IMG/VR virus record: IMGVR_UViG_3300038443_002533
Coordinates: 64,001 to 128,000 of that record
Origin: a virus
Taxonomy: Duplodnaviria; Caudoviricetes
DNA: 64,000 bases
Direction: 5' to 3' (one strand)
In this document: positions 1 to 64,000 of the stretch, piece after piece
Layout: each line of letters starts with the position of its first letter
Position numbering within the stretch: the first letter of the stretch is position 1
Notes under the pieces: generated by a model
Database searches by the model: none
What the model saw: only the letters and a program-made list of their open reading frames with translations
What the model was told of the DNA's origin: nothing
Made by a program: the position numbers and the translations under genes

Positions 1-2
1 GT

Positions 3-737
3 TTTTCGCACACCTACATTAACGTTGATGGCAAAGTAATCGATCAGGATAAGCAACTCTGTCGATTACCGCTCTTGGTGGATTGGGGCTATCTGCAAAT
101 ATACGCAGAGAAACGAACGATCTTTGTTCACCGATTGCTCGCCATGACATTTTTGGAAACTCCAGATTCTATCGAAGGATTGCAAGTTAATCACATCGAC
201 GGTGTGAAAGCGAACAATGCGATTTCGAATTTGGAATGGGTTACGAGAAGTGAGAACTGTCTGCACGCGTATCAAACAGGCTTGCGTGATGAAAACACGC
301 CAGTTCTGGTAAAGGATTTGTACGATGGATCAGTTACCAGGTACTATAGCCTACACGCATGCGCCAGAGCGTTCAACGTGTTGCCAGAAGTAGTGTTCAA
401 CCACCTGAGAGACTACAACTACGGTAAGATCTCGTGGAAACATTACGTTCTTATTCGAGAAGGTCAGGAATGGCCAACGATCGATGAAGATTTAATTGGT
501 TCACATCGGAACGGTTACCCCAAATGCATTGGTGCTGTGCACCAAGAGCATAAGAAGATCATGATCTTCGATAGCATCGGTGATGCGTCGGAGTATTTTG
601 GTTGGAAAAACAATACGCTAGGAATGCACATGCGTCGCTATGGTTCAAGACCGCGCGATGGATGGACGTTCTGGTTTATTGAAGGGGAAAAATGGTACAA
701 CAAACAGGGTGAAGTATTTACAGGAATTGTTGAATAA
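3..737 (+). CDS. Intron-encoded HNH homing endonuclease (I-HmuI/NUMOD4-HNH type), 5' truncated
   Basis: Frame open from position 3; VHRLLAMTF...VNHIDGVKANNAISNLEWVTRSEN HNH motif; two C-terminal NUMOD1/IENR1-like HTH repeats. Confidence 0.92.
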   Translation, partial: FSHTYINVDGKVIDQDKQLCRLPLLVDWGYLQIYAEKRTIFVHRLLAMTFLETPDSIEGLQVNHIDGVKANNAISNLEWVTRSENCLHAYQTGLRDENTPVLVKDLYDGSVTRYYSLHACARAFNVLPEVVFNHLRDYNYGKISWKHYVLIREGQEWPTIDEDLIGSHRNGYPKCIGAVHQEHKKIMIFDSIGDASEYFGWKNNTLGMHMRRYGSRPRDGWTFWFIEGEKWYNKQGEVFTGIVE

Positions 738-1097
738 ACAGTCCTACTCGCTAGAAATGGCGAGCTAGTATCTCCTTAATTGCTGGAAACTCTCGTTAGA
801 CCAATGAGCTACAACGTAACTGGAAACAGTAAGCGTGAATGCTTGAGAATCATTGGGTAGAGACAATCAGCAGCGAAGTTCCTAATGGATTTACGTAACC
901 AATCGTAGTGATATCCTAAGGAAAACGTTCAACGACTAACCCGTAGCGGGGTGTAGGGTCTCAAGCGAGATTCGAAATAGGAGACACCTAAACTCAAAAA
1001 AGAGTAGGTGAAGATATAGTCTGCTCCCCATGGAGACATGGGGCGGGTGTCTGAGCACACCGAGTGAGGAGATAAAGCGACCTCACTGGACACTAGG
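738..1097 (+). ncRNA. Group I ribozyme core
   Basis: P2 747-764 (GAAA loop); P3 TCTCCT 771-776/AGGAGA 979-984; P4 TGCTGG 781-786/TCAGCA 867-872; P7 GACTA 934-938/TAGTC 1017-1021; P7.1, P7.2, P8; P9 1026-1043 (GAGA loop); P9.1, P9.2; P9.0 places omega-G at 1097. Confidence 0.92.
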
Positions 1098-1337
1098 TAT
1101 GACGGCGATGAGATGAATCTCACGTTGTTGTTGGACGACTACATGGCCAGCCGCTTCGAAGCCATGGCACCGTACCGCAGCACGATGTCCACTGCACGCC
1201 CCCGTGAAATTTCGGGTAATCTGTCCAAAACCAAACCATGGATTTCAACCGCAGCGAATTTCATTGAGGCAGCCCCCAACCTGCCCGTGGATCCGGAAAT
1301 CTATCAGCGGATGATGGCTTTGCCCGATGCAGCGTAA
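1098..1337 (+). CDS. 3' exon of non-virion RNA polymerase beta' N-terminal subunit (phiKZ gp55-gp56.1 equivalent)
   Basis: Begins YDGDEMN, the second half of the catalytic DxDGD motif; frame is closed upstream by TGA at 1065, so it needs splicing. Confidence 0.85.
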   Translation, partial: YDGDEMNLTLLLDDYMASRFEAMAPYRSTMSTARPREISGNLSKTKPWISTAANFIEAAPNLPVDPEIYQRMMALPDAA

Positions 1338-1368
1338 CGTGTAACACTTAAAAGGAAAGGAGTTTCAC

Positions 1369-1590
1369 ATGAGTCAAGAAGTGCAAGAGGACGGCATCGT
1401 GAAGAAGAACCAACTCAAGCAGTTCGAGGTGAAGACCTTCGAAAAGCGTACGGTGGAATTCGGCACGAGCGCGTTTCCGCTCGATCTGTATGGCGGGGAC
1501 TCCCCGTCACCGGTCGGGTACAAAATCACCGACGTGTTCGGTGGTATGGGAGTAGTTTGCAAAATCCATCCGGATGACAAGGAGCAGTAA
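1369..1590 (+). CDS. Small hypothetical protein
   Basis: Strong SD (AAGGAG) upstream; TAATG overlap with next gene. Confidence 0.7.
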   Translation: MSQEVQEDGIVKKNQLKQFEVKTFEKRTVEFGTSAFPLDLYGGDSPSPVGYKITDVFGGMGVVCKIHPDDKEQ

Positions 1591-2219
1591 TGGCAAGCTT
1601 GATTTACGGCGGGGAAGCAGAACTCAATCTGTTTATCGCCGGCGAGCCCCACCCAGCGATGCTGCGGTACGCCCAGGAGCAAGCCACAGCTATCGGGAGC
1701 TATATCCAACGGACCGGCAACAAATTCGCCCAAGGCGTTGTCGATGCGTACCACTCGCTGTACAGCGATGAGGCGTTGCACCGGGCTCGGGTCGGTGTGG
1801 CGCGCGTCAAGAGCTACTTCCAGGATGACCGCATTCGCCAAATCACCTCGATCTACGAGATGCAACAAGCCCAACCCATGATGCAGCGTTTCATCATGGC
1901 TGAGCCGACCATCGGGAAGATGTACGATCAAGGCCGCTGCGAAGGTTATGGTTACCCTGCCCCGTTCCCAGGACAGTACGGGGAAGACAACTATAACTGG
2001 CGTCGCGTCATGGATGGCGTGATCCAAACCCAGGAACCGACGGAAGACAACCCGCACGGTGGCTGGGAAGCGGTGACGTATCTGGAGGAACTGATGGAAG
2101 GCGACCGGAACTTGATTCTGATCGAGCAAAAATCTATCGTCAACACGTGGGAGTCGCTGAAATACTCGCTCGCACGTTCGATGGTGGACCCAGTCTCGAA
2201 GACGGGCGAAAGTCTGTAA
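1590..2219 (+). CDS. Conserved phiKZ-like hypothetical protein (position fits the gp59 region)
   Basis: 209 aa, genome-typical codon usage; function only by synteny. Confidence 0.6.
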   Translation: MASLIYGGEAELNLFIAGEPHPAMLRYAQEQATAIGSYIQRTGNKFAQGVVDAYHSLYSDEALHRARVGVARVKSYFQDDRIRQITSIYEMQQAQPMMQRFIMAEPTIGKMYDQGRCEGYGYPAPFPGQYGEDNYNWRRVMDGVIQTQEPTEDNPHGGWEAVTYLEELMEGDRNLILIEQKSIVNTWESLKYSLARSMVDPVSKTGESL

Positions 2220-2229
2220 ACGTACCACC

Positions 2230-2272
2230 CTGCCCGCTACCCAGTTGGGTAGCGGGCAGCGGTGATCGTATG
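2230..2272 (+). terminator. Stem-loop followed by TATG and a T-tract
   Basis: 13-bp stem 2230-2242/2247-2259; TATG 2269-2272; T-run after. Confidence 0.75.
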
Positions 2273-2307
2273 AATTCTTTTTTTGTTTTCGACCCCCTGG
2301 AGGCCGT

Positions 2308-2730
2308 ATGTCGAGCATCAAACCTTATGCCAGCCTGTCGTCCAAAGGCTATATCTACAACATCGTCGAGAAGACTGACCGCTTGATGGCGGTATTCTTC
2401 GCGTCGGACGCCAATCAAGACCACCAGTTCAAAGGCACCATCGCCAACCTCTCGATCCTGCTGAAAGAATGCGGCAACGATATGCTGCGCCTGCGGGAAC
2501 GGCTGCAAGCGACCCTGGAGAACTATCTGGGCCGGATGTATGAAAACGTCGTGGTACAAGTCGATGATGATACCACCACCAACTATTCCAACCGGGTGAA
2601 TATGACCATCAAGATCATGGTCACCGAGGCGGGACAGCGTTACGATGTCGGACAAATCCTGACGCTTATAGACGGCAAATTTGAAAAAATTACGACTCTT
2701 AATAATACAGGCAAAGCCAACTATCTGTAA
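2308..2730 (+). CDS. Conserved hypothetical protein, possibly T4 gp25-like fold
   Basis: 140 aa with SD GGAGG; fold guess is weak. Confidence 0.55.
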   Translation: MSSIKPYASLSSKGYIYNIVEKTDRLMAVFFASDANQDHQFKGTIANLSILLKECGNDMLRLRERLQATLENYLGRMYENVVVQVDDDTTTNYSNRVNMTIKIMVTEAGQRYDVGQILTLIDGKFEKITTLNNTGKANYL

Positions 2731-2742
2731 AGGAAACCCGCC

Positions 2743-3324
2743 ATGCACCTCGATCCGGTTACCCGAGATTTGACCCGCCTCATCGACGACATCGATCAAA
2801 ACTTCACCCGCGCCAGCATCAACAACGCAGTGGTGCTCGAATCGTTTTTCGTTGAAGTGTTCCTGCCGATGTTCGCCGGTGACGCCAATCCGCCGCACAA
2901 AGTCACCCCGGAAATGTGGATGAACGTCGCGCGTGGGCCGTTCAACGAAGTTACGGTGGTCAATGCCGCCAACGAAGTGTTGTTCACGGTTCCCGCCTTG
3001 TGCAGCCAAGAAGCCATCAAGCCGCTCGACGGTACGCGCCAAGACGCCCACATGCCGTCGCTATCGGGTCCGCTGCAAGCGGCCAGCATGTACGCGGGTC
3101 ATGGTCAAAACGCCGTCCAGAACTTCATCGCCCGTGAACTCACCAGCCGTGCGTTCATGTTCCGTACCAACACCATGTCGCAGCCGAACATCGAACGGTG
3201 GAACGCGATCTTCACGCGTTATAACCGCCCTCTTTTACCCACAACCGCCACTGCGGCGGCTGCCGCCACCTCCAGCCATGCCGACCATCTATCCCGAGAC
3301 AGCGACGAATTCGACCCCCTCTGA
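2743..3324 (+). CDS. Conserved hypothetical protein
   Basis: 193 aa, SD AAGGA, typical codon usage. Confidence 0.65.
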   Translation: MHLDPVTRDLTRLIDDIDQNFTRASINNAVVLESFFVEVFLPMFAGDANPPHKVTPEMWMNVARGPFNEVTVVNAANEVLFTVPALCSQEAIKPLDGTRQDAHMPSLSGPLQAASMYAGHGQNAVQNFIARELTSRAFMFRTNTMSQPNIERWNAIFTRYNRPLLPTTATAAAAATSSHADHLSRDSDEFDPL

Positions 3325-4552
3325 CACCGCCCCGCTGCAACTGCGCCGTTTTAAAACCGGCGGGTTCTATTACGCGGTCTTCAGTGACATTCACTTTGGC
3401 CATAACCGTAATCCCGCCTCCCGTATTGCTGCCAACTGGATGTTGGCTTTACCCGATGATGCTGAGACCGCCAGCCTGGATGTGATCTTTATCGCCGGGG
3501 ATTTGTTTGATAACCTGATGATGTTCAACGACGCCGATATCTTCGAAGTCAAACTCTTCATCAGCTATCTGCTCAAACTGTGCAAAAAGCACAACATCAA
3601 GTTACGCATCCTGGAAGGCACGCCGCTGCACGATCGAGCCCAGTCCAAGTACGTGCCGATGGAAAACCAGATCAACGAGATCGGCGCGGATTTGAAGTAC
3701 ATCGACACCATCGATATCGAATACATCGAGGACCTCGGGATCCATGTGTTGTATATCCCGGATGAACCACCGGGTGGCTCGGGTCCGACGCTGCACACGG
3801 TGAAAGACTTGCTGCGCGCCCGAGGCATCGAACAAGTTGATATCGCGATCATGCACGGGTTGTTCCGCTTCCAGATCGAATACGTCGACAGTTCGATCAC
3901 CCACGACGAGCAAGAGTATCTGAAAATCGTCAAGCACAACATCAGCATCGGGCATGACCACACCGCCAAGAGCTTTGAGCAAGACGGCCATGGGATCTAT
4001 GTCCAAGGTTCGTTCGACCGCTTGGGGCATGGCTACGAAACCCCCAAAGGGCATATGCGCTTTAAGTGGATGCCGGATGGCTCGTGGCAAGTGCGCTTTA
4101 TCGAGAACACCCGCGCCATGCGCTTCGATACGCTCGATTGTACCGGCCTGTCGTTGGAAGACACGTATGCGTTGATCAACCAACGCGTCGGGGAATTACC
4201 TGACTTTTCCCATATCCGCATCAAAGCCGAAGCCGGGCATCCGGTGTTCAGTAACATGGAAGTGTTGCTGCGCATGGCGCCGCTGTTGAATTGGAAAAAG
4301 GAACCGGTACGGGACAAGACCAAAGCGATTGCGCCCGTGGCCGAAACCGATACACGTTTTGTGCCGATCCGCATCACTCCGGACAACATCGCCAGTTTGA
4401 TCTTGGAAAAGATCGCCAGCGAAGGCGCCTCTGGTGCGATTATGGACGCCTCGGTGGAGTTGCTGCAAGATCTGTTTGGCGCACCCCCAGCCCCAACTCG
4501 ACCGGCCCTCCAACCCGCTTGGGGTGATGAAGAAGATGACCTAAGGAGGTAA
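3278..4552 (+). CDS. sbcD: SbcD/Mre11-like metallophosphoesterase nuclease
   Basis: FSDIHFG, IAGDLFD, EGTPLHD, MHG, IGHDH motifs; ATG 3278 preferred over ORF-track start 2933. Confidence 0.88.
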   Translation: MPTIYPETATNSTPSDTAPLQLRRFKTGGFYYAVFSDIHFGHNRNPASRIAANWMLALPDDAETASLDVIFIAGDLFDNLMMFNDADIFEVKLFISYLLKLCKKHNIKLRILEGTPLHDRAQSKYVPMENQINEIGADLKYIDTIDIEYIEDLGIHVLYIPDEPPGGSGPTLHTVKDLLRARGIEQVDIAIMHGLFRFQIEYVDSSITHDEQEYLKIVKHNISIGHDHTAKSFEQDGHGIYVQGSFDRLGHGYETPKGHMRFKWMPDGSWQVRFIENTRAMRFDTLDCTGLSLEDTYALINQRVGELPDFSHIRIKAEAGHPVFSNMEVLLRMAPLLNWKKEPVRDKTKAIAPVAETDTRFVPIRITPDNIASLILEKIASEGASGAIMDASVELLQDLFGAPPAPTRPALQPAWGDEEDDLRR

Positions 4553-4553
4553 G

Positions 4554-5423
4554 ATGGCGATAGAATACCAAACACAGGTGGCCAACAGCGCTGACCACCG
4601 GACCTTGGGTGTGCTCCCCTTGTCCGTCCCAACAGCGTTGGCGATCGAGCGCTTGTGTGGAATTCATCCGGATTTCCCGAACGAGTTTCACCAACCGCCG
4701 GTCAAAGCTTACAAAGAACTGTGGGTGAACCTGCGCACGCTGTACCGTAATTGCCTCGGTTCGATGTCGAAAGATATCGCGGACCGCATCTCATCCACGG
4801 AAATCGCTCAGATCGTGTATGAAGAGATGGCGATCATCCCGGACATGCTCCAGCACCATGTGGGCTACCCCGTCAAGGTCACGTATTACTTTAGCAAACT
4901 TAACCAATTGGAGCGCAAATACCCAGAAGCCGAACTACGGAAAGACAGCACCCCGAAACAACACCACAACCACCAGCGCTTGCTGGAGGTCATGAAAATC
5001 CTGGTGGCGGAGTGTCGCGACCAGTTTTTGGTGTTCGACGATCTGCCCCCAGGGGTCGCTGTCAAAACATTAATTTTAACGCACGTCGCTTATGATCTGT
5101 TGGCCGAAAAACATTTCGGTGAGTTGCACCTGATCGAGTCGCACACGGGTAAGATAAAGAACCGCGCCTTGTGGTACACCAAAATGTACGAAGGTAAGCT
5201 CTTGGCCCAGATTCCCTTTACGGAAGAACTGCTGCAAATCTTTGGTGATCTTGAAACCTTCTCCCCCCTGGATCACCGGATGCGCAAAGCGATTTTGCAA
5301 ATCGCGGAGAAACGTAACTGGAATGCCATGACCACCCGCGCTCGTATCTTGGACAATCTCAACGAATTGCCCAATCCAGCACATCTGCTCAAAGTCAAGA
5401 AAATTTTCAAGGTACTCATCTAA
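4554..5423 (+). CDS. Conserved hypothetical protein, possibly degenerate FEN/PIN-like fold
   Basis: 289 aa between sbcD and chmC; LWVNLRTLYRN and LILTHVAYDLL loosely echo FEN motifs but lack the acidic residues. Confidence 0.55.
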   Translation: MAIEYQTQVANSADHRTLGVLPLSVPTALAIERLCGIHPDFPNEFHQPPVKAYKELWVNLRTLYRNCLGSMSKDIADRISSTEIAQIVYEEMAIIPDMLQHHVGYPVKVTYYFSKLNQLERKYPEAELRKDSTPKQHHNHQRLLEVMKILVAECRDQFLVFDDLPPGVAVKTLILTHVAYDLLAEKHFGELHLIESHTGKIKNRALWYTKMYEGKLLAQIPFTEELLQIFGDLETFSPLDHRMRKAILQIAEKRNWNAMTTRARILDNLNELPNPAHLLKVKKIFKVLI

Positions 5424-5496
5424 AACGTAATGGAAAAATATCCATATACGCTATTGAATGTAGACCGCAACCCCTACCTCTTTTTAGGATGACAAC

Positions 5497-6285
5497 ATGG
5501 CTTATAACAACCAAGAGAAGGACAACCGTCCTGCCGCCCCCTTCGATCTGTTCGTGATGACGCTGTGGGCGCCGTCGACGGCTCCGGGCAAACGCGCAAT
5601 GTTCAAGGTCGAAGTCGACGCTGCTGGCCGCGTGACGTTCATGGTGCGTACGGGCGACCCGGCCGACAAAGAGAAAGCCAAAGACGGCGACGTCATCCGC
5701 ATGAAGCTGAACTTCTGGGATTTCGAGAAGGTCGTCAACCTGTTCGGCGACGTGGTGCGTGCCAAGGGCGAGATGAAGGTGGCGGTGGTCGAACAACAGT
5801 TCTTCCGCTTCAACAAGGAAACCAAACAACGCGAGCGTGTCGATACGCCGCGCGATGGCAACAAGCTGTTCTTCGTCAAGGATTCGGAAGGCAAGATCGC
5901 CGTCTCGCTGGTCCAGTACAACCGTCCGCAGATCGAATTCGGCTTCCTGGCCGAGCGTCCGGAATTCGTGTTCGCGCACGCCGACGGCACCAAGTTCAGC
6001 GATGCCGAGATGAGCCAATCGGGCGCCCGCGCCTACCACAAGCTGCTGGGCGAACTGCAATCGCGCATCCAATCCTCGCTGATCCGCCAACACCAGGTGC
6101 CGGACCAGTACAAACCGCCGTACGTGCCGCAGCAACAAGGTGGCGGCGGTAACGGCTACCAGAACCAAAACCGCGGTGGCGGCCAGGGCGGCGGTAGCGG
6201 TTACAACAACGGTGGCGGTCAAGCACGTCCGCAGCAAGCCGCGGTCGTGGCCGTCGATGACATGGACGACGATATCCCGTATTGA
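5497..6285 (+). CDS. chmC: ChmC-like (phiKZ gp67/Imp6) Whirly-type nucleic-acid-binding phage nucleus protein with SSB-like tail
   Basis: Immediately upstream of the gp68/PicA homologues; KDSEGKIAVSLVQYNRPQIEF and HADGTKFSDAE motifs; Gly/Gln/Asn-rich tail ending DDMDDDIPY. Confidence 0.75.
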   Translation: MAYNNQEKDNRPAAPFDLFVMTLWAPSTAPGKRAMFKVEVDAAGRVTFMVRTGDPADKEKAKDGDVIRMKLNFWDFEKVVNLFGDVVRAKGEMKVAVVEQQFFRFNKETKQRERVDTPRDGNKLFFVKDSEGKIAVSLVQYNRPQIEFGFLAERPEFVFAHADGTKFSDAEMSQSGARAYHKLLGELQSRIQSSLIRQHQVPDQYKPPYVPQQQGGGGNGYQNQNRGGGQGGGSGYNNGGGQARPQQAAVVAVDDMDDDIPY

Positions 6286-6303
6286 TGTGATCTAATTAGT
6301 ACC

Positions 6304-6331
6304 GCGCGGCTTTCGGGCCGCGTGGGCTATG
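6304..6331 (+). terminator. UUCG stem-loop followed by TATG(CC)
   Basis: GCGCGGC-TTTCGG-GCCGCGT then TATG 6328-6331; no T-tract. Confidence 0.6.
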
Positions 6332-6356
6332 CCTTCATGGGGCCCTAAAAGAATTG

Positions 6357-6373
6357 AAGCATATATAACTAAA
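6357..6373 (+). promoter_or_regulatory. Candidate phage-RNAP promoter AAGCATATATAACTAAA
   Basis: 15/17 identical to 11657-11673; both end 58 nt before an nvRNAP subunit ORF start. Confidence 0.55.
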
Positions 6374-6430
6374 CTGCATAACTAAGAATAGTGGTGCCCA
6401 GGATATCACCCATCAATAAGGAGTTCAACC

Positions 6431-8119
6431 GTGCGATTTCGAAAAGAGTATGCGCCGAAATCCTCCACAATCGTCATCGAACATGCTGGCCAAGAGCTGG
6501 TGTGGGATGTGAAGATTCTGGAACGCAGCAACAAAAAACCGCAGCGTGGGAAAGCGGAAGAGGATGACGGCATCGAGCGTTTGCCGTTTGATCCGTTCTT
6601 CCACGTCAACCAGTACCTCAACCAACTCCCCTTACAAAAACAAAACGATCTCTTCGAAGCCTATCGCAACATCCGCGAGATCTTGGAACCGTATGCGCAT
6701 GATTCGATCAAGGATCTGCGTAAGCGCATTCCGCCGTACCTGCAAAAGATCTTCCTGATCTGCCCGCCGGACGACGTGGCCAAGTGGGTGCACCTGACCC
6801 CGACCATCGTGTTCCCCAACGGCATCAGAGTGTACGACACGTACGAAGAATCGGCCGAACATGGCGAAGGCTTTGGCCTCCGCAACCGTCCCGCTGACGC
6901 CACCTACATCAAGGGGGATTACTGGGGCTTGGTGGTGCTGGTGATGTTGGCACGGTTGTTGGTGCCAGTTTGGGGCCAGTTCCTGGAAAACATCAACGAA
7001 GAAGTCAACAATCAGTTCAAGGAGATCTACGCGCTGCGTCTGGCCTCGAACACGGCGTTGACCATGACCGACGGCTACGCCCGCCTCGAAGCATACATCG
7101 GTCGGTATCTGACGCCGGAGAAATTCAAGAACTCGGCCATGGAAGGTTCGGTACCGCGTGAAGATGCACCGTTCCAAACCTTGGCGATCTTGATCGTGCG
7201 GCGTTTGGCCTGGGTGGACTTCTCCGGTAGCGATCCGAGCTTCTCGCTGATTGGTCGGGTCTACTCGTTCATCGAGCAGCATCTGGAAGGTGCCGATCGT
7301 CAGTTCAACGAACGGGTCAAACCGAAGATCCCGGAAAGCGGTGCTGGCGGGAGCGACCAAGAAAACCGGGCCTCGGTGTCGGAACTGATCAAGATCCGCG
7401 AACCGTATTCGGCCGGCGACTTAACCTTGCCGGAAGCCTGTGCCCGCAGCCCCGAGATGTTCTTGCCGCGTATGCATCCCGAGATGGATGAAACCTGGTT
7501 GCAACTCGGCCTCAAAGCCGTGGAACCGCTCAAGCGTCATCGGCCGCAGCAAGTCCAGTTTACCATCCTGCAAAACGTTCTGGGCGCCGAATGCCGGCAA
7601 CTCGATGGCCAGTGGGAAGTCGATCCCAAGTTCCGTGAACGCTGGGATGCATTGTTCCCGCCACGCGCTATCGACGAGATGAATCTGGTGGAAGACTTGA
7701 ACATGATGGCAGTCGGTACCGCGTTGCTGTGCTACAACGGCTTCTACGATATCGCTGCGATCATGACCGGCACCCCGGCCAAAGACCGTGAAGGCAATCC
7801 CCTGGGCAGCAGCCCACCCCCTGCTGAACTGACGGACGCCAACCTGGCGGCACTCGCCGCACAATTCCCTTACACCCAACGCAAGGAAGGAAAACGCCGC
7901 ACCGACAACCCGACCAGCCCCAAGCTGCCGAATGTCGCGGTGCGTTTGATCAATAACATCACCCAAGACGTGGCAAAATACCAGTGGCTCTTGAATCTCC
8001 CGCCGCAGTGGCTCAAACAACTGCCGGGACATGATGGTAGCCGCCGCTATGTTGTCAAGCCCGATTTTCGCAACCGCTTTGCGGAACTCGCAACCCGCAT
8101 CGCTACCCGTGCTCTTTAA
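6431..8119 (+). CDS. Non-virion RNA polymerase sigma-like subunit (phiKZ gp68-like)
   Basis: 562 aa helical protein in the canonical slot between chmC and picA; GTG start with SD AAGGAG. Confidence 0.7.
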   Translation: MRFRKEYAPKSSTIVIEHAGQELVWDVKILERSNKKPQRGKAEEDDGIERLPFDPFFHVNQYLNQLPLQKQNDLFEAYRNIREILEPYAHDSIKDLRKRIPPYLQKIFLICPPDDVAKWVHLTPTIVFPNGIRVYDTYEESAEHGEGFGLRNRPADATYIKGDYWGLVVLVMLARLLVPVWGQFLENINEEVNNQFKEIYALRLASNTALTMTDGYARLEAYIGRYLTPEKFKNSAMEGSVPREDAPFQTLAILIVRRLAWVDFSGSDPSFSLIGRVYSFIEQHLEGADRQFNERVKPKIPESGAGGSDQENRASVSELIKIREPYSAGDLTLPEACARSPEMFLPRMHPEMDETWLQLGLKAVEPLKRHRPQQVQFTILQNVLGAECRQLDGQWEVDPKFRERWDALFPPRAIDEMNLVEDLNMMAVGTALLCYNGFYDIAAIMTGTPAKDREGNPLGSSPPPAELTDANLAALAAQFPYTQRKEGKRRTDNPTSPKLPNVAVRLINNITQDVAKYQWLLNLPPQWLKQLPGHDGSRRYVVKPDFRNRFAELATRIATRAL

Positions 8120-8142
8120 TAGATCGACCAGGAGATTTCACC

Positions 8143-9807
8143 ATGTCGTACAACGATCCGTACAACCACCAGCCGTTCAACCCGCATCAAGCCTACAGCG
8201 ATCCGCTCGAACAACGCATCCAGCCGACCTTCCCCTCGAAGGCCACGCAGATTCAAGTGGAAGAACTGATGGTGGTTCCAACGGGCACGTACCAGCCGCA
8301 ATTCCGCCGTCCGTTCATCACCGACCTGAACAACGGCAACATGCAGCAAGTGCATGACGTGGTCAGCCACGCTTACCGGGAATTCCGCCAACGCCAGGAA
8401 TTCGGCGCGATTGACCCGATGGCACACTACCAAGTCAATCCGATGGATCTGGCGCCGGTGTCGGCCAACTTCATCGCACCGTCGTCCTGGCAAGAAGCGC
8501 CGGCGCGGCTGAACCTGGCTGCCGGCCTGCACATGCAAACCGCACGCTTCCTCCTGCGTATCGCGGTGTATCGCCATGGCGCGGTGGAACCGCAGCGCTT
8601 CCTCATGACGGGTTACACCAACTTCATGGGGATCATCCAAAAGCAGATGCGTGCTGGCCTGAACAACAGCGACTTCACGCTCGATCCGCAGATGGAACTC
8701 ACCATCAACTCGGTGATGGAAGTGGTGAAGGGTACCGTGAACGGTCCGTATGGGCCGGAAACGACCTGGCACATGGTGAGCGTGCACCAGGTGCTGTTCG
8801 ACACCAACTTCCAGAACGTGGACAACCCGGCGGTGATCCGTATGCGGCCGTACGAAGTGGCAGCGACGCTGTCGCGCATGAACGATCCGGCCCTGAGCAA
8901 GCGCGGTATCAGCACCACCGATACCCGCAACATCCAGACCGGCTCGCCAGTGTTTTCGGATATTCATAACCTCAATCCGAATAACTACATGGCCACGATC
9001 ATCGGCGGCTTGACCACCGGGCGGGATATCGCAGCCAAGTCGGGCGGTAACTCGCTGCTGGAACCGTACACCCAAGCCACGCGGATCGTGCGCGATCCGT
9101 CCACCCAGGACGATCCGTTCCTGAAAGCGTTGGCCTCGTTCGGTAGCGGGTTGGTGTCGCCGACCTTCAAGTTCCGTGACCTGCTGATGCTCGATCCGAA
9201 CGCCGAAAGTGACCAGGTGCTGAAGATCAACCTGCGTGACTACAACGCGTACAAGAATCGCCGTGGTGAAAACATGGCGGTCGGGGAAGACACCTCGGCT
9301 TGGCATGGTCAGGATCTTCAGACCCAGTGGGCGGTGCAGATCAACAACATCCTGTCGCCGCTGATGATGGATCTGGGCCTGCGTCGCCTCGATCTGTTCG
9401 CGTCGAACCTGCACGGTGAAACCATCTGTCGCGCCACCAACGGGCTGCCATTCATGCCGGGTGTGAATCCGGTGCCGCAACTCGAATCACTGAGCCATTT
9501 GTTCTACGAACAGTTCGTGCGTCCGGTGACCGGTGATGGCCGCTGGCATGGTTACAGTATCGACATCGCGGCCGATCTGTATGGCGATATCGTCACCAAC
9601 CTCACCATCGACGACAAGCCCCTGCGTCCGTATGTGTACCCGGCCTTCATGTCGGCGGGTATGCCACCGGTGCTGACCTCGCAACCCGACACGCTCGACC
9701 AGGTCGCGACCCAGTTCTACAATCTGCAACAGGCCGTCACCCCGGCGATCGACCCGCTGATTACGGACCTGGCATACCAAGCCACGCCGTCGGGCACCCG
9801 CTACTAA
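8143..9807 (+). CDS. picA: PicA/Imp1-like phage nucleus protein-import factor (phiKZ gp69-like)
   Basis: 554 aa; TGTYQPQFRRPF, TGYTN, MRPYEV motifs recalled for the family; synteny. Confidence 0.7.
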   Translation: MSYNDPYNHQPFNPHQAYSDPLEQRIQPTFPSKATQIQVEELMVVPTGTYQPQFRRPFITDLNNGNMQQVHDVVSHAYREFRQRQEFGAIDPMAHYQVNPMDLAPVSANFIAPSSWQEAPARLNLAAGLHMQTARFLLRIAVYRHGAVEPQRFLMTGYTNFMGIIQKQMRAGLNNSDFTLDPQMELTINSVMEVVKGTVNGPYGPETTWHMVSVHQVLFDTNFQNVDNPAVIRMRPYEVAATLSRMNDPALSKRGISTTDTRNIQTGSPVFSDIHNLNPNNYMATIIGGLTTGRDIAAKSGGNSLLEPYTQATRIVRDPSTQDDPFLKALASFGSGLVSPTFKFRDLLMLDPNAESDQVLKINLRDYNAYKNRRGENMAVGEDTSAWHGQDLQTQWAVQINNILSPLMMDLGLRRLDLFASNLHGETICRATNGLPFMPGVNPVPQLESLSHLFYEQFVRPVTGDGRWHGYSIDIAADLYGDIVTNLTIDDKPLRPYVYPAFMSAGMPPVLTSQPDTLDQVATQFYNLQQAVTPAIDPLITDLAYQATPSGTRY

Positions 9808-9816
9808 ATTCACCAA

Positions 9817-9838
9817 GGCCCTGGGGTAACCTAGGGCC
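9817..9838 (+). terminator. GNRA-loop hairpin between picA and the next gene
   Basis: GGCCCTGGG-GTAA-CCTAGGGCC; no T-tract. Confidence 0.45.
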
Positions 9839-9861
9839 GCTTATAAGAAAAGGGAAACAAC

Positions 9862-11184
9862 ATGAGTGACAAACATGACATGTTCGATGTCTACCGTTCG
9901 CTGCTGAAGCTGGCGCGGATGGAAACCACCGTCGAAGGCTTCGTGCGGATGGAGATCGAGCCGGGGGAATACATCCCTGTCACCGCCAAGGACCGCAAGC
10001 TGGTGGTACTGCCGCTGGATGAACGGCTGCGTGACATCAAAGTCAGTGACTACGAAGTCTTCCACCTGCTGCGTGAAAACGGCCCGAAGGATTCCGACCT
10101 GCTGTCGCGCTATCGCCACTGGCTGATCAACCGCTTCAACCTGGTGATCGGCGGCCTGGGCACGGTGATCCTGAAGTTCGTCGCCGACAAGGAAATCACC
10201 AAGCGCCTGTCGCCGCATCAGAAAGACTTCCTGGAAATGGTGGTGGATGTCGACAAAGGTTCGCTCGATCGCTGGAACGCCCTGGCCGAAGTGGCAGCCA
10301 AGCCGAACCAAATTCAACAAGTCTTCGTCTCGCTGTACCTGCGCCAAGCGGCAGTGCTGAAGGGTCAAAGCTACCACCGCGTGGCCACGGTCAACTTCCC
10401 GTTCTACGATGAGCTGGTGAAACTGGACGCTGAAGCGCAGGAATACAAGACCGCCCCGAAGACCAAGAAGCCGCCCAAGCCGTCCGATGAAATCTTCGGG
10501 TGCGAAGTCAAGGTCAAGGATCGTGAACCGTTCCTCGGCCTGATGCGCTACCTGGTCCCGAGCCTGGATCTCCCGCATCAGTACGATGTCGGTTCCAACT
10601 CGCCGATCAGCCCGAGCCTGGACGCCATGATGCGCGCATGGTTGCCGCTCGCCAGCCACCTGAATGCGATCATCGAACGGCTCACCAAGGTGGACCCGGA
10701 AGCGGATCGGATCCTGGATGGCCTGATGCTGGATCTGAGCTGGGCGCCGGCGTTCGAAAACCTCGACGCCATGTGGCACCAAATCCGTTCGATCCCGCTG
10801 CAAGCCACGGGCGTCATCAACGAACCGCCACCGGAAGCGCTCGACCCGCGTAAGCGTGTTCAAGCACAGCCTGCGGCGCCCGTCACGGCCAGCTACCCGG
10901 CCAACAGCGCACCGTGGGATCCGCAACCGGCACCGGCCTACCAGCCGGCACCGAGCTACGGCGTGCCGTATGGCGGCCAACCGGCACCGAGTGGCGGCAG
11001 TGGTCAGATGTCGGTGAATGACCTGAACCGCATGCTGGGTGGTGGTCGTTCGGCTGCACCGTACCAAGCACCGCCGCAGCAAGCGTACTACCCGGGCCAA
11101 CCGGCCTACAGCACCGGCTACTCGCAACCGAGTTATCCGAACAACGGTGGCTACCCGCCCCCGAACGTACCGCGCCGTTATTGA
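9862..11184 (+). CDS. Conserved core protein (phiKZ gp70-like) with Pro/Tyr/Gln-rich C-terminal tail
   Basis: 440 aa, follows picA; last ~110 aa are low-complexity P/A/Y/Q/G. Confidence 0.7.
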   Translation: MSDKHDMFDVYRSLLKLARMETTVEGFVRMEIEPGEYIPVTAKDRKLVVLPLDERLRDIKVSDYEVFHLLRENGPKDSDLLSRYRHWLINRFNLVIGGLGTVILKFVADKEITKRLSPHQKDFLEMVVDVDKGSLDRWNALAEVAAKPNQIQQVFVSLYLRQAAVLKGQSYHRVATVNFPFYDELVKLDAEAQEYKTAPKTKKPPKPSDEIFGCEVKVKDREPFLGLMRYLVPSLDLPHQYDVGSNSPISPSLDAMMRAWLPLASHLNAIIERLTKVDPEADRILDGLMLDLSWAPAFENLDAMWHQIRSIPLQATGVINEPPPEALDPRKRVQAQPAAPVTASYPANSAPWDPQPAPAYQPAPSYGVPYGGQPAPSGGSGQMSVNDLNRMLGGGRSAAPYQAPPQQAYYPGQPAYSTGYSQPSYPNNGGYPPPNVPRRY

Positions 11185-11196
11185 TCGTTAACACGG

Positions 11197-11242
11197 CATA
11201 AGACCAACACAACCTTCGCGGGTTGTGTTGGTTTTTCTTATG
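11197..11242. terminator. Bidirectional stem-loop flanked by CATA and TATG
   Basis: 11-bp stem 11204-11214/11221-11231 between convergent genes. Confidence 0.8.
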
Positions 11243-11291
11243 GGCTGTTCTTTTTTCTCTGTAAGGCATTAAAAAAGATTCATGACATGTA

Positions 11292-11627
11292 TTAGTTGAT
11301 CTTCGGCAGCACTTGGTTCGCTTGCGCGATTTGATCAATCGTGGTGAAGTTCGGCACCAGAATTGCCAACGTATCTTCGGTGAATTGCACCGGCGAGCTA
11401 TACTGGTTCAAACGCAAAATGATCCAGTGGTACTTGCGCGCATACCCACGTCCATCCAACAACCCAAAGAAATCCCCTCGCCACTGATACGCCTCATCCG
11501 GATTGATAATCACCAAGGTACTGTATTGCTCGCGCAGATACGTCATGTGGTCTTCCAACACATTACGAAATGCCGGGTCGTAAAACTTATCTTCCCCCGC
11601 ATCCACCATCAAGTCTGTCAACGCCAT
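11292..11627 (-). CDS. Conserved small protein, LysM/tail-X/T4 gp53-like
   Basis: 111 aa; GDFFGLL...YHWIILRLNQYSSP resembles LysM-type baseplate proteins; SD GAGGTGA. Confidence 0.55.
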   Translation of the reverse strand: MALTDLMVDAGEDKFYDPAFRNVLEDHMTYLREQYSTLVIINPDEAYQWRGDFFGLLDGRGYARKYHWIILRLNQYSSPVQFTEDTLAILVPNFTTIDQIAQANQVLPKIN

Positions 11628-11656
11628 TTCTCACCTCGTATGCATTAAAAAGTTTC

Positions 11657-11673
11657 AAGCCTATATCACTAAA
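11657..11673 (+). promoter_or_regulatory. Candidate phage-RNAP promoter AAGCCTATATCACTAAA
   Basis: Second copy of the 6357 motif, in an AT-rich intergenic region. Confidence 0.55.
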
Positions 11674-11730
11674 TAGTAGGCCACTCGCCTCATAAGTAAC
11701 AAAAACATTATCCATTAACAAAGGATACGT

Positions 11731-13938
11731 ATGGCTTCATGGGATATTAAACCGTCGTACTACGAACCGAACCAACATTTCCCGCAAGGCGAAAGCATCA
11801 TGGCGATCAATGCGTTTAACGCGGCGATCTCGGCTTCTCGTAAACAAATGTATGGTAACAACCTCGGTCAAATCGTGGTCGTGGATGGGATTCAAGAACG
11901 CATCATTCAAACCGGGTTGGACACCGCACTGGCGAAGACCACGTTCGCACAGCGGATGCCGGTCAAAGGGATTGTCCGCGGGGTGTTTCACCGCTATCCC
12001 AAGAAAGTGGGGGTGGAAGAATTCAAGACCAACCCGCCGGAAACCGTGGTGATCTTCGAAGCCACTGAGCAAGACTCGCCGTACGAATACGGCATGGTCA
12101 GCATCACCGACTACAGCACCTACCACCCGTATCTGGGCTTTAGTTACGTGGATCGCGGCATGGGTAAGATCCGCCTGGGGGAAGAGATCGAACGAAACCA
12201 CGTGTTCCGTGACTCGCCCGGGGTCAAGAAAGACATCGACGACCCATCCCCGCACAGCGATTACGCCTTCAGCGTCACGATCAACGTGGCCATGATGGGC
12301 TTGCCCGATGTGGCTGAGGACGGCATCGTGGTGGCGCGCTCGGCGCTGAAGAAGTTTGGCTTCAGCACGTTCGAGCGTCATGTGGTGGAATTCGGCCAAA
12401 ACAAGTTTCCGCTGAACTTGTACGGCGACGATGAGAACTACAAGATCTGCCCGAACATCGGCGAGCGCATCAATCCCGATGGCGTGCTGATGGCCCTGCG
12501 CACTTACCGCGAAGACTTGGCGATTGCTGAGATGAGCGTGAAGGCGTGCCAACGCATCGACTTCATGTTCGATGAAAAGGTCTGCGCGGATGGCGAAGTG
12601 ATCGACATCAAAGTGCACCACGATTACAACACCGGGATCATGGGCACCCCGGTCCAGATGGAGGAACAACCCAAGCGCTACGACAATGGCCGGCGTGAAT
12701 TCTTGAAAGGGATTTATGACTGGTGGCAAAACATCCGCTACCAGCATCGGCCGCGGGAACCGATCCTGCAACCGAAGCTGCACAACCTGATCATCGAAGC
12801 GATCTCGGTGCTGACCCCGCACCATGACAACAACACGGTGGTGAAAGTCCACAAGAAGACCCGGATTGATGATTACCGCATGGAATTCACGATCAAGAAC
12901 AAGATCATCCCCAACATGGGGAACAAGTTCACGGATCTGTTCGGTGGTAAAGGGGTGGTGGTCTCCATCTGGGAAGATGAAGACATGCCGGTGGATGCCG
13001 ATGGCAATCGGGCCGAGATGATCTTCGACCAAGCGGCGGTGAATAACCGCATGATTCCAGGACGCTTGTACGAACACATCATCAATGGTGCCGCGCGTGA
13101 CATGTATAAACAAGTCGTGCGCATCCTCGGCGTGCAAGACCGGCAACGGCGTGCGCCGATGATGCAAGAACTCATGCGCGTGCAGAAGGAACGGCCGCAG
13201 GATTTGTCGCGGGCTTGGGAATATCTGCTCGGGTTCTACGACATCACGGTGCCAAAACAAGCGGCGGTGTTCCGGGAAGGCCGGTACGACTCGACCCCGA
13301 TCTCGCACCTGTCGTATATCCTGTCCAAAGGCTATACGGTGTTGTACATGCGCTCGGACCATGAACTGGAACTGAAGAACATGGTGGCTGACATCCAGCG
13401 TCAGTATCCGCCGACCTTCGGCCCGGTCACGTACCGCACGACCTCGGGGGAATTCGAGACCACGGTCGAACCGATCCGCATCGCACCGTTGTCGATCATC
13501 ATGCTGGAAAAGATCGCGGACAGCTGGTCAGCAGTGGCGTCGGCACGCCGGCAACACGCGGGGGTGCAAGCGACGCTCTCGAATGCTGACAAGTATTCGG
13601 AACGGATCCGCATGCAACCCACCAAGGCCTATGGTGAATCGGAAATCCGTATCGTGATTTCGTACTCGGGTACCCTCACGGCAGCGGAAATCCTCGACCG
13701 CAACAACAGTGTCGAATCGCATAAAGCCATGTGCTGGAGCATCTTCGAGGCCGAGTCGCCAACCCGCATCATCCAGGCGGTGGATCGCAATGTGATTTCG
13801 CTCGATGGTTCGCGCAGTCTGCAAACGGTCAACCACGTGTGGGCCTGTGCGGGTTACGAGATGGCGTGGGAGCCGTATCGTCCGACCCATCCGGCGAATC
13901 TGAACTACTACATCGACAACCAACCAAAAGCCGCGTAA
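11731..13938 (+). CDS. Non-virion RNA polymerase beta subunit, C-terminal part (phiKZ gp71-73-like), uninterrupted
   Basis: AEDGIVV and GNKFTDLFGGKGVV (GDK...KG) beta motifs; GESE near C-terminus. Confidence 0.9.
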   Translation: MASWDIKPSYYEPNQHFPQGESIMAINAFNAAISASRKQMYGNNLGQIVVVDGIQERIIQTGLDTALAKTTFAQRMPVKGIVRGVFHRYPKKVGVEEFKTNPPETVVIFEATEQDSPYEYGMVSITDYSTYHPYLGFSYVDRGMGKIRLGEEIERNHVFRDSPGVKKDIDDPSPHSDYAFSVTINVAMMGLPDVAEDGIVVARSALKKFGFSTFERHVVEFGQNKFPLNLYGDDENYKICPNIGERINPDGVLMALRTYREDLAIAEMSVKACQRIDFMFDEKVCADGEVIDIKVHHDYNTGIMGTPVQMEEQPKRYDNGRREFLKGIYDWWQNIRYQHRPREPILQPKLHNLIIEAISVLTPHHDNNTVVKVHKKTRIDDYRMEFTIKNKIIPNMGNKFTDLFGGKGVVVSIWEDEDMPVDADGNRAEMIFDQAAVNNRMIPGRLYEHIINGAARDMYKQVVRILGVQDRQRRAPMMQELMRVQKERPQDLSRAWEYLLGFYDITVPKQAAVFREGRYDSTPISHLSYILSKGYTVLYMRSDHELELKNMVADIQRQYPPTFGPVTYRTTSGEFETTVEPIRIAPLSIIMLEKIADSWSAVASARRQHAGVQATLSNADKYSERIRMQPTKAYGESEIRIVISYSGTLTAAEILDRNNSVESHKAMCWSIFEAESPTRIIQAVDRNVISLDGSRSLQTVNHVWACAGYEMAWEPYRPTHPANLNYYIDNQPKAA

Positions 13939-13988
13939 TTAACCCGCCTACCCCGCCCCCTCGGGGTAGGTTTCACTTTGATTAACAC

Positions 13989-16121
13989 ATGACGCAACCC
14001 ATGAAGAGAATCCCCGCCCGTTGTTTGCTTGACTTCAAAGCGGTGGACGTATGGAATGTCCTCGCTGGTGAATTCATTCTGGTGATGGATGACGGCGAAG
14101 AATTTGTAACCAACCATGTGGAGACGTGTTATAGCAGTTATGCTTGGGATTTCCATCGCAAGTACCGCAATACCCCACTGCTGGGGGAACACCACATCCG
14201 GGGCATCTTGAAGTTCGACCCCAAAACCAAGCTGCCTGGCCGGCTGTCGATCAAGTCCGATCTGGATTTGATCGGTAACTGCATGCTGGCCGCTTACGAC
14301 GCGTATCGTGACACCCCCAACCCGATCGACCGGGTGGTGCTGTGGAAGATGGCGTACGACATCGACAACTTCCAGTATTGCGATTTCATCAAACGGGCGG
14401 GCCGCTTCGTGGGCACCATCGATATCCTGCACTTCCATGAAGCCATGGATGATCCGGATATCTACGAAGCCAACCGGGCGGTGCAACGCGGTGAGATCCA
14501 CGTGCGTGAAGTGTACAAGGTCATCGACGATGTGTTCAAGAAGACCACGCGTCTGGCCCACAACCCGCTGGTGCGCGAGTATCGCTCGAAGCTGCTCAAG
14601 GAAACCCAGGTGCACCAAAACATCGGTCCCCGTGGTAACCCCACCGATATGAACTCGCGCATCTTCGGTCACACCATCCGCCGTGGTTACGTGGAAGGTA
14701 TCCGCAGTATCGCAGACTCGGCAATCGAAACCCGCTCGGCGGCACGCGCTTCGTATTACGCGGCCGAGTCGCTACGGATGTCCGAATACTTCTCGCGTAA
14801 GCTGCAATTCGTCTCGCAGAACGTGCGCAATATCCACCAGAACTGCGATTGCGGCTCGACCCGGTATCTGGCCTGGACGCTGCGCGACGCTAAGCGCGAT
14901 GAGTCGGGTGAGAAGGTCAAGGACAGCGATCTGGAGCTGCTCAACGGTAAGTACTATCTGGATGAATCCACCGGCAAGCTGAAGATATTGACCCCGCTGG
15001 ATTACCATCTGCTGGGACAAACCGTGCAGTTACGTACCACGTTGCACTGCGCCCATCCGGATCCGGCCGGCGTGTGCTCGACCTGCTTCGGGGAACTGGC
15101 GTTTAACGTGCCTCCAGAAGCGAATATCGGCCAGTGGTGCGCGACGACGATGGCAGAGCAAGCCACCCAAGCCCTGCTGTCGGCGAAGCACCTGGAGCGT
15201 TCTAGTGCGTTGGAGCGGATCGAGATCGACAAGCGGTACGAGCGGTATATCGCGGGCGGTACGGACAATTCATCGTACGTGCTGTCGAAAGATATCGAAG
15301 ACCACGATGTCAGCCTGATTTTCCTGCGCAACCAAGTGGAAAGTCTGCACGACATCAAGAACGTGGAGGACGTACGGCATCATCCTGAAAATCACTACAG
15401 TGAAATGACGGTGCTCAATATCCGGATCGCGGACTGGGTGCCGACGGACATGTTCGCCAGTTCCGTCAACAGCAAACAAAAGGTCAGCGCAGCTGACTTC
15501 GATGCGGTGGTGCCGGTCGGCGTGCAAGGCAGTCGGGAAGCGAGCTTGTCGTACGAGATGCTGGAATACATCCGGGATCACGGCTACAAGACGCTCCCGT
15601 CGACCTCGAAAGGCCCGAGCGGCAAGCAACGTGGTGAAGATCGTTATGAGGTGGATCTGACCCATTGGAATTGGGACGATCCAGTCTTGGTGATGCCTGC
15701 CAAGCACTTCAATAACTCGGACCACGTCGACGCTGTGGCAAGGATGTTGGAATCGCGGGTAGCTGAAATGAAAGCACGGGCACGGACGGAATCCGCGGAC
15801 ACGATGATCAAGGAACTGTTTGACTTCGTGAACCGGAAACTGAACGTGAACTTGTCGTGTCTGGAAGTGATTCTGTACGCGACGACAATCATCTCGGCTG
15901 AAACCAATGACTATAGCCTGCCCAAGCCTTGGACCACCTCGCAACCTTCGGTGTTGTCCATGACGATGAAAGGCCGTAGTTTGTCGGTGCTGTTCGCCTT
16001 CGAGAAGCAATACGAAGCGCTCAGCGATCCGGCCAGCTTCATCCACACCAACCGCTTTGACCATTTGTTTGACGGGATTTATACCCCGACCCAAGTCTTT
16101 GGTACTCCACAAACAACATGA
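13989..16121 (+). CDS. Non-virion RNA polymerase beta' C-terminal subunit (phiKZ gp74-like)
   Basis: Bridge-helix region SEYFSRKL; Zn ligands DCG...C...CSTCFG; trigger-loop region EQATQALLSAKH. Confidence 0.9.
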   Translation: MTQPMKRIPARCLLDFKAVDVWNVLAGEFILVMDDGEEFVTNHVETCYSSYAWDFHRKYRNTPLLGEHHIRGILKFDPKTKLPGRLSIKSDLDLIGNCMLAAYDAYRDTPNPIDRVVLWKMAYDIDNFQYCDFIKRAGRFVGTIDILHFHEAMDDPDIYEANRAVQRGEIHVREVYKVIDDVFKKTTRLAHNPLVREYRSKLLKETQVHQNIGPRGNPTDMNSRIFGHTIRRGYVEGIRSIADSAIETRSAARASYYAAESLRMSEYFSRKLQFVSQNVRNIHQNCDCGSTRYLAWTLRDAKRDESGEKVKDSDLELLNGKYYLDESTGKLKILTPLDYHLLGQTVQLRTTLHCAHPDPAGVCSTCFGELAFNVPPEANIGQWCATTMAEQATQALLSAKHLERSSALERIEIDKRYERYIAGGTDNSSYVLSKDIEDHDVSLIFLRNQVESLHDIKNVEDVRHHPENHYSEMTVLNIRIADWVPTDMFASSVNSKQKVSAADFDAVVPVGVQGSREASLSYEMLEYIRDHGYKTLPSTSKGPSGKQRGEDRYEVDLTHWNWDDPVLVMPAKHFNNSDHVDAVARMLESRVAEMKARARTESADTMIKELFDFVNRKLNVNLSCLEVILYATTIISAETNDYSLPKPWTTSQPSVLSMTMKGRSLSVLFAFEKQYEALSDPASFIHTNRFDHLFDGIYTPTQVFGTPQTT

Positions 16122-17698
16122 CATTAGCCATTGTCGTTGCGGCCACGCATCATTTCGTGGTCAGCAACGCTTCCATGGGGATCCGGGTCGCGTGTCAAGA
16201 ATTCTCACGCGGCCTGACCCAATTTGCGCGGACCTTTACCCGCAACGGACGAACGATCAAAAGTGGTGAGGACAAGCATTACGATGCCGCGACCGAGTCG
16301 CGTAATCGGGTTCGTTACCACATCAACCATCTGGAGGCTTTCAAGAAACTGTTATACCGGCATAACCTCGATGCCCCGGGGTTGATCCAATGGGAAACTG
16401 CCAAGCCGTATCTGGCCGACCACATGCACTTGGTGATCCGCTCCCATTTCATCCCAAGCGAACTGCAAGAAGAGGCCATCGCCTACATCTTGAGCGAAGA
16501 CAGCCCGACCACCAAAGCAGTGATCCTGCAAGCGGGTGGCGGCAAGACATTGCTGACGATGATGGCGGCGGCCAAGTACCGGCAACGCATGTGCATCATG
16601 CTGGAGCCGAAGTACATCGACCAGTGGCTCAAGGCGTTTGACGAAAACTGTATCATCGATAAGAAGCGGATCTGTGTGATCGGTGGTGACGTGAAAGGCG
16701 GCACCACCAACGCTCTGCGCTCGTTGCTAGAGATGGCAGAAGACGGCGGGCACATCCCGTACGATGTCATCATTGTCAGCACCGTGACATTCCGCGGGTA
16801 TATCGAAGCTTACGAAGCCTGCGGAAACGCGACCAAGTTGAAAGAAGAACATGGGTTCGTAGTCCCGCCCTATTTGTTTTTTCAACATTTGCGCATTGGC
16901 TTTCGCGTGATCGACGAAGTGCACGAGAACTTCAACCTGATGTTCCGGCTCGATTGCTATACCCACGTCAACAACGCAGTGTCGCTGTCAGCGACCTTGC
17001 AAAGTGACGACGCTTTTATCAACAACATGATGCGGATTGCGTATCCTCCGCACCAGCGCTTCGATAAAGGCGGGTTCAACAAGTACGTGCAAGCGTATTC
17101 GTTGCACTACAGCGTACGGCGGCCGCAAACGATCCGGACCTTGCAAAAGGGCATGGCGGCGTACTCGCACGTGGAGTTTGAAAAGAGCCTCATGAAGTCG
17201 AAGGAAATGCTGAATGCTTATTTCCAGATGACGCGCGATAGCTTGATCTACACGTACGACTTGGATTACCGCCAGGGCGATCGGTGTCTGGTGTATTTTG
17301 CCACCATCGAAATGTGCACGCTGTTCACCGAGTATATCGAGAAGCATTACAAACACCTCGATGTACGGCGGTTTGTCGGGGAAGATCCGTTTGAGAACCT
17401 GGTCACGGCCGATATCATTGTGTCGACTTTGAAGTCCGCCGGCACCGGTAAGGATATTCCCCAACTCACCACGGTCATCATGACCCCAGCGGTGAACAGT
17501 TCCCCCACGAACATCCAAGGCTTCGGGCGTCTGCGGGATTTGAATCGTAAAGATCCAAGTCTGGGGCGCAAGATGTACTTTGTGTATTTCGTGGGCGACG
17601 ACTTCGCCAAGCATCACGAGTACCATCAACGTAAGAAAGAGTTGTTGGCCACTCGCGCCTTGAAGTACGAGCCGCGTTACTACGGCACCATGATCTAA
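16118..17698 (+). CDS. SF2 (UvsW/DEAD-like) helicase
   Basis: AGGGKT, IDEVH, SAT, GTGKDIP, QGFGRLR motifs. Confidence 0.92.
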   Translation: MTLAIVVAATHHFVVSNASMGIRVACQEFSRGLTQFARTFTRNGRTIKSGEDKHYDAATESRNRVRYHINHLEAFKKLLYRHNLDAPGLIQWETAKPYLADHMHLVIRSHFIPSELQEEAIAYILSEDSPTTKAVILQAGGGKTLLTMMAAAKYRQRMCIMLEPKYIDQWLKAFDENCIIDKKRICVIGGDVKGGTTNALRSLLEMAEDGGHIPYDVIIVSTVTFRGYIEAYEACGNATKLKEEHGFVVPPYLFFQHLRIGFRVIDEVHENFNLMFRLDCYTHVNNAVSLSATLQSDDAFINNMMRIAYPPHQRFDKGGFNKYVQAYSLHYSVRRPQTIRTLQKGMAAYSHVEFEKSLMKSKEMLNAYFQMTRDSLIYTYDLDYRQGDRCLVYFATIEMCTLFTEYIEKHYKHLDVRRFVGEDPFENLVTADIIVSTLKSAGTGKDIPQLTTVIMTPAVNSSPTNIQGFGRLRDLNRKDPSLGRKMYFVYFVGDDFAKHHEYHQRKKELLATRALKYEPRYYGTMI

Positions 17699-17701
17699 CA
17701 G

Positions 17702-17728
17702 GGAGACACCTTCGGGTGTCTCTCTATG
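17702..17728 (+). terminator. UUCG stem-loop followed by TATG(C)
   Basis: GGAGACACC-TTCG-GGTGTCTCT; TATG 17725-17728. Confidence 0.75.
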
Positions 17729-17795
17729 CTGTGTAGGTTTTTATGGCTGTTCACGCGATTATTTATACATACAAGTATCCTAGAGGTGTGGTGGT

Positions 17796-18248
17796 ATGGC
17801 GCTTATTCAAACAACTCCAAAGCAATCCGGCACGGAAGGGCTACTGAAGATTTTACAAGTCATCACCGACGGCATTAAGCTGATGCAAGGCAATGTGTTG
17901 GTGGGACAATTCGCAGCGCGTAATGCGTTGTTCACCAAGTTGAGTTTATACCTGACCGACAACACCCATGACGCGATGGGAGAACGCAACGTCTTCATTC
18001 AAGATGTCCGCGGTCAAGTGTTGGTGGCGATCGGGCGTAACTGGTTGGACCGGTTTCCCTCCAATCAATGTCGCTCGTACCCCTTGACCAAGCTCGACCA
18101 AGCGGCCATGGACATTCGTGACTATTTGTTGTTTGGCCAACTGTTCGATCACGCACCCCGCTCTAACGATCTGTTGATTACCGCCTCCCGAATGGATGGC
18201 AAATATGCAGTCTTTGATATCCTCGCCACTTTCACGCCCACCGACTGA
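17796..18248 (+). CDS. Hypothetical protein
   Basis: 150 aa, SD GAGGTG, own AT-rich upstream region. Confidence 0.65.
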   Translation: MALIQTTPKQSGTEGLLKILQVITDGIKLMQGNVLVGQFAARNALFTKLSLYLTDNTHDAMGERNVFIQDVRGQVLVAIGRNWLDRFPSNQCRSYPLTKLDQAAMDIRDYLLFGQLFDHAPRSNDLLITASRMDGKYAVFDILATFTPTD

Positions 18249-18251
18249 GCG

Positions 18252-18302
18252 CATAGCCTCCCTACCCTTGCGGGTAGGGAGGGCGTATGCTGTCTTTTTT
18301 TC
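18252..18302. terminator. Bidirectional stem-loop flanked by CATA and TATG, plus T-tract
   Basis: 11-bp stem 18257-18267/18272-18282. Confidence 0.8.
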
Positions 18303-18311
18303 TTTGGTTTG

Positions 18312-18761
18312 TTACGAGCAATAAATCGTGATATTCATGCTCGACTCTTTCAGGAGTTCTTGCAGAACCGGTTTTACATCCCGATAGAAGTCCAGTCCTC
18401 CTTTACCACAACCCAACGCCGGTATCGCGACCGACTCGACCTGTGTCTGTTCACACCACGCGATGAACTTGAGTAAACCATCACGCACAATTGCCGTGGA
18501 AGAATCTTCCCACCAACGGCGCTTGGTGTGTAAACAATACACGGTGAAATCTTTCGTGGGAAATACAAACGGAACCATCTGTGCCGGTTCATGCTTCGCA
18601 CAGTGGCGACGGTAAGCGCTGAACAGTCCCGCTACCCGGTTACGAAAATAACGGGCCAAGCCATTGCCCATCACACCGGCAGCGTTGGTGGGACACACCA
18701 ACACCGCGGCGCCACTGGTGAACAAGTCACCCTTTTCGATATATCGGATTCCCACGGTCAT
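18312..18761 (-). CDS. Stand-alone macrodomain, DarG/TARG1 (Poa1p-like) ADP-ribosylhydrolase type
   Basis: GDLF...PTNAAGVMGNGLA...HTKRRW...AIPALGCGKGGL. Confidence 0.88.
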   Translation of the reverse strand: MTVGIRYIEKGDLFTSGAAVLVCPTNAAGVMGNGLARYFRNRVAGLFSAYRRHCAKHEPAQMVPFVFPTKDFTVYCLHTKRRWWEDSSTAIVRDGLLKFIAWCEQTQVESVAIPALGCGKGGLDFYRDVKPVLQELLKESSMNITIYCS

Positions 18762-19192
18762 CCTCCCCTTGTGCCCAGTTGACGTGCCAATGCTTCGGCT
18801 TCTTTCAGAGTATTGTCCGCTGCGCTATTTTTTAGCTTACGGCGTCGCTCTGCGACACGTCGGATCATTTGCATCTCATGGCGCGGGAGCGTGATGTAAT
18901 ACTCCCAGGTCATGTATTCAAAGATCTCTAGGTCCAGGAAATGCTCGAAGTGCTCCTCCAATTGGGTGCCCAAATAAGGATCTTCAGCATCGCGCATCTT
19001 ACACAACGACGCGGGGTTATGGTCTAACTCGGCTTCGGTGGCTAACCCGTAGCGCAGCAAGTACGCACGGTGCAGCAACAACGAAGCTTCGACAGCCGAT
19101 AACTTGCCAGGACGCGCTAGATACGGTTGGAGGGTCGCGATAAAGAATTCCACCATCCGGGTCGGTTCCTCGTTGAACTCGGCGCCGAACAT
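18758..19192 (-). CDS. Conserved hypothetical protein, possibly T4 gp51-like baseplate chaperone
   Basis: 144 aa, coupled to the upstream 544-aa gene; YITLPRHEMQMI followed by a coiled coil. Confidence 0.5.
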   Translation of the reverse strand: MFGAEFNEEPTRMVEFFIATLQPYLARPGKLSAVEASLLLHRAYLLRYGLATEAELDHNPASLCKMRDAEDPYLGTQLEEHFEHFLDLEIFEYMTWEYYITLPRHEMQMIRRVAERRRKLKNSAADNTLKEAEALARQLGTRGG

Positions 19193-19218
19193 CGGATGGA
19201 GGACATGGCTGATGACGT

Positions 19219-20853
19219 CTAAGGACGCTGTTGGATTTGCTGGGTCTTTTGGTAAAGGAGGTTGGTAAAAACCGAGACCGGATCGAGCGGGATGATGTTC
19301 TCGAACCGCGGCTTGACTTGGTCGGCTTCTTCCGGATGGACTTGCGGCACGCCGATCAACGCGACCACGGCATCGTTGATGTAACCTTGCACCGTCTCGT
19401 AATACTTGGCACGGGTGGCATCGTCACCCGACAGACTGCTGATCGTATTTTCGATGGTGGTCACATCGCGGATCGCCTGATCCTTACCTTGTTGCTTCGG
19501 ATCGGGCAGGTCGATCGATTCGATCCAGTGCACGTACTGGCGCATCGAGGTGGCCTTGGCGCGGTCGAAGATCATGTCGTTGCGTTGCTTTTCCGACAGG
19601 TCTTGGGTGAAGGCTTGGTTGACCGCGAAGACCAGTTCGTCGACCCAGCGCTGACCAGCGTTCAGGTACTCGTCCACGGTCGGCACACGCATGGTGACAC
19701 CGACCTTGGCGTTGAGCATGATCGACTTGGGTTTACCACGGGTGAAATGCTCGCGGTAAATCTTCAGCGATTCCGGACTCATCGATGCTGTGCGACGCTG
19801 ACTCATGTGCTTGATTTGCCAGTCGTTCAAGCTGCTGCTGTCCACACGCAGGCAGGTGCCGACGTTGAGCAGTTCTTGCACGACTTTGCTCTGGGTGCCG
19901 TTGGCGTCGAGCAGGGCCCGTTTGAACTGGAAGCCACGCGGGTACAGGGCGCACGCCAGACCCCACGCGATGATCGGGATATCCAGCGCACTGATGTTAG
20001 CACGGATGACTTCGACGGTATTGAAACCGTTGACCGACGTCTCGTACAGATTGCGCATGGCCAGATCGAACACTGCGCCTTGGCTGACCACGGTGTGGTT
20101 GGCGAATGCCAGGCCGTTGCTGGAGCGACCGAACACGATCTTGTTTTCGCTGATGGTTTGCAGCGTGTCGAGCAGATCGATCTCGCCCGGCTTTTTCAGG
20201 GTGAGCCAGAACCCGGAATGCCAGAGCGGAATCGACATGATCGAACCACGTCCCATCAGCGCATTGACGCGCAGCATCGCACGTTCGCCCGTCAGGAGCG
20301 GGCCGTTGTCTTCACCCAGACGTGGCTCCGCGATTGAGAGCGGACGCTGGGCGTCGGACATGATCTGTTGTTGCCACTGGGCGCCTTCGCGCTTGGTGGC
20401 CGCCAGCAGGCTGTCGTGGAACGAACCATTGTCCAGACCTTCGGAAATGGTGTCTGCCCATTCGATACCTTTGTCAGTGGTGACCAGGTCTTGGCCGTGG
20501 GGGTTGGTGGCACCGTAATTCATGGTGCGCGCCCCCGTGTCGGGCGGCAGCGCGATGATGGTCGCCAGGTCATCCCACTTGTCTTCCGCGATCGGCGTGA
20601 AGTATTCCTTGTCGGTGGTGGCGTTGTTCAGGGGCGTCGGTGCCGGCCACGTGAACTTGTCATCCACGTCCGCGCTATCGGTCGGTGCAGCGGTAGCGGG
20701 TGTGGTTTCCGCGACAGGTTCCGCCGATGCTGCCGGGGTGTCGACGGGATCCGGGGTGGCCACTTGGGTCGTATCCGTGATCGAAGTGGCGCCGACGGCT
20801 TCGTCGATTTGTTCGATACCGCTATCGGGCGGCGTATTGGTGATGTCGGTCAT
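19219..20853 (-). CDS. Conserved phiKZ-like protein (gp77 region), possibly T4 gp26-like hub chaperone
   Basis: 544 aa, acidic P/A/T N-tail; SIMLNAKVGVTMRVPT echoes the gp26 motif. Confidence 0.55.
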   Translation of the reverse strand: MTDITNTPPDSGIEQIDEAVGATSITDTTQVATPDPVDTPAASAEPVAETTPATAAPTDSADVDDKFTWPAPTPLNNATTDKEYFTPIAEDKWDDLATIIALPPDTGARTMNYGATNPHGQDLVTTDKGIEWADTISEGLDNGSFHDSLLAATKREGAQWQQQIMSDAQRPLSIAEPRLGEDNGPLLTGERAMLRVNALMGRGSIMSIPLWHSGFWLTLKKPGEIDLLDTLQTISENKIVFGRSSNGLAFANHTVVSQGAVFDLAMRNLYETSVNGFNTVEVIRANISALDIPIIAWGLACALYPRGFQFKRALLDANGTQSKVVQELLNVGTCLRVDSSSLNDWQIKHMSQRRTASMSPESLKIYREHFTRGKPKSIMLNAKVGVTMRVPTVDEYLNAGQRWVDELVFAVNQAFTQDLSEKQRNDMIFDRAKATSMRQYVHWIESIDLPDPKQQGKDQAIRDVTTIENTISSLSGDDATRAKYYETVQGYINDAVVALIGVPQVHPEEADQVKPRFENIIPLDPVSVFTNLLYQKTQQIQQRP

Positions 20854-20859
20854 GGCGGT

Positions 20860-21447
20860 TTAAACGTTGATGGCCGGTTGTTCGTACGGATTGGCGGCCG
20901 CGATAGCGGTCTCGGTCACCGGGGCTTCTGCCGGCACTTGGGCCAGCGGTTGTTGATCCAGCGCGTTGGCGGTCGCGAGCGCTTGCGCGTGCGCGGCTTG
21001 CTTGGCGGCGACGGCGCGATTCAGGTGGTCGTCGAGTTCCAGCATCATCGGCAGCAGGACTTGCTGGTGCACGCCCATGAACACCATGTAATTCTGTTGG
21101 ATCTGCATGGTGTGGAAATACTCGTCTTCGTCCTCCGGATTGCCGTAGCCGGTCTTGCCTTCGTGCAGCTTCTTGTTGGCGGCCACCTTGTCCATCAGAT
21201 CGCCGAGGTCGACGTCGAGACCGCGCATCAGCAGATTGACGCGCTCGATGTCGGCATAGAACGGGATGATTTCTTTGTTCGTGAGCAGTTCCACCAGGTT
21301 GCGGTATTGCTCGAACAAGCTCATCTGGTTACGATGCATGACGTTGAGGGAATCGTAGATCCCTTCGATCCCTTGGTGTTTGGCCTCGGCCTTTACTTGC
21401 GCTTTCGCGGCGTCGCGTTGTACGCGCCCTTGACTTTTCTTGGTCAT
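20860..21447 (-). CDS. Hypothetical helical protein
   Basis: 195 aa, typical codon usage. Confidence 0.65.
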   Translation of the reverse strand: MTKKSQGRVQRDAAKAQVKAEAKHQGIEGIYDSLNVMHRNQMSLFEQYRNLVELLTNKEIIPFYADIERVNLLMRGLDVDLGDLMDKVAANKKLHEGKTGYGNPEDEDEYFHTMQIQQNYMVFMGVHQQVLLPMMLELDDHLNRAVAAKQAAHAQALATANALDQQPLAQVPAEAPVTETAIAAANPYEQPAINV

Positions 21448-21657
21448 GTCCCTAGCTCCGAAACTTCATGTGTAATAAACTGCCATGAAAGACACTATGT
21501 CTTTCGCATAAAAGCCTTGATTTAAGGCAACTGTCAGACCATGGCAACAGATAAATATTTTTTTACATTAATGAAACACGCGAATGTGTGTCAGAGAATG
21601 GGTGCGCGATCCTCATCATTTGACCCCGCTTTTCCCTTTCTTACAAGGTGAACCATT

Positions 21658-22497
21658 ATGCTAGATTTGTTAAGTGACTTTCTCGCGAGCCAGACCTCGG
21701 CCGAAGAGAAAGCCATGTTGCAAGCTGCGGACGACGTTTTGCAGCGTGCTGAGATTGAATACGAACACATCCTTGAAGAAATCCTGATGACCGCGGAAGA
21801 GCTGGATTCGGGTGCCCCGCTTCTGGAGATTCGGAATGTGTACCAACGTGGTTTGAATTATCTGCTGGCCTTGCATGCCGTGACGTTGGTAGACGCGGCC
21901 ACGCTACCGCAAAAGACTGAGATCGTGGCTGGTTTGCTGACGATCGACAATACCGAAAACCCCCAGCAGTTCTTCAAGATCGCCGATGAAGAAATGCGCG
22001 CGAACGAAAAGCTCGCCGAGATCTTGTCGCGGGTGATGACGTGGTCGGCTGATCAACTGCTGCAACTGATCGATGACGTCTCGGACACGTTCTTCCTGCG
22101 TCTCAAAGACAGCCATCGGGCTGAGCTGGAACAAGAGGACGACGGGGAATTGCATGAACGCCGGGAACGGATTCACGCTTACCGTCTGTTCGAGATATAT
22201 CTGCAAGCGCTGGGGGCGAACATCATCCAAGTGCCGAGCCTGCTCGCCCAAGGGATTCAACCGGGGATGACGTATGAACTCTACGCCAAGCTCATCGATG
22301 GCCGTCAGCCGATCCTCACCATGCCGGGCTACCAAATCGCCCGTGAGTTGTTCGCAGCAGCGTTGATCTCGCGCGACGGCTATGGGAATCCCGGTGAAAC
22401 TGTCAAGGCCAGCCTAGAACAATTCATCCCGGACTTGAAACTGATCTCGGACACCATGATCGAAGTCCGGCAACTCATGACGGGATACGCCAAATGA
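21658..22497 (+). CDS. Conserved hypothetical acidic helical protein
   Basis: 279 aa, SD AAGGTG, ATGA overlap with the vRNAP gene. Confidence 0.65.
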   Translation: MLDLLSDFLASQTSAEEKAMLQAADDVLQRAEIEYEHILEEILMTAEELDSGAPLLEIRNVYQRGLNYLLALHAVTLVDAATLPQKTEIVAGLLTIDNTENPQQFFKIADEEMRANEKLAEILSRVMTWSADQLLQLIDDVSDTFFLRLKDSHRAELEQEDDGELHERRERIHAYRLFEIYLQALGANIIQVPSLLAQGIQPGMTYELYAKLIDGRQPILTMPGYQIARELFAAALISRDGYGNPGETVKASLEQFIPDLKLISDTMIEVRQLMTGYAK

Positions 22498-23825
22498 AAC
22501 GTGAAGACTTTTTCCTAGCCGCGATGCGGGCGGAAATGTATCGCCACAAGAACTGGGTGATCAGTGCATTCGCCGTCATCCAAGAAGGCCCAGACGCCTA
22601 CAAGGCGGATCCTTACGCCTACCGCATCGTCCAACAACCTACCGGGGTGTTCTTCGTCGATCCCGAGAACCCGGGTACCCTGGTCCCGCTGGAAGACACC
22701 CAAGTCGGACAACCGCCGTTTAATAAGGCGGACAAGCTCCGCCTGAAGGCCGGCGATTTGCCGAACGTCTTGAATGATCTGGAAACCAGCTACGGCAACG
22801 TGTTGGCCAATGGGATTTTGCTGGTCTACCCCTTCAAGGACAAGATCCCGTTTATCCAAGGCCGGATGAAACCGGACAAGATCGAAGACTTGATCCTGCC
22901 GCGCCTGCAAGATGATCCGGCCCCGGGTCAAGCCATGACCGCCAGTGGCCGTGCGGCGCCGATCTACGTGCAGGAATACCTGAAGTTCGCCAACGCCATG
23001 ACGTATATCTCGGGCTTTGCGAACCTGTGGGTGACTGCGGGTACCGAGAAAGCGCTGCTGCCGCCACCGGGACTGAAGGAATTTAAAGCGGCGCTGTTTA
23101 AGAAGTACAACATCGACCCGAACAATCCGAATGTCGACCCCGGTGTGGTCGCACAGATCGCCAAAGAACTGCGCGAGTTGGATAAGGAGTGGCTGAAGGA
23201 TGACGACACGCTCAACTTTCTGATCAAGTCCAAGTCGTTCGAGGTGGTGCGTGCCAAGAAGTTCTTGATGGTCGGTGCTGAAGCCGGTCTGGGCGATGGC
23301 CAAGACATGGAACTGGTGCCGAACTCGTTGGATGAAGGTTGGGACATCAACAAGCTCCCGGCTATGGTGAACAACCTGCGCGCCGGTTCGTTTAACCGTG
23401 GCGCTGAAACCATGCGCGGCGGTGAAGCAGTGAAGTGGTTGCAACGCGCTTCGTCCAACATCAACATCCTGCCCGGGGATTGCGGTACCAAACTCGGTAA
23501 GGTGCTGACGCTGACACCGGAGCTGCGTAAGAAGTATCTGAACTTCAGTGCACTGGTCGATGGTAATACCACGGTGCGGCTGACGGAAGAGGTGATTGAC
23601 CAGTACATGGGTAAGAAGCTCATGATGCGCTCACCGATGTATTGCATTCACCCGCACACCGACTACTGCGCGACGTGCGTCGGTCCACGACTGGAAGAGA
23701 ACCCCACGGGGTCGTCCTCCGCGATTGCTGACTTTGGTTCGACCATTATGCTGATGTTCATGAAAGCGAACCACGGTAAAGCACTGCTGTTGAACAAATA
23801 CGACTACAAATTGCGTATTCTCTGA
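22494..23825 (+). CDS. Virion RNA polymerase beta' C-terminal subunit (phiKZ gp80-like)
   Basis: GSFNRG, DCGTKLG, RSPMYC...YCATCVG Zn motif, MKANHG trigger-loop motif. Confidence 0.88.
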   Translation: MKREDFFLAAMRAEMYRHKNWVISAFAVIQEGPDAYKADPYAYRIVQQPTGVFFVDPENPGTLVPLEDTQVGQPPFNKADKLRLKAGDLPNVLNDLETSYGNVLANGILLVYPFKDKIPFIQGRMKPDKIEDLILPRLQDDPAPGQAMTASGRAAPIYVQEYLKFANAMTYISGFANLWVTAGTEKALLPPPGLKEFKAALFKKYNIDPNNPNVDPGVVAQIAKELRELDKEWLKDDDTLNFLIKSKSFEVVRAKKFLMVGAEAGLGDGQDMELVPNSLDEGWDINKLPAMVNNLRAGSFNRGAETMRGGEAVKWLQRASSNINILPGDCGTKLGKVLTLTPELRKKYLNFSALVDGNTTVRLTEEVIDQYMGKKLMMRSPMYCIHPHTDYCATCVGPRLEENPTGSSSAIADFGSTIMLMFMKANHGKALLLNKYDYKLRIL

Positions 23826-23849
23826 ACCTATTTCAAGATGGAGTAATGT

Positions 23850-24617
23850 ATGGGCAGCAAGTCCAAAAATCGCCAACAAGCCAAAAAGGAAACCAACATG
23901 CAACCGAATCCGTACGAAGACGTGCAACCGATCGTCAGCCCGGCCACGAACGCACCGGGCGACAACGCGGCCGGCGATGCCGGTGACACCAGCGAACCGA
24001 AAGGTGACGGCGCCGAAGGCGTCGAAGGCGTCGAAGGCAACAAGCCGGCCGATACGAGCACGGACGCTGTTGCTGAACAACCGGCTGAACCTGTCGCCGA
24101 AGCAGCACCTGCACCTGCGCCAGTCGAGATCCCGGTCGGCTTCGCCAAAGCCCTGCCGGTGCTGGACGATCCGTATCAACTGCCGCTGTCCTGTGCGCCG
24201 GCTTCGCAGATCGTGATCCAGGAACTGAAGGACTACATCGCCGCGATGTCGGCCAAGATCCGCATGCCGAACGACCAAGGCGGCCAGATCCAGATGAACC
24301 TGTATCACACCCTGATGCAGATCATCAACACCCGCCCCGAAGACTTCGACGCCGTGTTCAGCCTGGCTATGAAACTCATCCACGACAACCTGAAAGGGGT
24401 GTTCAGCGACGAGAACATGCACCGCTATACGCCACACGTCTCGATGCCGTCGAAACTGATGGCGCACTTCCGCTACCTGCTGTCGGCCCTGACCGCCCTG
24501 GCAGCGCCGCAGACGCGTCAACTCGCCCTGCGCCAAGTCAACCTGGCACAAGCGTTCCAGCATCCGCGTATCAAGGAAGACGCACGCCAACGCGTGTTCA
24601 ACTACTTCAACGTGTAA
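23850..24617 (+). CDS. Hypothetical protein: acidic P/A/E N-terminal stalk plus ~140-aa helical domain (paralogue 1)
   Basis: C-domain aligns with that of 24759-26042 (EL.DY...GGQ.Q..LY.TL.Q...FDAVF...HR.TPH). Confidence 0.75.
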   Translation: MGSKSKNRQQAKKETNMQPNPYEDVQPIVSPATNAPGDNAAGDAGDTSEPKGDGAEGVEGVEGNKPADTSTDAVAEQPAEPVAEAAPAPAPVEIPVGFAKALPVLDDPYQLPLSCAPASQIVIQELKDYIAAMSAKIRMPNDQGGQIQMNLYHTLMQIINTRPEDFDAVFSLAMKLIHDNLKGVFSDENMHRYTPHVSMPSKLMAHFRYLLSALTALAAPQTRQLALRQVNLAQAFQHPRIKEDARQRVFNYFNV

Positions 24618-24624
24618 TCTGGCC

Positions 24625-24657
24625 AACCCTGCCGACCTTCGGGTCGGTGGGGTTATG
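24625..24657 (+). terminator. UUCG stem-loop followed by TATG(CC)
   Basis: 13-bp stem 24625-24637/24642-24654. Confidence 0.7.
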
Positions 24658-24679
24658 CCGTTATTAATTTGGCTAAAAT

Positions 24680-24688
24680 AAAATTTAC
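24680..24688 (+). promoter_or_regulatory. Possible phiKZ-type middle promoter (AAanntTAC)
   Basis: AAAATTTAC in the AT-rich gap before 24759; single short match. Confidence 0.3.
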
Positions 24689-24758
24689 TTGGATATCCTT
24701 TGAGCCCATGGAGAGGCCGCTCATCCACCATATTCCACAACCCTCAAAAGGAAGTAAC

Positions 24759-26042
24759 ATGAGTGACGAAAACCAAACCCCGGTGTCCGAGACGCCGACC
24801 GACAACACGCCTGCTGCTGAAGACACCACCCCGGCCACCGCCGACACGACCACCCAAGACGCTGCCCCGGCAACGGACAGCACTGCTGCTCCCGAAACCA
24901 CCGACACCGCTCCGGCCCCGGCCGAACAACCGACGGCTGACGCGGCCCCAGCAGCTGAAGAACCGGCCGCCGATCCGGCGCCGACCACGACCGAAGATGC
25001 TCCGGAACCCACGGACGAACAGCACGACGCTCCGGCAGAAGCACCTGTCGTCGCTGAAACCCCGGTGGCTGAATCGGAACCGGCCGCCGAGACGAATGCT
25101 CCCGATGCTGCGCCCGTCGACGTCGTGACCGACACCCCGGTCACCGAAGAAGCCGCTCCTTCCGCCGAACCGGAAGCTGCTCCCGCTGTCGAAGTGGCAA
25201 CGGAACCTGCACCGGTCGAAGTGGCTGACGCTGCACCCCAAGTTGACCCGGCTCCGGTCGAAGTTGCCCCCACGGCAGACGTCCCCGCAGCACCGGCCGA
25301 TGCAGTGGCCAACACTCCAGTGGTCGCTGATCCGGCCCCCGCGCCGGTCGTCGATACCCCGGTCACCCCGGCACCTGCTCCCGAAGCTGAACAGCCTGCT
25401 CCGGCCGTCGATACCCCGGCTGAGCCGGCACCTGTCGTGGAAACCCCCGTCGAAACCACGCCGGTGGCTGACCCGGTACCCGTGACCGATACGCCTGCGG
25501 CACCGGTGGTGGAAGCACCCGCTCCTGTCGAAACCCCTGCTCCGGTCGAAGCTCCGGTGGCAACGCCTGTCGTCGATGCTCCTGTCCCGACGCCGGCACC
25601 GGCCGCCGATGCACCGCTGTCGCCGGCCAACAACATCAGCATCATCGAACTGAACGACTACGTGACGTTCATGAACACGCCGGTCCCGCCGACGGCCGAA
25701 GAAGGTGGTCAATACCAGGCCAGCCTGTACGCGACGCTGCTGCAAGTGCTGCACGCCGAAGAAGCGGAATTCGACGCCGTGTTCGGTGCGATGCTGCGTG
25801 TCCTGCACAAGCACAGCAACCACGTGTTCAACAGCATCAACCTGCATCGTTTCACGCCGCACTCGAACCTGGGTCAAGCCGAATCGACGCACATGACGCA
25901 TCTGCTGTCGGCTCTGGTGGATCTGGCCGATCCGGCTACGCGCGAAGCGAAGAAGCAGTTCGTCAACCTGGAACTGGCGCTGCACGCACAGCACGTGAAA
26001 GAGTTCGCCAAGCAACGCGTGCTGAAGTTCTTCAACCTGTAA
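24759..26042 (+). CDS. Hypothetical protein: ~290-aa acidic Pro/Ala/Thr/Val stalk plus helical domain (paralogue 2)
   Basis: SD AAGGAAG before ATG 24759; degenerate PAPVE(V/T) repeats. Confidence 0.78.
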   Translation: MSDENQTPVSETPTDNTPAAEDTTPATADTTTQDAAPATDSTAAPETTDTAPAPAEQPTADAAPAAEEPAADPAPTTTEDAPEPTDEQHDAPAEAPVVAETPVAESEPAAETNAPDAAPVDVVTDTPVTEEAAPSAEPEAAPAVEVATEPAPVEVADAAPQVDPAPVEVAPTADVPAAPADAVANTPVVADPAPAPVVDTPVTPAPAPEAEQPAPAVDTPAEPAPVVETPVETTPVADPVPVTDTPAAPVVEAPAPVETPAPVEAPVATPVVDAPVPTPAPAADAPLSPANNISIIELNDYVTFMNTPVPPTAEEGGQYQASLYATLLQVLHAEEAEFDAVFGAMLRVLHKHSNHVFNSINLHRFTPHSNLGQAESTHMTHLLSALVDLADPATREAKKQFVNLELALHAQHVKEFAKQRVLKFFNL

Positions 26043-26053
26043 TCGCCTGACGT

Positions 26054-26100
26054 CATAAACCCCCTCCCTCTACCCCGCTAAGGGTAGAGGGAGGTGTGCC
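26054..26100. terminator. Bidirectional stem-loop flanked by CATA and TGTGCC
   Basis: 13-bp stem 26063-26075/26082-26094 between convergent genes. Confidence 0.75.
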
Positions 26101-26103
26101 GTC

Positions 26104-27906
26104 TTAAGCGGCGAGTCGCTGGTATGAAGTCAGCACTTGATGCTCAGGAATGGTCGGCTGGTTCGGTTGGGTTTTCCGCAAGTACGCGGCGTACATCTGG
26201 TCCAAACGCGGCATCTTAAACAAATCATGTCCCACTTCCAGGGCGTTGACATGACCTCCTGCCAAATTAAAACCAATACGTCGTCGGATGTGGTCAGGAA
26301 TCCCTTCGATATAAAGCAACTCACGGTGGCAAGTGTATTTCGAAATGTTCATGCAGATACCCTCGTTCGGATAGGTACCAGCAATGTCCAAGTCACCCAC
26401 GCCAATGCGAATGTTCGAAGGCACATTGCGCATCTCTTCCAAACACTTCAGACCGTTGTCCATACACAAGTGTGCAGGCAACATCGTGATCCAACCTTTA
26501 CCGATCACGGTGCGATCGTCATTGGCATCTCGCATCGTATCCGAGGTCGAAGACAACACCCGATTCTGCGACAACAAGTCAAAGAAGAACTTGTTGCACA
26601 GCTTCTTCGGCTGTGATGGAAAGATCGCGTAATCAGACGGGCCCGAATACAGCGGGAAGTTCAGGTTCAGGTCACCGGTCTTTTCATCGAGCATCTCCAT
26701 ACCCACGCAGTCAAACACGTTATAGATCACGTATTCGAATTTGTAGAACTCTTGCATGAAGCGGTGCCAATCCCCTTCGATGAACCCATCGGCTTCGCTG
26801 AACTTGAGCTTACCACGCTTGATGTGTTTATCCATCAACGCATCGAGCTTATAGCTGGGTTCTTCTTGTTGGCCTTGACGGATCTGCCGGTAGGCGCACA
26901 TCGCATCGATAAAGTAGAACGACGCTGGTGTGGTGACCACGTGCCACTGTTCGTGAAAGCCCAGCGGTTTATGCACGCCCGATGCTGTCTCTTTGGACGA
27001 AGGGCCGATCTTGAAATTGAAGTGTTTATAATCGTCCGGCAAGGTCGGATGGGAAAACACCATGGCGGGGTCGATCCTGTCCGCTTTCAAGGCTTGGAGC
27101 ATTTTCTCCATGTCGAACTTGATGTTCCAGATCGCCAAGAAGTCAGGGCCCCATTGATGAGCTTTGTCGATAACGGCAGTGACGACCTGGCCTGCGGTAT
27201 CGACCAACTTGATTTCCCAATTGATGCCCCGCGCTTTAGCGACATCACCGAGATGATACGCAAAGCATTCCTGCAAGCGTTCTTCGATGTTGATGTGTTT
27301 CCCAAAGAAGCTGCGCTTAATCGCCGTGAAGACCCGATCCTTCATCGAGATCGTCTGCATGATGATCTCTTGCTCAGCGGAGAACATATTCGTTTCCGTG
27401 TCGGTACAGGCCACCGTGGATTTCGAATTGAGATGCGGGAACAAGTCCATGTACGCCTTTTTCAAGAGCGTGGTGGACGTGACATCGGTGCCGTACAGGT
27501 ACGGGCTACGCGACAGCTTACGTAAGCTATCACGGTCACCCGGCCAAGGCAGACCAAACCGTTTGATCGCTTTGTCCGTCTTTTCGCGCAGCTTACGCCG
27601 CACTTGCTGTTCCAATTCCGACTGGGTGCACGTTACTTCATCCAGATCGTCCATCTCCGCGAATTCGCGCTTTTCTTTGTGATTCTGTCGTCCCGTCTTC
27701 TCGATGTAAAACTTGCGTTTGAAATCTTTCCGGGTCACGACATTGGGGATGTGAATGACGCGTTCACCGTCGCGCACATGGGTCACACGCTTGATCAAAT
27801 GCAAGTCCGGCAGGCCTGGTTCGGGCGGCGGACAATACACGACGTGGCGGCATTCATGCCCAATGATGGCGTCGTTTGGAAAGTCCTTCAGTTTGTGTGA
27901 TAGCAT
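26104..27906 (-). CDS. Split family-B DNA polymerase, 3'-5' exonuclease/N-terminal subunit (phiKZ gp82-like)
   Basis: ExoI DTET, ExoII WNIKFD, ExoIII YNVFD, motif A DLDIAGTYP near C-terminus. Confidence 0.85.
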   Translation of the reverse strand: MLSHKLKDFPNDAIIGHECRHVVYCPPPEPGLPDLHLIKRVTHVRDGERVIHIPNVVTRKDFKRKFYIEKTGRQNHKEKREFAEMDDLDEVTCTQSELEQQVRRKLREKTDKAIKRFGLPWPGDRDSLRKLSRSPYLYGTDVTSTTLLKKAYMDLFPHLNSKSTVACTDTETNMFSAEQEIIMQTISMKDRVFTAIKRSFFGKHINIEERLQECFAYHLGDVAKARGINWEIKLVDTAGQVVTAVIDKAHQWGPDFLAIWNIKFDMEKMLQALKADRIDPAMVFSHPTLPDDYKHFNFKIGPSSKETASGVHKPLGFHEQWHVVTTPASFYFIDAMCAYRQIRQGQQEEPSYKLDALMDKHIKRGKLKFSEADGFIEGDWHRFMQEFYKFEYVIYNVFDCVGMEMLDEKTGDLNLNFPLYSGPSDYAIFPSQPKKLCNKFFFDLLSQNRVLSSTSDTMRDANDDRTVIGKGWITMLPAHLCMDNGLKCLEEMRNVPSNIRIGVGDLDIAGTYPNEGICMNISKYTCHRELLYIEGIPDHIRRRIGFNLAGGHVNALEVGHDLFKMPRLDQMYAAYLRKTQPNQPTIPEHQVLTSYQRLAA

Positions 27907-28060
27907 ACGCTGTGTACTTTATTGTTGATCGGTAATGCTGTGCGATATCAGTATGAATCCCCTGATAGCAGGTGAAATGTGTTGCCTTATCATGCTGAAC
28001 CAGATAATAGCACGCCCTGTTATTTTTATCTCTTCCCCCTAGGTCAACAAGGATACCACC

Positions 28061-29365
28061 ATGCGGCGCAAGCTTTTGCTCTCTACCGAGGCGATCAATT
28101 ATCAGGACACCAAAACCTTCAAAGAACTGGAGCTGGCGTTTCGCGATATCATGTTTCAAAAGTCGAGCGCTTACGAAGAACAAAAGCGCAAGAACGAAGA
28201 ACTGATCGAAGCCATCATCCAGAATTCGTTCAAAGCGAACTGCTCGATTTCGTTCGGTGAAGCGCCGCCGTGCGTGCGCATTTTCGACGAGTACCACAAC
28301 AACGTTCTGATCCGTAACGAATACCGCGAGTTCTTCGCAGCCCAGATGAACTTCACCCGCCGCTTCGTCGGTGGCTCGGGTGGCGTCAAAGCCGGTGTGG
28401 ACATCAATGCCGCGCGTCTGTCGGGTCTGTTCTCCGAACTGCCGTTCACGATCTACCTGCCGGACTGGATGTTGCATAACGGCGGCGAAGCGGGTGGCAT
28501 GCCCAGCAAATACCGCCTGACCTCGGAAGAGATGGCCGCGGTCACGCTGCACGAAGTCGGCCACTTCTTCACCTACTGCGAAACCTTCAACCGCACCGTC
28601 ACCACCAACCAGGCGCTGGCCGCCATGGTCAAGGAACTCGACGGCACCTACGACGTCAGCAAGCGTCATCTGGTCATCGCGCGTACGGTCGACGAACTCA
28701 AGCTCAAAGACGTCGATGTGGACGCACTGGCCAAGATCGACAAGCGCTCGATCCTGGAAACGGCGATCGTCACCGAAGTCACGGAAAAGTCGCGTTCGGA
28801 ACTGGGCGTGAGCATCTACGACTCGACGGCTTCCGAACAACTGGCTGACCAATTCGCCTCGCGCCATGGCGCCGGTCTGCACTTGACCACGGCCCTGCAA
28901 AAGATCCATGCGCTGTACGGTGGCACCAACGCCGAGATGAGCATGCCCTGGTTCATGTTCATGCAGATCATCTCGATCGCCGCCATGTTCATCCCGCCGG
29001 TGTGCTTCCTCCTGATTCCGCTGAACATCATCGGGATCTTGTTCGGCGGCTTCGGGGACGACGGTGACAACACCTACGACACCCCGGAAGTGCGGTTCCG
29101 CCGGATCAAGATGGACACGCTGGCGCGTCTGAAGAACCGCAGCATTTCCGACGCCGAGAAGAAGCGGATCCTGAACGATCTGGAAGGGATGGAGAAAGCC
29201 ATCGGTCATATCGAGGACAAGCGCGAGTGGCGCGAGTACATCGCCACCACGATCATCCCGGTATACCGGAAATACCGTAAGACCAAGTTGCTGCAACAGC
29301 AACTCGAACAACTCGCCAATAACCCATTGTTCGTGCGTGCAGCAGAACTGTCGACGCTGAACTAA
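28061..29365 (+). CDS. Putative virion protein with zincin (M48-like) metallopeptidase motif and hydrophobic hairpin
   Basis: AVTLHEVGH, EQLADQFA; hydrophobic WFMFMQIISIAAMFIPPVCFLLIPLNIIGILF. Confidence 0.7.
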   Translation: MRRKLLLSTEAINYQDTKTFKELELAFRDIMFQKSSAYEEQKRKNEELIEAIIQNSFKANCSISFGEAPPCVRIFDEYHNNVLIRNEYREFFAAQMNFTRRFVGGSGGVKAGVDINAARLSGLFSELPFTIYLPDWMLHNGGEAGGMPSKYRLTSEEMAAVTLHEVGHFFTYCETFNRTVTTNQALAAMVKELDGTYDVSKRHLVIARTVDELKLKDVDVDALAKIDKRSILETAIVTEVTEKSRSELGVSIYDSTASEQLADQFASRHGAGLHLTTALQKIHALYGGTNAEMSMPWFMFMQIISIAAMFIPPVCFLLIPLNIIGILFGGFGDDGDNTYDTPEVRFRRIKMDTLARLKNRSISDAEKKRILNDLEGMEKAIGHIEDKREWREYIATTIIPVYRKYRKTKLLQQQLEQLANNPLFVRAAELSTLN

Positions 29366-29387
29366 TTCAACTACAAGGATCTTCCCC

Positions 29388-29900
29388 ATGAATCCCAAAT
29401 TCTTCGGCCTGAATGAAGCCATCGGCAAACTGATCAAGAACCCGGGCGACCAAAGCCGCATCGTGGCGATCGCCGTGGCCCTGGCCGTCTCCAGCCAAGC
29501 ACAACTGCCGTCGTCATCGGTCGACAACCAACTGGCGTATTACGGCGAGCAAGTCCACCCGTTCGTCTGCGAGAAGATTTCGGAAGTCGGCGAAGCCGTC
29601 GTGTTCGCCTCCAAGTCGGCACTCGAATACGCCCAGCTGTTCTGGAAGATGCGCTACACCGCGGCATTCCCGAATCACATGCTGGTCGACAACGCCCACC
29701 AGATCGACCGCCTGATCGCCACCCGTGGCGGGCATTCGCTCGACATCACCTCGCTCTGGTCCGGCGGCCTAATCCAGCTCTCGGAAGAGATGTCGCAGTT
29801 CATGAACAAATACCGTGCCGAAATCATGGGCGTGGCGTCGCGCGTCGCAGTGCTCCTGCAACCGGCAGCGAGTGGCAGCGATGAGCCGGTGGCGGGGTAA
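29388..29900 (+). CDS. Putative virion structural protein
   Basis: 170 aa in the head-gene operon. Confidence 0.55.
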   Translation: MNPKFFGLNEAIGKLIKNPGDQSRIVAIAVALAVSSQAQLPSSSVDNQLAYYGEQVHPFVCEKISEVGEAVVFASKSALEYAQLFWKMRYTAAFPNHMLVDNAHQIDRLIATRGGHSLDITSLWSGGLIQLSEEMSQFMNKYRAEIMGVASRVAVLLQPAASGSDEPVAG

Positions 29901-29902
29901 CC

Positions 29903-31273
29903 ATGGCTGAGATCAATGCCACTACCACCCTCGCCCAAGCGCACATCCAAGCGATCGATCAAGCAGCCCCGACGGATGAAAGTCTGAATGCGGGCGCTCT
30001 GTTGCCGGATGAACCCACGCCGGACGTCTTGACCACGACGGTGTATGCCGACGCCGAGTCGGTCATGAAGATGCTGCCGGCGCTGCAACAACCCAGCGAA
30101 GTCGCTACCGAATCGCACAGCAACGCCCTGCGTTATCTGCGCGACGATCTGCTGACCCAGCGCGGCATGAACCAGCGCATCGCTAACGAAGCCATGGCGA
30201 TCCTGCCCAACTTCGGCCAAGGGCGTCCGCTGAACTACTACAGTCGCCATCCGAGCGCTACGGGCTACCAGATGGCCCTGGAAGAGATCGACGCCGGGTT
30301 GGAGCAAGATCTGATCGGCCGCCTCAGCAGCGCTGCCATGCAGCTGGAAAACGCGGTCGGCACGCCTGGCATCGTGCAAGTCTTGGAAACGCTCGACTTC
30401 AAGCGTCGTGCTGACCAAGTCTCGATGCAAGCGAGTATCCTGAAAGACTTCATCGGTCTGGCGGTCGAGTACGGTTTCACCTGGGACGATGCTTGCTTCC
30501 AAGGCTGCGCGGTGGATCCCAGCCAGAACGCAGTGGTGCCGGAGATTCTGAAGACCGAGAAGAAGTGGGTGAATTCGCTGGCCAGCATGGATGAGTATTA
30601 TAAAGTCCACCAAGATGCACCGGCCATGATGGAACTCATGACGACCCATCTGAATCAATGGAAGCTGAGTTTTCTGTTCGCCCTGGAAGCGTTGAAAGAC
30701 GACGCCGATGCGATCAAGCCGGAACTGCCCAAGGCCCCGACCGTCTACTTTAACTTCGGTAGCAAAACCACGTCGATCGAGAATATCGCCGACGTGTTCA
30801 CGGCTGCGGAAGAAAAGGCCCAAGAACCGACCGAGACCCGTACCACGTATGACTGGCTGCATTCGGTCGGCAACGCGGCAGAACAAGCCAAGGTCGATGA
30901 CATCATCAACCGGGCCCGTTCGTACGTGAAAGTCGCCAACGAAGTCGCCGGCCTCTTGAAAGAGATCGCTACCCAGTTGACCGACGCGGCCAATACCAAC
31001 GCCGGTGCGGTGAAGGATCTGGAACAGATGGTGACGGCCTTCACCAAAACCGTGGAAGGCACCAACCAAGGCTTCTACCAAATCGTGCGCTGGTGCGTCT
31101 CGGCTGGCATGACCACGTCTTACGTCGGGGTGCTGGCGTATAGCGTGATCGAGCATGCCTGGAAGTCGCTGAACCAATGTCGTGAGACACTGCAAATGCC
31201 GCAAGCGGCTTACGATGCGCTCGCCACCATGGTGACCGACATCCAAGCCCCGGTCAAAACCAACACGCTGTAA
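29903..31273 (+). CDS. Putative inner-body/head protein (phiKZ head paralogue family)
   Basis: Helical, with A/S-x-E processing motifs (VATE, MALE). Confidence 0.6.
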   Translation: MAEINATTTLAQAHIQAIDQAAPTDESLNAGALLPDEPTPDVLTTTVYADAESVMKMLPALQQPSEVATESHSNALRYLRDDLLTQRGMNQRIANEAMAILPNFGQGRPLNYYSRHPSATGYQMALEEIDAGLEQDLIGRLSSAAMQLENAVGTPGIVQVLETLDFKRRADQVSMQASILKDFIGLAVEYGFTWDDACFQGCAVDPSQNAVVPEILKTEKKWVNSLASMDEYYKVHQDAPAMMELMTTHLNQWKLSFLFALEALKDDADAIKPELPKAPTVYFNFGSKTTSIENIADVFTAAEEKAQEPTETRTTYDWLHSVGNAAEQAKVDDIINRARSYVKVANEVAGLLKEIATQLTDAANTNAGAVKDLEQMVTAFTKTVEGTNQGFYQIVRWCVSAGMTTSYVGVLAYSVIEHAWKSLNQCRETLQMPQAAYDALATMVTDIQAPVKTNTL

Positions 31274-31283
31274 TTACGACGTG

Positions 31284-31321
31284 CATAGACTCCCGCCCCC
31301 TCACGGGGAGCGGGAGCTATG
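31284..31321. terminator. Bidirectional stem-loop flanked by CATA and TATG
   Basis: CTCCCGC/GCGGGAG stem between convergent genes. Confidence 0.75.
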
Positions 31322-31327
31322 ATGTCA

Positions 31328-34264
31328 TTATACGTTTACCAAACGGAATACCGTGTCAACAGCTTCTTGCGCAGCCAGTTGACTATCGGGCAAGGCCACC
31401 AGGCGTTTCTGGATTGACAAGCGATCGGTACCATCGACCACCGTGACCACCGAGTAGTCTTCCGTACCACCCAGACCCGTGATCTGGATATCCACCACGT
31501 CCGAACCGTAGGTGTCTTTCAGCATTTGCACGATCGTCGACATCGAGACCGTGGTTTGCTGCAAGGCCTCGTACAACACCTTGACCGTGGTTTCGTTCAA
31601 ACGCGCGCGCAGACTCGGGTTGTCGTAGACTTGCTTGGTCACCCCGAGCGTGACAGTGAAGGCTTGACCGGCAGCGATGTTGGTCAGGGCTCCATCCAAC
31701 ACATACACCGGAATCACACCCGACGTCGTCTTCGGATAGAAGTACACCCGCGTCTTGTCCAGCAACCCGCCTTTGAAGGCTTCCAGGTCGTTGACGATCC
31801 AGTTCACCAAGACTTGCGTCAGGGTTTGCCGATAAGCCGTGGTCATGGTTTCCGTAGCAAACCAGTACACCCCTTCCAGCAACATCAAGTCCATCTGTCG
31901 CAGCATCCCGCGTGGGTTGGCCAGAATCAGATTGCCCAGCACGTCCCGCTTCAGATCCCCTTGGCGGTGCTCGTACGTGATGTTGCCCTCTTGATCCAGG
32001 ATTGGATCGCCCTGATGGTGCAAGATGGTGTATTGCAGTTGCCCGTCCACGATCGAGAGCTTGGTGCCATCGGCGTTATACTGGTACACGTCTTGCTTGT
32101 AGAACGCTTGCTGATCACTGTCCCAGGTCGCGTAGACGATCGAATCCACTACACTACGTGCCCGCGTCCAGAGCATGTCCAGTGCATCGCCAAACTTCAT
32201 GGTGATTTGCTCGTGGTTGATACCGGCGATCTGGTTCGGCAGCAAGTGCTTGCCCAGGAAGCTGTCCACCGCGTTCGGCGCCCAACGGCTGCTCAGCACT
32301 GCCGAGGTGGCGTACAGCAAATCGAAGGTGTTGGTCAGCGGCGTCTTGGTGATACGGCTTTCGTTGTTGTACATCGTGAACTTGGTCAAGTCCAGATTGT
32401 TAACGCTGTCCACATTGAACGTCGTACTCAAGTCGAACGTATAGACCCGTTCACCCTTATCGGTCTTGCCCACCAGCGTACCGTTCACGTAGGCCCGATC
32501 ACGCTCGCCATCCGGCACGAATGCCAGCTGCGCGAAGACTTGGTTATCCGGAATGGCTTTGTAGGTATCGTCCGAGCGGGTGTAGACCGTGAGTTGATAG
32601 CCCGTCGCCGTGCGCGACAACACATAGCTGCTGGTACCGACCAACATCAGCGTGGTGTCGTTCTGCTTCACGAATACCTTGGACTTGGCCACGGGTGCAT
32701 CCAAGTAGTACGGACGGATCTCGAAAGCGCTGTTGCTGGTATCGAGCACGTAGTGGAACGGGGTGAACAGATAACCCCCTTCGCTCACTTCTTGTGCACG
32801 CTTATCCGGCGACAACGCGAGCAGACGTGCCACTTCCGTAGCCGGTACCGTCTTCACCACCCCGTTGACGATTTGATATAGCGTGTCCGGCGTGATGGTC
32901 AGGCTATCGCCATTGTCTTTCACCGTGGGCAGGGTTGCCAATTGTTCAGTCGAGGTGGTCAAGGTCTCGATTGAGGCGGCCGCCGCGGTGAGCAGTTTCA
33001 CCGTGTTGGTGCCGGTGTTGGTCACTTTCACCACATCGGGCGACGGCATCTCGCGTGTGGCCAGGAACACCCGATTGGTGACGTTGTCGACATCCTTCAC
33101 CACTGAGTAACCGGCGTTTTGCATCTGCACCACCAGGCGTGCCGGGGTGATGGCTTGTTCGATCGGACCGGTGGCGTTGTTGATCACGTTCGCTTGCAGC
33201 GTCGCGAAGTCCATCTCGTTCTTACCGTCGATCACGATATCGTTCGAGTAGCCCTGCACGTTCATGTGCGGCAGTGCGGCCGAATACACGTTCGACGCTT
33301 CGTTCGAGTCGTAGGTCTTCCACGTGATCGTGATGGCGTTGCTGTTGTAGTCCGCCAGCGGCACGTTGATCGCACCTTTGGTTTGGTACAGATCGACCCG
33401 GATGCTGGAACTGAGTTGACGGGTATTGGTATAGATCTGCGGGATACGTACCGACAGATACCCATTCAAAACTTGCAACACCGCGGTGGGCTTCTTGGGA
33501 TCATACACCATCGCACTGTGGGTGGTCAGGAGTTCATCCCAGGCTTTGGTGACCGGATTCTTATGGTACACCCGAGCGTAGTAGAACTGATCGTTGATCG
33601 CCATCGCCATGTTGACGTCTTTGCCCAGGCTGACCTGCATGGTGTTCTGGGTGATCGAGAATTGCATGGTCGGGACCGAGAACTCCACGTATTCAATGGA
33701 GTTAGCGTCTTCCAAGATGCGGTACTCGATCGTATTGCTTTCCAGACTTTGCAGGGGCGAGACGATGTCGTTGTTGTAGGTGATCTGCAAGCCGTTATTC
33801 AGCAGCAAACGAATCTCGATCGGGTATTGCAGACTGAAGGTGTAGACGTCCACGCTGAAGTACGTGTTGCGCGGAATCACCAACTTCTGGTAACCAGTCT
33901 CGGGTTCATACACCATTGCGTTGATCAGTTCACTCCGATTGAAACGGAAGTTGAACGTGGCTTTGGCGGGAATCGAAAAGCGGTTGACGTAGTCCGTATC
34001 GGACATGTGCAGATACAGGTCTTCCTGGGTCTGGGCCAGGGATGGATAACGTCGACGGCATTCAGCGGCATGCTCTTGCATGAAGGCGGCGGTTTCATAC
34101 GCCCCAGCCGACAGCGTTTGCACGAAGGGTAGGGTGGCGTCGAACGCGGGTTGTTCCCCGTTGTTGGCTTCCACGATCGCTTGAATCACCGTGCGTTGCA
34201 AGCCGGTCGGATTGAAGCGGTAGAGCGCGATATTGTTGATGAGGTCTTGGCTGGCGAGGGTCAT
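31328..34264 (-). CDS. Large virion protein, probable baseplate wedge subunit (T4 gp6/baseplate J-like)
   Basis: 978 aa; YPSLAQT...PAKATFNF...IPRNTYF and GKNEMDFATLQANV...AITP match the gp6/J pattern. Confidence 0.6.
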   Translation of the reverse strand: MTLASQDLINNIALYRFNPTGLQRTVIQAIVEANNGEQPAFDATLPFVQTLSAGAYETAAFMQEHAAECRRRYPSLAQTQEDLYLHMSDTDYVNRFSIPAKATFNFRFNRSELINAMVYEPETGYQKLVIPRNTYFSVDVYTFSLQYPIEIRLLLNNGLQITYNNDIVSPLQSLESNTIEYRILEDANSIEYVEFSVPTMQFSITQNTMQVSLGKDVNMAMAINDQFYYARVYHKNPVTKAWDELLTTHSAMVYDPKKPTAVLQVLNGYLSVRIPQIYTNTRQLSSSIRVDLYQTKGAINVPLADYNSNAITITWKTYDSNEASNVYSAALPHMNVQGYSNDIVIDGKNEMDFATLQANVINNATGPIEQAITPARLVVQMQNAGYSVVKDVDNVTNRVFLATREMPSPDVVKVTNTGTNTVKLLTAAAASIETLTTSTEQLATLPTVKDNGDSLTITPDTLYQIVNGVVKTVPATEVARLLALSPDKRAQEVSEGGYLFTPFHYVLDTSNSAFEIRPYYLDAPVAKSKVFVKQNDTTLMLVGTSSYVLSRTATGYQLTVYTRSDDTYKAIPDNQVFAQLAFVPDGERDRAYVNGTLVGKTDKGERVYTFDLSTTFNVDSVNNLDLTKFTMYNNESRITKTPLTNTFDLLYATSAVLSSRWAPNAVDSFLGKHLLPNQIAGINHEQITMKFGDALDMLWTRARSVVDSIVYATWDSDQQAFYKQDVYQYNADGTKLSIVDGQLQYTILHHQGDPILDQEGNITYEHRQGDLKRDVLGNLILANPRGMLRQMDLMLLEGVYWFATETMTTAYRQTLTQVLVNWIVNDLEAFKGGLLDKTRVYFYPKTTSGVIPVYVLDGALTNIAAGQAFTVTLGVTKQVYDNPSLRARLNETTVKVLYEALQQTTVSMSTIVQMLKDTYGSDVVDIQITGLGGTEDYSVVTVVDGTDRLSIQKRLVALPDSQLAAQEAVDTVFRLVNV

Positions 34265-34266
34265 GA

Positions 34267-35361
34267 TTAACCTTGCGTGGATTTAAAGCGTTGGATCACG
34301 GACGTGAGGGCGGCGTATTCTTGTTTCGGTACCCACCATTCCAACTCAAAGGTGTCCAGATTGATGCGTGGATACCCGCGGTAGTTAAAGATCGGCAGCT
34401 CGTCGATCGAAATCTTTTGATAGACTTGTTCTCGGGTGCCATCGGCCATGGCAGGATTGAACCACTGTTCGCTGCACTGATTGAATTCCCAGTACAGGAT
34501 CGGGTCATTGTACATCACCGCCGTATTGACGAAGTGCACACTGATCTGTTGCAGGCCATTGTTGAATTGACCACCGCCGGTGTCGGCTTCGTAATTGAAG
34601 ATCGCGCCATTCGGATTGGATACGGGATTGCCCCAGCCCGTTGCCGCGATGCGCAGCACGTGTTGCTTTTTGCTGTCGAGGATCAAGCGGTAGATACGGG
34701 TGTCGTAATCGACTTCGTTTTCCAGCACGCTGTCCGAGTGTGGCCACAGATCGCCGAAGTACACCCCACGTCCATAGGTCAGCCAGGTATCGAGCAGCGG
34801 CGTGATCGGATCCCCTTCGACGTTACGGAAGTTCGCAGTCAGATCGACGATCCGGTTGATCTCTTCCGTGCCATCGTAGAGCGTGAACTGTTCTTGACGG
34901 ACACCGGCTTGCGAAGTCGAGTACGGCATCGATACATCCGGCCACCCTGGCAGACTCAAGAGCAGATTACTCAAGAGCGGAATAAAGGGCATACACGGAT
35001 CGACGTACGGGCTGGTGAACTCACCGGCTTTGTTACCGACCGGATCGAGCCAGCACCGAATAATACGTTGCAGTGAGTCGTCACGTTGCGAGAGCAGGGG
35101 CGAGAGCTTACGCATGATGCGCAAGTTTTGATCGGACAAATTCATCCGCGGCCGAGTAAAAAACGTCATACCGTATTGGTCTTTATTAATTGGTATGAGG
35201 CTCGGCGCTTGTCGGTGGTTAAAACCACGGAAATTATCCCCAATGGCGGTACTCGGTAGGCCAGCGGGGGTGATACGGAAGACTTGGTCGACATCAGCAG
35301 ATGTAATCGGCGTGGCGCTGTAGGAAACGTCCCGTGAGACGTTAGAATTATCATCGGCCAT
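34267..35361 (-). CDS. Virion structural protein, possible tail-tube-fold baseplate junction protein
   Basis: 364 aa, coupled to the wedge gene; beta-rich. Confidence 0.5.
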   Translation of the reverse strand: MADDNSNVSRDVSYSATPITSADVDQVFRITPAGLPSTAIGDNFRGFNHRQAPSLIPINKDQYGMTFFTRPRMNLSDQNLRIMRKLSPLLSQRDDSLQRIIRCWLDPVGNKAGEFTSPYVDPCMPFIPLLSNLLLSLPGWPDVSMPYSTSQAGVRQEQFTLYDGTEEINRIVDLTANFRNVEGDPITPLLDTWLTYGRGVYFGDLWPHSDSVLENEVDYDTRIYRLILDSKKQHVLRIAATGWGNPVSNPNGAIFNYEADTGGGQFNNGLQQISVHFVNTAVMYNDPILYWEFNQCSEQWFNPAMADGTREQVYQKISIDELPIFNYRGYPRINLDTFELEWWVPKQEYAALTSVIQRFKSTQG

Positions 35362-35392
35362 TTAGAAACCCCTTGTATTAAAAGGACAAACA

Positions 35393-36553
35393 ATGTATAG
35401 CGATATCATGAATGGTGGTCTCACCGTTCTGAACCGAGCAGGTGATTTGCTGCGCCGTGGCGGTGGTAGCAATTCGCTGGTGGACTTCACCAGCGTGGGT
35501 CGGGTCGAGCCCGTTGTGCTCATCGAGCAAAATGCGCTTCACCTCGACTGCATCGGCGAAGTTCAGCAAAGTCTGCTGTCGATCTTTGCGGGCTACTACC
35601 TGCAAGCAGCATCCCTGATGAATACCATCGGCAACGTGCGGGTGCTGGAGCGCCTGGACGCCCTCAACCCGAATCGCAGCCCGGTCAATGCCGGCCTGTC
35701 GACCTGGCTGATCGCCACCGAGTCGTACGAACACGGCCTGCCATTCCCCAGCGACGACAAACTCAAGCTGTCGGTCGAGTCGGGCATGGGTAGCCTGGGT
35801 GGCGCCGTAACGCCCTCCAAAGCCCCCAACGAGATGGTGCAGAGCAAGAGCTATGGTCAACCCGGCGGCGATGTGCGCCCGGTGGCCAAAGACGTCGGCA
35901 AGACCATGGTCGAACTGGCGAATCTGTCGGTCGGCAAATCCTACGAAGTCAACATCAGCGATGGTCAGCATTCGATTCCGGTGCAGATCAACATTCGCCT
36001 GATCGCGAGCATGCTGCCCTCCCCGGACCTGATTCATATTTTAGCCACGGGCAGCGAGGACAATTCGTTCAAAGAACGCTGGCACGGCTGGAAGTCGGGT
36101 CGTCTGTCGTTCTGGAAAGACCTGGTGTTCTGCAACGATCTGATCGACAAACACCGCAAAGATCTGCTGAAGGACAAGACCGGCACGCTGTCGAACATCG
36201 ACCGTACCAACTTCAGCAACTCCCTGACCTCGGTGATCACCGGCCAACCCTCGATCGCCTCGTCGTCGAACATGGTGGTGCTCACCAAAGACAGCGCCGA
36301 CCAACTCGAACTGCAACTCGAAGGCAAGCTCAACAAGTTCGACATCCGTCAACGCATGATGAAGAAGACCTCGCTCATGATCATGGCAATCGTGGACGAA
36401 GTCGACTACAACACCGTGACGTTCTACTACCGTGACATCGCCCTGCCGACCACGGTACGGATCAAGGACCTGAAAGCCTCGAACAAGGCGAACGGTCCGG
36501 ACATCGGTGAGATCCTTAAGTCGCTGATGGGTGGCCATCCCGTCTCTTTGTAA
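35393..36553 (+). CDS. Major head/inner-body protein (phiKZ gp89-like)
   Basis: 386 aa; IATE and LSVE cleavage motifs; synteny. Confidence 0.6.
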   Translation: MYSDIMNGGLTVLNRAGDLLRRGGGSNSLVDFTSVGRVEPVVLIEQNALHLDCIGEVQQSLLSIFAGYYLQAASLMNTIGNVRVLERLDALNPNRSPVNAGLSTWLIATESYEHGLPFPSDDKLKLSVESGMGSLGGAVTPSKAPNEMVQSKSYGQPGGDVRPVAKDVGKTMVELANLSVGKSYEVNISDGQHSIPVQINIRLIASMLPSPDLIHILATGSEDNSFKERWHGWKSGRLSFWKDLVFCNDLIDKHRKDLLKDKTGTLSNIDRTNFSNSLTSVITGQPSIASSSNMVVLTKDSADQLELQLEGKLNKFDIRQRMMKKTSLMIMAIVDEVDYNTVTFYYRDIALPTTVRIKDLKASNKANGPDIGEILKSLMGGHPVSL

Positions 36554-36573
36554 GTCATAAGGAATTTCCAAAA

Positions 36574-37485
36574 ATGAAAATCGCTGCGTTTCTCAAATCG
36601 CTGTTGCCCAACTTCGCCAAGCAGACCGTCCTGGAAGACATCCGGATCGACAAGATCATGTTGACCACGATCGTCATCCCGGCGTACGAAGATGCCATGC
36701 GCGTGTTCGGCAACCGCAAGTTCAACAACCAGTCGCTGCAAAAGGACTGGGATACGTTCCGTCGCAGTGTGCGCGGGGCGGGTGGTCCGAACACCATCGT
36801 GGCCATCGAAAAGTCGCTCAAGCCGATGATCACCACGCTGGCCCTGATCGAGAACCTGGTCGAGAAGGATTACACCGATGACATCGAAGGCGTCGGCATC
36901 ACGTACTACAAGACCGCCATCCTGCAACTGCTCGAATCGATCGGCTTCGCCCTCGACTTCGCCACCAAGTACCTGAACTATGTGTACGTGGTGGAAGCCG
37001 CGGAACTGGAAGGTGACGATGCGGCTGTGGTGGAAGAAATCGGCGCGTCGCTGGCGCCGGCTGAAGTGCGCTTCATCAACGAGCGCTTCGCTGACTTCTG
37101 CACGGTGATGGATACGCTGTCCAAGCCGACCGACAAGATCAAGGCCGACTTCGAAGAAATCCCCGACATCACCGTCACCGCCGCTGGCGATCATGCAGTC
37201 CAGAACACGATCGGCGCCGCCAAGCTCGATCCGTTCCGTCACGGCTTCGTGCCCATCGCCATGAACCCGATTTACCATGTGCGCATGAAGGTCGCGGATT
37301 ACCAGCACTACCGCTACGAACGCGCCAAGGCCGAGAAAGATGCATTGGAGCTGCGTAAGCTGCGCCTGGAGCGTCTGCAACACGGCAAAGCCGATGCGGC
37401 ACTCGACAAGCAGATCGAGTACACCCAGCGTCGCATCGAAGAGCTGTCGGCACAAATCCGTCGAGTCGAGGAACAATATGCCTGA
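36574..37485 (+). CDS. Head/inner-body protein (phiKZ gp90-like)
   Basis: 303 aa, highly biased codons, C-terminal coiled coil; synteny. Confidence 0.6.
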   Translation: MKIAAFLKSLLPNFAKQTVLEDIRIDKIMLTTIVIPAYEDAMRVFGNRKFNNQSLQKDWDTFRRSVRGAGGPNTIVAIEKSLKPMITTLALIENLVEKDYTDDIEGVGITYYKTAILQLLESIGFALDFATKYLNYVYVVEAAELEGDDAAVVEEIGASLAPAEVRFINERFADFCTVMDTLSKPTDKIKADFEEIPDITVTAAGDHAVQNTIGAAKLDPFRHGFVPIAMNPIYHVRMKVADYQHYRYERAKAEKDALELRKLRLERLQHGKADAALDKQIEYTQRRIEELSAQIRRVEEQYA

Positions 37486-38083
37486 TACCGCACCGGCCTA
37501 TAAAGGTTTTCGGGTGTATCCGCGCGGCTTCCTGGGCGCCAGCCTGGGTGAACAGATCAAGCCGACGGAACGCTTTGGTGCGGCGCAGCTGCGTTCTTAC
37601 CAATATCACCCGGATTGGTTCAAAGCACCGGCCACTGCTAAAGAGATCAATCAAAACATTGAAGCGCTGTGGGCCAAGCTCAACGACAGCTACGGCGCCA
37701 TGGATTCGATGGAGTTCCGTGAAAAGGTGTTGAAGGTGGCACTCAACGCCTTCGGCACCCGTGACTTCCCGCTCTGGCTGAATGTGCAATGCACGGGACC
37801 GTCCACCGGCGACCTGCATCTGCGTTTTCTGCAAGACACGCTGGAGTTCATCGAAACCGGCAAACGCCAGATGTCGCTGCACAACTGGGGCGCCATGCTC
37901 TCGCTGTCGGAAGTGACCCACAACGACACTCCCAACGAAGGCCAATTCAATTGGTTCTTCATGACCGGCGACAAGCTGGCCAAGAACCTGCAACTCGTCG
38001 ATGTGATCCAACGCTGGTGCAGCCAGCCGAACGGTTTCATCGATCTGGCGCATACCCTGCACGTATTGTTTGGTGAAGTCTAA
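37478..38083 (+). CDS. Conserved hypothetical virion-region protein
   Basis: ATG 37478 with SD GAGGA, overlapping the upstream stop. Confidence 0.6.
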   Translation: MPDTAPAYKGFRVYPRGFLGASLGEQIKPTERFGAAQLRSYQYHPDWFKAPATAKEINQNIEALWAKLNDSYGAMDSMEFREKVLKVALNAFGTRDFPLWLNVQCTGPSTGDLHLRFLQDTLEFIETGKRQMSLHNWGAMLSLSEVTHNDTPNEGQFNWFFMTGDKLAKNLQLVDVIQRWCSQPNGFIDLAHTLHVLFGEV

Positions 38084-38204
38084 CCACGCTTGCGCGATTT
38101 TGCCTGCTACTTTAGAGATAGTATAGTGGCAAGGCAAACTCGTCGTGCCCTATTCCGCGCGGAATATCTCATTTTTTATTAAACCATTCGAATGGAGTAA
38201 CACC

Positions 38205-39626
38205 ATGCGTCAACATCGCAACTACGGCATCGTCACCAAACTGGCCGTCGAGAACCTGGAAGACAACGCAGTCGTGCCGGGCGAAGAGCCGGTCGCAACG
38301 CCGGTCGAAGCGGGCGCGGACAGCGTCGAAGCCGACCTGGTGGAAGTCAACGCCGACGTCGTCCAGATCGTGCAAGACGACGCCATCGTCGCCGACGCTG
38401 CCGAAGCCGTGGACGAACTGGAAGACACCGCGGTCGCCCTGGAATCGATCGCCCAAAATGGCGGCCTGGACCGCAACGGCGCGCGCGTCCTGAACATGTT
38501 CATGGTCTCGATCAACCGCCGCATGGGCTACCCGGACAACTACAAGACCATGTCGGTCGAGTCGTTCGGCGGTACCAACGACAAAGCGTCGCAGACCAAG
38601 CTGGCTGCTGAATCGATCGCCGAGAAGGCCAAAGAACTGTGGGGTAAGATCGTCGAGATGTTCCGTTCGGCCATCCAAGGCCTGGTCAACATCTGGAACC
38701 GTCTGTTCGACGGCGCCACCAAGCTGAAGGCCCGTGCCGAGAACCTGGCCAAAGCCGCTGCCGAGAACAAAGGCGAGAAGTCCGGCGACACGTTCGAAAA
38801 CCAGACGCTGGCAACCAACCTGCAACTGGGCGGCAACATCAACGTCAAGGAAGCCGCCAAGCGCATCGCACAAGAAGCGTCGGTGCTGGAAACCATCTCG
38901 AAGGCGTCGATCGCTTTCGCTGGCAAGGCTGCTTCGCTGGTCGAATCCGGCGACCTGGGCATGGTGACCCAGCTGGTCCACGACGTCGCTGGTCCGACCC
39001 AACAGGGTTTCGCCAAGGTCGCTGACGCGGCCAGCGTCGGTGTCCCGGCACCGGGCGAAGGCGTCGAGCTGTTCAAGTCGGAAGAACTGCCGGGCAACAA
39101 GGCCATCATCGCCTTCGTGCCGGGCGCTGGCGCCAACGCTGCTGCACTGGGCCAAGCCGGCTACAAGCTGGGCACGTTCGACGCATCCAAGAAGATCGCC
39201 GATGCCGCCAAGCTGCCGGTCCTGTCGACCCAAGACGTCGTCGAAGTCGCCAAGCAGATCAGCCTGGCCGCCGACTCGCTGCTGTCGTACAAGAAGTACC
39301 AGCAGGAAGCCGAAGCCGCTGCCAAGAAGGTCATCGCCCTGGCCGAGAAGAAAGCCAAGGAAACCGTCCGCGCTGAAGCCGGCGCCGATGCGAGCATGGT
39401 CGACAAGGCCAAGGCCGCTGGCAAGGCTGTCATGTCCGGTTCGGACGAGCGCGCTGTCGCCAAGGCCGCCATGTCGCTGGTGATCAACTCGGTGCCGCCG
39501 CTGGCCGCCTACGCCATCAACGCCGGTACCTCGGCACTGCAATACGGCGAGCAATCGCTCAAGCAGTATGGCAAGAAGGTGGACGAGAAGAAACCGGAAG
39601 GCGCCGCAGCTCCGGCCGCAGCCTAA
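38205..39626 (+). CDS. Inner-body/ejection protein (phiKZ gp93-gp97 paralogue family)
   Basis: Acidic propeptide with LAVE, VALE, MSVE, LAAE motifs; Ala/Lys-rich; ATG 38205 with SD GGAG. Confidence 0.75.
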   Translation: MRQHRNYGIVTKLAVENLEDNAVVPGEEPVATPVEAGADSVEADLVEVNADVVQIVQDDAIVADAAEAVDELEDTAVALESIAQNGGLDRNGARVLNMFMVSINRRMGYPDNYKTMSVESFGGTNDKASQTKLAAESIAEKAKELWGKIVEMFRSAIQGLVNIWNRLFDGATKLKARAENLAKAAAENKGEKSGDTFENQTLATNLQLGGNINVKEAAKRIAQEASVLETISKASIAFAGKAASLVESGDLGMVTQLVHDVAGPTQQGFAKVADAASVGVPAPGEGVELFKSEELPGNKAIIAFVPGAGANAAALGQAGYKLGTFDASKKIADAAKLPVLSTQDVVEVAKQISLAADSLLSYKKYQQEAEAAAKKVIALAEKKAKETVRAEAGADASMVDKAKAAGKAVMSGSDERAVAKAAMSLVINSVPPLAAYAINAGTSALQYGEQSLKQYGKKVDEKKPEGAAAPAAA

Positions 39627-39642
39627 TCGGGTCTAGGTAACA

Positions 39643-39692
39643 CCCCTTCACTCTCTGGGCAACCAAGGGTGAAGGGGGTTATTTCTTTTTTT
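39643..39692 (+). terminator. Intrinsic terminator
   Basis: CCCCTTCACTCT/AGGGTGAAGGGG stem plus T-tract. Confidence 0.75.
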
Positions 39693-39726
39693 CCATCCTT
39701 TTGAACAATCCATAAAGGACAAAGAG

Positions 39727-41163
39727 ATGCGTCGTTTTCAAAAGCTGAGTGTTCCTGTCGTGACCCCGCCGGCGGTGACCCCGTCGAACGAAGGTCTCGG
39801 CACGAACCTGTCGATCGAACAGATGTCGATCGAGCAAATCCTGAAAGACCGTCACGTACCGTCGCTGGAAGAGGAAGTCGTTGATCTGCAAGAAGCCGAT
39901 GCAGCGCAAGCCCAAGCCAGCGCCGACGTGCAAGAAACCGCCCGCGTGGAAGACGTCACCGACGTCATGCTGAACGTGGCCGACACGCTCGAAACCGCCG
40001 AGACGATCACCCCGCAACAAGCCATGCTGACCGACACCGTGTCGGAAATGGCCGTGGCTGGTTCCGACGGTGATCCCGACGACGTGATCCCGACGGCGGC
40101 TGACGTGGTCGAAGAGAAAGTCGCGCTGGAATCGTTCGTCGAAGACATCCGCAAACGTGCTGCCGAGATCTGGCAACGCATCCGTGCGTTCTGCCTGGAA
40201 ATCTGGAAGACCATCAAGGAATTCTTCGCTCGCATTTTCCACGCTGCTCCGCGCCTGCTGGCGCGCGTCAAAGAACTGCGCGACATCGCTACCGAGAAGA
40301 AGAAAACCTTCGGTTCGGCCGACCCGGCACAGGCGACGGTGCTGCCGATGGCTGGCACCAACTCCATTTCCTATCCGGACTACATGGTGCACAACACCAA
40401 GGAACTGGCCAAGGGTCTGGGTGAACTGGGCAGCCTCGCCAAGTATGCGTTCGGTCCGTACCTGAAGGACTGTCGATCGATGGGCGACTATGTCGCGACC
40501 GAACTGAAGAAGTTCGATCCGAAGCATGCCGCTGATCACCTGAAGAACGTCGCCCTGAACGTGCAGAAGAACAACTTCACCAGCTGGCCGGGCAATCCCC
40601 AGACCGGTTACCTGGGTTGCTTCGACATCGATCCGGTTCGTCTGGACAAGAACAAGACGAAAGATCTGAGCTACGCGCAGATCACCGCGGCCCTGCGTAA
40701 CAGCGGCATGAAGTTGCGCCCGCGTCAAGGCCGCGCTGGCCTCATCAACACCAAGAACGAGTTTGCTACCATGACCTTCGCGGAAATGGAACAAACCCTG
40801 AGCCTGGTGGAGAGTCTGGTCAAGCAAGTCGTCGCGTTCGAAAGCTCGGCTGATGGCAAAGCTGTCGAGAAGACCCGTCAGGATCTGATCGAGGGCGGTA
40901 ACCACGCGTCGATTGAGATCGGCAAGTTCGGCGGCCAAGACCCGGCTGGCAACCAAGAGCGCATGTACGCGATGGACGTGATGAAGGCCCTGGCCAACTT
41001 CAACACCACGCTGACGCGCTGGATGACCGAGCTGACCATGCCGGTCACCAAGAAGATCTACCAGACCGCCCGCACTTCGCTGGTCCTGGTTGAGAAGTCG
41101 CTGAGCCAATACAAAACGGCTCCTGCGTCGGCTACCCCGGCGGCTGGTGGCATTGCTGCCTAA
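39727..41163 (+). CDS. Inner-body/ejection protein (same paralogue family)
   Basis: LSIE, MSIE, PSLE, VALE motifs; W.(K/R)I..F...I coiled segment shared with 38205-39626. Confidence 0.75.
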   Translation: MRRFQKLSVPVVTPPAVTPSNEGLGTNLSIEQMSIEQILKDRHVPSLEEEVVDLQEADAAQAQASADVQETARVEDVTDVMLNVADTLETAETITPQQAMLTDTVSEMAVAGSDGDPDDVIPTAADVVEEKVALESFVEDIRKRAAEIWQRIRAFCLEIWKTIKEFFARIFHAAPRLLARVKELRDIATEKKKTFGSADPAQATVLPMAGTNSISYPDYMVHNTKELAKGLGELGSLAKYAFGPYLKDCRSMGDYVATELKKFDPKHAADHLKNVALNVQKNNFTSWPGNPQTGYLGCFDIDPVRLDKNKTKDLSYAQITAALRNSGMKLRPRQGRAGLINTKNEFATMTFAEMEQTLSLVESLVKQVVAFESSADGKAVEKTRQDLIEGGNHASIEIGKFGGQDPAGNQERMYAMDVMKALANFNTTLTRWMTELTMPVTKKIYQTARTSLVLVEKSLSQYKTAPASATPAAGGIAA

Positions 41164-41179
41164 GTCGGTTACATGAATG

Positions 41180-41218
41180 GACTGCCCAGCCCCATCAGGG
41201 CTGGGTGGTCTATTTATG
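41180..41218 (+). terminator. Stem-loop followed by TATG
   Basis: 13-bp stem 41180-41192/41198-41210; TATG 41215-41218. Confidence 0.65.
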
Positions 41219-41273
41219 TCGTCACGCGGCGAGGATGTTATGAAGCTAAAACCGTTTCCATTAGGAACCCATC

Positions 41274-42827
41274 ATGCCCATGATTTCACTTCCGATTCCG
41301 GAGACTGTGGAGAGCGTGACCCGTCCAGTGATGTTGGACGTCGTGCGTCAACTCATGACCCTCACCGGCATTTCGAAAAAGACCAACATCGTTTACTTCG
41401 GCGATTTGGAACGTTCCAAACAATTGAATTCCGCCATTGGTGCTTCGGATGAAAAGGATGACCCGAACACTTTTGCGCACAATGACAAGATTTCGATTGA
41501 AGTGGCTGAAACCTACTTCAATGAACTCGGCCACCAAGATGCGGTCGAGCGCCCTGAGAATTTGCTGGTGTTCCAAGATGCCCCGCTGTCGATCGTCATG
41601 AAGCCGATCTATGCCCAAATGGAAGCCACTGTCAGCATTCGCTTCCGGGCCAATAACAAAACCCTGGCGATGCAATGGCGTGACTTCGTCAAAGCTCGCC
41701 TGACCCAAAGCTTCAAACGCGAGTTGTACCTGCACAACGTCACGTATTCGTTCGGTATTCCGGAGGAGTGTTTGTACATTCTGAAGGAGCTGCATCGACT
41801 GCGCGAGAACGTTGCGGGTTTCGGTGAAGACTTCGATACCTACTTCGCCAATCACCGCACACCCAAAATGACCACGGTGCGTAACTTGAGCGCTACCGCG
41901 CAACTCTGGTCCGTACCTGAAACCCAGACCCGCATCCAAGGTTGGTTCGATTGGGAGTTGCCGGAAGAAGCGCAGAAAGATGCTGACGGGACCACGTACA
42001 CGGTCGCGTTCAATTACAAGTTCCGCTATGCACGCCCGACCCGGATCGAGATGATTTACCCGATCATGGTGCATAACCAGTTGCTCGACGCTAAATACCG
42101 CGACACCCCGCTGACGGATCCGAGTGACGTGGAAAAGAGCTACGCCATGACGGCGCGGATCTTCCGTTCGTTTGAAGGGGGGCAGTGGGATTGTAAACAG
42201 ATCCAAGACTTTGGCTTTTCGATTCCGGCGTTCGATGAGTTCTGGCCCAAGATGGTACCGAACGACACCCGGCGTCTGCTCACGGTGTTGTTCACGCTCG
42301 ATGATACCAATCCCCATCAGTTCTTGAACCTGGGTGATTTGAAGTCTCGTCAGCTCCATCCGGATATTCTGGAGTACATCCGCTCCGAACGGGAGTACTT
42401 GACGGTGCCAGGGTTGAGTGCGATTCATTTGGCGCTGTACAAGAATGAATTCCTGATCGCCAACAATCCCGCCCCCTTTAATGTCGATGCCGACCTGAAC
42501 GTCGTTGGGTTGTTGTCGACCAATCTGCGGGTGCAGCATCATTTGCGCATCAGTTTGTTCACTGACTGGCAAAGTCTGCGCGGTGGTGCGTTGCAGCGCA
42601 TGCAAGACCATGGCCGGGCGGCGATCCTGATGTTGATGGCGATTGACCCGTCGCTCAAGGACCGCGGTTTGTTGCCGGTGCTGATTGACGATAACTTCGT
42701 CTCCAAGACCAGCCTCTTGATTGCGATCAACAATCTGCGCCCAACCAAGAACATCCTCACCCCGGGACCGACTGGCATGATGTATACCGTCCAGTCGATG
42801 TTCCAAGAAACCTTTGCGGTGGAATAA
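41274..42827 (+). CDS. Virion structural protein (neck/tail region)
   Basis: 517 aa, SD AGGA; synteny with phiKZ gp98-101 block. Confidence 0.6.
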   Translation: MPMISLPIPETVESVTRPVMLDVVRQLMTLTGISKKTNIVYFGDLERSKQLNSAIGASDEKDDPNTFAHNDKISIEVAETYFNELGHQDAVERPENLLVFQDAPLSIVMKPIYAQMEATVSIRFRANNKTLAMQWRDFVKARLTQSFKRELYLHNVTYSFGIPEECLYILKELHRLRENVAGFGEDFDTYFANHRTPKMTTVRNLSATAQLWSVPETQTRIQGWFDWELPEEAQKDADGTTYTVAFNYKFRYARPTRIEMIYPIMVHNQLLDAKYRDTPLTDPSDVEKSYAMTARIFRSFEGGQWDCKQIQDFGFSIPAFDEFWPKMVPNDTRRLLTVLFTLDDTNPHQFLNLGDLKSRQLHPDILEYIRSEREYLTVPGLSAIHLALYKNEFLIANNPAPFNVDADLNVVGLLSTNLRVQHHLRISLFTDWQSLRGGALQRMQDHGRAAILMLMAIDPSLKDRGLLPVLIDDNFVSKTSLLIAINNLRPTKNILTPGPTGMMYTVQSMFQETFAVE

Positions 42828-42834
42828 TTCTATC

Positions 42835-42933
42835 ATGCCGATTATTGAAGACACTCCCTTGACCCCACCGGTGAATCCGCCGGTGGCTGTGACCGTTGTG
42901 CCTCCTGAACACCGGGGCGTAACGGTTGACACA
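42835..42933 (+). repeat. Copy 1 of duplicated 33-codon gene start (partner 43630-43728)
   Basis: MPIIEDTPLTPPVNPPVAVTVVPPEHRGVTVDT vs MPIIEDTPLTPPVDPPIAVKVVSPEFRGSTVDT, 27/33 aa identical. Confidence 0.95.
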
Positions 42934-43614
42934 ATAAGTCCAATAACGCCGCTTAAAGACCTGTCTGAAAATAGTGGTTTGGATAGGGAACATCCTATCG
43001 GCATATACGTTGCCAATAACAGTCAAACCGGCGACTACTACATTGGTGCTACAACCGAAAGAAAAAGAAGATTGCCGGAACATCTGAGTAAGCTCAATAC
43101 AGGATCGCATAGTAACCAGAAATTTCAAGAATCTTTTAATAGAAACTCTGATTTTGAATGGTTAGAGATTCCGATTGTCACCAGAGAAGATGCTTTTAGC
43201 TTGGAAAGGGATCTTATCAAAGCTTGTCGGGGAGATCCGCATTGCTTGAACTTGAAGGATGCTGTTCCGGTATCTGAAGAAACAAGAGAAAAACACAGAC
43301 AGTACCAGCTTGGTAAAAAGATGCCGGACGGCTTTTCAGAGAAACTTAGCGGCGTGCTGCTAGAACGATGGAAAGATCCTGAGTTCGTGCAGAAGCAAAG
43401 GGAAGCTAGAGTCGGCAGGACTCTTTCTGAAGAACATAAAGCAAATATTCGAGCTTCTAGTTCGTTCACGAAGAGTTCGGTTCCAGTGAATATTGATGGG
43501 GTGATTTACCCAAGTGTTAGGGACGCAAGCACCGCACTTAATGTTCCTTATACCACTGCTGCTAAAAGACTTAATAGTCCGAACTTTCCTAGTTGGGAAA
43601 GATTATCTCCATAA
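42835..43614 (+). CDS. GIY-YIG homing endonuclease fused to a captured 33-aa virion-gene N-terminus
   Basis: GIYVANNSQTGDYYIG, RLPEH, LERDLI, CLN; NUMOD3-like VSEETREK and TLSEEHK repeats; C-terminal HTH; AT-rich. Confidence 0.92.
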   Translation: MPIIEDTPLTPPVNPPVAVTVVPPEHRGVTVDTISPITPLKDLSENSGLDREHPIGIYVANNSQTGDYYIGATTERKRRLPEHLSKLNTGSHSNQKFQESFNRNSDFEWLEIPIVTREDAFSLERDLIKACRGDPHCLNLKDAVPVSEETREKHRQYQLGKKMPDGFSEKLSGVLLERWKDPEFVQKQREARVGRTLSEEHKANIRASSSFTKSSVPVNIDGVIYPSVRDASTALNVPYTTAAKRLNSPNFPSWERLSP

Positions 43615-43713
43615 CAAATGGTGAAATAAATGCCTATAATCGAAGATACACCTCTGACTCCTCCGGTTGATCCTCCTATTGCTGTTAAGGTTGTTTCCCC
43701 TGAGTTTAGAGGT
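42919..43713 (+). mobile_element. Intron-free homing endonuclease cassette carrying a recoded replacement gene start; boundaries approximate
   Basis: GC drops to roughly 35-42% in sampled lines vs about 57% flanks; codon style switches at Gly28 in both copies. Confidence 0.8.
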
Positions 43714-44994
43714 TCGACCGTCGACACACGCTACGAATCGATGCGCTCGCTCCTGAGCCATATCGAAGGTGCGTCCTGGTCGGTGAACTACTACAGCCAA
43801 GTGCTGGGCAAAGACAATGCCCTGTCTGGCCAGAATCTCGATCGTCCCGCTGCCTACCAACAGTACAAACTGATCGAAGACTTTGAACTGAAAGTCACGA
43901 CCCCGCTCAATACCACCCAAGACCAAACCACCAAAGAATTCAACGTCACCGGCCAGGCCCATGTGTTTCCCTGCGGCTTGATCCCGAATGACGGGGACTG
44001 CTTTATTGCCGACGTAGGCGATGGTCGGGAAGCGGTGTTTGAAATCACCAATTCCGAGAAACGCTCGTTCTTGCCGGATGCGGCGTATATCGTCGATTAC
44101 AAGATCGTGGCGTGGTCGGAGCAAGACAGCCGGATCCAAGACCTCAACAGCAAAGTGATCCAGACCCTGCATCTCAGCACCGAGATGATGGACAATGGCC
44201 AGCGCGGTCTGATCGACATCGATGACTTCACCTTGAGCGTGAAGCTGCAAGGGTACCATAACGAGATCGTCGACTACTACTTCTCGCGCTTCATGAGCCG
44301 GGATTTGCGCACGCTGGTGTTGCCGGGTCAAGACTACGCGATTTACGACCCGTTCCTGACGCATGCCGTATTGGCGATGCTGCGCGATGAACAACATCCC
44401 AACATCAAACTCATCCGTGAACTGAATGTCGGGGAAGACGATAACTACTTGACCCCGACCATCTGGACCGCGCTGAACAAGAAACGGCGTAAGGAGTTGG
44501 TGGGTGGGATGCAAAAGGTGGGCCTGGTTTCTACTCGCGCTTTCACGCGTGAACCCAGCATGAACTCGATCCGCTATTCGGGGATTGATTACGTGGTGTA
44601 TCCGATCGATCCAGTCAAGTCCATCGACTACCTGCAACACGACCAAACCAAACCGTTGAGTGATGTGCTCATCAAAGGCACCTCGACCGCGTTGGTGGAT
44701 TTGTTTGATGTGATCCAGATCACCGAACTGAATGGCTTGCCGAGCTTCGATGCTCCAGCCGTCAACCGTTCGCAAAACGACACCTACGTGTTTTCCCCTC
44801 AATTTTACCAACGCACCAATCCGGGTCAATCGGCATTGGAATTGGCCTTCCAGAACTACCTGGACGATCGCGCCATTCCACTACGCACGCTGTTACAGAT
44901 GAGCGTCAGCTACACCAGCTGGGCGCCGCTGGAACAGTTCTATCAACTGCCGATGCTGCTCGCAATGATCCGTGGTGCTCTCCGGAGAATGTAA
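43630..44994 (+). CDS. Virion structural protein with replaced 5' end
   Basis: 454 aa; first 28 codons AT-rich, remainder genome-typical; SD GGTGA supplied by the cassette. Confidence 0.8.
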   Translation: MPIIEDTPLTPPVDPPIAVKVVSPEFRGSTVDTRYESMRSLLSHIEGASWSVNYYSQVLGKDNALSGQNLDRPAAYQQYKLIEDFELKVTTPLNTTQDQTTKEFNVTGQAHVFPCGLIPNDGDCFIADVGDGREAVFEITNSEKRSFLPDAAYIVDYKIVAWSEQDSRIQDLNSKVIQTLHLSTEMMDNGQRGLIDIDDFTLSVKLQGYHNEIVDYYFSRFMSRDLRTLVLPGQDYAIYDPFLTHAVLAMLRDEQHPNIKLIRELNVGEDDNYLTPTIWTALNKKRRKELVGGMQKVGLVSTRAFTREPSMNSIRYSGIDYVVYPIDPVKSIDYLQHDQTKPLSDVLIKGTSTALVDLFDVIQITELNGLPSFDAPAVNRSQNDTYVFSPQFYQRTNPGQSALELAFQNYLDDRAIPLRTLLQMSVSYTSWAPLEQFYQLPMLLAMIRGALRRM

Positions 44995-45710
44995 TGGGTT
45001 ATATTCCAGAGTCGCAACGTACCACTGGCTGGTACTTGTTTAACAAACTGTTTCAAGTGCGCATCAACCCGCACCATGCACGTACTGCGGATGAGATCAA
45101 GCGCTATGGCACCCCGACCACCGGCAATGAAGACGTCGACCGGGAAATGGACAAGTACGAGCAAATCGTGATGTGGTCGATTGCGCGACTGGAAGCGCAC
45201 TTCAGCAGCGGGTACCCGGTCAAGTTCGTCAAGCGCAGTGATTGCGATGAAGTCTATCGCTTGCTTCAAAACCACTTGATGGCCATGCAACAAGCCTTGA
45301 CGGTGTCGGAAAACGTGACGGGCAATCCCGAGACCATGGCGGAACTGGTGCGCCTCGACCAATTCGCTGAAGCAGTGTTTCAGTACGCCCGGCACGGCAT
45401 GCGTGATAGCCTGGAGCATGCTGGCTTTGCCCGTCGGGCCCGAGCGCGGGACCCGTTCGCCAAACTTGGGTCAAAGATCCGCAATCGCCAGTTGGAGACG
45501 GATGCCCCCAAAGAAACCCTGCCGGGTGGCTCCAGTGTGGGGCGGCAATACGGCACCCACGCGGACATGGTGGCACAAACCCCACCGGTGGTCAACGAGA
45601 ACGGGGTGATGGAGTTGGATCCGATTGTGGAAGATCCGAACCTACCGCGTCGTACGAGCCTGGCGAAGTTGTTTGAAGAACGGCGTCAACTCGGGCTCCA
45701 GTGGAAATAA
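44994..45710 (+). CDS. Conserved hypothetical protein
   Basis: 238 aa, TAATG-coupled. Confidence 0.65.
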   Translation: MGYIPESQRTTGWYLFNKLFQVRINPHHARTADEIKRYGTPTTGNEDVDREMDKYEQIVMWSIARLEAHFSSGYPVKFVKRSDCDEVYRLLQNHLMAMQQALTVSENVTGNPETMAELVRLDQFAEAVFQYARHGMRDSLEHAGFARRARARDPFAKLGSKIRNRQLETDAPKETLPGGSSVGRQYGTHADMVAQTPPVVNENGVMELDPIVEDPNLPRRTSLAKLFEERRQLGLQWK

Positions 45711-45719
45711 GGAGCGGTC

Positions 45720-47084
45720 ATGGATATTGAAAGTTCCTCCCTGTGGCGCGAGGTGCAAGCCATCATCGAATCGGGCAGCAATCCCGTGCACCATACCTGG
45801 GACATCACCATCTACGCGGGAGATGAAACCATCAAGCCGTTTAAGGTAATGTCGATTGACATCGATCGGGATTATCTGCACAACTTCACCGATTACATGT
45901 TGATCGATGTCCGGATTCCGCTGGGCACGTACGCCAAGCGCCTGTACCCAAATGCGAATAACGTCGAGATCGAACTCAAACGGATCGCATTGGGGGAATC
46001 CAGTGATGTCACCAACCTGGACGATCAAGTCCAGATGGAGCGCTATGCGGCGGTGATGATCGATACTGGCAACCCGGTGGTGGCCAACTCGATTGGTAGC
46101 ATCACTTCGGAAGAAGACCTGAACCGGATTGATATCCCGACGGTGAAGTTCCAGTTGTTCAATAAAGCCCTGGACCAGTTGCGCACCGTCCCAGCTGGCG
46201 GTATCTATCGCAACATGACTGGGGAAGATGTGGTCAAGGCGGTGTTGATCAAAACCGCGGAAATCGTGAAGGTGGATGCCACCCGCGCCGTGCGGGGGGT
46301 GCAGATGGTGCAAGCCTCGAACCGAGAAAAGCGCGAACACGTGATCGTACCGCACCAAGTCAAAGCGGTGGATATCCCGCACCACGTACATTACCACTGC
46401 GGCGGGTTGTATTCGGCGGGGTTGGGTTACTATCTGCAAGACGACACGTGGTACGTGTTTCCAGCGTACGACACCACCCGCTTCAATGATGGCGATCCGA
46501 CCCTCACCATCGTGAATATCCCCAGCCACCGTCTGCCCGGGATTGAGCGCACCTACCGTAAGGATGGCGATAACTTAGTGGTGCTGGCCACGGGTCAAGT
46601 CAACATGCGTGAGCTGCGCAACATCGCTCAACTCAATCATGGTAATGGTGTACGGTTTGCGGATGCCGATGCGTTGATCGATAACTTTGTCCAAGTGAAA
46701 GACAACAAAGCGGTAGCACAGCGCGCGAAGACCAACACTGAGATCTTGGCCGATAAACGTCCGAACGATGTCAACTACGTCACGGCGGGTCAGCGGCGGA
46801 TCAATGCCAATCCCTTCGTCGAGTATTCGGCACTGGCTGCCCGGCAAGGCAGTGGCATGTCGTTGGTGTGGGAAAATGCCGATCCGGCCTTGGTGTATCC
46901 CGGCATGCCCGTCAAGGTGATGTACCTGGATGGGGATGCGATCGAAGAACTCACCGGCGTGTTGCTGGGTGCCCATTGGTACACCAGTTTGCGTGATCCT
47001 GGGGTCACGGCGCTGCGCTTTAGCAGTCAACTCACCTTGAGTGTCTTCGTTACTCCGGTGACGGATACGAGCGGGTCGACATAG
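45720..47084 (+). CDS. Probable baseplate hub/tail-tip protein (phiKZ gp101, T4 gp27/VgrG-like)
   Basis: 454 aa beta-rich; GLGYYLQ..TWYVFP and LVYPGMPVKVMY hub-like motifs. Confidence 0.55.
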   Translation: MDIESSSLWREVQAIIESGSNPVHHTWDITIYAGDETIKPFKVMSIDIDRDYLHNFTDYMLIDVRIPLGTYAKRLYPNANNVEIELKRIALGESSDVTNLDDQVQMERYAAVMIDTGNPVVANSIGSITSEEDLNRIDIPTVKFQLFNKALDQLRTVPAGGIYRNMTGEDVVKAVLIKTAEIVKVDATRAVRGVQMVQASNREKREHVIVPHQVKAVDIPHHVHYHCGGLYSAGLGYYLQDDTWYVFPAYDTTRFNDGDPTLTIVNIPSHRLPGIERTYRKDGDNLVVLATGQVNMRELRNIAQLNHGNGVRFADADALIDNFVQVKDNKAVAQRAKTNTEILADKRPNDVNYVTAGQRRINANPFVEYSALAARQGSGMSLVWENADPALVYPGMPVKVMYLDGDAIEELTGVLLGAHWYTSLRDPGVTALRFSSQLTLSVFVTPVTDTSGST

Positions 47085-47145
47085 CGCGCTTTTATTCTAT
47101 GTCAACCTAATTCGCCTTTCCATTGAATCTCGCATAGGAGCCAAT

Positions 47146-47721
47146 ATGGCGACCGATTTTACCAAGATGCCGTTGGAAATCCTTGTCGACTTGATCAACT
47201 TGGCCAACGGTTCTGCCCTGACCACGGCGGACGTCAGTTTCAGTCCCCCGACCGCGCTCACCGGGGCCAGTCGTAATACGGGTCTCACCATCACCGCCAA
47301 ACCCGGCGGGATGTACAGTGGTTCCCGGGACGTGACGTATAACCGGGTGGACATGGGGATGATCCCGGGCTTGCGCAGTACCGAGTTTACCGTCAATCCA
47401 AGTTGGCGCTACATGCACGACTTGGTGCCGGCAATTAACGCCGCGTATAACCTGAATCTGCAACCGGAAGATTATTACGACGACCAGTTGCCAGACTTCA
47501 GCGATTACACGCTGAACAACCACAACTTCCTGCTGCGTGCCCAACCGGGTTCGTACATCTACACCAACATGCTGGTGTTGACGGCAGTCGGCGGTAAGAC
47601 GTTGATTTCGGATTACCTGACGCAAAATCTGCTGAGCGGCTTCATTCTGCCCACCCTCTCGCAACTGGGGGGCGATAATTTGCTCAACGGGTTCGTTTTC
47701 CCGTCACCCACGAACGGCTGA
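47146..47721 (+). CDS. Fibre-anchor type virion protein (phiKZ gp131-135 N-terminal family), copy 1
   Basis: LVDLIN..N...DVSFSPP...RNT..TITAK...YSGSRDVTYNRVD. Confidence 0.7.
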   Translation: MATDFTKMPLEILVDLINLANGSALTTADVSFSPPTALTGASRNTGLTITAKPGGMYSGSRDVTYNRVDMGMIPGLRSTEFTVNPSWRYMHDLVPAINAAYNLNLQPEDYYDDQLPDFSDYTLNNHNFLLRAQPGSYIYTNMLVLTAVGGKTLISDYLTQNLLSGFILPTLSQLGGDNLLNGFVFPSPTNG

Positions 47722-47730
47722 TTCACCTCA

Positions 47731-47792
47731 AGAGAGCATCCCTACCCTTACTGCCGCAAAGGACAAGTAAGGGTAGGGATGCTCTCTTTTTT
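47731..47792 (+). terminator. Intrinsic terminator with 21-bp perfect stem
   Basis: 47731-47751/47767-47787 plus T-tract. Confidence 0.85.
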
Positions 47793-47816
47793 GATGTTTG
47801 TTAAATAAGGTTCCTT

Positions 47817-48311
47817 ATGTCCAGTACCGACCGGATTTTGCAAATGGTCGTGGCCAAGAATCACCCGACCTATCCCATCACCCCTGATACTGTCGCGTTA
47901 GATGGGATGCTGGTCGACAACGCCAATGACCATAACACCCGTGTCACCATGCGCTCACGCGGCCCCCAGACGGGCTACAGTGGCCAGGTGGACCTGTTCT
48001 ACACCCGGGTCAACTTAACCGCCATGGGCACCATCCAGGCGATTCAAGAAGCCCCGTTCACCATCGATAGTTTACTGGCCAATATCAACGCCAGCAAAAA
48101 TGCCCAGATGACTGCGGAAGATGTCACCAATACCATTTTGCCGGTGACAGAGACGGGCGTCCCGGTGACGATTTTGCTGAGCGCTTCCGATGACTCGCTG
48201 GCTTGGTTGGGCAATACACAGGTAACGATCCTGAATGGGATCCCGGCCAGCGCCCCGGACCTCTTCACGTTTTTGACCCAAACGGCCGCGAGTCTCTTTC
48301 CACAGTCGTAA
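47817..48311 (+). CDS. Fibre-anchor family protein, copy 2
   Basis: HNTRVTM...GYSGQVDLFYTRVNL...AWLGNTQV. Confidence 0.7.
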   Translation: MSSTDRILQMVVAKNHPTYPITPDTVALDGMLVDNANDHNTRVTMRSRGPQTGYSGQVDLFYTRVNLTAMGTIQAIQEAPFTIDSLLANINASKNAQMTAEDVTNTILPVTETGVPVTILLSASDDSLAWLGNTQVTILNGIPASAPDLFTFLTQTAASLFPQS

Positions 48312-48335
48312 TTTCGCCATACAAAAGGAATACGC

Positions 48336-51300
48336 ATGTCTAACATGGACGACCTGATTGCTGGGTTTAAAACGAGCATGCAAATTGCTGGGTTGGTGGC
48401 GGGCGGTGATGCCAATACCGACGTCGACACCCCAGCTGGGAAAATCCCATCGCTGGCCAAGCAGTCGCGCCTGGCCCAAGAGAAGTTCGATGCCCTGACG
48501 GCGCAAGGGAACAACGTACTGCGCACTGACACCCAGGCAACGTACAGCAGCGCCCAACAACAACAAGCGCGCACCAATCTGGGGTTGGATCGCATCAACA
48601 ACACCGCTGACGCCGACAAGCCCATGTCGACGGTGGTGCAAGCTGCCATCAATGATTTGCTGGCGCAGCTGCAAAGCAAAGAATCGACCAGCAACAAAAG
48701 TGTCAAAGATGGTTACGTGGGCTACGAGGGCAATCTGCTTGCGCTCATCAATAACGTCAACAACACCAAGAGCTACCTGATCAACAACGCCACCGCAGGG
48801 CACAACTATAACCTGCCTGACAAGAATGGCACTTTTGCACTGCTGGACGACATCACCGGTACCAACAGCGGGGTGAATACCGGCGACGAGACGACCACCA
48901 CGATTAAGAATAAACTCGGCATCACGACCCTGTCGGGGGTGAATACCGGTGACTTCGATAACGTGGTGGTGGTGGCGAACTCGGCCTCCTTGCCCAACCA
49001 AGGCGTGGCCAAACGGATTTACGTCGATCAAGCGGCCTCGGTGCTGTATTACTGGAATGGTGCGGCGTATTCCCAACTCACCACCCTGATCGCGAATACC
49101 GACTCGGTGGCAGAAGGCAATACCAACAAATACTTCACGCAACTGCGCTCGATCCAATCGGTGCTCAGCAATTACGTGAATGGCGTGAGTGGTGCGGTTA
49201 GTAGCGGCGATACGGTGGTCAATGCCATCAGTAAGCTGCAAACCCAGATCAACAACGCCATCAACGACTATACCGCCAAACTGGTCACCAAAGAAGATCT
49301 GGCCAACAAGGTCACTGACTTCAGCGTAGTGAACGATACGCTGTACCCCAGTGTGCAAGCGGTCAAGACCTATGCTGATGCTCTGGTGGCAGGGGTCCTG
49401 AAAGACTGCGGTAACTGGAATGCCTCGACCAATCAATTCCCGACCAACGGCGGCACGGGCTTGAATGGTGCGATTCGCAAAGGCAATCTGTGGTATGTGG
49501 CAGTCGCCGGGACCTTGGGTGGCATCCCGGTCAACGTCGGTGACGCGTTCCGTGCATTGGTCGATGGCCCGGGCCAGACGGCATCCAACTGGGCGGTGCT
49601 GGAATCGAACCTGGGTTATGTGCCGTACAACTCGACCAACCCGGCGGGCTACATCTCGGGTATCACCGGCCCGATGGTGACCGCAGCACTGGGTTACACG
49701 CCCCTGAAGACCACCGACAAGAACGCGAACAACGGTGTGGTGGGGACGACTGGGTTCAAGATCAACTTCATCAATAACCTCGGCACCGTCACGTCGTTCC
49801 TCAGCACGGATGCTACGCAAGCCCGCACCTACAACTTCCCAGACAAAGATGGCACCGTGGCGATGCTGTCTGATATCACCGGTACTTCGTCTGGGGTGAA
49901 TACGGGCGATGAGACCCAAGCCAGTATTTTACAAAAGCTGGGTGCCACCCAAGTGACGGGTTCCAACACGGGCGACCAAACCATCACCTTGACCGGCGAT
50001 GTCACGGGTTCTGGTACGGGTAGCTTCGCAGCAACGATTCAACCCAATAGCGTGACGTTGGCCAAGATGACCCAGATCGCTACCGGCATGTTGCTGGGGC
50101 GCGCCAGTGCCGGCTCGGGTAATGTCGAAACCTTGACCGCCACCCAAGTCAAGGCGTTGATGAGCTTGGACCAAGTCAACAACACCAGTGACGCCAACAA
50201 GCCGGTGAGCACAGCGCAACAGACTGCTCTGAACCTGAAAGAAAACCTCAGCAACAAAGCAACCGATTTCAGCACGATCGACAACGTCAAGTACCCGACC
50301 ACGTCGGCCGTCAAGAACTACATGGATGGACGTTTGACCAGTGTGGTGGTTGATTGCGGTAGTTGGGATGCCTCGACCGGTAGCTATCCATCGACGGGTG
50401 GTACTGGTACCGCAGGGGCGATCAAGAAGGGTAACCTGTTCTTCATCTCGGTGGCCGGCAATATCGGCGGCACGCAGCTGGGGGTCGGTGACTCGATCCG
50501 CGCTTTGGTGGACAGCCCCGGTCAAGTGAATAGCAACTGGGATGCGCTGGAAACTAACATCGGCTACGTGCCCTACAATGCTTCCAACCCGGCTGGGTAC
50601 CTCTCAGCGATTACGGCCGCGATGGTCACGGGTGCACTGGGGTATACGCCCCTGTCCCCCAACAGCGTCAATGCGGCTGGCGGCGTGGTTGGGATGTCGG
50701 GTTACAAAGTCACTTTCGTCAATAACGCCGGTACGGTGACCTCGACCCTGGAAAACACCAACACCTCGCCGCGCGCCTATGTGTTGCCAGATAAGAGTGG
50801 TACGGTGGCGATGTTGTCGGACATCACGGGTATCAACTCGGGCACCAACACCGGTGACGAAACCGCGACCACGATCAAATCGAAGTTGGGCATCACCACG
50901 CTGTCCGGTAGCAATACTGGTGATGAAACCCAAGGGTCGATTTTGTCGAAGTTGGGGGCGACCGCCGTCAGTGGCTCCAATACCGGGGATGAGACGCAGG
51001 CCTCGATTGTCACCAAGCTGGGTTACACGCCGGTCAATAAGAGCGGCGACAGCATGACTGGCGTCTTGAACTTTGCGGCTGGGGTGAGTTTGGGGGCAGC
51101 GTCGACGGTGAACCTGGATTCGGTGACCAGCAACGTGGTGGAAATCACTGGCACTACCACGATCAATTCGTTGTTGCTGGCCGACGGTCACATGCGGTTC
51201 CTGCACTTCTCGGCCAGTCTGACGTTGAAGAACACGGCGTCACTGGTGTTGCCAACTGGTCAAGACATTGTCACGCAAGCCGGTGACTGGGCGGTGGTGG

Positions 51301-51713
51301 TCGGTCGGGCGTCGAACGTGGTGCAGTGCTTGCATTATCTGCCGATCTCGGGTCTGCCGATCTTTGGTAATGCCCGTGAGAAGGTGCGTAACATCACGGC
51401 GAATACCGCAGCCACCATCATCGACCTGAACAACGGCGACGGCGCTACGGTGTTTAAAGTGACGATTGCCGCCAACACCACGATCACCTTCACCAATCCG
51501 CCACCTGCGCCGAACGGGGAGATCTTCAACTTCACCCTGATCACCATTAACGATGGCACCGGTGGCCGCGCCATGAGTTTCGGTAACCCGATGCAGTGGG
51601 CTGGTGGGAATCTGCCACCGCGCACCACGACGGCGAACGCCAAGGATGTGTGGGCGTTTTATGTGGATGGTGGGGTCTACGGTGGCGCGTTGTCGATCGA
51701 CGATCAACGTTAA
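48336..51713 (+). CDS. Long tail fibre with internal tandem modules
   Basis: 1125 aa Gly/Thr/Asn-rich; repeated LPDK.GT.A.L.DITG..SG.NTGDET (x3) and DCG.W.AST...GAI.KG (x2); C-terminal adaptor-like domain. Confidence 0.8.
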   Translation: MSNMDDLIAGFKTSMQIAGLVAGGDANTDVDTPAGKIPSLAKQSRLAQEKFDALTAQGNNVLRTDTQATYSSAQQQQARTNLGLDRINNTADADKPMSTVVQAAINDLLAQLQSKESTSNKSVKDGYVGYEGNLLALINNVNNTKSYLINNATAGHNYNLPDKNGTFALLDDITGTNSGVNTGDETTTTIKNKLGITTLSGVNTGDFDNVVVVANSASLPNQGVAKRIYVDQAASVLYYWNGAAYSQLTTLIANTDSVAEGNTNKYFTQLRSIQSVLSNYVNGVSGAVSSGDTVVNAISKLQTQINNAINDYTAKLVTKEDLANKVTDFSVVNDTLYPSVQAVKTYADALVAGVLKDCGNWNASTNQFPTNGGTGLNGAIRKGNLWYVAVAGTLGGIPVNVGDAFRALVDGPGQTASNWAVLESNLGYVPYNSTNPAGYISGITGPMVTAALGYTPLKTTDKNANNGVVGTTGFKINFINNLGTVTSFLSTDATQARTYNFPDKDGTVAMLSDITGTSSGVNTGDETQASILQKLGATQVTGSNTGDQTITLTGDVTGSGTGSFAATIQPNSVTLAKMTQIATGMLLGRASAGSGNVETLTATQVKALMSLDQVNNTSDANKPVSTAQQTALNLKENLSNKATDFSTIDNVKYPTTSAVKNYMDGRLTSVVVDCGSWDASTGSYPSTGGTGTAGAIKKGNLFFISVAGNIGGTQLGVGDSIRALVDSPGQVNSNWDALETNIGYVPYNASNPAGYLSAITAAMVTGALGYTPLSPNSVNAAGGVVGMSGYKVTFVNNAGTVTSTLENTNTSPRAYVLPDKSGTVAMLSDITGINSGTNTGDETATTIKSKLGITTLSGSNTGDETQGSILSKLGATAVSGSNTGDETQASIVTKLGYTPVNKSGDSMTGVLNFAAGVSLGAASTVNLDSVTSNVVEITGTTTINSLLLADGHMRFLHFSASLTLKNTASLVLPTGQDIVTQAGDWAVVVGRASNVVQCLHYLPISGLPIFGNAREKVRNITANTAATIIDLNNGDGATVFKVTIAANTTITFTNPPPAPNGEIFNFTLITINDGTGGRAMSFGNPMQWAGGNLPPRTTTANAKDVWAFYVDGGVYGGALSIDDQR

Positions 51714-51757
51714 CAGGAGCATGGGGTAGTTACCCCATGTCTTCGCTTGAGGTAATT

Positions 51758-52648
51758 ATGCCATTGTCAACACGATTACGTTATGAAAAGACGTTGCGTG
51801 CCAACAAAAACGTCAGCACGTTCAATGCGCCTGGGACGTACCAAGTTCCCTATGGACGTGGCTTGGTGAAGGTGGGTGGCCGTGGTGGGTCGGGCAACCC
51901 GCCGTCAGGCGGCAATGTCGCGAGTTATAATTCACCCACTCCCGGCAACATCGCGAATTACAATAGCCCGACGCCGGGTAACTACGCGGGGACCAATCCT
52001 GCCTCGGGTGGAAATGCCGCGGGGTACAATCCCGTGGTGCCCGGAAATGCCGTGACCACACCAGGCAACTACGTACCCGCTTCGTACACGCCGGGTAACA
52101 CCAATCCTGGATCGTATTCCAATGGCAACTATGTGCCGGAGTCGTACAGTGAGGTGGACGTCGCGATGACCCAGAACTGCCCGGGTGGATGGGATGTGGG
52201 GTATTCGTACGATGATAACGGCCATCCGTTTAAAGTCTGTACTCTCACGACCCCTGCGTACACCAACCCTGGCACCTACACGGCTGGCAACACCAATCCG
52301 GGCTCGTATGCGCCCGCGTACACCAATCCCACGGTGACGAATTACAACCCGTCCTCGGGCGGGAATCTGTACTACAACCCGTATTATCCCGCCACGCCGT
52401 ATTACAACCCATCCACACCAGGGACGGCCAACTATAACCCGGATACTCCCGGGACAGCGAACTACAACCCGTTCGTGCCTGGAAATGTTGGACAGGCGAT
52501 GACGGTGGCCGGTGTCACGTTCCCCGGCGGCGCCGTCGGTGCGCTGGCGCCGACCATCAGTCCGGCGCCGTCTAACATGTCGTATTCGTCCAATGGCGTA
52601 TCGATCGATGTGGCTCCAGGCGGGTATGTCACTATCACACCGATTTAA
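51758..52648 (+). CDS. Gly/Pro/Asn/Tyr-rich putative adhesin
   Basis: ATG 51758 with SD GAGG; YNP/TPG/TNPG repeats flanking a central C-x19-C loop. Confidence 0.7.
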   Translation: MPLSTRLRYEKTLRANKNVSTFNAPGTYQVPYGRGLVKVGGRGGSGNPPSGGNVASYNSPTPGNIANYNSPTPGNYAGTNPASGGNAAGYNPVVPGNAVTTPGNYVPASYTPGNTNPGSYSNGNYVPESYSEVDVAMTQNCPGGWDVGYSYDDNGHPFKVCTLTTPAYTNPGTYTAGNTNPGSYAPAYTNPTVTNYNPSSGGNLYYNPYYPATPYYNPSTPGTANYNPDTPGTANYNPFVPGNVGQAMTVAGVTFPGGAVGALAPTISPAPSNMSYSSNGVSIDVAPGGYVTITPI

Positions 52649-52659
52649 AGGAAAGAAAC

Positions 52660-53580
52660 ATGCTTAACGCAACCTGGTACCTCGTGTGCGACATGCGCTC
52701 CAAAGTCGCCCACGATCTCATCCAACTCGATAATACCTGGGGGACTGTCACCGGTATGCTGGGCCAAAGTGACGATAACCTCGAACACTTTTACCTGTGG
52801 GCCACCAATCACCAAGGCATCAGCTTCATGCCGATCGACCGGGCCCGATCGGTGGGGGTGACAGAAGACAGCATCACCCAAGCCATTGCCACAGCCCAAC
52901 CAGCCGTACTGGCGTGGCTGCGTTCGATGCGCGATCCGCTGCTGCGCGCCACTGACAGCATCATGAGTGTGGACCGCTGGAATGCGCTGGATGTGGTCGC
53001 CCAAGCCCAAGTGGCGGCGTACCGCCAAGCCCTGCGTGATGTCACCAATGCGCCGGACCCGCTCAACGTGACGTGGCCCCCGATTCCGCCGGCGCTGGAC
53101 AGTTTGCGCACGTTCGATTTGAACAGCCTCCCGCGCCCGAGTGTCGCCTTTGCCCAGATGCTGATCAATCCGTTTCCCCCACTGACCTTGGCCCAGCAAC
53201 GCACCAACCAATGCTTGCGGATTAAAGAGCTGCGCGATAAGCGTAAATCCGGTGGGGTGAAAGTGTCGGTCGGCGGGGTGCCCTATTGGTTTCACACCGA
53301 CGATGCCAGTCGCGCGCAATATGCCCTGATGGATGGCATTGCGATCCGTAATTCGTTGCCCGCTGATTACACCTTGGAAGCGGGTTGGAAAACCATGTCG
53401 GGGGATTATGTACCGTTCACGGTCGGCACGCTGCACGCGGTCATCAGTGCTGGTTTTGCCAACGAGACTGCGGTTTTTAACGTGGCGAAAAACCACTCAA
53501 CCAACGTCATGAATTCGACCGCTCCCGAAACCTATGACTACAGCACCGGGTGGCCGACGATGTACAGTGACACCCTGTAA
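52660..53580 (+). CDS. Tail fibre assembly chaperone (phage tail assembly chaperone domain plus DUF4376-like domain)
   Basis: RDPLLRATD...YRQALRDVT...WPPIP; ELRDKR..GGV...WFHTD..SR..WKTMSG. Confidence 0.8.
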   Translation: MLNATWYLVCDMRSKVAHDLIQLDNTWGTVTGMLGQSDDNLEHFYLWATNHQGISFMPIDRARSVGVTEDSITQAIATAQPAVLAWLRSMRDPLLRATDSIMSVDRWNALDVVAQAQVAAYRQALRDVTNAPDPLNVTWPPIPPALDSLRTFDLNSLPRPSVAFAQMLINPFPPLTLAQQRTNQCLRIKELRDKRKSGGVKVSVGGVPYWFHTDDASRAQYALMDGIAIRNSLPADYTLEAGWKTMSGDYVPFTVGTLHAVISAGFANETAVFNVAKNHSTNVMNSTAPETYDYSTGWPTMYSDTL

Positions 53581-53608
53581 TTTGCACGCATAATCAAAAA
53601 GGTCTAAC

Positions 53609-54100
53609 ATGTCCAAAACGATTCGAGTGTATTTCTACAAAGCGATCCGCCCTGGCATGGCAGGTATCTATAGCCACGGGGTGCGGTTGATCACCAAATC
53701 GATCTATTCGCACTGCGAAATCCAATTTAGCGATGGGATGGCGGCGTCGTCCTCATTCATCGATAAAGGGGTGCGTTTTGCCCAGATCGAGTTCGATCCC
53801 GACCACTGGGATTGTATCGAACTGCCGGCCGAGTTGTTTGAAACCAAAGCGCGGCAATGGTTCCAAGACCATCTGGGGCAGCCGTATGACTTGCTCGGTA
53901 ACATCCACTTCCTGTTCAGCGTGGTGGGCGACGACAAGCGCAAATGGTTCTGCTCGGAAGCGGTCGGTGCAGCGCTCGGGTTGCCCAATTCCTGGCGTTT
54001 CGATCCGGGTACGCTGTACCAGGCAGTGCAATGGTTGGCCACCAGTTTGCAACGGCAAACCATCACGCAACTGCCCGTGACGGATTGGGCGGCAGCGTAA
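53609..54100 (+). CDS. Permuted papain-like NlpC/P60 amidase (YaeF/YiiX type)
   Basis: YSHCE before GQPYD and KWFCSE. Confidence 0.82.
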   Translation: MSKTIRVYFYKAIRPGMAGIYSHGVRLITKSIYSHCEIQFSDGMAASSSFIDKGVRFAQIEFDPDHWDCIELPAELFETKARQWFQDHLGQPYDLLGNIHFLFSVVGDDKRKWFCSEAVGAALGLPNSWRFDPGTLYQAVQWLATSLQRQTITQLPVTDWAAA

Positions 54101-54118
54101 GCAAAAAACTCATGACAG

Positions 54119-54163
54119 CATACTCGGGTCAGGCGGACAACCGCCTGACCCGATGTGCATATG
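54119..54163. terminator. Stem-loop flanked by CATA and TGTGC/TATG
   Basis: 13-bp stem 54124-54136/54141-54153. Confidence 0.7.
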
Positions 54164-54225
54164 TCTCTTCCGGCTTTGAATTATGGTATGTCCATGAGGT
54201 AAATTAATATTTATTTGAGGGTTTC

Positions 54226-54732
54226 ATGACCGATACCTCCGTGCCGGCGATCACGGCCAAGCAAGAATTGATCGACTTAATTAACCATGACAATCACACC
54301 ACCCTGACGGTGGATGATGTCACGTTTTCTGCCCCGACCATCGTCAATTACCAAGGGCGCAATACCCAAGTGACGGTGAGTGCCAACCCCAACAGCGCGT
54401 TGAGCGGCAGCATGAATGTGTTCTATAACCGTCTCGCGGTATCGGGATTGGGTTATATCGGGGTGGTCAGTGCGGATGCGATTACCCCTGAAGAATTCCT
54501 CGCCATGGTCAGTGCCAACAAAGGCATTGACTTGCTGGCGGAAGAATTCGAGCCATTCTTGGTGCCCGTCTTAGAGATCGGGACGGTGGGTCAAATCGCC
54601 CTGGTGGCCAAAACCACCGCCATCAAGTGGTATGGCCAAACCACCGCGGATTACACCTTTAACCTGCCGCCCGAACTGGCCTTACTGAGCGAGTTGGTTA
54701 ACATCACCCTTCCCTCCCAGGGCTATTTATAA
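54226..54732 (+). CDS. Fibre-anchor family protein, copy 3
   Basis: LIDLINHDN...DDVTFSAP...RNTQVTVSA...LSGSMNVFYNRL. Confidence 0.72.
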   Translation: MTDTSVPAITAKQELIDLINHDNHTTLTVDDVTFSAPTIVNYQGRNTQVTVSANPNSALSGSMNVFYNRLAVSGLGYIGVVSADAITPEEFLAMVSANKGIDLLAEEFEPFLVPVLEIGTVGQIALVAKTTAIKWYGQTTADYTFNLPPELALLSELVNITLPSQGYL

Positions 54733-54756
54733 CCTTGCATTTGCAAAGGATTTCCC

Positions 54757-57700
54757 ATGTCACTCAATGACGCGATTAATCAAGGTATCGCCGATTTTGA
54801 TAAACTCCATCAAATTCTGCACGGTGATGCCAATACCTCGGTGATCACCGATGGCGGTCCGGTGCCAACCGTGGCCAAAACCATCGGCGGTATCTACGGC
54901 AAGATCCTCGACACGCTGGGTGCCGAGAGCACGTCCACCCTCACAGTGGGACTGGGTCTGCAATCGCTGACCATCCCCAATGACAAATCCTTCCAACCGG
55001 GTCAGTACATCACCGTCGCCAACAGCGGTGGCGACAAGGTCATGTTCGGTCCGGTCGTCAGCTACCAAGACACGCTGCTGCTCCTGAACGTGGTCAACAC
55101 CGTCGGCTCCGGCACGGATACCGCTTGGATCGTCACGGTCTCGGGGCCGTCGGGTCGCACCGGCGCCAGCGCGTATGAGGACGCGGTTCTCAACCTCGGC
55201 TTCGTCGGTTCGAAAACCGACTGGCTCAACAGCCTGAAAGGTAAGGACGGGCGGGACGGTAACGATGGTTTGCAAGGCGTGCGCGGTAAGACCGCCTACG
55301 AAGTCGCCCAACAAAACGGTTACAACGATACCGAGCAAGCTTGGTTGCTCAGCCTGAAAGGCCCCCAGGGCGCCAAAGGTAACGACGGTCTGAACGGTAA
55401 GTCGGCCTACCAAAGTGCGCTGGACAATGGTTTTGTCGGCTCGGAAGCGGACTGGATGATCAGTCTGAAAGGTCAAGCGGGTATCGACGGTAAGTCGGCG
55501 TATGAACTCGCGACTGACAACGGCTTTGTCGGCACCACGAACGACTGGCTGGATTCGATCAAGGGTAAAGACGGCCGCAGCCTCACGATCCGTGGCACGC
55601 TGGCCGACCAAGCCAGTCTGCCCTCTGGTGCTGCACTGGGTGACGCCTATGTCGTCAGTGGCGATATCTGGGTGAATGGCGACAGCGGTTGGTTCAACGC
55701 CGGTCAATTCCTCGGGGTGGCAGGTCAGAATGGCCGCTCGGCTTATCAGGTCGCAGTCGACAACGGTTTCGTCGGCGATGAACAAACCTGGCTGACCAGC
55801 CTGAAGGGCGCCCAAGGCGACCAAGGTGTGAAGGGCGATACCGGTAAGAGTGCCTACCAGCTCGCCGCTGACAACGGTTTCAGTGGCACCACGATCGAGT
55901 GGCTCGCCAGCCTCAAGGGTCCGAAAGGTGATACTGGTGCGGCAGGGTCGGGCGGTAGTGGTGGCGGCATGGGAGCGTCGGAGAAAATCTTCACGGACTC
56001 CACCACCATCACACCGACCTCGCTGGACGGTTCGGTCAACAATGTCTTCACGATCAAAGTGACGGCGGACTTTGTGATCCCGCCGATCGTCAACGCGATC
56101 TCCGGTCAGAATTACCTGATCGTGCTGATGCAAGACATCGCCGGTAACCACAAGGTCACCAAAGACCGTTTGTACAAATTCAGCAACAACGTTGACCCGC
56201 AGTTCTCGACCTCGGGTTCGGCCATCGACTTGCTGCAAACCACGGCGTCGGCGTCGGGTTTCTTCTACAGCCGTTTCTTCGGCGGCTTTACGACCACCGG
56301 CATCGCACGCATCGCAAGCACCGCCTACGATACCATGGCACTGGCTGGTGCGGCGGCCAAAGACGGCGATCTGATTTACGTCACCCGTTCGGGCCAGATG
56401 AGCGAATGTACGGTGCCGATGCTCAACCCGGGCTACTACACCATCGCAGGTGACCCGGCGGTGGCCGGCGTACCGACCCTGAAGGTGGACAATACCGTGC
56501 ACCTGGCCTGGTCGAAAGGTATCATCAACGTCGAAGCGGGCCATGTCACGGTGCGTGACCTGAAGCTGGTCGGGGCCTGGACGTCGGACTTGAGCGGCGC
56601 GGCAATCCGTCACAACCCGGGCGTGCAGTACCTGCGCATGGAACGTCTGGTCATCAACAACTGCCAAGACGGTGTGCTGTCAGCCACGCTCGACCCGGCG
56701 AACCGGATCAGCAACGGTTACACCATTGAGTTGGTGGATTGCATTCTGGATAGCAACGGTCAGGGTACCGACGGTCAATCGCACAACATCTATTTGCAGC
56801 ACTACAACCGTGTGTATGCGCTGCGCACCCGCTTCACCAACGCCTTGTACGGTCACGACTTCAAGACCCGTGCGGACTGGGTGCTGATGGACCGTTGCTA
56901 TTGCAGCGGCGCGGGTAGCCGTGAAGTCGACATCCCGGATGGCGGTGTGTTCCATGCGGTGAACTCGTACTTCATCATGAACGCGAAGACGGGTCAGAAC
57001 AACCTGATCGGTATTGGCCACGAGATTTCCAAAGACGGTGCCAACACCCAGCAAGAATACATCTTCCGTAACTGCTTGCTGCAAAATGACTCGGGCGGTA
57101 ACTTCAGCGAAACGTTCGTGCAGCAGATTAGCACCAGCGTCACGGTATACTTCATCGACTGCGTGTTCCTCACCGCATCGCCCAACCACTGCATCATGGA
57201 TACGCCGTTCCAGCTGGTGTACACCGGCGGCCCGATCGGTCCGGAAGGCTGGGATCAGAGCAAAGGCGGTATCATTCCGAAGCGTGGTACGTACAACACC
57301 TCGGGTGGTAACAGCATCTGGGCGGACAATCTGCAACCGGCAATCATCTACGGCGCAGATCCGACCCTGAATTCGTTCCCGCCGACCGGCTCGACTTCGA
57401 CCCCATCGGTGCGTCCGGAAAATACGGGCCCTGACACGACGCCGCCCGCAGTCTCGCTTGCCTCTTCGGCCAGCACGGTTTCGTCCAGCGGCACCATCAC
57501 GCTGACTGCAAATGCGTCGGACAACGTCGGTGTCGCTGAAGTGGACTTCTACCGCGATGGCGTCAAGATCGGCACAGACAGCGCCGCACCGTACACCTGC
57601 ACGGTGACGCTGAGCAGCTCGGACAACGGTACGCTGACGTTCACGGCTGTGGCCATGGATGCAGCAGGTAACCAAACCACGAGTGCTCCGGTGCAAGTGG

Positions 57701-58173
57701 TGGTGAACGTGATGCCGGATCCGACGGTGTATCCGTTCTCGATGGATAACCAAACCACGTCTGAGTACAACGCGGCCATCGCAGGCGCAACGTCGCCAGG
57801 TAAACGTTTGGCCGGTGCCAATGCAATCGTCAGTGCAATGACTCCATATCGCCTCTACATCTACCAGGAAAACAGCTTGGTGGTGCCGATGACGTTCTCG
57901 ACCCCGATGGTGGCAAATGACGACGGCACGAACGTGACGGTGAGCACCGGTACGCCAGATCCGACCGATCCGCTGATGGCTGCCGATATCAACTCTGGTA
58001 CCTGGCACTTTGAGCTGCAAGGCGCGGCCGATTACAGCCGCTCGATCAAAGGCAGTGTCGGTCCGACGGGATCGGGCAAGATGATCGAAATCAGCGATAA
58101 TCCGGCCCCGGGTACGGGCGTGAGCATCAGCTTCTCGATGACGCTGGATCGCTCCATCGATGGTCTGAGCTAA
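54757..58173 (+). CDS. Tail fibre/spike: collagen-like stalk, beta-helix (pectin-lyase-like) domain, Ig-like domain, C-terminal domain
   Basis: Six GKSAY..A..NGF.G....WL.SLKG repeats; NNCQDGVL...GQSHNIY...GHDFKTRA; DTTPP...ASDNVGVAEVDFYRDG Ig domain. Confidence 0.85.
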   Translation: MSLNDAINQGIADFDKLHQILHGDANTSVITDGGPVPTVAKTIGGIYGKILDTLGAESTSTLTVGLGLQSLTIPNDKSFQPGQYITVANSGGDKVMFGPVVSYQDTLLLLNVVNTVGSGTDTAWIVTVSGPSGRTGASAYEDAVLNLGFVGSKTDWLNSLKGKDGRDGNDGLQGVRGKTAYEVAQQNGYNDTEQAWLLSLKGPQGAKGNDGLNGKSAYQSALDNGFVGSEADWMISLKGQAGIDGKSAYELATDNGFVGTTNDWLDSIKGKDGRSLTIRGTLADQASLPSGAALGDAYVVSGDIWVNGDSGWFNAGQFLGVAGQNGRSAYQVAVDNGFVGDEQTWLTSLKGAQGDQGVKGDTGKSAYQLAADNGFSGTTIEWLASLKGPKGDTGAAGSGGSGGGMGASEKIFTDSTTITPTSLDGSVNNVFTIKVTADFVIPPIVNAISGQNYLIVLMQDIAGNHKVTKDRLYKFSNNVDPQFSTSGSAIDLLQTTASASGFFYSRFFGGFTTTGIARIASTAYDTMALAGAAAKDGDLIYVTRSGQMSECTVPMLNPGYYTIAGDPAVAGVPTLKVDNTVHLAWSKGIINVEAGHVTVRDLKLVGAWTSDLSGAAIRHNPGVQYLRMERLVINNCQDGVLSATLDPANRISNGYTIELVDCILDSNGQGTDGQSHNIYLQHYNRVYALRTRFTNALYGHDFKTRADWVLMDRCYCSGAGSREVDIPDGGVFHAVNSYFIMNAKTGQNNLIGIGHEISKDGANTQQEYIFRNCLLQNDSGGNFSETFVQQISTSVTVYFIDCVFLTASPNHCIMDTPFQLVYTGGPIGPEGWDQSKGGIIPKRGTYNTSGGNSIWADNLQPAIIYGADPTLNSFPPTGSTSTPSVRPENTGPDTTPPAVSLASSASTVSSSGTITLTANASDNVGVAEVDFYRDGVKIGTDSAAPYTCTVTLSSSDNGTLTFTAVAMDAAGNQTTSAPVQVVVNVMPDPTVYPFSMDNQTTSEYNAAIAGATSPGKRLAGANAIVSAMTPYRLYIYQENSLVVPMTFSTPMVANDDGTNVTVSTGTPDPTDPLMAADINSGTWHFELQGAADYSRSIKGSVGPTGSGKMIEISDNPAPGTGVSISFSMTLDRSIDGLS
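55150..55935 (+). repeat. Six collagen-associated SAY...WL.SLKG repeats
   Basis: Protein-level repeats separated by Gly-X-Y triplets. Confidence 0.9.
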
Positions 58174-58236
58174 TAGAACCACGTGTAGTCAACTCCCCGG
58201 GGGCTTCCCCCCGGGGTTACTCAACTAGGATAAGAC

Positions 58237-60936
58237 ATGCTTACTTACGATTCTGGTTTGCAATCTGCTTTGGCCGCGGCCGTGAGCAAGGTCGACTGGT
58301 GCAACACCCTGCTCACGCAGCTGGGGAGCGCCTTGACCATCCGCTGCAAACGCAGTGCGGACGCTTCGTCCACCACCGTATTCGATACTGGTACGGAATT
58401 CTTCAGCGCGTCGATCTCCAGCGCGCTGGGCATGAGCGGCGGTCAAATCGCCAAATTTGGCAACATCCAAAACGCCACAATCCGCATGGCACAAGACCTG
58501 AGTTCGGGCGCCAGTGTGCTTCGGATCGAAGGCAATGGGCACTGGATTCAAGGCACGCTGGGTCTGAGCAACAGCTCGGCCGACTTTAAGGTCACCCAAA
58601 GCCCGACCGCCAAGACCGGTATGGCCTTCGGTACGATCAGCATTTCCGCGCCGCGTAGCATGCCTTCCGGCACCGGTCCGGTGGCGCCGTCGCTCGACGC
58701 GAATGCGCCGTGGTCCATCGTCTTCGAAGACTGGTCGATTCCATCGACGCCCAAAGTGGTGAAAACCATCAATCTGGATACCCGCGCAGACGACTACGTC
58801 TACCAGGATTCGGAACTGGCGGCTGAAATCGGCGACGTGCGCATGACCCAAAGCTCGCAGACCATCGTGTATGGCCAGTTCGAGTTTGGCGTCACGATGC
58901 TGTCGGTGCATGGTGGCCTGAATCTGGAAAACCCCGGCACCCCGGTGCACCAGATCATCATCTCGCACAAGCCGTACGGTACCTGGGCGTCGTATCCGTT
59001 CTCGGACACGTTCCGCGTCGATCGCGATACCACGTTCCCGAAACCATACAAGATCAAAGTACTCAAGGCCGATGGTACCATCCTCAAGACCTTCGAGATG
59101 CGCGACGGTCTGGCCATCAACGATCCGAGCCTGTCGCAAGGCTGGGGTCCGGGTTACCCGCTGCCGATGCGCCCGCACTTCCAATGCGGTCAATGGCATT
59201 TCTGGCAATCGGCCAAACTGAAGTATAGCTCGAATGCGCTGAAGTATTTCCCGGGCGTGACCGATCATTTCATGCGGGATTCCATCGCCAAAGCTGGTGC
59301 CTCCACCAACGGCAACATCCCGCTGGCGTATGGTGGTCAGTGGAACTCGACGCTGCAATGGCACGGCCTGCCGCAGTGGCCGACCGAGTATTACACCGAC
59401 GGCAACCCGCATGCGGGCGAAACCTACGACGACCCGTATCTGTACGATGTCAAGACCTATCACGGTTATGAAGGCCACCACGGCGGTATCACGGGCTGGG
59501 ATATTGAGCCGGGCTCCATCAGTGGTCACGACTGGTACATCGGCCCGGGTGGACCACGCGCTGACCGCGGTGCGCTGCATACGCCATTCGTACGTTACTT
59601 CTCGCGACCGAACGGGTCCCGCCTTAAAGGTAATGTGCCAAACCGCACAATGCTGGACGCATATAACCACGGGTATTTCCACCATTCGCACCACATGTTC
59701 ACGGTGGACGTGCAAAAGCTGTTGATGCCACCGAAAGAGTGGATGCGTGACGGTACGATTTCGTTCGGCTTTGCGTATTACGGCTCGAACAACACTTATT
59801 CGGCAGGCGGTCTGCCGCGCACGGTGGCGCTGAAAACGCTGCCGAACCAGAGTAACTGGCCGGCACCGGTGCGTGATGGCCATAAAGGTTTCTTCCATGG
59901 TTGGGAAGTCGACCAACACCACTCGTACGTGGCGCCAGGTCTGGCAACGATTTTCTGCAATAGCCCAGCGCACACGATCAGCGGCTTCATGCGTCTGTAT
60001 GCGCACGTCTGTGGTCAGTTGGGGGATGCTTACCCGACGTCTTGCATGCCGGGTCTGTTCCTGTCGCGCGTGCACGCATGGCGCACCTGGCAGCTGGTGA
60101 TCGCATGGAAGACCGCGACGACTCACGCTTCGGGTATCGATCGGGAAACCATCGAGCGTCGTCTGCAAGTCGAACTGGAAACGGTGTACGACCAGGTCTA
60201 CGTGCCAGCGATGGTCAACAACTCGACGGACCCGACCATGATTGGTATTCGTACCTTCGGTCAACCGGTGTCGGTGCAATACGGTACCAGCGTCGATGGC
60301 TGGCAGGGTTACAAGTGGTACCGTGGTCTGAGCGACTCCAAATCGGGTTATTTCGCCGCCGTGCTGGCAGTGATGCGTCAAACCGGCTGCATGGCTGCCA
60401 TGCGCGCCCGTTCGTCCAAGTGCGATATCGCGATTCGTTTCATCATCGACCGCATGGACCAAGACAGCCTGCTGTCGCTGTACTACACCAAGGGTCGCTA
60501 CGAAAGCAATTTCGTGTACTCGAACCGCATCGCTTCGCAAGGTTCCGCCACGGCGGACACGGCCGCAAGTCTGCCGGATCCGACGATGTATTCGGGATGG
60601 CCGGAATGGGTGACGAACAATCCACAAAACGGCCAAGAGACGTTGATGACGGACGTGAATGGCAATATCACGTGTGCCAATCTGGATGCTGTTACGACAG
60701 CACGCTTCCAGTGGGCTTTCGTCCGGCGTGATTTCTTCTCGGATATTCCGGCTCCAATGGACAATGGCACCAATATCGTGACCAGCACTTGCAACATGGT
60801 GCAAGGTTGGATGGACACCCTCGACACCAAAGTCAAAGGTATCGCAGCGCCGTACTCGCAATCCGGTGCCGATATGCAGTATGCCTGGCCACAACTCGGT
60901 ATCATCAAAGCTCCGGCAACACTGACTCCTATCTAA
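58237..60936 (+). CDS. Large aromatic-rich protein, putative spike/carbohydrate-active enzyme
   Basis: 899 aa; N-domain resembles the C-domain of 54757-58173; W/Y/H-rich body; no family recognised. Confidence 0.65.
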   Translation: MLTYDSGLQSALAAAVSKVDWCNTLLTQLGSALTIRCKRSADASSTTVFDTGTEFFSASISSALGMSGGQIAKFGNIQNATIRMAQDLSSGASVLRIEGNGHWIQGTLGLSNSSADFKVTQSPTAKTGMAFGTISISAPRSMPSGTGPVAPSLDANAPWSIVFEDWSIPSTPKVVKTINLDTRADDYVYQDSELAAEIGDVRMTQSSQTIVYGQFEFGVTMLSVHGGLNLENPGTPVHQIIISHKPYGTWASYPFSDTFRVDRDTTFPKPYKIKVLKADGTILKTFEMRDGLAINDPSLSQGWGPGYPLPMRPHFQCGQWHFWQSAKLKYSSNALKYFPGVTDHFMRDSIAKAGASTNGNIPLAYGGQWNSTLQWHGLPQWPTEYYTDGNPHAGETYDDPYLYDVKTYHGYEGHHGGITGWDIEPGSISGHDWYIGPGGPRADRGALHTPFVRYFSRPNGSRLKGNVPNRTMLDAYNHGYFHHSHHMFTVDVQKLLMPPKEWMRDGTISFGFAYYGSNNTYSAGGLPRTVALKTLPNQSNWPAPVRDGHKGFFHGWEVDQHHSYVAPGLATIFCNSPAHTISGFMRLYAHVCGQLGDAYPTSCMPGLFLSRVHAWRTWQLVIAWKTATTHASGIDRETIERRLQVELETVYDQVYVPAMVNNSTDPTMIGIRTFGQPVSVQYGTSVDGWQGYKWYRGLSDSKSGYFAAVLAVMRQTGCMAAMRARSSKCDIAIRFIIDRMDQDSLLSLYYTKGRYESNFVYSNRIASQGSATADTAASLPDPTMYSGWPEWVTNNPQNGQETLMTDVNGNITCANLDAVTTARFQWAFVRRDFFSDIPAPMDNGTNIVTSTCNMVQGWMDTLDTKVKGIAAPYSQSGADMQYAWPQLGIIKAPATLTPI

Positions 60937-60950
60937 AGGGTTAAAGGAAC

Positions 60951-63900
60951 ATGGCAACTATCACTAAAACCATCGGTAGTGCCGCGGGTCGTGATTATTC
61001 AACGATCCAGGCGTTTATCGATTCGATCCCAGCCGACTTGGTGGCGGCTGGGTTTTGCTACACGGGTCTGGTGTACAACGATTCGGAGTTTAACGACACC
61101 ACGGGTAAAGTCAACATCGCCAGCAAAAACACTGACTCGACCCACTTCATTACGTTGCAGTGCGCACCGGGTCAATCGTTTAGCACGAACCCCAATCGTG
61201 CCAACAATGCGCTGTGGTATAGCCAAGCCAACGGGGTGGCGATTCATGCGATCCTGAACAGCTCCACGACGTTTAACATCGCGGTCCCGTACACCGTGAT
61301 CGATGGTTTCCAGATCAATGCCACGGGCACAGGCGCCATCGCGATCACGGCCAATGCAACCGGCGTGATGGTCAAGAACTGTCTCTTTGCTGGCCAGCCC
61401 GCAAGCTCGATCGCTTACGGTCTGACTCAGGTCGCCGGCGGCGCAACGATGCAGGATTGCTTGGTGCTCGTCACCGCGTCGGGTGCAGGTGCGGGTATCA
61501 AGATGACGAACGGCACGGTGATCAACTGTACGGTGGCTAAACCGCCGCAGTTCTCGCTGGGTGCAAGCGAAAAGTCCCAAGCCATCTCGTTCAACTACGG
61601 CACCAACGTGGTGAAGAACTGCGCCCTGTTTGGTTTCGCCAATCAGGATGCGACACCCAACAGCTACAGTGCGTCGGATTACAACGCCACGGACTGGAAC
61701 CAAGCGCCAGGTGGCACGGCGGCTACGCATAACCTGCTGAGCCTGGTGTACGCGAACCAGTTCGTTAACAACGCGAACGACTTCCGTCTGAAGGCCGGTA
61801 GCGACCTGATCGGTAAAGCGATCAACCTGTCGGCGACTTACCAAACCACCGACATCATCGGTACGGCGCGGCAAACCAACTGGGACATCGGTGCTTACGC
61901 GGCGATTACCCCGGCCAATGCGCTGTCGCTGTCGGGTCCGACGCTGGGTCAAGTCAACCAAGTGTCGAGCAACTTCACGGTGGCGGCCAATGGTCAAGTC
62001 AGTGGTTCGGTGACGGTCACCCCGAGCGACGGCGGTAAAGGGGGCACGTTTAACCCTTCGTCGTTCACGATGACGGGTGTGAGCCCGTCGGTGACGTTTA
62101 CCTACACCCCGTCGCAAACGGGCAACATCAACATCAGCATCAGTAACAACGGTACGCTGGCCAACCCGGCCGCGATCACGTACAACTCGGTGCTGCCGGC
62201 TACGCAAGTGATGTTGTCGGGCCCGGCTCTGGCACGTGCGGGTGTGCAAAGCGCGAACTTCACGGCCCAACTGGACGGCTATGTGGCTACCGCTGTCAAG
62301 GTGATCCCGAACGACAATGGTGATGGCGGTACCTTCACCCCGGTGTTCGTGATGCTGGACAGCAACACCCCGTCGGCGACCTTCACCTACACGGGTGCGT
62401 CAGGTGGTGTGAAGACCATCGCCACCACCAATGATTCGAGCCTGACGAACCATTCGGTGTCGATCACGGAAAAACCGCCGATCGTCCCTGTCCCGACCCC
62501 GAGCACCCCGACCCTGGTGGTGAAATCGATCGGTACCGGTAAAGACTTCGCGACGATTAAAGCGTTTACCGATTTCGCTGCCGCGTTTGACTTGACGGCG
62601 AATCAGCAATCGCTGCTGGGTGAAGTGTACGAAAGCTCGACGGTGTCGGCCCAATCTTCGTTCTCCGCGAAGAACCCGACCAGTCAGTTCAACGTCACAC
62701 TGCAACCAGTGCCCGGCACCAGTGCCAACTATCTGGATAAAGGCTATCCGGCCGATTACGGTACCGAAGGTATCGAACTGACGATCAGTAACCAATGGTT
62801 GGTGGGCGCTGGCACGGTGCTGCAAGACTTCCGTTTCAACACCACGGGATCTTCAGGCTGCATCACCATGGGTGGTGGTAACAGTTTGTTCTACCCAGTG
62901 TTCCAGCGCAACCGTGTTAAAGCCAGCGGTACCGCGATAACCTCCGTATGGGCCGGCCAGTATGTTGGTCCGGGTGTCGTGACGGACTGTTTGTTCATCC
63001 TTGATGACGGCAGTACTTCGACGGCGCTGAATGGTCAGCAAGCAAAACTGACGTGCAAACGTAACACCTTTGTTCGCAAAGGCAGTGCGTCAGGTTACCT
63101 GCTGTCGTTCAATGCCAACCAAACCCCGTCGCTGGGTACAATCATCGCGAACAACGTATTCATCAACGCGGGCAATACACCGGTCAATTATCTGAACCTG
63201 GTCGCAGCGGCGAACGTATACAACAACTATACGGACAACGGTCAAGCCTCCCCTATCGCCGGTATCACCACGGTGTTGGCGGGCTCGGGAACGAACCTGG
63301 TGCGCAACACCACCAGTGACTTCCGTCCGGATGATGCGGGTGCGCTGATTGGTCATGCGTCGGAAGGCGCGATCGATATGCTGGACTTGTACAGTGTCGG
63401 TCGCGGTGGTACGCCGGACGTGGGTGCTATCCAAGGCACCGTCATCAACGTGCTACCGGTGGTGGCGATCTCGGCACAAGACGTGAACTGTCAACGAATC
63501 GTGGTGACGGGTACGACGCGTTACACCCCGACCTCGGGTACGGCGTTGCTGTTGCCGGATCCGAACAACCCGAATGGCGCGGTGCAACAAGGCCCGACCA
63601 ATGTCGTGTTGTCGGCAGGTGCGTTCAGCGTGCAGTGGGACAACGTACCGGCGGGGAATTACCTGACCCCGGTCGTGACGCTGGTCAACAGCAGCGGCTA
63701 CAACCGTGTGCAAACTGGTGGCGATGTTATCAACATCATCCCGGTGTCGGCCGCCATCGTTGCAGCCGAAGCATCACCCACCCAAGGCAATGCCCCGGTC
63801 ATCACGTTCGATAACCGTCGTGGCTTCGACAACAACACCTTCAACATCGGTGGTACGGTCGATACCCAAGGCGATCCGAACTGCTCGATCAAGGTGTACG

Positions 63901-64000
63901 TCGATTTCGCGGACTCCTCCAAAGCATCGCTGGGGCCGTGGACGGCGAACATCGTGGGTAAACGCTGGTCGGCTCAGTTCACGGGCCTGTCGGGTGTCTT
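60951..64000 (+). CDS. Double beta-helix plus Ig-like fibre/spike protein, 3' truncated (not in ORF track)
   Basis: ATG 60951 with SD AAGGA, open to the window end (>1016 aa); two modules K(T/S)IG..G.D(Y/F).TI.AF ... DFR...LIG.A...D(I/V)GA separated by two Ig-like repeats. Confidence 0.85.
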   Translation, partial: MATITKTIGSAAGRDYSTIQAFIDSIPADLVAAGFCYTGLVYNDSEFNDTTGKVNIASKNTDSTHFITLQCAPGQSFSTNPNRANNALWYSQANGVAIHAILNSSTTFNIAVPYTVIDGFQINATGTGAIAITANATGVMVKNCLFAGQPASSIAYGLTQVAGGATMQDCLVLVTASGAGAGIKMTNGTVINCTVAKPPQFSLGASEKSQAISFNYGTNVVKNCALFGFANQDATPNSYSASDYNATDWNQAPGGTAATHNLLSLVYANQFVNNANDFRLKAGSDLIGKAINLSATYQTTDIIGTARQTNWDIGAYAAITPANALSLSGPTLGQVNQVSSNFTVAANGQVSGSVTVTPSDGGKGGTFNPSSFTMTGVSPSVTFTYTPSQTGNINISISNNGTLANPAAITYNSVLPATQVMLSGPALARAGVQSANFTAQLDGYVATAVKVIPNDNGDGGTFTPVFVMLDSNTPSATFTYTGASGGVKTIATTNDSSLTNHSVSITEKPPIVPVPTPSTPTLVVKSIGTGKDFATIKAFTDFAAAFDLTANQQSLLGEVYESSTVSAQSSFSAKNPTSQFNVTLQPVPGTSANYLDKGYPADYGTEGIELTISNQWLVGAGTVLQDFRFNTTGSSGCITMGGGNSLFYPVFQRNRVKASGTAITSVWAGQYVGPGVVTDCLFILDDGSTSTALNGQQAKLTCKRNTFVRKGSASGYLLSFNANQTPSLGTIIANNVFINAGNTPVNYLNLVAAANVYNNYTDNGQASPIAGITTVLAGSGTNLVRNTTSDFRPDDAGALIGHASEGAIDMLDLYSVGRGGTPDVGAIQGTVINVLPVVAISAQDVNCQRIVVTGTTRYTPTSGTALLLPDPNNPNGAVQQGPTNVVLSAGAFSVQWDNVPAGNYLTPVVTLVNSSGYNRVQTGGDVINIIPVSAAIVAAEASPTQGNAPVITFDNRRGFDNNTFNIGGTVDTQGDPNCSIKVYVDFADSSKASLGPWTANIVGKRWSAQFTGLSGV

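Follow-up and report, generated by a model that had tools for sequence, protein, structure and literature searches.

An SSB-type C-terminal tip on a ChmC/Imp6 orthologue of predicted Whirly/PUR-like fold from an uncultured nucleus-forming jumbo phage

ChmC, also named Imp6, is an essential, abundant, and conserved protein of nucleus-forming jumbo phages that may act in the export of mRNA, in the import of proteins, or in both. The orthologue described here ends like a bacterial SSB, with an acidic tip that reads DDDIPY. Its gene lies in a window of 64,000 nucleotides, which is the whole stretch of DNA analyzed and corresponds to bases 64001-128000 of a 272,470-bp phage genome. The source, an IMG/VR virus record rated complete, carries direct repeats at its termini and has 54.8% G+C. 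The original prediction held that a ChmC-like protein of non-OB fold mimics or has captured the tail of bacterial SSB and that it could recruit or sequester DNA-processing enzymes of the host or select cargo for PicA import. Counted from the first base of the window, the locus is arranged as follows.

4554..5423 (+): upstream neighbor, phiKZ gp66-like (phrog_3229; PHROG match and gene order)
5486..5489 (+): ribosome-binding site AGGA, 7 nt 5' of the ATG (read from the sequence)
5497..6285 (+): chmC/imp6 orthologue, 262 aa plus TGA stop (ORF list; phrog_3284)
6297..6329 (+): GC-rich hairpin with a UUCG loop, just 3' of the chmC stop (-26.9 kcal/mol, z -2.3)
6431..8119 (+): downstream neighbor, phiKZ gp68-like non-virion RNA polymerase subunit (phrog_3209; PHROG and gene order)
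8143..9807 (+): PicA/Imp1 orthologue, phiKZ gp69-like, two genes downstream (phrog_3141; PHROG and gene order)
9862..11184 (+): phiKZ gp70-like gene (phrog_3520; PHROG and gene order)

The reading frame is exactly as first described, ending in GGGQARPQQAAVVAVDDMDDDIPY after a Gly/Gln/Asn-rich stretch. Its start is sound: AGGA is found 7 nt upstream, and M1-A2-Y3 are invariant among 20 homologues. The protein matches phrog_3284 with E=6.6e-25, its residues 4-261 covering positions 3-255 of the 256 in the profile, to which phiKZ gp67 is matched with E=6e-80. Pairwise, the two proteins are only weakly related by BLASTP (24% identity, E=0.012). Queried by tblastn, 50,697 phage records gave no match to the protein, a sequence search of the PDB returned noise only, and no Pfam family was found at E<=0.1, except for a low-complexity match under its cut-off. 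Because the tblastn search is empty and the PDB search is noise, identification relies on the PHROG profiles together with gene order and fold. Between 4554 and 11184, the five genes belong to phrogs 3229/3284/3209/3141/3520, an order identical to that of phiKZ gp66-gp70. Herein, phiKZ gp67 is ChmC (PMC11077065), alias Imp6, and gp69 is Imp1/PicA (bioRxiv 10.1101/2024.03.27.586873, from which the role of gp68 as a subunit of the nvRNAP is also taken). Thus, the protein was rightly called ChmC-like, as it shares phrog_3284 and its gene order with phiKZ gp67, and PicA was rightly placed two genes away. Elsewhere in the genome, a homologue of the chimallin phiKZ gp54 (ChmA) is encoded at G000 60674-62296 (E=1.5e-15, 24% identity, residues 52-568). 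Among cultured phages, Burkholderia phage FLC9 is the closest relative, with only 27% identity in the gp68-like protein. The gene is the ChmC/Imp6 orthologue of an uncultured nucleus-forming jumbo phage and a divergent new member of a characterised family.

The hairpin behind the stop codon is kept after chmC in four related IMG/VR contigs, and changes on both sides of the stem preserve the pairing, as for example in CCGCGCGGC/GCCGCGTGG versus CCACGCAGC/GCTGCGTGG. No T-run follows it at 6297-6329. It probably marks the transcript end, or stabilises the transcript, of a highly expressed single-gene unit. Two further frames of the neighborhood can be mentioned. A long frame at 2933-4552 (+), 5' of the gp66-like gene, contains metallophosphoesterase motifs (DIHFGH, GDLFD, GHDH) and occupies the place of the SbcD-like nuclease gp65 of phiKZ; its true start probably lies further downstream, because the listed GTG overlaps a 193-aa ORF at 2743-3324 (phrog_5171). 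Antisense to chmC runs a frame of 273 codons, 5416-6237 (-), in all likelihood a shadow frame arising in a G+C-rich gene.

The protein is divided into a basic N-terminal domain and an acidic C-terminal tail as listed below.

5497..6096 (+): predicted N-terminal Whirly/PUR-like nucleic-acid-binding domain, residues 1-200, pI 9.2 (AF2 and structural matches)
6097..6228 (+): disordered Gly/Gln/Asn-rich linker, residues 201-244 (pLDDT <50 and composition)
6229..6282 (+): acidic C-terminal region, residues 245-262, pI 4.05 (sequence)
6265-6282 (+): tip DDDIPY (sequence and family consensus over 169 homologues)

An AlphaFold2 model, based on 113 homologues, has a mean pLDDT of 83; values exceed 90 over the greater part of residues 20-190 and drop under 50 for most of the final 45 residues. 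The N-terminal domain consists of two copies of a beta-beta-beta-(beta)-alpha element. In a structural search against representatives, the best matches are the potato Whirly protein StWhy2 (Z 9.3), PBF-2 (Z 9.1), MRP1/MRP2 of T. brucei (Z 8.0), and Pur-alpha (Z 6.2); Foldseek likewise places Pur-alpha and MRP on top with a probability of 0.94-1.0 (Pur-alpha 0.99-1.0). No OB-fold protein is found among the top rows of structural matches to the model, and the protein has no match to PF00436, the OB-fold ssDNA-binding domain. The fold, thus, is of the Whirly rather than the OB type, as had been predicted, and agrees with the Whirly assignment published for PhiPA3 ChmC (PMC11077065). The likeness to Whirly proteins is structural only, since the sequence does not belong to the Pfam Whirly family. 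With this predicted fold, the idea that the N-terminal domain is that of an ordinary OB-fold SSB falls away. Of the six RNA-binding positions of PhiPA3 ChmC (K30, R35, R44, K48, K59, and R63), four are basic in the query (K32, K37, R51, and K70) and the other two are T47 and V66, in an alignment of ~25% identity.

The tail of the query comprises 63 residues, including 15 Gly, 11 Gln, and 5 Asn. Residues ~205-262 are predicted to be disordered (low pLDDT, AF2), and the model, in which the tail has low confidence, docks it nowhere. The tail of E. coli SSB, read from NC_000913, ends in ...GGAQSRPQQSAPAAPSNEPPMDFDDDIPF, as had been quoted correctly. Aligned with it, the query tail reaches a score of 90, which none of 2000 composition-preserving shuffles attains. 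Without its last nine residues, the linker still scores 69, a value that is reached by 42 of 2000 shuffles. By this comparison, the resemblance to the E. coli SSB tail is more than chance. A C-terminal tip of the type acidic-hydrophobic-Pro-aromatic occurs in only one of the 2591 ORFs of >=50 aa in the phage's own genome. All 20 close homologues (51-86% identity) end in D[DE/T]D[DE][IV]PY with P and Y invariant, and in four related loci the tip codons show a few synonymous differences (GAT/GAC, TAT/TAC).

Across the ChmC family, a profile search of 1.84 billion representatives identified 339 homologues at E<=1e-3, the best 150 of which were retrieved. The tip was counted over 169 homologues with a mean identity of ~21%. 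Because an HMM of residues 1-200 alone matches 169 of 169 at E<1e-3, homology in these proteins extends to the folded domain, and they are no look-alikes of the tail. Counted from the C terminus, their last six positions are occupied as follows.

Position -6: D 95 of 169
Position -5: D 112 of 169
Position -4: D 127 of 169
Position -3: I 94, L 30, V 16, F 11 of 169
Position -2: P 144 of 169
Position -1: F 101, Y 40, W 10, M 10 of 169

The six positions, thus, read D-D-D-[ILV]-P-[FYW] with the consensus DDDIPF, which is the SSB-Ct hexapeptide that is highly conserved among bacterial SSBs (PMC5872125). Comparison of the C termini of homologues, hence, bears out a tip that matches SSB-Ct and is conserved. 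The penultimate proline (P261) is among only eight positions that are >=90% conserved in an alignment of 113 sequences with 21% mean column identity, and the linker conserves its composition (G 32%, N 14%) but not its sequence. On a tree of the N-terminal domain only, the terminal residue interchanges between F and Y at least 14 times, which indicates that selection keeps an aromatic residue at the very C terminus. Judged from these alignments, the features kept by selection are the terminal aromatic residue, preceded by the proline, an aliphatic residue, and three acidic residues. On the same tree, the 24 members of the query clade (support 95) all end in Tyr. By these counts, an SSB-type tip is present in most of the ChmC family, and the query carries the variant DDDIPY rather than DDDIPF. 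The tail is, thus, real as originally described, but what had been taken as a trait of this protein is one of the whole family, with the Tyr variant belonging to the clade of the query.

The cultured phages differ in how closely they follow this consensus. Tips are degenerate in phiKZ (...SAFDEDMPSF), PhiPA3 (...SGFDDEIPNF), 201phi2-1 (...ELASFDW), and Goslar (...AFDGLAF), and nearer to it in Erwinia phage pEa_SNUABM_37 (...FDSDIPF), Salmonella phage SA002 (...FDESIPF), and FLC9 (...GSEDLPF). Because the best-studied phages carry degenerate tips, the exact SSB-Ct chemistry is not required for the essential ChmC. In PMC11077065, the C terminus is described as an N/G-rich region of ~40 residues followed by an S/D/E-rich 'electronegative cluster' of ~15 residues. 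That the ChmC papers call this region only 'S/D/E-rich' may be owed to the degenerate tips of the cultured models. In the searchable literature, beyond which many subscription papers lie, no earlier mention of an SSB-type tip on ChmC was found, and the word SSB is absent from PMC11077065, from the Rhc preprint, and from two reviews. An SSB-type tip on a protein of predicted Whirly fold would, thus, be a feature without prior mention in the literature searched, with one precedent in kind, DUF669.

How the family acquired its tail, by capture or by convergence, is a separate matter. Since the tip is found across the ChmC family, the trait is old. When 5.8 billion proteins were searched with the tail only (residues 200-262), close relatives of ChmC alone were recovered and no SSB at E<=10, and the 'QARPQQ' match to E. 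coli SSB is not kept even among close homologues. Capture of the tail from a host SSB, which had been offered as one origin, could therefore not be shown. Upstream of the tip, a sub-motif [RK][PSQ]x0-3[AP] occurs in 49 of 147 homologues versus 20.3 +/- 3.7 in shuffled tails, an excess that relatedness could inflate. It lies 9-32 residues before the C terminus (...SRPAP..., ...QRSAP...), in the query at residues ~243-250 (QARPQQAA), and this basic-Pro/Ala element recalls SRPQQSAPAAP of E. coli SSB. Its recurrence could be owed to common descent or to a common constraint, or it could be an artefact of how closely the sequences are related.

What is known of ChmC function comes from cultured phages. 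According to PMC11077065, PhiPA3 ChmC is a homotetramer that binds ssRNA at 58 nM and ssDNA at 184 nM. When residues 204-251 are removed, tetramers and RNA binding are kept, whereas condensates and localisation to the shell are lost. Condensate formation has been held responsible for the phenotypes of C-terminal deletion. As this deletion took linker and tip together, its phenotypes are not assignable to the tip. In phiKZ, no disruptive transposon insertions are found in chmC.

Identity, fold, disorder, and the family-wide conservation of the tip are established in this analysis; a docking function of the tip, as well as its targets, is inferred. The explanation that we prefer, at about even chances, is that ChmC combines three SSB-like modules on a different fold, with a tip that alternates between binding to its own protein and docking of partners. 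The modules are the basic Whirly/PUR domain, the disordered Gly/Asn/Gln-rich linker, and the acidic tail ending D-D-D-I-P-Tyr. In the absence of nucleic acid, the tip would fold back onto the basic surface of its own or a neighboring tetramer. Such fold-back may tune nucleic-acid binding by autoinhibition and supply valence for condensates; the C-terminal peptide of SSB behaves in this way toward the OB fold, as does the C-terminal Glu-Trp of plant Whirlies toward the Whirly domain. Nucleic acid would then displace the tip, so that the terminal aromatic residue and carboxylate could dock into pockets of partner proteins. Enzymes would thereby gather on the RNA or ssDNA that is coated by ChmC, either at the phage nucleus or within it. 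Against this explanation speak the degenerate tips of the best-studied phages and the tail that the AF2 model docks nowhere. Also, SSB-Ct contacts are generally weak, and the Imp1-Imp6 complex withstands gel filtration, which suggests an interface larger than a hexapeptide.

A wider role may be proposed tentatively, at clearly less than even chances. The canonical SSB family and those of T4 gp32, DUF669, and the Enc34/T7 type (PF00436, PF08804, PF05037, and PF10991) were searched for and none was found in this genome; PF00436 was also found in none of phiKZ, PhiPA3, 201phi2-1, Goslar, and FLC9. Because no canonical SSB family is found in the genome, ChmC is a candidate for the ssDNA-coating protein as well. 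ChmC could possibly be the SSB equivalent of the phage nucleus, the tip of which plugs into SSB-Ct-type pockets of phage replication or transcription enzymes or of imported host enzymes such as TopA, perhaps together with Imp1/PicA. The coating of RNA or ssDNA would herein be coupled to the recruitment of enzymes or to the licensing of import. Candidate partners of the tip are Imp1/PicA, which binds directly in phiKZ, ChmB and an nvRNAP subunit, both of which occur in ChmC pull-downs (PMC11077065), Rhc, and imported TopA. Rhc, the RNase H-clamp DNA polymerase subunit, is only a lead as a direct receptor: by the Rhc preprint, Goslar Rhc pull-downs contain ChmC, which speaks for it, and gp67 is absent from the listed partners in an AF2 screen of Rhc against all phiKZ proteins, which speaks against it. 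In the present genome, an RNase H domain (PF00075, E=6e-23) is found at the start of a 512-codon frame outside the window (G000:C1:261646-262206). This frame probably encodes the Rhc subunit as described in Goslar.

Three other explanations were weighed against the alternating tip, each of which we regard as unlikely. The first takes the acidic end as a generic patch of charge that tunes solubility or condensates and docks nothing specifically, its likeness to SSB-Ct being incidental. Such a patch corresponds to the 'electronegative cluster' published for the S/D/E-rich end (PMC11077065), and it agrees with the predicted disorder of the tail and with the degenerate tips of the studied phages. 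Charge, however, leaves unexplained why [ILV]-Pro-aromatic is conserved position by position at the very C terminus, where 144 of the 169 homologues have Pro and 161 end in Met or an aromatic residue. In addition, the consensus equals the SSB hexapeptide exactly. On balance, this explanation is improbable.

Similarly doubtful is a second explanation, mimicry of the host, in which the tip engages the host enzymes that bind SSB (ExoI, RecQ, PriA, RNase HI, topoisomerases, and others) and either titrates them off the host DNA or passes some of them to import by Imp1/PicA. That a family of ~21% identity retains the bacterial hexapeptide is explained most easily by a highly conserved receptor, which may be either the SSB-binding enzymes of the host or enzymes of the phage with such pockets by inheritance. 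The abundance, early expression, and partly cytoplasmic location of ChmC (PMC11077065) also fit, as do the direct binding of Imp6 to Imp1 and the import of TopA, a topoisomerase of the host, into the nucleus of phiKZ (bioRxiv 10.1101/2024.03.27.586873). Against mimicry stands that the accessible texts of the ChmC paper and the Rhc preprint name no host partner of ChmC. Also, the tips of the P. aeruginosa and E. coli phages depart from DDDIPF, which was read for E. coli and is highly conserved in bacteria (PMC5872125). Such drift of the Pseudomonas and E. coli phage tips would point to a phage receptor that co-evolves or to a relaxed requirement.

A third explanation sees in the tip an address label that anchors ChmC to the shell-associated Imp1/PicA, to ChmB, or to ChmA and, thereby, sets its localisation at the nuclear periphery. 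Herein, the loss of shell localisation in PhiPA3 ChmC without its C terminus is in favor, as is the pull-down of ChmB by GFP-ChmC (PMC11077065). Also in favor, phiKZ gp67/Imp6 binds Imp1 directly in a stable ~2:1 complex that survives gel filtration (bioRxiv 10.1101/2024.03.27.586873). The PhiPA3 deletion, however, removed the linker too, and Goslar ChmC without its C terminus still forms nuclear puncta, though with wild-type protein present (PMC11077065). The tag of Imp6 in the complex with Imp1 is given ambiguously, as 'gp67-FLAG' and as 'FLAG-Imp6' (bioRxiv 10.1101/2024.03.27.586873). If it was C-terminal, a free carboxylate would not be needed for the complex. On balance, we hold an address label to be rather improbable as well.

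By far the weakest explanation, a diverged ordinary SSB of OB fold, has next to no probability: the SSB-like linker and tip and the lack of any other SSB found in the genome would fit it, but with a confident Whirly/PUR model, no OB-fold protein in the top structural rows, and no Pfam SSB match, it is refuted by the predicted fold.

Returning to the alternating tip, its terminal aromatic residue and proline offer a precise and small target by which effects of the tip could be separated from those of the linker. From an SSB-type tip, candidate partners can also be listed, and it hints at what may coat ssDNA in the nucleus of a phage without a detected canonical SSB family.

Compared with the ChmC/Imp6 proteins of Chimalliviridae (PhiPA3 gp61, phiKZ gp67, Goslar gp176, and 201phi2-1 gp123; phrog_3284), the query has the same PHROG, the same place between the gp66-like and the gp68/PicA genes, and the same Whirly/PUR-like fold prediction. 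As in these (PMC11077065), a disordered N/G-rich C-terminal region is followed by an acidic end. It differs from the studied members by an identity of ~24% to phiKZ gp67 and by a near-canonical tip DDDIPY in place of their degenerate ones, and from PhiPA3 ChmC by having two of the six RNA-binding positions non-basic.

With bacterial SSB (PF00436), the query shares the plan of a nucleic-acid-binding core, a disordered Gly/Gln-rich linker, and D-D-D-I-P-aromatic at the extreme C terminus. The core is tetrameric in SSB and in PhiPA3 ChmC, and the C-terminal region is needed for condensates in both E. coli SSB (PMC7584906) and PhiPA3 ChmC (PMC11077065). Condensates of E. coli SSB are driven by its tetrameric core, linker, and C-terminal peptide in concert; the peptide also docks 'at least 18' partners and binds the OB fold in competition with ssDNA (PMC7584906). 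Unlike bacterial SSB, the query has a Whirly/PUR core and a terminal Tyr instead of Phe, and PhiPA3 ChmC favors RNA over ssDNA (PMC11077065).

The best structural matches, StWHY1/PBF-2 and StWhy2 of the plant Whirly proteins and MRP1/MRP2 of T. brucei (Z 8.0-9.3), belong to tetrameric binders of single-stranded nucleic acid. The plant proteins have a conserved C-terminal acidic-aromatic pair, Glu-Trp, that touches a Lys of the Whirly domain; the pair lowers the binding of ssDNA, which rises when the Trp is mutated (PMC9070903). Unlike these, ChmC has a long low-complexity linker and carries its motif at the extreme C terminus.

The closest precedent in kind is found in prophage DUF669 proteins that end in DDDIPF (PMC13687109), which are phage-borne, described there as SSB-like, outside the canonical SSB family, and equipped with the bacterial SSB tip; for them, mimicry of host SSB interactions is proposed in the same paper. 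Unlike the query, they form an unrelated family and come from temperate phages without a nucleus. Besides these proteins, ChmC would be a further case of an SSB tail outside the canonical SSB family.

Follow-up and report, generated by a model that had tools for sequence, protein, structure and literature searches.

Endonuclease genes that lie within a protein-coding gene and are accompanied by a duplicated gene end are known from fungi. In the mORFs of fungal mitochondria, described as 'gene hybrids' in Allomyces macrogynus atp6 and found also in Glomus atp6, atp9, cox2 and nad3 (PMC3630166), the coding sequence harbours, without any intron, an endonuclease gene of the LAGLIDADG type or, in atp9, of the GIY-YIG type. 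The end of the host gene is present as a native and a foreign copy, and it is the foreign copy that completes the expressed gene. The two copies are 64–81% identical in DNA and encode nearly the same protein, and the endonuclease is sometimes in phase with the host gene (PMC3630166). In the WHO elements at yeast FBA1, the homing unit consists of an endonuclease gene and a replacement gene end that confers resistance (Coughlan et al. 2020, PMC7282813). The displaced fragment lies beside the element, where it is proposed to provide a homology arm when the break is repaired; no splicing is involved, and the host gene becomes chimeric as it evolves (PMC7282813). T-even phages carry free-standing endonuclease genes that spread by intronless homing, with gene-splitting insertions, as for mobE/nrdA, mobA/gene 39-60 and seg/gene 43 (PMC2988022), and with mobA plus the gene 60 bypass cassette as a further case (bioRxiv 10.1101/2022.08.31.505936).

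The locus described here, from a soil jumbo phage with a 272-kb genome, has an end-replacement layout at the 5′ rather than the 3′ end: a selfish endonuclease gene lies 28 codons inside an essential head-tail joining (virion) gene, whose duplicated start comprises a native orphan and a putatively foreign working copy. It shares with the mORFs the intron-less insertion, the duplicated end completed by a foreign copy, and an endonuclease in phase with its host gene; the fungal atp6 elements are also the analogy drawn in the preliminary description of this DNA. It differs in that mORFs replace and orphan the 3′ end, in an organelle host (PMC3630166), whereas the phage element replaces the 5′ end, and its orphan retains the promoter-proximal ribosome-binding site and apparently supplies the endonuclease start. 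With WHO elements it shares the flanking displaced fragment, the chimeric host gene and the lack of a need for splicing; those elements have an intein-derived nuclear enzyme, replace the 3′ end and form tandem clusters from repeated homing (PMC7282813), while in the phage the enzyme is of the GIY-YIG type, the 5′ end is replaced, and there is just one cassette, to which the orphan fragment is fused. Like the T-even endonuclease genes, it would be an intronless phage gene spread by break repair, which in T-even phages involves co-conversion of flanks and can place such genes in essential genes (PMC2988022). In T-even phages, however, the host gene ends up encoding two polypeptides or is saved by ribosomal bypass, and the enzymes have their own starts (PMC2988022; bioRxiv 10.1101/2022.08.31.505936). 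The preliminary description had presented the layout as a third way of being harmless in a coding region, besides RNA and protein splicing. That novelty does not stand, as the concept is already known at the 3′ end from mORFs (PMC3630166) and WHO elements (PMC7282813). The 5′ mirror form was not found for phages in the literature searched, and the T4 review makes no mention of a duplicated replacement end (PMC2988022).

All features of the locus lie on the plus strand of the window, by which we mean the whole 64,000-nt stretch of DNA analysed. A conserved upstream virion-module gene of 517 aa (41274–42827, matching phrog_3289) carries within its final codons the native SD/stop motif GGTGGAATAA (42818–42827). 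It is followed by codons 1–28 of the head-tail joining gene (copy 1, 42835–42918), the native 5′ end, which is now orphaned and forms the start of the endonuclease ORF. This fusion ORF (42835–43614, 259 aa) consists of 33 virion-gene codons and then an I-TevI-like GIY-YIG homing endonuclease, with its catalytic domain at about 43000–43224 and a predicted I-TevI-type DNA-binding region at about 43483–43596. A 15-nt spacer (43615–43629) between the endonuclease stop and the second gene start holds GGTGAAATAA at 43620–43629, which echoes the upstream gene's last codons and SD. Codons 1–28 then recur (copy 2, 43630–43713) as an AT-rich, apparently foreign replacement 5′ end that now serves the virion gene as its working start. 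That gene (43630–44994, 454 aa; PF24214 and PF24215, phrog_3013) would thus be chimeric, with a foreign 5′ end joined at about codon 29 to the native body. Automated annotation had called it from Met38 and merged the orphan start into the nuclease. The inserted cassette is best delimited as an AT-rich island of 795 nt, or 265 codons (42919–43713), containing in order putative donor-type codons 29–33, the endonuclease body, the spacer and the recoded codons 1–28. Its GC content is 0.43, compared to 0.548 for the genome.

The first 33 codons of the head-tail joining gene are present twice, 795 nt apart (42835–42933 and 43630–43728). The two copies agree at 27 of 33 residues, 19 of which are encoded by different codons; 28 of the 84 bases of codons 1–28 differ, and the 99-nt repeats are 67% identical. 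In codons 2–28, G or C occupies the third position 16 times out of 27 in copy 1 and 6 times out of 27 in copy 2. A count of six or fewer is found in a fraction of 1.4e-4 of 7152 windows of 27 codons sampled from the genome's long ORFs, whose mean GC3 is 0.66; that of the endonuclease body is 0.37. The log-likelihood ratio for copy 2 is −16, toward endonuclease codon usage. The contrast in codon style between the copies is far beyond chance. The residue, recoding and GC3 counts given in the preliminary description were reproduced exactly on recounting. Its claim that the style flips at Gly28 in both copies held in part: the flip is well supported in copy 2, where four of codons 29–33 end in G or C (P = 0.01–0.07 under cassette composition), whereas copy 1, with 2/5 (not significant), is at most compatible with it. 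Codons 29–33 of copy 1 are not confidently donor or native, and the left boundary of the cassette may lie anywhere from 42919 to 42934. The echo of the SD/stop junction that had been noticed is borne out: a search of both strands of the 272-kb genome finds GGTG[A/G]AATAA only three times, with one occurrence directly before each of the two ATGs. The duplicated unit includes 10 nt or more of the sequence that precedes the ATG. CNNNG cleavage motifs, judged by eye, are present in both copies, and we draw no inference from them on the cut site. A genome-wide scan for other duplicated gene starts returned tandem paralogue families, not cassettes.

We compared the locus with 80 related loci, in 78 of which the upstream gene could be placed. 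In all 78 it directly abuts an uninterrupted virion gene, the two closest relatives (protein 76–79% identical) included; the DNA of the nearest relatives is 73–79% identical. The cassette, foreign in composition, is absent from 80/80 of these loci, as is typical of a homing endonuclease, and the cassette-bearing state is evidently derived. Copy 1 lies directly after the conserved upstream gene, as the gene start does in all relatives. At shared residues its codon is identical to that of the closest relative in 11 of 22 cases, much like the rest of the gene (64/130), whereas for copy 2 the figures are 4/22 and 4/20 for the relatives compared. Because copy 1 has both the relatives' start position and an orthologue-like codon identity, we take it to be the native start, in the genome's own codon style, and copy 2, which carries the rest of the gene, to be foreign in style. 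The cassette-free relatives called for in the preliminary description thus identify the copy that it had favoured. A megablast of the locus against GenBank phages gave no match, and a scan of metagenome contigs with the virion protein found no relative.

The recoded copy could in principle have arisen in situ, the 5′ segment having been duplicated within this lineage when the endonuclease arrived and copy 2 having diverged later by mutation, with no foreign donor. Both copies are equally near the nearest relative in protein (23/28 each), and copy 2 also has the rare [N/D]-P-P motif of this subclade, both of which speak for such an origin. We nevertheless consider it very unlikely, since the 19 synonymous changes are all AT-ward and match the composition of the endonuclease, and the copies have diverged as much as this phage has from its cassette-free relatives. 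A second strain also argues against it, its cassette being less diverged than its flanks. In contigs assembled in one independent study, a continuous stretch from the endonuclease 3′ half through copy 2 into the native gene is 97–98% identical to this locus, and the flanking genes are 92–94% identical (Fisher P = 7e-6 and 1e-3 versus the cassette). This lower divergence of the cassette hints at its recent spread. A search for the second strain's contig with the C-terminal half of the endonuclease found nothing. The AT-rich donor that the preliminary description proposed to look for did not emerge, which counts against a foreign cassette: no AT-rich relative carrying copy 2 was found, and neither word-based nor exhaustive searches of protein sequences with the endonuclease gave anything above 44% identity.

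The endonuclease, the sole GIY-YIG gene in the genome, looks functional, with an intact set of GIY-YIG catalytic residues and full I-TevI-like length. It matches PF01541 at 28.6 bits (cut-off 22.6) and the I-TevI structures 1mk0 and 1ln0 (E = 9e-5), and phrog_314 spans residues 56–250. The match to the C-terminal DNA-binding domain PF20987 scores 18.6 bits, under the 27-bit cut-off of that family. In an alignment with 10 homologues, Y58, Y69, G71, R79, H83, H92, E124 and N139 are invariant, and the block 'DG..Y.S...A...L......R.NS.NFP.W' is common to the C-termini. The enzyme thus resembles I-TevI, the T4 td intron endonuclease, in catalytic domain and residues, linker and (predicted) C-terminal DNA-binding region. 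It differs in its setting, as I-TevI is encoded in a group I intron, whereas here there is no ribozyme and the protein has 33 foreign N-terminal residues and a family-specific extension. None of six related endonuclease genes (three metagenomic, the others from phages Psa21, RP12 and Moabite) has a flanking duplication. The layout therefore does not characterise the lineage of the enzyme, a further point against the cassette reading.

The homologues are free-standing genes that start at a Met of their own and encode an N-terminal extension of about 25 aa. Here the ORF is neither intergenic nor provided with its own start, but opens with the virion gene's 33 codons, which take the place of the first part of that extension. 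As the first extension residues are missing, the ATG of copy 1 is the only plausible start, and the endonuclease seems to have none of its own. An alternative is that the insertion happened as described but the fusion is non-functional, the endonuclease being made from an internal start or no longer made at all, and copy 1 being the dead stub of one-sided illegitimate break repair from an ordinary free-standing donor gene. The free-standing habit of the homologues fits this, an in-frame join has a 1/3 probability by chance alone, and, as I-TevI has few residues before its GIY motif, translation could conceivably begin at TTG codon 48. The interval from 42934 to the GIY motif, however, contains no in-frame ATG, nor an in-frame GTG or TTG with a good SD. 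The ORF and all catalytic residues are intact, and a simple intergenic donor gene would not be expected to leave, ahead of copy 2, an echo of how the upstream gene ends. We regard a dead fusion as unlikely.

The virion gene evidently needs its 5′ end, judging from the conservation of the N-terminus in its family, where M1 and P2 are invariant and G28, V29, V31, D32 and Y35 are each found in at least 90% of members. The working gene has Ser29 in place of the family's near-invariant Val29. One could suppose that a cryptic self-splicing intron, an intein or translational bypass removes the insert, with copy 1 as the true virion start; group I introns that contain endonuclease genes do occur in this group of phages, one of them in the RNA polymerase beta′-like gene of this genome. 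That intron served as a positive control (RF00028, 91 bits, window positions 718–1043), yet no Rfam family was found at E ≤ 5 across 42300–44300. There is no Hint/intein domain either, Pfam giving just the GIY-YIG and I-TevI DNA-binding domains. The reported absence of ribozyme and intein motifs is thereby upheld. Moreover, the endonuclease frame ends at a stop codon and the virion gene body is entered from a new ATG, that of copy 2, which has an SD of its own spaced 5 nt away; the resulting 454-aa protein is of standard length for the family (451–466 aa for full-length relatives). A duplicate would be pointless under splicing, and removal of the insert in any of these ways is extremely improbable. 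As to transcription signals, a terminator scan found no terminator-like site in 42300–44000, and a promoter scan, which does not reach phiKZ-like phage polymerases, gave one sigma-70-like site, not above shuffle expectation. In two RNA-library runs there was no contig over 42530–43200 and no joint across the cassette, and no RNA match was listed for the cassette's 5′ half; these observations were not weighed for expression or splicing.

Relatives, codon identity and composition agree with the earlier proposal that an AT-rich element inserted near codon 28–29, took over the native start and supplied a foreign 5′ end. The locus is most probably an intron-less and intein-less homing cassette that recombined into the head-tail joining gene at about codon 28/29. 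The cassette would comprise the I-TevI-like GIY-YIG gene, a foreign copy of the upstream gene's last bases, and codons 1–28. The native codons 1–28 still follow the native ribosome-binding site and run in frame into the endonuclease, and the foreign codons with their own SD restore the full-length virion gene. The endonuclease appears to use the virion gene's original start, and the virion gene appears to be kept whole without RNA or protein splicing. In related phages, the enzyme would cut the uninterrupted gene near codon 28/29, and repair from the cassette-bearing genome would follow, with the orphan native-type copy as left arm and the gene body as right arm, in a mirror image of the WHO model. 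Synonymous recoding of copy 2 would destroy the target site, and may also prevent recombination between the repeats and deletion of the element. Both junctions lie at the same codon, which is a signature of a single crossover or of break repair without co-conversion. More tentatively, there may be a general, as yet undescribed class of phage '5′-replacement cassettes', a possibility that we rate as real but short of probable, in which a single recoded arm serves allele protection, repeat stability and gene rebuilding, and the orphan start lends the nuclease the expression signals of an essential late gene.

Such cassettes mislead gene callers, and the chimeric genes that they leave can distort gene trees. 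The empty site can be reconstructed from both copies, and this provides a defined substrate on which a new specificity of I-TevI type could be tested. For the phage, the proposed arrangement would let a homing endonuclease live inside an essential structural gene without an intron or intein, by means of a spare gene start, and would carry over to phages, and to the 5′ end, a trick known at the 3′ end from fungal mitochondria and yeast. If a class of 5′-replacement cassettes does exist, the lower divergence of the cassette than of its flanks between the two strains would reflect homing that is still under way in populations of soil phages.

Two ORFs, at 42835-43614 and 43630-44994 (+), share their first 33 codons. 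The two copies (copy 1, starting at 42835, and copy 2, starting at 43630) are identical at 27 of the 33 residues, 19 of which use different codons, and G or C occupies the third position (GC3) in 16/27 of codons 2-28 in copy 1 but only 6/27 in copy 2. Our recount of these figures matched the preliminary description. The long ORFs of the genome have a mean GC3 of 0.66, and a fraction of only 1.4e-4 of 7152 27-codon windows sampled from them was as AT-rich as copy 2. GC3 is 0.37 in the inserted ORF body and 0.72 in the remainder of the virion gene. By codon-usage log-likelihood ratio, copy 2 groups with the insert (-16), while copy 1 is near neutral (-2). Besides the AT-rich island at 42901-43700, the genome has just one other that exceeds 600 bp. 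The genome has a GC content of 54.8% and comes from an IMG/VR virus record of 272,470 bp with direct terminal repeats, in which the window spans 64001-128000.

The second ORF encodes a head-tail joining, or virion structural, protein (PF24214 and PF24215, phrog_3013), with 30-37% identity to proteins of phiKZ-related jumbo phages of Burkholderia, Ralstonia, Xanthomonas and Pseudomonas. Its full-length relatives have 451-466 residues, in which M1 and P2 are invariant and G28, V29, V31, D32 and Y35 are conserved in at least 90%. This conservation of the N-terminus shows that the 5' end belongs to the functional gene. The public gene call (P0152, 417 aa) begins at Met38 and so misses the conserved MPII start (both within 43630-43743), the gene caller apparently having been misled by the AT-rich replacement 5' end.

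The first ORF had been read as a GIY-YIG gene, and its matches bear this out. Residues 56-130 match the GIY-YIG domain above the Pfam cut-off, the C-terminus has a below-threshold match to the I-TevI DNA-binding domain, the sole PDB sequence matches are I-TevI catalytic-domain structures (1mk0 and 1ln0), and PHROGs annotates it as a homing endonuclease. In an alignment with ten of its closest homologues, each at most 44% identical to it, the catalytic Tyr, Tyr, Gly, Arg, His, His, Glu and Asn residues are invariant, and the enzyme therefore looks intact. The homologues have their own Met and then an extension of about 25 residues ahead of the GIY motif. Residues 34-52 here align with the later part of this extension, and the 33 virion-gene codons stand in place of its early part.

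Which copy is native? Neither of the two nearest relatives, with protein identities of 79% and 76%, has the insert; in both, the stop codon of the upstream gene (41274-42827 in the present phage) is followed by 12-13 nt and then an uninterrupted virion gene. Of 80 related viral contigs, 78 yielded the upstream homologue and, allowing for alignment ends, it runs directly into the virion gene in all 78. Copy 1 lies exactly where the gene starts in relatives. At residues identical to those of L012, the closest cassette-free relative, copy 1 shares 11/22 codons, similar to 64/130 for the rest of the gene, and copy 2 shares 4/22. This layout and these codon matches show, as had been claimed, that the orthologous start is copy 1 and that copy 2 arrived with the AT-rich insert. 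A native copy 2 in relatives had been named as a refutation, and the relatives show the reverse.

The AT-rich style of copy 2 stops at AGA GGT (codons 27-28). Its codons 29-33 have 4/5 G/C third positions (P=0.01-0.07 under the cassette composition), and this change places the right junction at about 43713/43714. The corresponding codons of copy 1 (2/5 G/C) fit a donor origin but not significantly, so the style flip described for both copies is supported in copy 2 and is compatible with copy 1. The 15-nt segments of codons 29-33 differ at 5/15 bases; as two native segments would have been identical on arrival, the suggested insertion near codon 28-29 is favoured, with both junctions at codon 28/29 and an insert of 795 nt (42919-43713). 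Two junctions at one codon would be expected from a single crossover within the repeat. If the donor had this duplicated layout too, repair of a break with no co-conversion would leave the same result. The echo noted before the two starts is also real: GGTG[A/G]AATAA occurs only three times in the genome, twice directly preceding them, and the duplicated unit thus extends 5' of the ATG. Ahead of copy 1, the upstream gene ends in this motif; the cassette therefore includes what is left of a gene junction from a donor. At the inferred junction itself, codon 29 of the working gene (43714-43716) is Ser (TCG); copy 1 has Val, as does at least 90% of the family. Ser29 may have arisen as a change within the lineage or as a scar of the repair, or it may contribute to immunity of the target site.

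The reported lack of ribozyme or intein motifs was borne out. Rfam gave no match within 42300-44300, even at E<=5, and Pfam found no Hint domain. The nuclease ORF ends in a stop codon, and the virion gene then follows, after a 15-nt spacer, with an ATG of its own and a Shine-Dalgarno sequence at 5-nt spacing. As a positive control, the same Rfam library detected a group I intron (RF00028, 91 bits) at 718-1043. Together with an overlapping HNH endonuclease ORF (264 aa) just upstream, this element occupies positions 1-1043 and about 60 nt before them (1944-3044 of L091, a stretch of the same genome; genome 63943-65043). It splits an RNA polymerase beta'-like gene inside the catalytic NADxDGD motif: '...GFNAD' leads into AT-rich sequence, and '...YDGDEMN' picks up after the intron. 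A similar intron endonuclease has been reported from jumbo phages of the PhiPA3 type.

A genome scan for duplicated gene starts found no other cassette of this kind, and the flanking duplication was absent from the neighbourhoods of six related endonuclease genes. The scan also surfaced tandem small paralogous genes, unrelated to endonucleases, at genome 39930-41500, some 24 kb ahead of the window, and at genome 185500-186000 (121500-122000 of the window). They have common N-terminal motifs; four consecutive ORFs, for instance, have MNFIKNLWNKVKSFFS-like starts.

DNA of this phage is present in a rhizosphere metagenome, possibly the one from which the record derives. Contigs assembled from two RNA-seq libraries of one independent root-metagenome study, which have no firm bearing on transcription, cover 43202-43843 (97.4% identity) and 43208-43820 (98.0%), and so run from the 3' half of the endonuclease through the spacer and copy 2 into the native gene. 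Over the flanking genes, contig identity is significantly lower (92-94%; P = 7e-6 and 1e-3). These values hint that at least one further phage, not identical to this one, has the cassette, and that the cassette has diverged less than its surroundings there, as expected after recent transfer.

With the anatomy of the cassette, the assignment of native and foreign copies, the apparent integrity of the enzyme and the absence of the cassette from relatives established by sequence comparison, a mechanism can be proposed. Translation of the nuclease would begin at the orphaned native start, and the enzyme would cut near codon 28/29 where the gene is uninterrupted. The cassette-bearing genome would then template repair of the break, in which copy 1 and the gene body would provide the arms of homology. 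Recoding of copy 2 would both remove the target site and block recombination between the repeats (67% identical). The scheme mirrors the model put forward for yeast WHO elements, where the fragment displaced from the gene is essential as a homology arm (PMC7282813). The analogy drawn with fungal mitochondria was apt: the layout mirrors that of mORFs, where a foreign C-terminus (64-81% DNA identity) takes the place of the native one (PMC3630166). In a review of T4 mobile elements, free-standing endonucleases are described only as splitting genes, and the words 'duplicat' and 'fusion' are absent (PMC2988022). The layout is not described in the ICP1 study, and our literature search found no phage example. 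The proposed third way, besides RNA and protein splicing, of being harmless in a coding region is not new as a concept, since WHO elements and mORFs achieve it at the 3' end. End replacement is already known, and the 5' version, in which an orphan start feeds the nuclease, is a variant of it.
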